Of a stretch of 41,951 nt of DNA, positions 1-41,951 are shown one piece after another. Source of the stretch: Paramoeba atlantica (Eukaryota > Protista > Discosea); assembly GCA_977017575.1 (NCBI GenBank), contig CDRNVI010000114.1, positions 1 through 41,951 on the forward strand. The letters run 5' to 3'. Each line of letters opens with the position of its first letter. Position 1 is the first letter of the stretch. The translations under genes were made by a program, and so were the position numbers. The notes under the pieces are model-generated. The model worked only from the letters and a program-made list of their open reading frames with translations. It had not been told where the DNA came from and did not search any database.

Positions 1-1
1 A

Positions 2-670
2 ATCATTGCGGGTACCAGTGCGGTAGGTACGCAACAAACCATTGAATTAACTGAGGCTGCTGCCAGATTGGGTGTAGATGGGTGTTTGATTATGACACCT
101 GCATACGTAAAACCAACTCAAGCAGGCTTATATCAACATTATGCTGCTATTGCTAATGCGGTTGCTATCCCACAAATTTTATATAATGTACCGGAGCGTT
201 GTGTCTGTGATTTATTGCCTGAAACCGTTGTCGAGTTAGCGAAATTGCCTAACATCGTCGCAATTAAAGAAGCCAGTGGTGATCCAAAACGTTCGCAACA
301 GATTATTGAATTGTGTCAAGAATCGTTGGCAGTACTAAGTGGCGAAGATGCCAATACACTAGCCATCATGCAATTTGGTGGTAAAGGTGTAATTTCAGTC
401 ACGGCTAATGTAGTGCCTGAATTATCGCAAGCTCTGTGTGAAGCCGCTCTCCAAGGTGATATGCAACAGGCAAATGCGATTAATCAACAACTAATGCCGC
501 TGCATCAGGTATTATTCATCGAGACAAATCCAATCCCGGTTAAATGGGCGTTATATAAAATGGGGATGATTGAGTCTAGTATCCGCCTGCCATTAACGGT
601 ATTATCTGAGCCGCATCAGGCAGAGGTGCAACAAGCATTACAGCAAGCGGGTGTTGAATTGAAGTATTAA
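2..670 (+). CDS. dapA: 4-hydroxy-tetrahydrodipicolinate synthase, 5' truncated by window edge
   Basis: Frame open from base 2 (IIAGTSAVGT...); motifs PAYVKPTQAGLYQHY, ILYNVP, VAIKEASG, LSGED, GVISVTANV, ETNPIPVKWAL. Confidence 0.97.
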   Translation: MIAGTSAVGTQQTIELTEAAARLGVDGCLIMTPAYVKPTQAGLYQHYAAIANAVAIPQILYNVPERCVCDLLPETVVELAKLPNIVAIKEASGDPKRSQQIIELCQESLAVLSGEDANTLAIMQFGGKGVISVTANVVPELSQALCEAALQGDMQQANAINQQLMPLHQVLFIETNPIPVKWALYKMGMIESSIRLPLTVLSEPHQAEVQQALQQAGVELKY

Positions 671-728
671 TCTTAAATAATAAGAACAATTAACATTGCT
701 TTTTGTTTTAAATAAAATTGGTAGGCAC

Positions 729-1768
729 ATGAAATACACAAATAAACATTATATGTATATTGCAATAGGGTTGTTATGCAGCATTGGTATAACCAGTTGC
801 GCACAATTGGATCCACATAAAACGTTGTGGGAAACAACCCAGCAAGTCACTAAAAAAGCCGGGATAGGTAACCGTGCTAATGAGTATCGAGACAGTAAGG
901 ATGAATCTGACTTGACTATGCCAACAGGCGTGCAGTTATCAGATAGTAAAGCATCGTATCCTGTTCCAAGTGTATCCAATCGCTCAACAACCTTATCTGA
1001 TTCTGATCTGCCACCAGGCAGTTTGGCAGCACGGGTTTATTTAACGAAGCAAGATCCAGGTACATTACAAGTTACTCCACTCAGTCAACTTAAAGTGACT
1101 CGTAATCGTGATGATACGGGATCATTACAGTTGAATACCGGGTTTCAATCAGCTTGGGATGTAACAGGTTTGGCCATTGTTACTAGCCCTTACCAGTTAG
1201 TGAACGCAAATCATGAGGTTGGTATTTATACTATTGCTGACCCAAGGCAAACAAATGCGAATAAACGAAAAAAAATACTGTATCAAATCACTGTTCGAGG
1301 TGGTACGGCACAACAATCACAATTGTTAATAGCTGGAGAAAAAGGGCAGCCATTGCCTGCTAATCAAACTGAGCAAGTGCTACAAACCTTACGTAAACAA
1401 TTATTGGCATTAAATAATAAACAAACTGCACAGTTAAAAACCGGTAGCGTTGGTCACAACCGACATTTTATGCTAATCCGGATATGTTGTTAAATCGATC
1501 CGTTCGTCAGGGACAATCTGCTATCATCACTGCATTGAAAAAAGCAGGGTTTACGACACTTAAATCAGCAGCAAAAAGCAGTGCTTATTTATTCGTTGAT
1601 ACACGTAACAATAAAAAGATTAGCAATGATATGCCAATTTATTTACTGTATTATCGCGATAGGGGACTGTATAGTACTTACTATGTATTAGATAGTAATA
1701 CTAAATTATTACCGGAAAACATAGCACAAGGGATGTTAACAGCTATTAGTAAAGCTATTAATCGCTAA
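729..1768 (+). CDS. bamC: BamC/NlpB-like outer-membrane lipoprotein, one apparent frameshift near 1440-1480
   Basis: Signal peptide with lipobox ITS-C; sits between dapA and purC, the known bamC position; two similar segments (LQLNTGFQSAWDVTGLAI.. and LLNRSVRQGQSAIITALKKAGF..) fit tandem BamC domains. Joins ORFs 696..1493 and 1484..1768. Confidence 0.7.
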
Positions 1769-1781
1769 GAGGAAATAATCA

Positions 1782-2513
1782 ATGCGGTTAGGTAATGAAC
1801 TAACTCGAGGCAAAACTAAGACGATCTATGAAACGGATGTGCCCGATCAACTCATCATTGAATTTCGTAATGATGTGACTGCATACCAAGCTAAAAAACA
1901 TCAGCAATTAGCACGCAAAGGCATGGTGAATAATTATTTTAATGCGTTCATTATGCAAAAACTACGTGATGCGGGCATTGCTAATCATTTTGAGCAATTA
2001 CTCAATGATACTCAATCCGTGGTCAAACGCTTGGACATGATTAAACTAGAATGTGTTGTGCGTAATATTGCTGCAGGCAGTGTGTGTAAGCGTTTAGGGA
2101 TTGAATCCGGCTATACGTTTAATACACCCTTATTTGAATTATTTTATAAAGAAGATTCATTAGATGATCCCTTAGTTAGCGAGGATCATGCACTTGCATT
2201 TAGTTGGGCAACACGTGAGGAATTGACACGTATGCGTGAATTAACCTTTGCCGTTAATAATGTATTAAAACCATTGTTTGCTGAAAAAGGTATTTTATTA
2301 GTAGATTACAAATTAGAGTTTGGGCGTTTTCAAGGTGATTTATTGTTGGGGGATGAGTTTACCCCAGATGGTTGTCGTATTTGGGATGTTGATACTCACC
2401 AAATTCTAGATAAAGATCGCTTCCGTCAAGATTTGGGGGATGTGATTGAAAGCTATGAAATAGCGGCAAAACGATTAGGCATCGTGTATCCAAATACATC
2501 GACAGCTGCTTAA
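1782..2513 (+). CDS. purC: Phosphoribosylaminoimidazole-succinocarboxamide (SAICAR) synthase
   Basis: GKTKTIY, FRNDVTA, LECVVRNIAAGS, LVDYKLEFG, GDEFTPDGCRIWD, LDKDRFRQDLG; intact 243 aa. Confidence 0.98.
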   Translation: MRLGNELTRGKTKTIYETDVPDQLIIEFRNDVTAYQAKKHQQLARKGMVNNYFNAFIMQKLRDAGIANHFEQLLNDTQSVVKRLDMIKLECVVRNIAAGSVCKRLGIESGYTFNTPLFELFYKEDSLDDPLVSEDHALAFSWATREELTRMRELTFAVNNVLKPLFAEKGILLVDYKLEFGRFQGDLLLGDEFTPDGCRIWDVDTHQILDKDRFRQDLGDVIESYEIAAKRLGIVYPNTSTAA

Positions 2514-2515
2514 AC

Positions 2516-2535
2516 CTAATCCGCAGTTGGATTAG
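2516..2535 (+). terminator. Hairpin just after the purC stop, possible terminator or processing stem
   Basis: CTAATCC-GCAGTT-GGATTAG, a perfect 7-bp inverted repeat; no clear U-tract. Confidence 0.25.
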
Positions 2536-2577
2536 CCTGCGAATTTTAGGTTAAATGTAGCGTTTGCAAAGAGAATA

Positions 2578-2670
2578 GGAGAGGTACCGAAGCGGTCATA
2601 ACGGCGTCGACTCGAAATCGAATGGGGGGGTTAACGCTCCCACGCGGGTTCGAATCCCGCCTCTCCGCCA
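2578..2670 (+). tRNA. tRNA-Ser, anticodon CGA
   Basis: Acceptor 5' GGAGAGG; anticodon loop CT-CGA-AA; long variable arm; T-arm GCGGG-TTCGAAT-CCCGC; discriminator G plus encoded CCA. The 3' acceptor strand is one C short, probably a sequencing deletion. Confidence 0.93.
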
Positions 2671-2722
2671 GGCTTCGCCTGTCCTTCGTGCTTGCGCACT
2701 ACGCCGAACTACGCCCGGCAAG
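2669..2722. repeat. GC-rich palindromic REP-like element abutting the tRNA 3' end
   Basis: Hairpins CAGGC-TTC-GCCTG (2669-2681) and GTGC-TTGC-GCAC (2688-2699), then a direct repeat CTACGCC-GAA-CTACGCC. Confidence 0.45.
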
Positions 2723-4713
2723 AAACGACCGAAAAGGAGGAAGAGTATCAAGGAAAGAGTGAAGAAGAATATGAAGAAGAGCATGATGTTTTCTATCAAC
2801 TTCCTCGACATACTCAGATCATTTCCCAATTACAATATAAATATTTATTAAATAAAGTTGAGCACTTCATAACTACTGAACCAGACAGTATACTTTACTT
2901 TATCGAAAAAGAACTGAAAAATGAATGTGAGAAGTATGTAGGTGAGTTTAATACTTTATTATCATCATTTAAAGGCAGCGAAGACAGCCACAAAATTTGC
3001 GCAGTAGACCTACATGGCCAAAATAACATTTCCTCATTATTGCGAAATGTTTTTTCTTATACTGGAGTTGTGTTGTCTATAGCTGCAATAGCTGCTTGTT
3101 TGTATAAAAGTAGTTCTATTGCTTTGTTTATAGCTGATATATTTAAATCTATAATTGATGATACTGAAGATAGATACTTATTATTTGTAGGCTTAGCAAC
3201 CATATTGTCCGCTATAGTTGTGCTAGCGTTGTTAATAGCGATATCTCATAAGTTTATACGTCAGATGTTTAATAAATTGGGTGGTACACTTTATATGGCA
3301 TCTGAATATAGTTACTACGATTCTATAAATCAGGATGATCAGTTTAAAGAAGCGATCTCATTAGATGAGATACCATCAGATGAGGAAGCCGGCAATCCAC
3401 CTAACACAGCACACATAAAAATTTTCCCTGCTGATTTGGCAAAAGTAATATCTTTTTCTAAGCATCCTATCGTTAAATTTTTTGCTATGTTATCTCAAGC
3501 AGACGATTTAACAAATGAGCCTGCATATATGAATATGATTCCATTACGATTAATACAACAAAGTAATCTTTTTCAGGAAGATCAACCATCTAAATTTAAG
3601 ACATACTTAGCACCACCTTGTGAATTTCTTGATAAAAGATAATCACTATGGCCAGTTTTTTGACTTTAAACGTACAATAACTACACTAGAAAACTCTGCG
3701 AAAAATTTACCTGACAGAATGAGCAACTTTGCAGATAGAATAAAAAAAATAATCCAAGAAAAAAATCTGTCAAATTTACCTAAAGTAAATTTTCAACGTC
3801 AAAATGGTACTGCTTTTAAATCTATCCTTGCAACAAGATTAGAATTGACACAGCAAGTTTAGATGAATTGGCATTGTTGCTTGCCTTTACTATGATTTAC
3901 GATAAATATAATCCAGGTGAAGAAAGAGATAGCTTATCTGTTGCTTCACAAGCTATCTACAATAGTTTATGGTTCAATAAAGAGGAATTGACTTTATTCG
4001 GCAATGCCTTCCTTGAACTTCAACAAGAAGAACGAGATGCTAAAAACACATTATATTGATGCATTTTCAAAATGGCTGCGTGAATCATTAGCATTACTAC
4101 GTCAATCAATTAATATTCTGCGAAGTGATATGCGTACTGGCTGTACTGTAGACTTTGTATCTTATTTTTATTATAAAAAGCAACCGGTTAGACCTTTGTT
4201 ACTACAAGCGCTTATTACTATTGCGCATGATCAGACTTTAAATTGTATCATTGAATTTTTTGATGATGATATGTAAGAAATTAGTCAATTCTTTAATCGA
4301 ATACGTAACGATAGTGGCATAAATGATATTAGCATAGATAATGAGTTGTTTTTTTGAAAAAATTGATCAAATAGAGCAGCTAACTAGTTTGGATAGTTTT
4401 AATAGAAAAATTAATTATGCTATTACAATACTTACACAGCTATTATTAGAAAAAGATTCTGATAAAAAAGAATCAAGAGGAAAATTAGAGGAAAAAAGAA
4501 GAAGCAGAAGATGTAGAAATTCCACTAGTAGAGGATGAATCATTATTAGAAGAACAAAGACTCAAAACATTATTTGCTCTGTGGTTTACAGAGAGCAGAG
4601 TAGAGCATGTATCAAGGCCTCCCGATTTGGTGATACCAACAGCTCCGTTTCTTGGCGCCAGCGTTAAAGGTGCTAAAGGCAATCCTGGCAGCAGTTGTAG
4701 TTTTAGTAATTAA
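2692..4713 (+). CDS. Hypothetical acidic protein of about 670 aa with central hydrophobic segments; about 5 indels plus one in-frame stop; start uncertain
   Basis: ORFs 2692..3642, 3620..3862, 3868..4059, 4004..4276 and 4341..4538 plus a final frame ending TAA at 4711-4713 abut or overlap and can be stitched into one protein. No family motif recognised. Confidence 0.5.
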
Positions 4714-4875
4714 ATATGCTCTAAAGCGAGAATAATAAATACATAGTCGCCCTCAAATTATATTTCAATCACGATGTGGGCAGATATAAAAGATGGACTC
4801 ATCTTAAGCTTATACCAGAGCTTCGTTGTGAAAGGTATGTTAGACTACCTTTGTTAAATTCTGATAGGAGGTAAT

Positions 4876-5561
4876 ATGGTGGCCGCAACGCAAACTACGC
4901 TATATGGCGTGCCTATTTCACCATTTGTGCGCAAAGTACGTGTGTTATTAGCGCATAAGCAAATTGACTATGAATTTGTATTAACCCGTCCACATGACAA
5001 GGCAGAGCCGTTTCAATCGCTTAGTCCTTGTGGTAAAATTCCAGTGTTTACTGACGATCAAGTTGTGCTACCCGATTCAGTTGCAAGCTGTGCTTATTTA
5101 GAAAGCACGCTATCCGAATAATCCAGTTTATCCAAACAATCCGGCTGATTATGCAAAAGCAATTTGGTTAGAACAGTTTGCTAATAATGAGCTAAGTCGT
5201 GTTATTAATCCCAAAATATTATGGGCACAGGTAGTCGGTCCATTGTTTTTTGGACAACCAAAAGATGATGCGGTGACTCATGATGCAATGGACTGTTGAC
5301 TTGCCTCCGTTATTTGCTTATTTGGAATCGCAGTTAACCAGTAGTTATTATTTTATTGGTAATATATTTTCAATTGCTGACATGGCTGTGGGTAGTATGT
5401 TATTAGGGATCTATCATGCTGGTTTTCATATTGATCCGGCAACCTGTCCAAGATTGGCAAATTTTATGGAACATTTTTTACAACATCCCATTGTCGCAAC
5501 ATTATGGCGTGAAGAATGTAATCTATTAGAAAAAGCTGCAACGCGTGGTGTCCCTGCATAA
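4876..5561 (+). CDS. Glutathione S-transferase family protein, two apparent frameshifts (near 5110 and 5290)
   Basis: SD GGAGG; LYGVPISPFVRKVRVLLAHKQIDYE, SPCGKIPV, LPDSVASCAYLE; C-terminal YFIGNIFSIADMAVGS..CPRLANF. Confidence 0.9.
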
Positions 5562-6227
5562 TGTTAAGTTTGACTAAACAGCACGTTGCTAGTTTTGATA
5601 TTGATCCTCAAAATGCGTTTACGCCACATTGTCCAGATGAATTGCCAGTCCAAGAAGGGGATCAAATTGTTGCAGAGTTAACTGCACAAGCAGCTTGGGC
5701 AGCTTGGCGTATTGGTTCTAAAGATGCACACAGTCCACAGGCAATTTGGGTAAGTGATGCAACGCATCCACCATTATCCCCTTTAAATGCACCACAAGCT
5801 GATGTGTATTGGCCAGCCCATGCAATACCTGGCACAATTGGTTTTGAATTAATTGATAGTTTACCCAAGCCGGAAGAGTACGATTATTTTATTTTGGAAA
5901 GGGGTTGAGTTGGATTTGCACCCTTATGGTGCGTGTTATCATGATTTGCAAGAAACATTGTCAACCGGTGTCATTGAATTTTTGCATGCCCATGCGATTA
6001 AAGCAGTAATAGTTGGTGGATTAGCAACGGATCACTGCGTGAAAAATACGGTGTTACAGCTACGCCGTGTTAATATAGACGTGTTGGTTAATTTGGCTGC
6101 TTGTCGAGGTATTGATTCACATACGGTTGTTCAAGCAGTTACAGTAATGCAACAAGCTGGTGCGATATTACTAAATAGTGCAAGTGATTTAGCTCAATAT
6201 ATTAGTGTTAATGAGACAGTAACGTGA
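5561..6227 (+). CDS. pncA: Nicotinamidase (isochorismatase family), frameshift near 5890
   Basis: FDIDPQNAF, SKDAH, WPAHAIPGT, FWKG, VGGLATDHCVKNT with the catalytic Cys; TAATG overlap with GST and GTGA overlap with pncB. Confidence 0.9.
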
Positions 6228-7386
6228 TTATTCAATCATTGCTTGATACAGATTTATATAAATTTACCATGATGCAAGCTGTGCTGCATCAGTTTCCCGG
6301 GGCTATTGTTGAATATGCATTTAAATGTCGTACTCCTAATATTGCGTTAAATAAACTGGCTGACAAAATCAGTCAAGAAATTGATCAGTTATGTCAATTA
6401 CAGTTTGCTCAAGACGAATTAGCCTATTTAAATGAGTTTAGCTTCTTTAAAAGTGACTTTATCGATTTTTTGCGTATTTTTAGATTAAACCGAGAATTTA
6501 TTAAAATTACGACTAAAGATGAATTTTCACTCTCAATTAAAGGCCCTTGGTTACATACTATTTTATTTGAAGTGCCTATATTAGCGATTATCAGCGAAGT
6601 ATATTTCAGAGAACTTTATCCTGATTTAAACCTTTGAAGAAGGTCGTAATCGATTACAAGAAAAGATTAAATTAGTTAAACAAGATCCATCTTACGGTAA
6701 CTTTCGATTTTCTGATTTTGGTACCCGTAGACGATTTTCACATGCTTGGCAACGTGAAGTAGATGAAACGTTATCAAAAGCATTGCCCACGCAATTTTCT
6801 GGTACTAGCAATGTGTTTTTCGCTAAAGAATTTGGTATTCGTCCAATGGGAACGATGGCACATGAATACTTACAAGCTTGCCAAGCGCTAGGACCACGCT
6901 TAAGTGATAGCCAACGTTTTGCTTTTGAACATTGGGCACAGGAGTATCGCGGGGAGCTAGGGATCGCCTTATCAGATGTATGTGGAATGAACGCTTTTTT
7001 AAATGATTTTGATTTATTTTTCTGTAAATTGTTTGATGGTGCACGTAATGATTCTGGTGATCCATTTATATGGGGAGATAAACTGTTGACACATTATCAA
7101 AAAAATGCGGGTTAATGCGAAAACAAAAACCATGTTGTTTAGCAATAATTTGACATTTCCCAAAGCGTTACAGCTGTTTGATTATTTTAAAAATAAAACT
7201 AATCCCGTATTTGGTATTGGAACCAATTTAACAAATGACATCGGTCCTGATCCTATTCAGATTGTGATTAAGATGATTGAATGTAATGGTCAACCAGTAG
7301 CAAAAGTGAGTGATGATCCTGGAAAAACCATGTGTCGAGATTTATCTTATCTTGCCTACCTTAAACAAGTCTTTCATATAGAATAA
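6224..7386 (+). CDS. pncB: Nicotinate phosphoribosyltransferase, frameshifts near 6635 and 7105
   Basis: [86 protein letters not shown]. Confidence 0.96.
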
Positions 7387-7403
7387 CTCAGGCACTATTA
7401 AGG

Positions 7404-7423
7404 AAAACCGCCATCTTTGGTGG
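7404..7423 (-). terminator. Intrinsic terminator between convergent genes
   Basis: + strand AAAA-CCGCCA-TCTT-TGGTGG gives a stem plus U-run on the - strand; lies in the 67-nt gap between pncB and the amidotransferase. Confidence 0.45.
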
Positions 7424-7453
7424 ATCTTGCCAGAAAATGTAAACAAAAAGTGC

Positions 7454-8316
7454 TCATGTATGCCAAATACACTGCGCTTTTAGGATAATGGTTCTAAGTA
7501 GGTTTTCTAAATTCTTCTCTACTACTAGTAGATGATTCATAGGAACTTCTATCCATGCGTCAGCACAATCGTTTAAGCGTTCAGAGGCTATTAAGATCGC
7601 GTTGTTGTCATTATTTTGTAATTTATTATTTGCTAGATTTAGCTTGGTAAAATATAAGGTTAATGGAGCAAGGCTATTATAACTGTGATAGCGACTGGCA
7701 AATAGACGTTCACCATCGGTTAATACTGTACTGATTCTTGCTTTAGTACTGCCACCGAAACGCCGTTGGCGTTTCGTAATTTGGCTGATCATTTTATGGT
7801 ATGCTTTGATAATTTGCTTAGTTGTTGCATTGGCCATAGATTGGTTTAAGTAATGCATTAGCAACATAAACAAATGTTCTGAATCTGTTTGTCCATGAAT
7901 AGCATTAAACACATCTTGTTTTAGTAATTTATGCAAGCTGTATTTCAACTTATCAAAATCTTCAATTGTTCCATTATGAACAAATGCATATTGTTGATAG
8001 ATATAAGGATGCGTATTCTCTAAATTAACATTACCGATGGTGGAAGAGCGTACGTGTCCTAAAAACAGGTTGAACGTACTTTGTTTGCAATATGTGTTAG
8101 ATTTTTGTCATTCCAAGCAGGTAAAATTGATTTATATAAAGCAGGTGTTGCATCAATAGAGTGATTATACCAAGCGATACCAACACCATCACCATTTAGT
8201 GTCATGTCAGTTTCTCTAGCAGCACGGCTTTGATCAATCAGCGAATTTTCAGGTTTTTGCAAAATTTCACTAAGGATAATCGGGTCTTTACCTAAGTAAG
8301 CAACATAACGACACAT
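7454..8316 (-). CDS. Class II glutamine amidotransferase (YafJ/EgtC-like), frameshifted
   Basis: N-terminal MCRY with Cys2 nucleophile, NGDGVGIAWY, PAWND, HPYIYQQYAFVHNG (7960-8015 on - strand), GQTDSEHLF, DGERLFASRY, IASERL. Confidence 0.88.
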
Positions 8317-8367
8317 ACCATAACTCTTAATTATTTTTTATATGCCGTTAATTATAGTCTTTATGCG

Positions 8368-9437
8368 CTAACTAGATGATTTTGCGGAAGTTTTTGCTAA
8401 TGTGGCGACAAAATCATTTATAAACGCTTCGGCAGATACTGACAGTGCAACATCTACTGTATGCCCAGTCTGATCATGTCGTTGTATCTTTCCCCATGTC
8501 TGAGACACTTTAGTTTCAACAGATAATGACATAGGGCGCGTGACTACATAGTTTGGGTGAGCTAATATCCCAGCAGCTAACGGATCCCAAAAGTAATACA
8601 TAATATCATTATTAGAAAAATAATTTCTTTCTAATAAACGGGTTAAAAATGTTGTAATGGGGTTATTGGGGTATTTATCAAATTTAGTCAAAATATTAGT
8701 ATTCAGTGGCACTTGGTTAGTAACATCTAATGGAATTAATGTAATTGGGACCCCTGATTGTAATATGATTTGTGCTGCAAGTGGATCAAGATAAAAATTG
8801 ACTTCGGCCGTATTATTATTTGTTTTTGGCATAATTTCATCGACATTGCCAGGTACATTAATTGCACCACCTAACATAACAATACGTTGAATATTCTGCT
8901 TTAAGCGCGGATTTTGATGCAAGACATTAGCTAATGTTGTTAATGGACCAATAGTCAGGATAGAAACCGGTTTTTCTGAATTTTTTAGCAGTTTTTTATA
9001 AGCAAATCTTGCAGGCATAATATCAAGATTATTTACTGGATATTCTGGCAAGTTCATATTTAATAATTCACTTGGGCTTTTGCGAAATTCATCAGGTAAT
9101 CGCTTATTACCAATTAAATTATAGGTTCTACCTTCACCAATAATAAGGGGTTTATTGTATTTTGCCAAAGCGAGTATTCGTTTAAATTTTCTTTTGCGAC
9201 TGGCAAAAATGATACGCCGTTACCATCTAAGATAATGCCACGCACATCAATATTAGGTTGCTTTAATAAATATAAAATAGCCATCCAGCCATCTGATCCC
9301 ATATCAGTATCAATAATGACATTTTTTTTGGTCGGTATGTTATTAAAGAATTTTGTACTGAGGATCCCAGTAAAACCTGCTATCAACAATATGGCTACAA
9401 TACTTGGAAAAATAATCTTACGCATAGCATCGCTCAT
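8368..9437 (-). CDS. Nucleoside hydrolase (IU-NH family) with N-terminal signal/anchor, frameshift near 9170
   Basis: VIIDTDMGSD, ILTIGPLTTLA, IVMLGGAINVPGNV, AEVNFYLDPLAAQII, LIPLDVTNQ, YYFWDPLAA; hydrophobic N-terminus MRKIIFPSIVAILLIAGFTGIL. Confidence 0.9.
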
Positions 9438-9564
9438 CCTATAAGCCTTAAGTAGGTAAAAATCATATCATGCTTATATAGCTAAATAAACTGCACAGAC
9501 ATTTACTATGGATATCGATTTGTAGTAATATTCCTGTTCATTATCATGGCTGAGTAACCCATAT

Positions 9565-10054
9565 ATGGCGGATTCATACCATATTATTGTCGACTTATCA
9601 TTACAGGTATTACGCGTCTTTAATCAGCAAAGGGTATTGTTTTCTTACTTAATTTCGTCGGCTATCAATGGTGCTGGTGAACAAATGAATAGTGAAAAAA
9701 CACCACGTGGTTACCATCAGATCTGCGCCAAAATTGGGGCAGGGGCACCAATTAATACGGTATTTCATGCCAGAAGACCAACAGGAGAAATTTGTACACC
9801 TTATTTACAACAATGTTACCCGCATCGTGATTGGATCGTAACACGTATATTATGGCTTGCTGGCTGTGAGCCAGGTAACAATCGTTTTGGTGCGGTTGAT
9901 ACAGCAAAACGTAAAATTTACATTCATGGTACTCCTGATCCTAATGTGCTTGGTGAACCTAGTTCCCACGGCTGTTTTGCGCATGGCAAACCAGGATATT
10001 ATTGAGTTATTTGATATGATCCCAGCAGGCACACAAGTCTGTATTCAAACATAA
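9565..10054 (+). CDS. L,D-transpeptidase (YkuD family), frameshift near 9980
   Basis: IIVDLSLQVL, SSAINGAGE, KTPRGYHQI, RILWLAGCEPG, IYIHGT..SHGC then RMANQDIIELFD in the next frame. Confidence 0.92.
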
Positions 10055-10099
10055 TAAAAGGGTATCTTACATGAAAATTAATTGCGAAGGATAAACAAT

Positions 10100-11224
10100 A
10101 TGCTAAATGTACTTGAACAATTTACTAAAAAATCGCATCAGGCCATGGTTGGTTAGTTCAAATATTCATATTTATCGTCCTGATTTTTAATAGTTGATTT
10201 AACCATCAAAATTATTTTAGGTCGTTTACTGAAACGCGCTAAAAAAACCAATAATGTTTGGGCAGAAAGCTTTATTTGGGCGTTGATTGCCCCGTTACGT
10301 TTACTCATTTGGGTGGTTGGTATTCTATATGCACTAGAAATATTGCACTATCGAATCCCCAACTTAATCATTTTTAATATGTTGCCAATCATGCGTAGTA
10401 TTGGCACAGTTATGATTGTCGCGTGGGGGCTTACCGTTTTACAACAGCCGCAGAAACATTCTTAGCGAGAAAGTATGCCGATAAAAAAACAGGTTTGGAC
10501 AGAACACTAATTCATGCCATTGGCAAACTGACACATGTTGCTATTTTAATTACAGCCGCATTAGTGTTATTACAAACATTGGGCTTGAGCATTTCAGGGA
10601 TCTTAGCCTTTGGTGGGATTGGTGGTTTGGCAGTCAGTTTTGCTGCCAAAGATATGTTATCTAACTTTTTTGGTGGCTTGATGCTGTATTTAGATAGGCC
10701 ATTTAAAATTGGGGAGTGGATCCGTTCACCGGATAAAAATATCGAAGGAGTTGTTGAGCACATTGGTTGGCGTCTAACCCAGATCCGCACGTTTGATAAA
10801 CGGGTTTTATTTGTGCCTAATTCAGTATTTTCAACTATTTCAGTTGAAAATCCATCACGTATGACTAACCGACGCATTCGCACGGTAATTGGTTTACGTT
10901 ATGACGATGCAGCTAAATTGGCAGACATCATTCAAGCTGTTGAAGATATGCTATTGGCTCATCCTGATATTGATACTAAGATGACGTTGTTTGTACGATT
11001 TGTTGAATATGGTTCGTCATCGCTAAATTTTTTAATTTATACCTTCACTAAAACAACTGATTGGGTAACCTTTCAAAGTGTGCAACAAGATGTACTATTG
11101 AAAGTAATGGAATATTATTAATCAATTTGACGCACAAGTTGCATTTCCAACAACAACACTGCATATTGCAGATGACATTCAACTAGGCACATTACAGAGA
11201 GAATCACAGCATGACCATTCCTGA
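10100..11224 (+). CDS. mscS: Small-conductance mechanosensitive channel (MscS family), about 3 frameshifts
   Basis: LAFGGIGGLAVSFAAKDMLSNFFGG, RPFKIGEWI, GVVEHIGWRLTQIRTFD, VPNSVFS, NPSRMTNRRI; after a shift near 11112 continues NQFDAQVAFPTTTLHI..HDHS* (TGA 11222-11224). Confidence 0.93.
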
Positions 11225-11263
11225 AAAGATTATTGATGTTGCTAATAAAGCAACTTGCTTGTA
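11211..11263 (+). pseudogene. hpt: First 17 codons of a probable hypoxanthine-guanine phosphoribosyltransferase, cut at the junction
   Basis: ATG overlapping the mscS end encodes MTIPEKIIDVANKATCL, resembling the Legionella-type HGPRT N-terminus (MTIPxKI..KxTCLY) as I recall it; then the sequence turns AT-rich. Confidence 0.6.
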
Positions 11264-11266
11264 GAT
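11259..11266. other. Bacterial-chromosome / mitochondrial-DNA breakpoint
   Basis: Abrupt drop in GC and change of genetic code; the bacterial frame ends and a TGA-containing mitochondrial frame begins at ...TGCTTGTA|GATTTAAA. Confidence 0.85.
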
Positions 11267-11782
11267 TTAAATTACCTTCAGTTACTTGATTATATAAAAA
11301 AAGGTTTAATATAAAATTAAAAAGCAAGTATATATATGCAGCAAAATTATCTTTTTTTAAAAAAAGATATTTATTTATTAATATACTAAAAAATTTTTTA
11401 AAGGGTTCAAATTAGATTGGTTATCTTTGAATTTTGTACTATTAATTTAATATTAAAATTTAGAAAAAATACTTATTTAAATTTTTCGCATATTAATGGT
11501 AATGTAATAAAAAATTTTTCATGTGGTTTTTATTATAAAAAATCATTAAAAAAAAACATATTTTGCTTTAAATTCATTAATTGTAGCTTCAAAAATTGAT
11601 TTTAAATATTTATATATGAAAAAATGATTCATATTAAATATAATTTATAAATATTATACTCGTAAAATTTTGAGAAATTTAAAAGAATTATTTGAGACTA
11701 CACCTTATAATTTAAAATTTATTAATTTTATAAAATCAAAAGCTCATAATGGTATAAGAAAGAAAAGAGAAGAAGAAAATAA
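11265..11782 (+). CDS. rps11: Mitochondrial ribosomal protein S11, 5' truncated at the junction, several indels
   Basis: KNTYLNFSHINGNVIKNFSCG aligns with S11 NNTxxTxTDxxGNxxxxxSxG; C-terminal KAHNGIRKKR matches PHNGCRxxKxRR. Confidence 0.7.
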
Positions 11783-11785
11783 TAA

Positions 11786-12112
11786 ATGAAAAAGAAAAAA
11801 ATTATAAATTATTTAGATAATTCTTTTTTAAGTTTATTATCTATAGAATATAAAAAAAATTAAATAATAATATATCTATTGAATTAAAGTATTTTTATTG
11901 ATTATATAAGAATGTATATATACGTAATATTAAAGGATTAATTATAAATTTTAATAAAAAAACAATATTTAAATATGGAAAGTTTTTTATTATATTATAG
12001 GTATAAAAATATACGATTAAATCAATTATATTTTGTTACTTCACCTTTTAATCTATTTTTAAAATATAAAATTAGTAATATTAAAAATATAAATTATATA
12101 TATTATAAATAA
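11786..12112 (+). CDS. rpl19: Probable mitochondrial ribosomal protein L19, indels
   Basis: YIRNIKGLIINFNKKT..NIRLNQLYFVTSPF resembles L19 RxQxFEGxxI..GVERxFPxxSP; about 108 codons. Confidence 0.5.
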
Positions 12113-12120
12113 AAAAAAAT

Positions 12121-12711
12121 ATGTTATTAAAAAAAAATAGTAATAATTATGCTGTAAATTATATATTAAATTTACTAATTAAATATATTTCGCATATAAA
12201 AATAACAGATGAATTTATTAAAATTAAATTAGTATCAAAAGATTATTTAGGTTTTGTTTTAAATATTTTTAATAAGCATACTTTTTTAAGATATAAGGTA
12301 ATAACTGATATTTGCTGTAGTGATTTTATTGATAGAGCTAAACGTTTTGAAATTGATTATAATTTATTAAGTATAGATTATAATTCTAGATTAATTATTT
12401 CTGTATCTTGTGATAAATTAGATGTTATAAGATCTATTACTGATATTTATTTAGGTGCCGATTGGTTAGAACGTGAAGTTTGAGATATGTATGGTATTTT
12501 TTTCATGGGTCATAAAGATTTAAGACGTATATTAACCGATTATGGTTTTGAAGGTTATCCGTTTCGTAAAGATTTTCCTTTAAATGGTTATTTAGAAATA
12601 AGGTATGATGAAGATAAACAATATTTGATTTATGAGCCTATTGAATTAATGCAAAATATGAGATCATATAGTTTTACTAATCCTTTATTAAATAAAAAAT
12701 ATATACTTTAA
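12121..12711 (+). CDS. nad9: NADH dehydrogenase subunit 9
   Basis: [18 protein letters not shown][TGA=W][29 protein letters not shown]. Confidence 0.97.
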
Positions 12712-12715
12712 AAAC

Positions 12716-13900
12716 GTGAATAAAATATTTAAAAAAATAAAAACTTTTACAATTAATTTTGGACCACAGCATCCAGCAGCTCATGGAGTTTTAAGATTAA
12801 TATTAGAATTAAATGGTGAAATTATAGAAAGAGCTGATCCTCATATAGGATTATTACATAGAGGTACTGAAAAATTTAATAGAATATAAGACTTTTATAC
12901 AAGCTTTACCTTATTTTGATAGATTAGATTATGTATCTATGATGGCTCAAGAACATTGTTATTCATTAGCTGTAGAAACTTTAAGTTCTACTAATGTACC
13001 TATAAGAGCAAAGATGATACGTATGATTTTTGGTGAAATAACTAGAATATTAAATCATATTTTAGGGTTAACTACACATGCGTTAGATGTTGGAGCGATG
13101 ACACCTTTTTTATGACTTTTTGAAGAACGTGAAAAATTAATGGAATTTTACGAAAGGGTATCAGGTGCTAGAATGCATGCAGCATATATAAGACCAGGAG
13201 GTATTAGTCAAGATATACCTATGTCTTTTTGTGATGATTTATATAAATTTACACAAAATTTTATTAACTCTTTAATGGAAATGGAAGAATTATTAAATAG
13301 AAATAGAATATGAAAGCAACGTTTAGTTGATGTAGGTATATTAGATTATAATCAAGCACAAACTTGAGGTTGTAGTGGAGTTATTTTAAGAGGATCTGGT
13401 ATTCCTTGAGATATTAGAAAAAGTGAACCTTATGAATTATATAATGAAGTTGATTTTAAATCTTATATAGGAAATAAAGGTGATTGTTTTGATAGATTTT
13501 TAATTAGATTAAAAGAAATGCATGAGAGTTTAAAAATAATTTTACAACTTTTAAATAATTTAAAAGAAGGTCCTATTTCAAATTACAATAATAAATTAAC
13601 TATACCTTCAAGATCATTAATGAAGTTTTCTATGGAATCTTTAATACATCATTTTAAATTATTTACAGAAGGTGTTAATATACCTTTTAATGATGTTTAT
13701 AGATCTATAGAAGCTCCTAAAGGGGAATTTGGTGTTTTTTTAGTTTCGGGAGGATTAAATAGACCGGTAAGATGTAAGATAAAAGCACCAGGGTTTAATC
13801 ATTTACAATTATTAGATACATTATCAAAAGGACATATGATAGCCGACGTTGTTACTATTATAGGTACTTTAGATATAGTTTTTGGGAGGTTGATCGTTAA
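12716..13900 (+). CDS. nad7: NADH dehydrogenase subunit 7, GTG start, indels near 12875 and 13885
   Basis: [56 protein letters not shown](E)VDR*. Confidence 0.97.
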
Positions 13901-13933
13901 TCAAATATTAATATAATATTAAATATTATATAT

Positions 13934-14388
13934 ATGCAAAAAAAATTAAATCGATTTTTTAATTTAAGAATTAATTCTAGAGGTGCCGCTTTTGAAAATT
14001 TAAATATAGGACCTAATTTAAGTCCTTATATGAATAGAGAGAAAATCAAAGAATTTTGTAATGAATTTAATAAACAAACTTTTATATATAGATCGGAAGA
14101 TTTATTAATATATGTTAGATTATTTTTATATACTGATAAATCATTTGTTTTTTAATAAAAGGACCTTCTTTTAGTACTTTATTAAAATTGGTTTGAAATA
14201 TTATGAGTTTAACTAATAAAAATATTATGGAAAATTCAATTACATTAAGAAGTCTATATGATATTGTTATATTGCGTAATTATTATTGATTTAAATTATA
14301 TAATAATTTAAATCAAAATTGAATAAAATTGCGATTTAAAAATAGTTTTTTTTCTATATCAAATTTACAAATTAATAAAATTATATAA
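13934..14388 (+). CDS. rpl11: Mitochondrial ribosomal protein L11, indel near 14150
   Basis: IGPNLSPY..IKEFCNEFNKQT..DKSFVF(x)IKGPS matches L11 GPxLG..xxFCxxFNxxT..DxSFxFxxKxP. Confidence 0.85.
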
Positions 14389-14394
14389 AAAAAT

Positions 14395-14775
14395 ATGAAT
14401 AATAATATTATAGCTTTTTTTTATGTAAATCAATATAAATCGTTTAATAATTTTGAACAAATTTATTTAAACATAATGAATTTATCTAATATTAATTTAT
14501 TATATAAAATTTTTGTTAATATTAAATATTTTCTAATTATTAATAAGAAATATTTTAAAGATTATTTTACTAATCTTTTAAATAATGATGAATTATTATT
14601 TTTATGATATAAAAATAAATTATATAGTAAAGGAACTTTAGAACAAATAAATAATAGTTTGTTATTAAATTTAAATAAAAAGTATTATTTATTTAATGAA
14701 TTAATGAAATTCAATTATGAAAAAAAAATTATTAATACGTTAATAATATTTAAATATAAATTATGGCTTCGTTAA
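14395..14775 (+). CDS. Unidentified 126-aa ORF, possibly ribosomal protein L10
   Basis: Open under code 4 (TGA at 14605); sits between rpl11 and rps12; [19 protein letters not shown] only weakly resembles the L10 C-terminus. Confidence 0.4.
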
Positions 14776-15173
14776 ATCAATTAATAAGAAATAAAGGCAG
14801 AGTAAAAAAAAAAAGACGTACAAAAGTTCTTTTGTTAGATTCTTGTCCACAAAAAAGAGGTGTTTGTATTGAAATTAGAAATAGTGTTAGTCCAAAGAAA
14901 CCAAATTCCGCTAAAAGAAAAGTAGCAAAAATAAGGTTATCAACAGGTAAAAAATTAATAGCAGTTATACCAGGTCAAGGTCATAATTTACAAAAATATT
15001 CAGTTGTTATGATTAGAGGAGGACGTGCTAGAGATATTCCAGGTGTACGTTATAAATTGATAAAAGGAAAATATGATTTTAGTAATTGAGAACGTGAAGA
15101 ACGAAATAAAAGTCGTTCTAAATATGGTTTGAAAAAAAAAAAGAAGGAAGGAAAGATTTTAAAAGATGAATAA
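14763..15173 (+). CDS. rps12: Mitochondrial ribosomal protein S12
   Basis: [52 protein letters not shown] after reading through TGA at 15087. Confidence 0.97.
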
Positions 15174-15585
15174 TTGAATAAAATATTTAATACAATTATT
15201 AATAAGAAAAGGAAAAAAACAACGAATTATATTAAGTTTAGAGAAAATTTTTATTAATATAAAAAAAATATATGGTTGTTTAAATACTTTTTTTAAACAA
15301 ATAGAAACTAATATATTCATTAGAATGTTTTGTTATATTAAAAAAGTAGGAGGTAAAAAATTATTAATACCACATATTTTAAAATCAAAAGATTCTATAC
15401 CATATTCTGTTAAATTAATAGTTAGATCTATTAATTCTAGAACTGAGCGAAAATTTCAAGAACGTATTCAAAATGAATTAATAGATGTATATAATAATAA
15501 AGGTTTATCTATAAAAAAAAAAAATGATATGTATAGATTAATAGAAGCAAATTATACTAATATTAGATTTAAAAGAAAAAAATAA
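15166..15585 (+). CDS. rps7: Mitochondrial ribosomal protein S7, indel near 15255
   Basis: LLIRKGKK, KKVGGKKLLIP, RIQNELIDVYNNKGLSIKKKNDMYRLIEAN; follows rps12. Confidence 0.9.
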
Positions 15586-15588
15586 TAT

Positions 15589-16332
15589 ATGTTAAAAAGG
15601 AAAAAACAGTCAAAAACAATAAAATATTTAACATTTGGTTTAAAAAATTATGCAGGAGTTAATAATATGGGTCATAAAACAGTTAAATCAAAGGGAACTA
15701 GAGTTAAAAAGAAATATAGATTAATTGATTTTTTTAGAACTTACGTTGATATACCTGCAATGGTATTAAGAATTGAGTATGATCCTAATAGATCTGCAAA
15801 TATAGCTTTAATATGTTATAAAAATGGATTTTTATCTTATATTTTAGCAGCCGAAGGTTTGAAAGAAGGTATGGTTTTAAATTCAGTAGATAAAATTGTT
15901 GGTTCTACATATCCTTTAGTAAATATAAAATTTGGTTCTTTTATATCTTGTATGGAATTAAAAAAAAAAAAAGGAAGTAAAGTAGCTAGATCTGCAGGTT
16001 CTTTTTGTTTATTAATATCACAAATAAATGAAAATTATTATTTAATAAGATTTCCTTCTGGTTTAGAAAAATTAATTTTTAAATATAATAAAGCTATGAT
16101 AGGTATTGTATCAAATAGAGGGCATAATTTAATAAAAAAAGGTAAAGCGGGTGTTAATATAAGATTAGGTAAAAAATCAACAGTTAGAGGTGTAGCAAAA
16201 AATTGTGTAGATCACCCTAATGGTGGTGGTAGAGGTAAAACTTCTCCATGAGTCGATTGTCCAAATTTTACAAGACGTGTATTAAAATTTGTACCTACAA
16301 CTAAGAAAAAAAAAAAAAATGAATTTAAATAA
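15589..16332 (+). CDS. rpl2: Mitochondrial ribosomal protein L2, indel near 16250
   Basis: GVNNMGHKTV, RIEYDPNRSANIALI, ARSAGS, GKAG, VRGVAKNCVDHPNGGG. Confidence 0.96.
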
Positions 16333-16597
16333 TATTAAAAATATTAAAAATATTATTTATTTTTTAAATTTTTCAAAAATAGATAAATTTATTTGATTAA
16401 AGTTAAAAGTAAAAGGTTTTAAAATAAAAAATTATATGATTAATAAAAGATTAACTGTATATAATGGTCGTTATTTTATTCCAATTAAAATTATAGATAG
16501 TATGGTTAATTATATGATTAATTATTTTTTTTTTTCAAAAAATATATTAATAAAAGATAAAAAGAAAAAGAAACGTATAAAGAAAAAGAAAAAATAA
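16319..16597 (+). CDS. rps19: Mitochondrial ribosomal protein S19, indels
   Basis: MINKRLTVYNGRYFIPIKIIDSMVNY aligns with S19 MIGxxxxVHNGKxxxPVxIxxxMVGH; lies between rpl2 and rps3. Confidence 0.75.
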
Positions 16598-16599
16598 TT

Positions 16600-17790
16600 A
16601 TGGGACATTTAGTTAATCCAATAACATATAGATTATCAAAAAGTAAATATTGAATTTCGTCTTGAAATAATATTACAAAAAAAAATTATAAATTATTTTT
16701 TTTAGAAGATTATAATATTATTAAATTTTATAATTGAATTAAAGTTATAATTAATTGAAACAAGTTAAATTTAGAAATATTACCGTTAAATATAATTAAA
16801 ACATATAAAATGATGATAATAAATTTAAATTTATTAAATGATGATAATAAATTTTTAATTAATGATATTAAGTCAAAAAAATATAAATTAAAAAAATATT
16901 ATAATCAGTCAAAAAAATATATATTTAAATCTTTTTTAAAGTATAAACAGTCAAAAAGAAAAAAAAAATATAATTTTTTAAAAGAAAAAAAAAAAAAAAA
17001 ATATATATTAAATTTTTTACGTAAATTTTTTTATAGTAAAAGAAAAAATTTTTATAAAAATAAAAAATATGTTTGATTTAATTATTTTTTTTGAGACATG
17101 CATAATAATAAATATTATTTATTTTATAATAAGTCTTGTAGAGGGTTTTATAGAAAGAAAATATTTAAAAATATATGAAAAAAAAAATCAATAAATAATT
17201 TTAATAATTTTAAATATTTTTATAAATATAAAAATATTTATATTTATAAAAATAATAAAAGATTAAACAATTTTATTTTTAAATATAAATGATTTAATTT
17301 ATTAAGAATTCCAACTAATCGTTGATTAAATAGATTAAAATATATTAAAAATACTAATTATTTAACTTTAGATAAAAAATTTATTTTTATATTAAAAAAT
17401 TTTTTATCGTTTTTTATAAAAAAAATTTTTAAAGTTAATAATCCTATAATTAATTTTATAGATAAAAAAGAAGTAAATTATTCTACTTATTCTTTATATA
17501 AGCTAATTTTATGAAGATTGCGTGTAGGTTATAAAATAGAGCATTATGCTTATTTATTACATAATAAATTAAAAAATGAAAGAGGTATTATAGGTTTTAA
17601 AATAGGTTATGCAGGGAGATATAAAAAAAAGTTAAGAAATAAAAAGTTTATTAAACAATTTGGTGCTATTTCACCAAGTAATATAAATTCTCCTTTAAGT
17701 TATAATCAGTTTATTTTAATTATGCGGTATGGTGTTTGTGGTGTAAAAATGAGTTATGTTAGAAAAGTGTATTTATCTTCTATAATATAA
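16600..17790 (+). CDS. rps3: Mitochondrial ribosomal protein S3, about 396 aa, two compensating indels near 17125-17190
   Basis: MGHLVNPITYRL; C-terminal GIIGFKIGYAGR..YGVCGVK. Confidence 0.9.
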
Positions 17791-17838
17791 AAAGAAAGAA
17801 AAGAGAAAAAAAGTTGATTTATTAAGAAATAAATAGAA

Positions 17839-18282
17839 ATGAAAAAAATTTTTGTCAAAAAACATTTAATATTAAATTATTCTAATACTAAAAATTCGAT
17901 AGAAAAAATATATAATGGTCAATTTGCTATATATTTTTTAGAAGGTGGTATACTATATAATAATGAATTTAAGGCTTTATTATTTTTTTTAAAAAAAAGA
18001 TTAAAATTTTTTACTAAATTATTTATACGTTTTCATCCAAGTTTTAAAAATACATCAAAACCTATAGGTGTTAGAATGGGTAAAGGTAAGGGTGCATTAA
18101 ATGAATATTATTTTAATATATCAAAAGGTCAAATATTTATTGAATTTGGTTTTTCTAATAAATTATTTATATTAAATGATAATGATAAAAAAAAATTATT
18201 AGAATATATTAAAGGAATTGTTAAATTAGCCTCATTAAAATCAAATATTAAATTTAAATTAGTTTATAATAAAGAAAAATGA
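17839..18282 (+). CDS. rpl16: Mitochondrial ribosomal protein L16
   Basis: TSKPIGVRMGKGKG, GQIFIEF; canonical position. Confidence 0.93.
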   Translation: MKKIFVKKHLILNYSNTKNSIEKIYNGQFAIYFLEGGILYNNEFKALLFFLKKRLKFFTKLFIRFHPSFKNTSKPIGVRMGKGKGALNEYYFNISKGQIFIEFGFSNKLFILNDNDKKKLLEYIKGIVKLASLKSNIKFKLVYNKEK

Positions 18283-18635
18283 TTTTAGTAGGTAGTTATT
18301 TAAATTGTAGTGATAATTCTGGTGCACGTATTGTAAAATGTATAAGAATTTATAAAAGAAAAAAATATGGATCTATTGGTGATGAAATATTAATAACTGT
18401 TAAAACAAATAATCCTAAAAAAAGAATAAAAAAAGGAGAATTATATAAGGCTTTAATTATTAGAACTAAATATAATTTAAAAAAAAATATAAATTATTAT
18501 AAATTTAGTGATAATGCTGTTGTTTTGATAAATAAAAAAAAATTACCTTTAGGTACAAAATTATTTGGTATTAGTTTAAAATTTTTAAGATTTATAAACC
18601 GTAAAGTTTTCTTATTGATGCAAAGTATAATATAA
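18279..18635 (+). CDS. rpl14: Mitochondrial ribosomal protein L14
   Basis: SDNSGARIVKCI, GSIGD, ALIIRTK, FSDNAVVL, GTKLFG. Confidence 0.96.
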   Translation: MILVGSYLNCSDNSGARIVKCIRIYKRKKYGSIGDEILITVKTNNPKKRIKKGELYKALIIRTKYNLKKNINYYKFSDNAVVLINKKKLPLGTKLFGISLKFLRFINRKVFLLMQSII

Positions 18636-18639
18636 AAAT

Positions 18640-19197
18640 ATGAAAAGTATAGATTTCAAAAGTAATTTAAATATAATACAAAAGGATAACATTAGTAAAT
18701 TGAATATAATGAGTTTTAATCAATTATCAAAAATTGATAAAGTTGATGTAAAAGTTAAATTATATTCTTCAGATGGTAATATAGTTAGAAGGTATCTTAT
18801 TTTAAATAAATTATTTAAAAAATTATTTAATCAAAGAGTTTCTATTATAAAAATACAAAAAGAGACATTACGTAATTTTTCTGTTAGATCAAGACGTAAT
18901 AATTTATCTTATTATATAGTTTTAGGATTAAGTTTAAGAAAAAATAATATTTATTCTAATTTAAATTATTTATATAATATTATTTTTAATTTATTAGATA
19001 AAAATAATGAAAGTAGTTTAATTTATAGAAAAGAAAATAAATATATAATAGAATTAAAAAATTTTAATTTTTTATTAGGATTAAATAGTGATGAAGATAT
19101 ATTGGTAAATAATTTAATTTTTAAATTAAATTTTATTATAAATTTTAATAATAATAATAATAAATTACATGAAAAAATATTTTTTAAAAAATTATAA
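18640..19197 (+). CDS. rpl5: Mitochondrial ribosomal protein L5, divergent
   Basis: Between rpl14 and rps14; SKIDKV..LFNQRV..RNFSVR..LSLRKNNIYSNL follows the L5 pattern. Confidence 0.7.
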   Translation: MKSIDFKSNLNIIQKDNISKLNIMSFNQLSKIDKVDVKVKLYSSDGNIVRRYLILNKLFKKLFNQRVSIIKIQKETLRNFSVRSRRNNLSYYIVLGLSLRKNNIYSNLNYLYNIIFNLLDKNNESSLIYRKENKYIIELKNFNFLLGLNSDEDILVNNLIFKLNFIINFNNNNNKLHEKIFFKKL

Positions 19198-19438
19198 AAA
19201 TGAAAGAATATATAATAATAATAATACATTAGTATTATTATTAAAAATTTTAAAAATATATAGGAAAAAGAAAATATTTTTTTTGAATTTTCCTATACAG
19301 AATATTTTAAGAAAGAATTTTTGTATAGAAACTGGTTTAAAGAGATCTGTTTTTCGAGATTTTTCTTTATCTAGAATGAATATAAAAGAATCTCTTAATA
19401 TGAAACAAATTAATGGTTTAAAAAAAATATCTTGATAA
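19169..19438 (+). CDS. rps14: Mitochondrial ribosomal protein S14
   Basis: NFCIETGLKRSVFRDFSLSR; ends KKIS-TGA(W)-TAA, matching the conserved KxSW* end. Confidence 0.93.
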
Positions 19439-19441
19439 GTT

Positions 19442-19834
19442 ATGAATTTTTTTTGTAGTCAAATTAATAATGGGTATATAGCTAATTTAAAAAGTTTATA
19501 TATACCATTAAAAAAAAAGTATTTACCTATATTATCACGTTTATACGAATTAAATTTGATAAATAGTTTTATAATATGTAATAAATACCAAATAAAAATA
19601 ACATTAAAATATTATAATAATAAGCCTTTAATTTTTTTAGAACAATTATCTTCAGGAGGTAATAAACAATATTTAAAATTTAAAACTTTTAATAAAAATT
19701 TTTCTAAATTTTATTTTAATCCTTGTTTTTATAGTAGTAATAAAGGTTTGTTAACACACGATGAAGCTTATATTATAAAAAGTGGTGGTAAAGCCTTATT
19801 AAAAGTACATCTATTATATAAAAATATATTATAA
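19442..19834 (+). CDS. rps8: Mitochondrial ribosomal protein S8
   Basis: SQINNG, ILSRLYELNLINSF, SSNKGLLTHDEA..SGGKALL. Confidence 0.9.
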   Translation: MNFFCSQINNGYIANLKSLYIPLKKKYLPILSRLYELNLINSFIICNKYQIKITLKYYNNKPLIFLEQLSSGGNKQYLKFKTFNKNFSKFYFNPCFYSSNKGLLTHDEAYIIKSGGKALLKVHLLYKNIL

Positions 19835-19837
19835 TAA

Positions 19838-20377
19838 ATGAAAAAAAAATTATATTTAGGAAAAAGTTCTTTATTAAATATTATACATAATAATAATAAT
19901 ATTTTTATGGAAAATATAATAAGTAATTATAAAAAAAATATAGATTTAACTATCTTAACTTTATTTAATCAAAAAAATATATTTATATTAAATAATAAAA
20001 CATTAATTATTAAAAGAAAGAAATATTATAGTTTATTTCAAAGATATATAAAAAAAAATTTAATTGATTTGATAAGAGGTTATTGCCTAATTTTAAATGT
20101 TATAGGTTTAGGTTTTACTATGACTATTTGAAAAGATAATGAATTAAGATTTAATATAGGTTATAATCATTTGATTTATTATAATATACCTAAAGGTATT
20201 TTAGTTAAATCTAGATCTAGAAGAAATCTTTTTTTATTTAGTAATTCTTATTTTTTGTTAAAAAAAGTATCTGTGGAAATAAAACAATTTAGAAAATTAA
20301 ATGCATATAAATTGAAAGGAATAAAAGAAAAAAATGAATTATATATTAAAAAAAATTGAAAAAAAGGAACTTATTAA
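19838..20377 (+). CDS. rpl6: Mitochondrial ribosomal protein L6
   Basis: LNVIGLGF..LRFNIGYNH..IKQFRKLNAYKLKGI; in frame through TGA codons. Confidence 0.88.
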
Positions 20378-20527
20378 TTCAGCAATAAGTTTTAAGGTAT
20401 TATTAAATTATAATTATAATTTAATTTATATACATAATTATAATTTAAAATTAATTTTCGATAATAATTGACTTCAAGTTAAAAATTATTTATATGAAAT
20501 GGGTATTATAAATAAACAATAAAAAAT

Positions 20528-20842
20528 ATGAATATAAAACGTTATATAATTAATAATTATAATATTGGTTTATCTTTATTATCTATAATATTATTTAAAT
20601 TTGGTTTATTATATAATAAATCTTATAAAAATATTAATAATAAAGGTTTATTAAAACAGTTAGAAAAAAATTTGTTATATTTTTTTAAAAGGAAGGAACA
20701 AATTAAACATATTAGATATAATAATATTATGAAAAAAATAGTTAATGGTTCTTATTTTGGTTATAAACGTATTAGAGGGTTACCTATGTATAATCAACGA
20801 TCAAAGACTAATAATAGATCATCGAGAAAAAAAATAATATAA
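20528..20842 (+). CDS. rps13: Mitochondrial ribosomal protein S13
   Basis: GSYFGYKRIRGLPMYNQRSKTNNR matches S13 YRGxRHxxGLPVRGQRTxTNAR. Confidence 0.9.
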   Translation: MNIKRYIINNYNIGLSLLSIILFKFGLLYNKSYKNINNKGLLKQLEKNLLYFFKRKEQIKHIRYNNIMKKIVNGSYFGYKRIRGLPMYNQRSKTNNRSSRKKII

Positions 20843-20845
20843 GTG

Positions 20846-23800
20846 ATGAAAACTACATGATATAATAATATAATAAAACATAATATAAAAAATAATAAAA
20901 TAGTTTTATTTGATAATAAAACAGATTATAATGAGTTATCTTTATATAATTTAAATTATAAGAGTAAAAATTTTTTATTATTAAATAATGTTATTGATGT
21001 TATTAGTGATAATATTTATTCAGAAATAAAAAATTTCAATCTTAATTTAATAATAAATATTTATTATTTAATGAATAAATTTTTTAAATTTAATATTAAT
21101 AAAAAATTTTATAAATTAGAGTATTTAAATAATAAATATTTATTATTGAATTTAAATAATTCTAAATCGTTTTTTGTTATAAAAGATAATTATAAAAATT
21201 TTTATAATAATTTTTTTCAAAATTCTTTTATGAATTTTTTAGATTGTAATAAAAAATTTATATATAATAGAAAGTTAAGGTATAAAAATTATAATTTTTT
21301 ATTATCATATAAAAATAAATTAAGAAAAAAATTGTTTTTAAAGCAAACTCGTTTTAATAATATAGATAATGAAGATTTTTTAAATTTTGGACCAGAAAAT
21401 GGTTTATATTTTCAAACTATAAGTAATAGTTTTAGAAAGAAAAGAGAAGAAAAGAGAAGAAGAAAACAACAATTATTTCATTATAATAATAATATAATAA
21501 AAAAAACTATTTTTTTAAAAAAAGGTCAAGTATTTTTAGGTTATAATTTTAAGTCTTTATCAAAATTAAATTTATTTAATTTAGATTATATAAAATTTAA
21601 TAATAATTTTTATATAAGAAAAAAATATTGTCTTGAAAAGAATAAAAAAAATTTATTTTTATTATTTAGAAAAGAAAATTTATTAAAATATTATAATAAA
21701 AAATATTTAAAATATAAAAAATTTAATATAAAAAATTTTTATAATAATTATTATTTTTTATTTAAAAAATTATTGTATAAAAAAAATAAAAATAAATTAT
21801 ATAGAAAGAGAAAAATTTTAATTAAAAAAAAATTTAAAAATAAATTATATAATTATAATTTATTTTTAAATAAACTAAATTTATTTAAAAATAAAAAAGA
21901 AAAGAGAAATTTATTTAATATTAGATATAATTTTTTTTATAAAATATATAATATTAATTTATGAAAAAAATAAAAGAAAAGAGAAATTTTTAGATTATAT
22001 AAAAAGAATAAAAAATAACTTTTATTCTTTAAAATTATATAAAAGAAAAGAAAAAAGAATAAAATTATATAATTATTCATATTTAATTAAAAGAAAAAAA
22101 TTATTAAATTATAATTTTTTATATTTTATAAAAAATTTATATATTAATAGTATTTATAATAATATTAAAAATAAATTTTTATATAAAAATTATAAAAAAT
22201 TTTATATAATGAATAAATTTTTATATACTATTAATTCGAATATTGATTATAAAATATTAAAAATATTTTTAATAATATTAAATAATATTAAATTATTAAA
22301 TAATTATAAAATTTCTAAAAATGTTAAAAATTTCTTTTTTAAGAATAGTTTTAATAACATATTAAAAAAAAGAAATTGAAAACAAATAAATAAATATTTA
22401 TATTTTCGTATTTTTAATAAATATAATTATAATAAAATTAATAATTATAAATATAAAAAGAAAAAAATTAAAAAATTTATAAATATAAAAAGAAAAAATT
22501 CAAAATTTTTTATTATTAAAAAATCAACAACAAAAGAAAAAAAAATATATAAATTTGATAAATTTTTTTATAATATTTCTTTAAATTTAATTAAATTAAA
22601 TAAATTACATAAAAAAAAGGGAATAAAGAAAAAAAATTATTTTAATAATAATAAAAATATGAAATCTTTAATAAATTATTATATTTACAATTATAATAAT
22701 AAAGATTTATTGAATTTTAATATTTATAATTATAATTGTAAATATAATAAATTTAATAAAGATTATTGTTCTCATAAATATAAAAATTTTAAAGTTTATA
22801 AATATAAAAATTTTATATTTAATAGTTATGAATTAGATTATTACGATATAATAAATAAATTTCATAAAAAAAAATGAAATTTTTATATTATAAATGAAAA
22901 AGAAAAGAATGATTTATATTATAAATGAAAATCTATAAAGATACCTTATAATAATTTTTTAGTATTTTCTTGTAATATTAATTGTGAAAATTATTTAATA
23001 AAAGTTTTAACTAAGATTAAAAAGAATTATATTTTTTATTCAAAAAATTTATTAAATAATAATTCAATTATATCTAAAAGAAAAGAGAATAAAAGTTTAA
23101 AAAAGAGAAATTTTATATCTTATAATTGTAATTTAATTGATAATTTAAAATTAAATAAAAGAAAAGAGAAAAATTTAAAATCTTGAACTTATTATTTATT
23201 TATAAATAATAATTTAATAAAAGAAAAGAGAAAAATAATTTTAAAACCAATAAAAGAAAAAAAAAATATTAAAAACTCAATTTGTTTATGAAAAAAAAGA
23301 AATTGATTTATAAATAAATCTTTTACTCAGAAGAGTTCATATTTAAAATTTTATAATAGAAAGAAGAAAGTATTTATATTAATTCAAAAAAATAATTTAA
23401 AGAAAAGAGAAAAAAAATTATTAAATTTATATTTAACAGGAAAAAAGAGAAGATTCTATAGGTATAATAATATTACATCTTTTTTTTTAAATTATAAGTT
23501 TATTAATAATAATAAAACATTATTATTTAAACAAATGAAAAAAAAATTAAAAATTTTATTTAAAAAAGGTTTATTTAAAAAAAGTAGTATGTATTTTTTT
23601 AGAAGAACATTATTAGTAGAATATCCTAAATGATCATTAATAAAAGAAAATTATTTTAAACGTAATGAAGATAATATAATGTCGTATTTATCAAAATATA
23701 TACATTTTAAAATTTATAATATATATAGAAAAATATATAATATTGATTTATTATTTTTAAAACGAATTAATCAATATAAAAATTTTAGTAAACTAAATTA

Positions 23801-24531
23801 TTCAAAAATTTTAATTAATATTAGAAGTAATTTGTTACAATATTTTTATAACAAAAATAAGACTTTCAAAAGTTTTATTAAAAATAAAGTTTACTATAAT
23901 AAATTTTTAGTAAAAAATGTATCAATAAAAAATTATATATTATTTAATAATATTAATGATTATACTAATAATTATAAAAATATAAATAATTTGAAATATA
24001 ATAATTCTATATATAGTTATTATAAATATTTTTTAAAATTAGTATTATTTAATAATTTGATTTTAAAAAATAATTATACTAAAAAAATAAATTGTGATAT
24101 TAGTTTATTTATTACTAAATTTATGAAAAATTTAAATATAATATATAAGTATATATATAGTATTAAGTATTCAAATAAAAAAAATTTAAATTATTATTCA
24201 AAATTAAATGAAATAAATTTTTTTAATAATATTTATGACTATGATTATAGTTTATTAAATAATAATAGCTTAATAAATTATAAATTAAATACTGTTACTT
24301 TATTAAATTCTAAAAAATATTAATTAAATAATATTTAATTAATAAATTTAAAAAGAAATTTTTAAATTTGAATATTATTATTAATTTGAATAATAATAAT
24401 ATTTTTAAAATAAGGTAAAAAGAAAAAAATATTTTTATCTTATATATGTTTGCACCTTCAAGATGTTGTATAGAAAAAGAAAGAAAAGAATAAACGTGAA
24501 AAAATGATTAAGAAAATTATTTAGTAATTAA
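20846..24531 (+). CDS. Very large unidentified K/N/Y/I/F-rich reading frame, about 1150-1230 codons, many indels
   Basis: ATG 3 nt after the rps13 stop; long open stretches on + (e.g. 21071-21964, 22140-22877, 23580-24323) linked by single-base shifts; in-frame TGA used as sense. The 3' end is uncertain (24323 or 24531) and it could be more than one gene. Confidence 0.55.
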
Positions 24532-24561
24532 ATTATAGTAATAAAAAAAAAAATTATTATT

Positions 24562-24942
24562 ATGCCACAATTAGATTTAGGAATTTTATTTTTAGAATTA
24601 GTTTTAAATTTTATATTTTTTTGATTAATTTATATTTATTATGCAAGATATATATTCCCTTTAATAAATAAAACTATTAAATTAAGAAAATATAAATTAA
24701 AATCTATAATAAAAAGATTATTATTATTAGAATCAAATATTTTATTTATTATAAAATTAAATTTAAGTATTTTATTAAATAATAATTTTTTATTAAATAA
24801 ATTTGTTGTTTTATTAAAATCTAAAATTAATAATATTAAAATTATTATTTTTAGTAAATTATATATATTAGGTTTAAATTTCTTAAAAAAAGAATCTTTA
24901 TTAAATAAAAAATATTTTATAATAAAAACAATATATAAATAA
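24562..24942 (+). CDS. atp8: ATP synthase subunit 8
   Basis: MPQLD N-terminus, one TM helix, FPLINKTIKLRK; TAATG overlap with cob. Confidence 0.93.
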
Positions 24943-26089
24943 TGAGATTAGTTAAAAAAGATATTTTTGTAAATGCATTTTATAATGCTTTAGTAGTTTA
25001 TCCAGCTCCTGCTAATATAACTTATGCTTGAAATTTAGGAGTTAGTGCTGGTTTGTTTTTAATTATTCAGATTTTAACAGGTGTTATTTTAGCTATGTAT
25101 TATACACCTAATGCTGATTTAGCTTTTGCTAGTGTTAGACATATAGTTAATGATGTACATTTTGGTGATATGCTAAGAATGTACCATGCTAGTGGATCAT
25201 CAGTTTTTTTTTTTGTAATATATTTACATGTATTTAGAGGTTTATATTATGGTTCATATACTTATCCTAGACAATTTGTATGAGTATCTGGTGTTATAAT
25301 ATTATTAATTATGATTATAACAGCTTTTGTAGGTTATGTTTTACCTTGGGGTCAAATGAGTTTTTGAGCAGCAACTGTTATTACTAATTTAGTGTCAGTT
25401 ATACCTTTTGTAGGTAATGATATATTATTATGATTATGAGGTGGATTTTCTGTTGATGAAGCTACATTACATCGTTTTTTTAGTTTACATTATTTATTAC
25501 CTTTTGTTATAGCAGCTTTAGCTGGAGTTCATATTATATTATTACATGAAGTTGGTTCTAATAATATATTAGGTATTAATCATAAGGTAGATCAAATACC
25601 ATTTCATCCTTATTTTGTTTTTAAAGATTTATTTAGTTCATTATTATTATTATTTGGTTTTAATATGTATGCTATAAAACATACTCCAAGTATAATAGAC
25701 GCAGATAATTATTTAGAAGCAAATCCTTTAGTAACACCCGTACATATCGTACCAGAATGATATTTTAAAGCTTTTTATGAATTTTAAGATCTGTACCAGA
25801 TAAAGCAGGTGGTTTTATCTTATTAGTTTTATCTATTATTGTTTTAATAATATTTCCATTTTATGTGAAAGCACCTATAGTTAGTGGTTATTTTAGACCT
25901 ATTTATAATTTAGGTTTTTGATTATTTATTATGGATTTTATTACATTAACCTGAATAGGAGGTAAACCTATAGAAGAACCTTATTATTTTATAGGTCAAA
26001 TGGCTACAAGTTTTTATTTTATATATTTTATTATATTGTTACCTGTTATTGTTAAATTAGAAAAATCATTATATAAAAATATTACTTAA
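24942..26089 (+). CDS. cob: Apocytochrome b, one missing base near 25780
   Basis: [12 protein letters not shown], heme-ligand His residues ([31 protein letters not shown]), GQMSFW, PEWYF, (A)ILRSVPDK. Confidence 0.98.
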
Positions 26090-26093
26090 ACAT

Positions 26094-26597
26094 ATGAATA
26101 AAATTTTTAATTTTATAATTTTTTATATTTCTATATTATTTTTAGTTAATATGTTTTCAAATCATTTATTTTTTTTTAATTCTGTTGGTAATTTATTAAT
26201 TATAATTATATTATTAATTATATCTTTATTTACTTTTTATATTTCTTCGTTAAAAAGTAATTTCTTAATTATAAAAAAAAATGAAATATATAAACAATAT
26301 TATTTAAAATTATTAAAACTATATTATATTTTTTATTTATATAAAAATATAATATTTCAAAATATTTTAATATCTACATTTCAAAATTATTATTTTAAAT
26401 TTATAATTTTATTTTATAATATTAATTTAAATATATTATTAAATTCTATATCAAATTTATATAGTTATTTATATAATAATTTTTTAAATACTTTTTATAT
26501 TAATAATTATTTTATATTTAGTATTAAATTTAAATTATTAAATCAAATAAACTATAAAAATTTTATTTTTAAAAAATATTTTACTATAAAAAAATAA
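26094..26597 (+). CDS. atp4: Probable ATP synthase subunit b (atp4/ymf39-like)
   Basis: 167 aa; two N-terminal hydrophobic segments, then a charged helical region (FFFN..LIIIILL..KKNEIY); pattern-level similarity only. Confidence 0.45.
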   Translation: MNKIFNFIIFYISILFLVNMFSNHLFFFNSVGNLLIIIILLIISLFTFYISSLKSNFLIIKKNEIYKQYYLKLLKLYYIFYLYKNIIFQNILISTFQNYYFKFIILFYNINLNILLNSISNLYSYLYNNFLNTFYINNYFIFSIKFKLLNQINYKNFIFKKYFTIKK

Positions 26598-26600
26598 TAT

Positions 26601-26957
26601 ATGAATTTTGAATATAGTATAATTATTATCTCTATATCATTAAGTATGATTATTTCTTTAGTATTATTTTCTATTATTTTACTTCTTATTTATTCAAAAT
26701 TTGAGATAGAAAAAGTTTCAGCATATGAATGTGGTTTTCACCCTTTTGAAGATACTAGACATAATTTTAATGTAAGATTTTATTTAGTATCTATTTTATT
26801 TTTAATTTTTGATTTAGAAATAATATTTTTATTTCCATGATTGACTTTAGTTAATTTTTTAGGAACAAGTGGTTTTTTAGTAGTATTGATTTTTATTACT
26901 ATATTAACTATAGGTTTCATATATGAATGATTAAAAGGTGCTTTAACCTGAGAGTAA
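26601..26957 (+). CDS. nad3: NADH dehydrogenase subunit 3
   Basis: [46 protein letters not shown]. Confidence 0.98.
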
Positions 26958-26975
26958 AAAATTATTTTATATATT

Positions 26976-27728
26976 ATGAATAAATTTTTTCAACCATTAG
27001 ATCAATTTGATATATTTTCTTTATATATAAATTTTTATTTTAGTGATTTTTATATAACAAACTTATTTATATATTTATTTATTATTTTTTTTATAATAAA
27101 TATTATAACAAGTAATGTATTATTATCTAAATTAAATTTAGTTTATAAATCGTTATGACAATACATATATGAGAATTTTATATATTTATTTCCGTTAAAT
27201 GTTTTAGTTACACAAGTAGGTAAAAGAGGTGAACCATATTTTGTTTATATAGCTAGCTTATTTTATTTTATATTAATAGCAAATTTTATTGGTTTAGTAC
27301 CAAGTTCTTTTACTATTACAAGTCATATAATTTTAACATTTTTATTAGGATCAATTACTGTTATAGGATTAACTATAATAGGTTTTTTAAAACAAAAATT
27401 ACATTTTATACAGTTATTTATACCAAAAGGTGTTCCTAATATTTTATTACCTATGTTAATAGGTATCGAAGTTATTTCTTATATTGCAAGAGGTTTTAGT
27501 TTATCTATACGGTTATTTGCAAATTTAATGTCGGGACATTCATTAATACATATTTTATTATTTTTTATTGTAAAAATATTAAAATTTAATTATATTATAG
27601 GTATTTTAGGAATATTATTAATAACTGTAATTTTTTTATTAGAGTTTGGTATTTCATTTTTACAAGCTTATGTATTTATTGTTTTAGTTTCTATTTATTT
27701 AAAAGATTCTTACGAAGCTGGACATTAA
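26976..27728 (+). CDS. atp6: ATP synthase subunit 6 (a)
   Basis: PLDQF, NFIGLVPSSFTITSH, IEVISYIARGFSLSIRLFANLMSGH, LQAYVF. Confidence 0.97.
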
Positions 27729-27746
27729 AAAACATTTATTTTAACA

Positions 27747-28067
27747 ATGTTTAATATCTTAATTCCTTTTGAAACATTTATACCTATTTTAAGTTTTAGT
27801 TTATTTATTATAGGTATAGCGGGTATTTTTATTACACGTAGAAATATAATAATAATAATAATGTCTATAGAGTTAATTTTAGCATCTGTAAATTTATTAT
27901 TTATTTTTTTATCAATATATTTAGATGATATATATGGTCAGATATTTGCTTTATATATATTAACTATAGCAGCTTCTGAATCAGCTATTGGTTTAGGATT
28001 AATAGTTATTTATTATAGATTAAGAGGTATTATATCTATAGATTATATTAGTACTATAAAAGGTTAA
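27747..28067 (+). CDS. nad4L: NADH dehydrogenase subunit 4L
   Basis: RRNIIIIIMSIELILASVNL, GQIFALYILTIAASESAIGL, YYRLRG. Confidence 0.98.
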   Translation: MFNILIPFETFIPILSFSLFIIGIAGIFITRRNIIIIIMSIELILASVNLLFIFLSIYLDDIYGQIFALYILTIAASESAIGLGLIVIYYRLRGIISIDYISTIKG

Positions 28068-28086
28068 ATTTTTTTATATACTTTTT

Positions 28087-30105
28087 ATGTATTTATTAGT
28101 ATTATATTTACCATTAATAAGTTTTTTAATTATAAGTTTTTTTGGGCGTTTATTAGGAAATAAAGGTAGTTTTATAATTGCGAATTTTAATATGTTATTA
28201 ACAGTGTTGTTATCATATTATATTTTTTATGAAACTGTATTAAAAGGTTCTGTATGTTTTTTAAAATTATTTTCATGATTTAATATAGGTTTATTTAATG
28301 TAACATGAGGATTTATTTTCGATCCTGTAACAGGTGTTATGTTAATTGTAGTAAATACAATATCTTTATTAGTTCATTTTTATTCAATAGGTTATATGTA
28401 TAATGATCCTTTTTCTTCTCGATTTGTATCTTATTTATCATTATTTACATGATTTATGTTAATGTTAGTTACAGCTGATAATATATTACAATTATTTTTA
28501 GGTTGAGAAGGTGTTGGTTTAGTATCTTATTTATTAATTAATTTTTGATTTACAATAGCAGATGCAAACAAAGCTGCAATTAAAGCTATTATTATGAATA
28601 GAATAGGTGACATTGGAGTTGGTTTAGGTATATGTTTAATATATTTAGAATATAAAACATTAAATTTTAGTATAATATTCGCAATAAGTGATATGTGTCA
28701 ATTTGATTATATTTATTTTATAAATAATTATTTTAATACAATAACTTTGATAACTATTTTTATATTAATTGGAGCTATGGGAAAATCTGCACAATTAGGT
28801 TTACATACTTGATTACCGGATGCTATGGCTGGTCCAACACCAGTTTCTGCTCTTATACATGCAGCAACAATGGTTACAGCTGGAGTATTTATTTTAATAA
28901 GATTATCACCAATGGTTGAATATTCAGCTATTGGTTTATGAATTATAACTTTAGTTGGTGTTTTAACTAGTTTTTTTGCAGCAACTATAGGTTTATTTCA
29001 AAATGATATAAAAAAGGTTATAGCATATTCAACTTGTAGTCAATTAGGTTATATGGTGTTTATATGTGGGTTATCAAATTATTCACTAAGTTTATTTCAT
29101 TTAACTAATCATGCTTTTTTTAAAGCATTATTATTTTTAAGTGCGGGGGCTATTATACATGCTTTATCTGATGAACAAGATATAAGAAAATATGGAGGGT
29201 TAATTAAATTATTACCTTATAGTTATATTATGATGTTAATAGGTTCTTTAGCATTAATGGGTATACCTTTTTTAACAGGGTTTTATTCTAAAGATGTTAT
29301 AATTGAAATTACTTATATATCATATATAATAGATAGTTCTTTTATTTATTGATTAAGTGTTATAGCAGCTTTGTTTACATCATTATATAGTATTAGGTTA
29401 TTAGTATATGTTTTTATAACATCACCTAATGGTTATAGAAAAATGTTTGAATTAATACATGAATCTAATATTTTTATGTCTTTACCTTTATTTATATTAG
29501 CTTTAAATAGTATATTTTTTGGTTATATTAATAAAGATTTATTTATAGGATTAGGTAATGATACTTGATTAAATTGATTAAATATAATTTCAACTAGAAA
29601 TATTTTAATTTTAGAATCAGAATTTTTACCTTGATATATAAAAAATATTCCTTTTTTTTTTAGTATGTCTGGTATAATAATTATTTTTTTAATAAATTAT
29701 TATTATACTTATTTATATAAAGTTTTAAGAAGTAATAATTATTTATATTTTAAAAGATATAATAATATTGCAAGTTTTTTTTCTTATAAATGGTATGTGG
29801 ATACTATTTATAATAAAATAATTTTAGGAGGTTTTATTAAATTATCCTATATAGTATTTAAAAATATTGATAGAGGTATTATAGAATTAATAGGGCCTTT
29901 AGGTTTAGTTAGATTATGAAATTCTTTAAGTATTAATTATAAATATTTTTTCCCAACAGGTTATATTTTTAATTATTTGTTCTTATTTATTATTTCATCT
30001 GTTAGTTTAATTATATTCTATATATTACCTATAAATAATTTAAATAGTGAATTATTATTTATATTAATTGCTATAATTTTAATAAATAAATATAAAAATA
30101 AGTAA
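28087..30105 (+). CDS. nad5: NADH dehydrogenase subunit 5, 672 aa, in frame under code 4
   Basis: [58 protein letters not shown]. Confidence 0.98.
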
Positions 30106-30122
30106 AATTTTTTTTAAAACAT

Positions 30123-30709
30123 ATGGATCAAAATTTATTTTATATATTTTTTTTTATAATAAGTATTGTATCGGCTATTTTAGTAATAATTTCTAAAAAT
30201 CCTTTACATTCTATTATTTATTTAATATTAGTTTTTTGTAATATAGTTTTTATATTATTATTGTTGGAGTTGGGAATTTATGTCTATGGTGTTTTTAATA
30301 GTTTATATAGGTGCAATAGCAGTATTATTTTTATTTATTATTTATATGTTAAATATAAAAGTTATAGAATTGAATGAATTAAATATAAAATATTTGATAG
30401 GTATTATATTATTAACTTTATTAATAATATTTTTAATTTATTTATTATATACCGATTAATGTAATTTTTAATATAGATTCCTCAAACAATAATAATTATA
30501 TAAATTATTATAATATTTTATATAATATATCAAATTTAAATTTGATATCTTTAATATTATACGATAAGCATTATATATTATTTATAATACTTAGTCTTAT
30601 ATTATTATTAGCTATGATTGGTGTTATTATATTAACATGTAAAAGAACATATTATCTAAAAGAACAGGTAATTTTTGAACAAAATAAAAGGTTTATAAAG
30701 AATCCATAA
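30123..30709 (+). CDS. nad6: NADH dehydrogenase subunit 6, indel near 30270
   Basis: [15 protein letters not shown], then [13 protein letters not shown] in the shifted frame, [19 protein letters not shown]. Confidence 0.93.
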
Positions 30710-30710
30710 A

Positions 30711-32741
30711 ATGAATAATTATAAAATAAATAATATTGCAGTTAAAGATAATAATATGAAAACTATATTACAATTATGTAATATGATTAATATAGATATA
30801 CCAAAATTTTGTTATCATGAACAATTATCTATAGCAGGTAATTGTAGAATGTGTTTAGTTGAAGTAAAAGGAGCTATAAAACCTATAGCTTCTTGTGCAT
30901 CCCCTTTAAATAATAATATGCATATATTAACTAATACTAAATTAGTTAAAAAGGCTAGAGAAGGTGTTTTAGAATTTTTATTATTAAATCATCCATTAGA
31001 TTGTCCTATTTGTGATCAAGGAGGTGAATGTGATTTACAAGATCAATCATTAATTTTTGGTAATGATAGAGGTAGATTTTATGAAAATAAAAGATCTGTT
31101 AATGATAAAGATTGTGGACCTTTAATAAAAACTATTATGACAAGATGTATTCATTGTACTAGATGTATACGTTTTATAGATGAGTTTATTGGTTATAAAT
31201 ATTTTGGTTTGATAGGTCGAGGACAAAATATAGAAATAAGTAATTTTTTATCAAAAAATATTAATTCGGAATTATCTGGTAATTTAATTGATTTATGCCC
31301 TGTAGGTGCTTTAACTTCTAAACCTTATTCATTCATTTCTAGACCTTGAGAACTTATTTCTTGAAATACTATAGATATTAATGATTTATTACATATAAAT
31401 ATTAGAATAGATATTAGAGATAGTGAAATATTAAGAGTTTTACCTTTATTTAATGATTATATACATGAGATCTGAATCTCAGATCTAACTCGTTTTTCTT
31501 ATGATAATCAAAAGAATAATCGAATAATTAATCCTTTAAAAAAGGAAGGTGCAAATAAATTTATTATATATAGTTGAGAAAAAGTATTAAATTTAATATT
31601 AAAAAAATGTTTAAATAGTAATTTACATTTTTTAATAGGTGATAATATAGATAGTGAAACTGCTTTAGTAATAAAAAAAGGAAAAAATTATTTTAATAAT
31701 CATGAATTTACTATTAATTATAAAAAATTAACTAGGAATTCAAATAATCGTAAAAATTATATTTTAGATTATAATATATATAAAGAATTAAATGAATTTA
31801 AAAATATTATATTAATTAATATAAATATTAGATTAGAATATCCTTTATTAAATATAAAGTTAAAACGATTTAAAGATTTAAAATTATTAAATATTTATAA
31901 TATAGGGACCTCTTATAATCAAAATTATAAAAATATAAATTATTCATCTAATTTATTAGAAGTAAAAAAATTTATAGAGGGAAAATCTTTATTAAATAAT
32001 ATTGTATTAAAAGCATCTAAAAATTTAATTTTATTAAATGATAATACTTTATTTAATTTTTTAATTACAACATTGAAAAATTTAAATTTAGAATCAAGTA
32101 TTAATATAGGGTTTTTAAATAATTTAAATATAAATATTATAGCTAATGAATTAAATTTATTTAATTCATTAGTAAAATTTAATGATTATAGTTTTAAAAA
32201 AATGATTTATAAAGAAAATAATATTTTATATAATTTAAATAATTATAATTATAATTATTTAAATTATAATTGTGATTATAATATTTTTCAAGGTTGTTAT
32301 TTACCTATATTAAAAGAAATTAATAATTATGATTTATTATTACCATCAATAACTCATTATGAAAAAAAAAGTTTATTTATAAATATATTTGGTTATTGTC
32401 AATCGACAAAATTTATTTTATTTCCGCCGAAGAATGCAAGAAATGATTGAAAAATATTATATATATTATTTAAAACAATTATTAGTGATGAAAAGATTAT
32501 GAAATTATCTTTTAGTAATATTAGATTATTATTAAGTTCTTATAATATAAATATAAATACTATATTAAATATATATAATAATAATGAAATATCAAATTAT
32601 AAAAATATTATGGTTTTGAAAAATAAAAATTTATATAAAAATATGACTAATATATATTCTAATAATAAATTTTTACAATCATCAAAAATTTTAAACAGTT
32701 GTTTAATTAATTCTAAAAAAATATATAATAATTTTCATTAA
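30711..32741 (+). CDS. nad11: NADH dehydrogenase subunit 11, single 676-aa frame
   Basis: [45 protein letters not shown]; ORF-track pieces 30711, 32073 and 32499 share one frame. Confidence 0.96.
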
Positions 32742-32754
32742 AAGATTTTAAAAT

Positions 32755-33741
32755 ATGAATTTTTTGTTAACTTTAATTATAACAATATTAAAATATTTAA
32801 TTTTAATAGTACCTGTATTAGTAACTGTAGCTATTTTTACAGTTTTTGAAAGAAAAGTTATGGGTTATATACAACGAAGACAAGGTCCTATAAAAGTAGG
32901 TTTTTTAGGTATTTTGCAACCTTTTGCCGATGGTTTAAAATTAATGATAAAAGAACCTGTTATACCGGTAAATTCAAATTATTTAATGTATATAGCAGCT
33001 CCAATATTAACATTATTATTAAGTTTAATAAATTGAATATTAATACCTTTTGATGAAAATGTAGTAATATCTAATATTAATATAGGAGTTTTGTTTATTT
33101 TGGGTATTTCTTCTTTAAGTGTATATGGTGTTATTATAGCTGGTTGAGCTAGTAATTCAAAATATGCATTTTTAGGTGCTCTTAGATCTGCTGCACAAAT
33201 GATATCTTATGAAGTATCTATAGGTATAATATTAATAACTCTTCTAATAGGTGTAGGTTCTTTAAATTTAAGTAATATAGTATTAGCTCAAGAGGATATT
33301 TGATTTATTATACCATTTTTTCCTTTATTTTTATTATTTTTTATATCTTCTGTTGCAGAAACTAATAGACACCCTTTTGATTTACCTGAGGCAGAAGCAG
33401 AATTAGTTTCTGGTTATAATGTAGAATATTCATCAGTAGGATTTGCTTTTTTTTTTATCGGTGAATATGCTAATATTATATTAATGAGTGCATTAAATGT
33501 AATTTTATTTTTAGGAGGTTGATTACCACCTTTTAATTTTAATTTTTTTTTACCGCCTATAGTATGATTTACAATAAAAATTGTTTTAATGATATTTTTA
33601 TTTATAGTAATAAGAGCCATGTTACCTAGATATAGATATGATCAATTAATGATATTAGGTTGAAAAGTATTTTTACCGTTATCATTAGGTTTATTAGTTT
33701 TCTATGCAGGTATAATGATTGGTTTTGATTTTTTACCTTAA
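32755..33741 (+). CDS. nad1: NADH dehydrogenase subunit 1
   Basis: [72 protein letters not shown]. Confidence 0.98.
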
Positions 33742-33774
33742 TTTTTTAGAATAATAAAATATAAAAAATTTTGA

Positions 33775-35247
33775 ATGTTATTAAAAATTTTACTTTTTTT
33801 ACCATTATTTTTTGCGTTTATTTTAAGTTTAATACCTAAGAAAAAAATTATATTATTAAAACAATTATCTTTATTATTTAGTATAATAATTTTTTTTTAT
33901 TGTATTAAATTATTAGGTAATTTTAATATATATTATTCGTATATTCAATTTCAATCAAGTATTAGTTATTATCCTGGTATGGATTTTAGTATAGGTATAG
34001 ATGGTATTTCTATTTTTTTTATATTATTAATGAGTTTACTTTTACCTATTTCGTTATTAGTAAATTGAGAAAGTGTGAAATATCGTAATAAAGATTTTAC
34101 TATTACTTTATTTATATTAGAATTTTTAGTTTTTTGTATTTTTTGTTGTTTAGATATATTTTTTTTTTATATATTTTTTGAAGGTGTTTTAATACCTATG
34201 TTTTTTATTATAGGTATATGAGGTTCAAGACAACGAAAAATTCATGCTGTTTATCAATTTTTTTTATATACTTTTTTTGGATCAATATTTATGTTAGTAT
34301 CTTTTTTAATAATTTACTTACATGTAGGTTCTACAAATTGAAATATAATTAAATATATTGAATTTTCTGATCAACGACAATTAATATTATGATTAGGTTT
34401 TTTTATAGCATTTGCTATAAAAGTACCAATGATACCTTTTCATATATGATTACCAGAAGCTCATGTCGAAGCACCTACAACAGGTTCTATCTTATTAGCT
34501 GGTATTTTATTAAAATTAGGTACTTATGGTTTTTTAAGATTTTTATTACCTTTATTTCCTTATGGAATGAAATTTTTTTCACCTTTAGTTATAGTTATTT
34601 GTATAATTAGTGTTATATACGGTTCGTTAGTAACAATTAGACAAATAGATTTGAAAAAAATAATAGCATATTCATCTGTTGTACATATGAATTTTGCAAT
34701 AATAGGTTTATTTGCTAATAATTTAGAAGGTTTACAAGGTAGTTTATTCTTAATGATTAGTCATGGTATAATATCAAGTTCTTTATTTTTTTGCATAGGT
34801 GTTTTATATGATCGTTATCATAGTCGTATATTATATTATTATGGAGGTTTAGTACAAGTTATGCCTATATTTGCTGTAATATTTATGATTTTTTCTTTAA
34901 GTAATATGGGCTTCCCTGGAACAAGTGGTTTTATTGGTGAAATTTTAATATTAATAGGAGTTTTTTTATGAAATATAAAAATTTCATTATTATTATTTAC
35001 TAGTGTTGTTTTTGCAGCTGTTTATTCAATATGGTTATATAATAGATTAATTTTCGGTGAAATAAAAAATTATAATATAATGATTTATAATAATTTTTAT
35101 TATAAAAAATGATTTATAAAATTTTCAGATATTACTAAAAGAGAATTCTTTTTAATATTACCATTTATTTTTTTAAATTTTTTATTAGGTTTTTATCCTG
35201 ATTTAATTTTTAATGTAACTTATCTATCAATTTTATCACTTATTTAA
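33775..35247 (+). CDS. nad4: NADH dehydrogenase subunit 4
   Basis: FEGVLIPMFFIIGIWG, KVPMIPFHIWLPEAHVEAP, DLKKIIAYSSVVHM, SHG, GFPGTSGFIGE. Confidence 0.98.
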
Positions 35248-35258
35248 ATTTAATTATT

Positions 35259-36752
35259 ATGAATTTTACAATTATTTTTAAAAATCAGGAATATCATTCT
35301 ATATATAATGATATTAAATATTTATTACCAGAAATATTTTTAATTTCTGGTGTTTTATTAATTTTAGTATTTATTATTTTTTATTCAAATATTAATGTAT
35401 ATAAATATATAAAATTAGTTTATTGTACTATTAATTTATTGGTATTTATATTAATATTATTTATATTATTAAATATTAATAATATAGATAATAATTTTAT
35501 TATTTCATCTTATTTATTATATAGTGACGGTATAATTTTTTTTTATAAAAATTTATTGTCAATAATTATGATTATATTATTAGTTACTTCTTATAATTAT
35601 ATGAGATTAAATAAATTATTAATATTTGAATTTTATATATTAATGTTATTATCTTTTATTGGTATGATAACTTTATTATTATCATATGATTTTATTACAG
35701 CATATCTTTCTATCGAATTACAAAGTTTATGTTTTTATATTTTAGCGGCAATAAATAGAAATAAGAATAGTTCTATAGAAGCTGGTTTAAAATATTTTAT
35801 ATTAGGATCATTTTCATCAAGTTTATTAATAGTAGGTATAGCAATTATATATGGTGTAACTGGATTTACTAATTTTTATGATTTATCAAAATTATTTGAA
35901 TTAGGTTTATATAATATAAATTGGGATTCTTATATATTTATAGGTTTATTATTTATTAATATAGGATTATTTTTCAAATTAGCTATACCTCCGTTTCATA
36001 TATGATTACCAGATATTTATGAAGGTTCTTTGAAAATAGTATTAGCTATTTTTGCATTATTGCCTAAATTGGCTATATTAATATTTTTTTGAAAAATATA
36101 TTCTATAATTTTAATAAAAGATTTAATCGACTGACAAATATTTTTTTTAATATTTATACTATTATCTTGATTTATAGGTATATTAGGGGCTTTACAATCT
36201 AAAAAATTTTCAAGATTAATAGCTTACAGTTCTATTAATCATATGGGTTTTATATTATTAATTTTAATATTAAATGATGTATTGACTTTAACTTTATATA
36301 TAATAATTTATATTTTAGCTTTAATAAATATTTTAATAATATGATTAAATATATTTAAATTTAATAATTATAAAGGGATTAATACTATATATCAATTTTT
36401 ATATATTATAAAATCTAATAATTTATTATTTATAATTTTATTAATAGCTATATTTTCATTAGCAGGAATACCACCATTAGCTGGATTTTTCAGTAAATTT
36501 TTTATTTTCATTAGTGCATTAAAACAAAATTATTATTTATTAGTAGTAATTGGACTTTTATTTAGTGTAGTTAGTTGTTTTTATTATTTAAGGTTAATAA
36601 AAATTATTATGTTTAATAATAGTTTTTATTGATTTTTTTTAACTCCTTTAAAAAGAAGTTATGCTTACATAATTGTTATATTATTTGTAGTAAATTCGAT
36701 TTTTATATTATTATTGCCTTTTTTATTAGAATATTTAAATTATATAATATAA
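35259..36752 (+). CDS. nad2: NADH dehydrogenase subunit 2
   Basis: IELQSLCFYILA, EAGLKYFILG, FKLAIPPFHIWLPDIYEG, AYSSINHMG, SLAGIPPLAGFFSK. Confidence 0.97.
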
Positions 36753-36764
36753 TAATAATAATTT

Positions 36765-37370
36765 ATGAAGTATTTATATTTAAATCAGTTAATTTCAAGT
36801 AATTATAATATATCTTTACATAAAAAAAATAAATGAGGTAGACAACAAATTAATAATATAATTGGTTGATGTAAATTACATAATTATGTAATTATAGATA
36901 TTGTTTCTATATTTTTTAATATAAAAAATATAATTAATATAATTAATTATATTTCAACTAAATTAGGTATATCTTTATTATGTTTATTATCAGATAGTAA
37001 TATAATTAATACTTCATTAAAAAGAGTAAAAATAAAAAATTTTTATATGGTATATTTAGATAAAATTTATGGTTTTATATCTAATTTTTATATGTTTATT
37101 AAAAAAGGTCGAAAACATTATAAAAATATAGTTAATTATAGATCAAAAAGGTTACCTGATATAGTATTTATGTCAAAAGATAGTTGAAAAGATTATAATA
37201 ATTTTTTTAAAATATTTTTAGAATATAAAATATTATCTATAAAAAACACATCATTTTTAGAAAAGGATATTCATATTTGTTATAATATTATGGTTAATAA
37301 TTCTTTAATTATATATAATTTATGAAAATATATATATAAGCAAAATAGAATTTTATTTAAAAAATGTTAA
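36765..37370 (+). CDS. rps2: Mitochondrial ribosomal protein S2, divergent
   Basis: H..KW..NIIG..YVIIDI N-terminal pattern and RLPDIVF; 201 aa in frame. Confidence 0.7.
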
Positions 37371-38077
37371 AAGTAAATTATAAAAAATTAAATTTAATAA
37401 GAGTTTATAAAAGAGATCTTTGAGGTAGAATAATATTAAATAGAAAATTATTATTAATTAGAAATTATATTATTAAATTATTAAAAATAAAAAAATTTAA
37501 ATATAATAAAAGAATAAATTTTTATAGGATTAATAATTTTGAGAAACCTGTATATTTTAGAAGAAGAACTAGATATGGTAAATATTTTATTTTACGAAGA
37601 CAATTTAGAATTTTTTATGGTTTTTTAAGTATTAAAAATATAAAAAAAATCATAAAAAAAAGTTTTAAAAAAAAATATGCTTTAAGTTATTTTATTTATA
37701 TGATGGAATCTAGATTAGATGTATTAGTTTATAGATTACATTTAGTTAAAAGTGTTAGATCAGCTAGACAATGAATATTTAATGGTAATATTATTGTTAA
37801 TAATAATATTATAATTAATCCACAATATAATTTAAAAAAAGGTGATATATTAACTTTAAATAAAAAAAAAATATTATATTTTAAAAAAAAATTATATTAT
37901 AATATAAAAACAAAAAATTGATCTCGAAGTATTATACCTAATTATATTGAATATGATTATAATAATTTTGTTTTTAAATTTATAAGTCTTAATATATATG
38001 ATGTACCTTTTTTTGCTCCGGTTACTTCTTATACTTTTTTAAATATAATGAATTTTTATACAAGATATTATTTTTAA
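37364..38077 (+). CDS. rps4: Mitochondrial ribosomal protein S4
   Basis: KRDLWG N-terminus; S4 domain MESRLDVLVYRL..SARQWIFNGNIIVN..KKGDIL. Confidence 0.93.
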
Positions 38078-38192
38078 TTTATTAAAATAATAATATCTTT
38101 AAACTTGATCTTTTTTTGTTTTGTGTGTTTATTTATCGTTATTACACATAAATTTATTATAATAATAATTATGTATTTTAAGATAAATAATT

Positions 38193-39692
38193 ATGGACGC
38201 TAATAATCAGCAAAATAATATTTATTTTGGAATTGTAATTAAAGTTAAGGATGGTATTGCAACAATTAAAGGATTAGAAAACGCTAAAGCAGGAGAAGTT
38301 TTAGAATTTTCTAGTGGTGCTAAAGGATTAGCATTAAACTTAGCTGAAAATGAAATTAGTTCTGTTATTTTTGGTAATGAACAATTAATTAAACAAGGGG
38401 TTCGAGTCAAAAATACAGGTAAATTAATGACTATTAATATTTCTTCTAAATTATTAGGTAGAGTTATTAATGCTATAGGTGAGCCTATAGATAATGATAC
38501 AGCTATTGCTGCAACAGAAGTTAAAAATGTTGAGCAAAAAGCAGTAGGTATTATCGCTAGACAATCTGTTCATGAACCTATGTTAACAGGTATGAAATCT
38601 ATAGATTCTTTAATTCCTATAGGTCGTGGTCAACGTGAATTAATTATTGGTGATAGACAAACAGGTAAAACTTCTATAGCTGTCGATACTATTATTAATC
38701 AATTAAATTATAATAATAATGTTGATTTTAAAAATGTTAATTTATATTGTGTTTATGTAGCTATTGGTCAAAAAAAATCAACAGCTGCTAGAATATTTAG
38801 TACTTTACAATCATTTCAATCAGCGCAATATACAGTTATTGTAAGTGCATTTGCTTCTGAATCTGCATCATTACAATATTTAGCACCTTATGTAGGTACT
38901 TCTATAAGTGAGTATTTTAGAGATAATAAAAAACATTGTGTCATTATATATGATGATTTAACTAAACATGCTGCCGCTTATAGACAAATGTCTTTATTAT
39001 TAAGAAGACCACCAGGTAGAGAAGCTTATCCAGGAGATGTTTTTTATTTACATTCTAGATTATTAGAAAGATCTTCTAAATTATCTACTAAATTAGGTTC
39101 AGGTTCAATAACCGGTTTACCTGTTATTGAAACATTAGAAGGAGATGTTTCGGCTTATATTCCAACTAATGTTATATCTATTACAGATGGTCAAATATTT
39201 TTAGATACTGAACAATTTTATTCAGGTATAAGACCAGCAGTAAGTGTTGGTTTATCGGTTAGTAGAGTTGGTGGAGCTGCACAACCTAAATTAATGAAAT
39301 CATTAGCAGGTTCTTTAAAGGTTGGTTTAGCCCAATTTAGAGAAGTTGAAAGTTTTGCTAGTTTAGGTTGTGATATAGATCCTGTTACTCAACAATTATT
39401 AGATCGTGGTTATAGATTAACTGAATTATTTGTACAAAGTAGATTTAATAATTATTCATTAGATTTATCTTTATTATCAGTTTTTGCAGGTTCTAAAGGT
39501 TTTTTTGATAAATTAGCTATAAATAAAATAAATGGTGTATTTGAAGAAATGGTTTTAGAAAGTAAAAAATTATTTTGATTACCTTTTTTTCAATTTTTAA
39601 ATGATGTAATTCATCCTGATAAAGTTGGTCTAAATTATAACTTTTTAGAAAGTTTTTTAGGCTCTTATAATAAATGATGTATTAATATTTAA
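38193..39692 (+). CDS. atp1: ATP synthase subunit alpha, 499 aa
   Basis: [19 protein letters not shown] (Walker A), [38 protein letters not shown]; reads through TGA at 39576 to TAA at 39692. Confidence 0.99.
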
Positions 39693-39697
39693 AAAAA

Positions 39698-40717
39698 ATG
39701 ATTAATTTTGTAAATAATATAATTTTTTCAAATTTAGAGGCAGATTATGCTTTACCTGGACAATTAGGTTTTCAATACCCAGCTAATACTATAGCTCGAG
39801 GAATTATTGATTTGCATAATCATATTATGTTTTTTTTAGTTTTTATTGTTGTATTTACTTTTGCTATGATTTATTTCACTTTAAGTACATTTACAATAAA
39901 TAATAATAGTAATTTAGAGATTTTTAATAAAGTAAAAAATTTTTATAATGTAAGAATTTCGCATAATACATTATTAGAAACTCTTTGAATTATAATACCA
40001 AGTTTAATATTAATATCTATAGCAATACCGTCTTTTGCTTTATTATATGCTATGGAAATATCTGGTGTAAGTCTGTTAACAATGAAAGTTACAGGACATC
40101 AGTGATATTGATCTTATTCTTTTGTATTTAGTTTAGATAATCCTCAAATTGTATATGATATTGCGAGTAATACAAATATAGAGTTAGGAGGTTCTTTTTC
40201 AAATAATATAGCTGAATTTAGTTTCGATAGTTATATGGTACCTACTAATGAATTATCAGATAAAGGTTTACGTTTATTAGAAACTACAAATCCAGTAGTA
40301 TTGCCTGTAGATACTTTTATAAAAGTATATGTAACAGCTAGTGATGTATTACATTGTTGAGCTGTCCCTTCATTAGGTATAAAAATAGATGCTTGTCCTG
40401 GTAGGTTAAATCAGGTAAATTTATTTATAGATAGAATTGGTCATTTTTATGGTCAATGTAGTGAATTATGTGGTGTAAATCATGGTTTTATGCCTATTGA
40501 AATATATAGTATAACTAAATTAGATTATATTACATATTTATGTTTAGCTTGTGAAGATTTTAGAAATAATTCGTTTAATCAACTAATAAATTATTATCAT
40601 TATTTTTATGAAGATGGAAGTAATGCTATTGTTTTTACTAGAGGTTTCTATGATTGATGACAAGATCAACTTAATTTATCAATAAAAGAATTTTTAAATA
40701 AAGAAAATAGTATATAA
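39698..40717 (+). CDS. cox2: Cytochrome c oxidase subunit 2, 339 aa, with insertions and a C-terminal extension
   Basis: LGFQ, GHQWYWSY, DVLHCWAVP, CuA motif [12 protein letters not shown]. Confidence 0.98.
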
Positions 40718-40720
40718 AAT

Positions 40721-41590
40721 ATGATTAATAAATTTAAACATTTTCATTTTTGACATATTGTAACAATTAGTCCATGACCTTTATTATTATCTATGTTTGC
40801 ATTATCAATGCCAGTAGGTTTAGTAACTTTTTTTCAAGGATTTTATTATGGTGTACCTGTATTTTTTATAGGTTTAATTATGGTAATATTTATTATATGT
40901 TTATGATTTAGAGATATAGTAATTGAAGCAAGTTATGAAGGTCATCATACTAAACAAGTTCAATCAAGCTTAATTATAAGCTTTTTACTTTTTATTTTTT
41001 CAGAAGTAATGCTTTTTGTAGCTTTTTTCTGAGCTTTTTTTCATTCAAGTATTTTTCCTACAGTAGAATTAAATTGTAGTTGACCTCCCGTAGGAATGAG
41101 TGAAATAATTATGGATCCTTTTGGTATTCCTTTATTAAATACTTTATTATTATTAACATCAGGTGCTACTTTAACTTTAGCACATTTATATTTAAAACAA
41201 GGATATATGGATAAATGTTTATTAACTATGGTTGTTACAATTGTATTTGCTGTATTATTTTTATCTTTTCAGTTTTATGAATATAGTGTTTCTGCTTTTG
41301 ATATTTCAGATGGTGTTTATGGTTCAACTTTTTTTTGTTGTACTGGTTTACATGGTTTTCACGTTATTGTTGGTACTATAGCTTTAAGTATGACTACTTA
41401 TCGTATATATTTATCACATTTTTCACGTAATCACCATTTAGGTTTTGAATTTGCAGCTTGATATTGACATTTTGTTGATGTAGTATGATTATTTTTATAT
41501 ATGATTATATATTGTTGAGGTAGTGATATGGTAGCTCCTCTTATATTAGAATTAAAAGATGGAAAAGAGAATATTTTTTATTTAGTATAA
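40721..41590 (+). CDS. cox3: Cytochrome c oxidase subunit 3
   Basis: SPWP, WFRD..EGHHT, SEVMLFVAFFWAFFH, PLLNTLLLLTSG, TGLHGFHV, WYWHFVDVVW. Confidence 0.98.
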
Positions 41591-41597
41591 ATTTACA

Positions 41598-41951
41598 ATG
41601 ACTAAAAATAGTTTTTTTAAATGATTTTATTCAACCAATCATAAGCATATAGGAACTTTATATTTAATTTTTGCTATATTTGCTGGTGTAATTGGTACTA
41701 CATTCTCTGTTATGATGAGAATGGAATTAAGTAATATAGGTGATCAATTTTTTAATGGTGATTACCAAGTTTATAATGTAATTGTAACCGCTCATGGTTT
41801 AATAATGGTTTTCTTTTTAGTAATGCCAGCTTTAATTGGAGGTTTTGGTAATTGATTTTTACCTTTATTTTTATCTGCGCCTGATATGGCTTTTCCTAGA
41901 TTAAATAATTTAAGTTTTTGATTATTACCACCTTCTTTCTTTTTATTAGTT
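41598..41951 (+). CDS. cox1: Cytochrome c oxidase subunit 1, 3' truncated by window edge
   Basis: [52 protein letters not shown]. Confidence 0.98.

Follow-up and report, generated by a model that had tools for sequence, protein, structure and literature searches.

The window, the whole 41,951-nt stretch of DNA analysed here, joins 11.3 kb of a gammaproteobacterial chromosome directly to 30.7 kb of a mitochondrial genome within two genes, and the join is very probably a chimeric molecule that formed during library preparation or amplification and was read once or very few times. The break points are exact, both partners occur intact elsewhere, no repeat or mobile-element signature accompanies the join, and a tract of read-grade accuracy runs across it. 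Near ~11.2 kb the G+C content fell from 0.34-0.41 on the left to 0.07-0.26 on the right, and to the right of this point frames were open only with TGA read as tryptophan (1-12 in-frame TGA codons in most genes). The initial annotation had described a bacterial chromosome joined to a mitochondrial genome, in mid-gene on both sides, with a change of composition and genetic code at the junction; alignments to both parents confirmed that this join is present in the sequence, and the fall in G+C and the TGA = Trp frames agree with the change. Coordinates of the features are collected in Table 1.

Table 1. Features of the 41,951-nt window, with their positions, strand and the observations attached to each.
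Feature	Position	Strand	Observation
Bacterial segment	1..11263	+	Same strain as closed chromosome OZ220716.1 (ENA ERZ24900291 ctg4025c)
mscS	10100..11224	+	374 aa, intact in the chromosome; Pfam MS_channel domains on the intact copy
hpt, truncated after codon 17	11211..11264	+	ATG at 11211; TAG at 11262-11264 made by the join
Join	11262..11263	.	Only 'TA' common to both parents (three-way alignment)
Mitochondrial segment	11262..41951	+	Colinear with circular 39,429-bp ctg3923c, positions 16813-39429 then 1-8084; genetic code 4
orf193, 3' part	11262..11782	+	First ~20 codons missing; intact 193 codons at L001:2920-3501 and L045:15597-16178
Indel-rich tract spanning the join	1..14150	.	34 private indels in 1-14148 (2.4/kb)
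Private indels, bacterial	1-11263		24 events; 2.1/kb
Private indels, mitochondrial near the join	11409-14148		10 events; 3.5/kb
Private indels, remainder	14149-41951 (27.8 kb)		4 events; 0.14/kb

The bacterial parent

The closed chromosome was found by an exact-protein look-up of purC, for which it was the sole match. It is recorded as 'MAG: Gammaproteobacteria bacterium', chromosome 1, has a length of 2,447,832 bp and carries a circular flag in its contig name. Aligned with this chromosome (L003:8222-19474), window positions 1-11263 displayed 99.79% identity, with 0 mismatches and 24 single-base indels. The genes follow the order dapA (3' part), a bamC-like orf345, purC, tRNA-Ser(CGA), orf527, orf121, a GST gene, a pncA-like gene, pncB, a GATase gene, a nucleoside hydrolase gene, a YkuD gene, mscS and the start of hpt. 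Most of these bacterial genes are broken into two or three ORFs in the window, and all genes so broken are whole in the closed chromosome; mscS is frameshifted by indels found only in the window, at positions 10127, 10184, 10425 and 11111.

In the closed chromosome, mscS is followed by an intact hpt gene (L003:19422-19982) and then by an MFS gene. The intact Hpt has 186 aa and scored 250 bits on NF006605 (hypoxanthine-guanine phosphoribosyltransferase; cut-off 181). The gene after mscS had been annotated as a probable hpt stopping at 11262-11264, and the NF006605 match of the intact form bears out this identification, with the stop codon itself being a product of the join.

The two genomes could in principle have been brought together by a mobile element or by site-specific recombination, with capture of mitochondrial DNA. 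The gene lists of the intact chromosome contain no integrase, transposase, phage or plasmid gene within 10 kb either side of hpt, the tRNA gene nearest to the join is 8.6 kb distant, and the join is without repeats or duplication. All three findings speak against such an event, for which no supporting point was found, and we consider it scarcely credible. The initial annotation had seen no integrase, IS, att site or target duplication, and this holds over 10 kb per side on the intact bacterial chromosome.

Three further observations were made on the bacterial side. The tRNA-Ser(CGA) gene (window 2578-2670) scored 36.9 bits on Rfam and has private indels at 2660 and 2683, in or just past the gene; its low score is probably a matter of sequencing error and not of biology. 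The two genes that come after it, orf527 and orf121 (window 2692-4713; L003:10911-12929), match no Pfam family and have a lower G+C content (0.32), and they may be lineage-specific genes of an amoeba-associated bacterium. Chromosome OZ220716.1 has a G+C content of roughly 37%, and the best relatives of its MscS among species representatives (Vibrio, Psychromonas, Methylotenera and a Pseudomonadales MAG) are 47-54% identical. The gammaproteobacterium looks like a deep, undescribed lineage.

The mitochondrial parent

Mitochondrial contigs were found by exact look-up of rpl14, nad4L, atp1 and atp9. Purely mitochondrial contigs of the same species were present in four ENA analyses and one Logan run, and ctg3923c, circular according to the flag in its name, came from the same ENA analysis as the closed bacterial chromosome. 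Window positions 11262-41951 displayed 0 substitutions in 30.7 kb when compared to ctg3923c, all differences being small indels. The absence of substitutions on both sides of the join (11.3 kb and 30.7 kb) identifies the joined copies with the free genomes.

The mitochondrial genes run in the order orf193, orf107, nad9, nad7, rpl11, a block of ribosomal protein genes (rps12-rps7-rpl2-rps19-rps3-rpl16-rpl14-rpl5-rps14-rps8-rpl6-rps13), orf1159, cob, nad3, atp6, nad4L, nad5, nad11, nad1, nad4, nad2, rps4, atp1, cox2, cox3 and cox1 (5' part). The right part of the window represents the gene-rich mitochondrial genome of a protist. As an alternative source, an insect-symbiont genome of extreme A+T richness using genetic code 4 was considered and was ruled out by the nad, cob, cox and atp genes, including nad11 and atp1, and by the 39.4-kb circle.

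The gene cut by the join on this side is orf193, which in the window is also frameshifted by private indels. In the true mitochondrial genome, the region upstream of the break holds the LSU rRNA, trnN, trnS, the SSU rRNA, a further trnS and trnF, followed by orf193. The arrangement trnF-orf193-orf107-nad9 is intact in the circular ctg3923c, and two linear contigs of the same species that cover the mitochondrial break (L001 and L002) are intact there as well. The initial annotation had placed at the join a mitochondrial frame lacking a start codon and had named the cut gene rps11. In the alignments, orf193 loses its first ~20 codons; the rps11 label found no support, as a Pfam search of the two orf193 pieces, which cover the protein beyond its first ~60 codons, gave no significant match.

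Two other genes of the mitochondrial part are split in the window. The long orf1159 that follows rps13 is intact in public sequence with 1159 codons (L001:12568-16047) and has no Pfam family recorded; in the window (20846-24320) a private 2-nt deletion at 21970 breaks it into pieces of 376 and 814 codons. Similarly, cob (window 24942-26086) forms one gene of 382 codons in the circular contig (L037:7195-8343), and in the window a private 1-nt deletion at 25780 leaves fragments of 282 and 106 codons. Rfam and ARAGORN, the latter in bacterial mode, which odd or edited tRNAs may escape, detected no tRNA gene in the 30.7-kb mitochondrial part; over the whole window the two programs returned the bacterial tRNA-Ser only. 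Four mitochondrial tRNA genes (trnN, two trnS and trnF) cluster near the rRNA genes (L001:715-2803), in a part of the circle that is absent from the window.

Structure of the join

In a three-way alignment of the window with both parents, bacterial identity extended up to 11263 and mitochondrial identity began at 11262. It had been proposed that five bases (TTGTA) were compatible with both frames; the alignment reduces these to the two that the parents share. No adapter, N, repeat or duplication was found at 11262-11263 in the window or in the three-way alignment. The break positions are arbitrary, lying in the middle of a run of codons in both hpt and orf193. By our estimate, roughly one in four random joins between A+T-rich sequences would show an ambiguity of at least 2 nt by chance, so that its presence here is uninformative on mechanism. 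The same two bases do bear on the work of the assembler: since the parents share only 2 nt, a false overlap made by the assembler is excluded and the join lies inside a physical read. No second junction was found within the window, which ends inside cox1 and is still mitochondrial DNA at that point.

Private indels along the window

All differences between the window and the reference sequences were small indels, mostly in homopolymers. An indel was counted as private when it was seen in the window only, which on the mitochondrial side was confirmed by at least two contigs and on the bacterial side rests on comparison with the single closed chromosome. These indels were distributed very unevenly (Table 1). 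Maximum likelihood placed a change in the indel rate at position 14,150, with a 17-fold drop beyond it, and the binomial probability that at most four of the 38 events would fall in the final 66% of the window is 1.3e-12. The indel-rich tract consequently ends not at the join itself and instead 2.9 kb inside the mitochondrial part. Homopolymer density beyond the tract is as high or higher, and over its final 8 kb the window matches the mitochondrial circle without any difference. Accuracy is at raw-read level over the tract of ~14.15 kb and at consensus level over the remainder of the contig. A combination of 0 substitutions with homopolymer indels at ~Q26 is what would be expected of a single HiFi-type read, and we infer that the tract is one.

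This distribution also bears on an assembler misjoin, in which two genuine and separate reads were connected at a false overlap or in a graph tangle. Such an event could explain why the contig is partly of low accuracy and partly mitochondrial sequence of consensus grade, and the project did assemble mitochondrial DNA redundantly, into several linear contigs measuring 12-37 kb. The two shared bases, however, provide no usable overlap, and the N gap of a scaffold join is lacking. Furthermore, the high indel rate persists for 2.9 kb beyond the join, with no difference in indel rate between the left and right sides within the tract (p 0.20). Because the error regime is continuous over the join, both sides come from the same low-support source, and a misjoin of two reads is unlikely.

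Occurrence of the join in other data

Sampled 31-mers of window positions 6300-16200 were present at a share of 0.84-0.93 in four runs of one study and at 0.46 in one run from another organism and study. The computed share expected from the two unfused genomes was 0.942, and from one half alone 0.47. As the best runs (0.93) remained below 0.942, no listed run carries the private words of the window and the halves occur apart, the 28 junction words being too few for the sampled index to resolve. The join was absent from all fetched public contigs that cover either break site. Exact-protein look-ups returned no match on record for the 69-aa ORF that runs across the join and no record of a window-specific frameshifted ORF. 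An exact search of JGI metagenomes with the 30-nt junction gave 0 matches, a result of little weight given that the samples are in ENA.

These data, together with the structure of the join, were set against the reading of a genuine fusion, in which at least 30 kb of mitochondrial DNA from the host entered hpt by illegitimate end joining in a minority of the gammaproteobacterial cells and one such molecule was sequenced. End joining could leave a seamless join with 2-nt microhomology, the bacterium and the mitochondrial genome occurred together in the four runs of one study, and hpt is a salvage gene that is probably dispensable, all of which would suit this reading. A rare genuine molecule sequenced once would also give the same error profile. 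Against it, the closed chromosome of the same strain carries an undamaged hpt, the join appears in no other fetched assembly, support for it exists only at read-grade depth, and the window is without a second junction. The insert is also without divergence from the free organelle genome, although a very recent event would match this too. We know of no described case in which tens of kb of organellar DNA were naturally inserted into a bacterial chromosome. If true, the fusion would be an organelle-to-bacterium DNA transfer caught in the act, and we consider it very unlikely. The initial annotation had raised the prospect of 30 kb or more of organellar DNA inside a bacterial chromosome; the amount is right, with ~30.7 kb present (78% of the 39.4-kb circle), and its natural residence in the chromosome is very unlikely, the arrangement being judged an artefact.

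Proposed origin of the join

The initial annotation had favored a chimeric long read or a misassembly, and this is supported by the closed and intact parents, by the 0 substitutions on the mitochondrial side and by the error tract that runs across the join. The former fits better than the latter because the 2 nt shared between the parents rule out a false overlap made by the assembler. In the sequence of events that we propose, the DNA preparation would have been a mixture including the amoeba, its mitochondria and associated bacteria. A bacterial fragment ending in hpt could then have been joined end to end with an abundant mitochondrial fragment starting in orf193, either by ligation or by template switching of a polymerase, so that the molecule probably arose in vitro. 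The resulting long read would have comprised ~11.3 kb of the bacterium and at least 2.9 kb of the mitochondrion, and its mitochondrial tail may have overlapped genuine mitochondrial reads, allowing the assembler to extend it into a contig of 42 kb.

DNA prepared from Paramoeba is known to be mixed and to yield many bacterial scaffolds (PMC5601477). Chimeric alignments account for ~0.8% of reads in bulk HiFi libraries and for 60-70% in MDA libraries, and standard assemblers turn chimeric reads into structural errors or misassemblies (bioRxiv 10.64898/2026.06.11.730069).

Read as a chimeric molecule, the join has no biological significance and matters as quality control: the contig could pass for a case of horizontal transfer or could put organellar genes into a bacterial bin. 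Since cleaner public versions of both halves exist (OZ220716.1 and the 39.4-kb mitochondrial circle), the contig should be cut at 11262/11263 or removed. Where reads are lacking, the local density of private indels is a useful proxy for read support.

Comparison with known systems

The window resembles inter-molecular chimeric long reads, which arise by ligation in bulk HiFi/ONT libraries and by amplification in MDA or low-input libraries: unrelated and abundant DNAs meet at arbitrary positions and share 0-2 nt, no adapter is present, support is low and the parents are intact. The chimeras classically formed in MDA mostly consist of inverted rearrangements of a single molecule; unlike these, the window joins two genomes, which fits ligation better. 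It shares with NUMTs formed by end joining a seamless junction with minimal microhomology and a large, colinear mitochondrial block. In contrast to NUMTs, the recipient is bacterial and is intact in a closed assembly, no second junction was found, the insert is undiverged, and support from multiple reads or samples is lacking.

Among mitochondrial genomes, the right part has its closest named relative in that of Paramoeba pemaquidensis, which is likewise gene-rich (PMC5601477) and whose Atp1, with 80% identity, was the only named close relative returned for the Atp1 of the window. P. pemaquidensis is an amoeba with a Perkinsela-type endosymbiont and has a mitochondrial genome of 48,522 bp (PMC5601477), whereas the circle found here has 39,429 bp and its proteins are clearly diverged. 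Judging from these sequence comparisons, the mitochondrial part is that of another species or genus of the P. pemaquidensis group. A fifth ENA analysis supplied a contig (L039; ENA ERZ25074695 ctg243506_2x_l) from the mitochondrial genome of a related amoeba, in which, over 11 kb, the order of genes is conserved and nucleotide identity is 83-89%. This contig evidently comes from a sister species sampled in the same kind of project.
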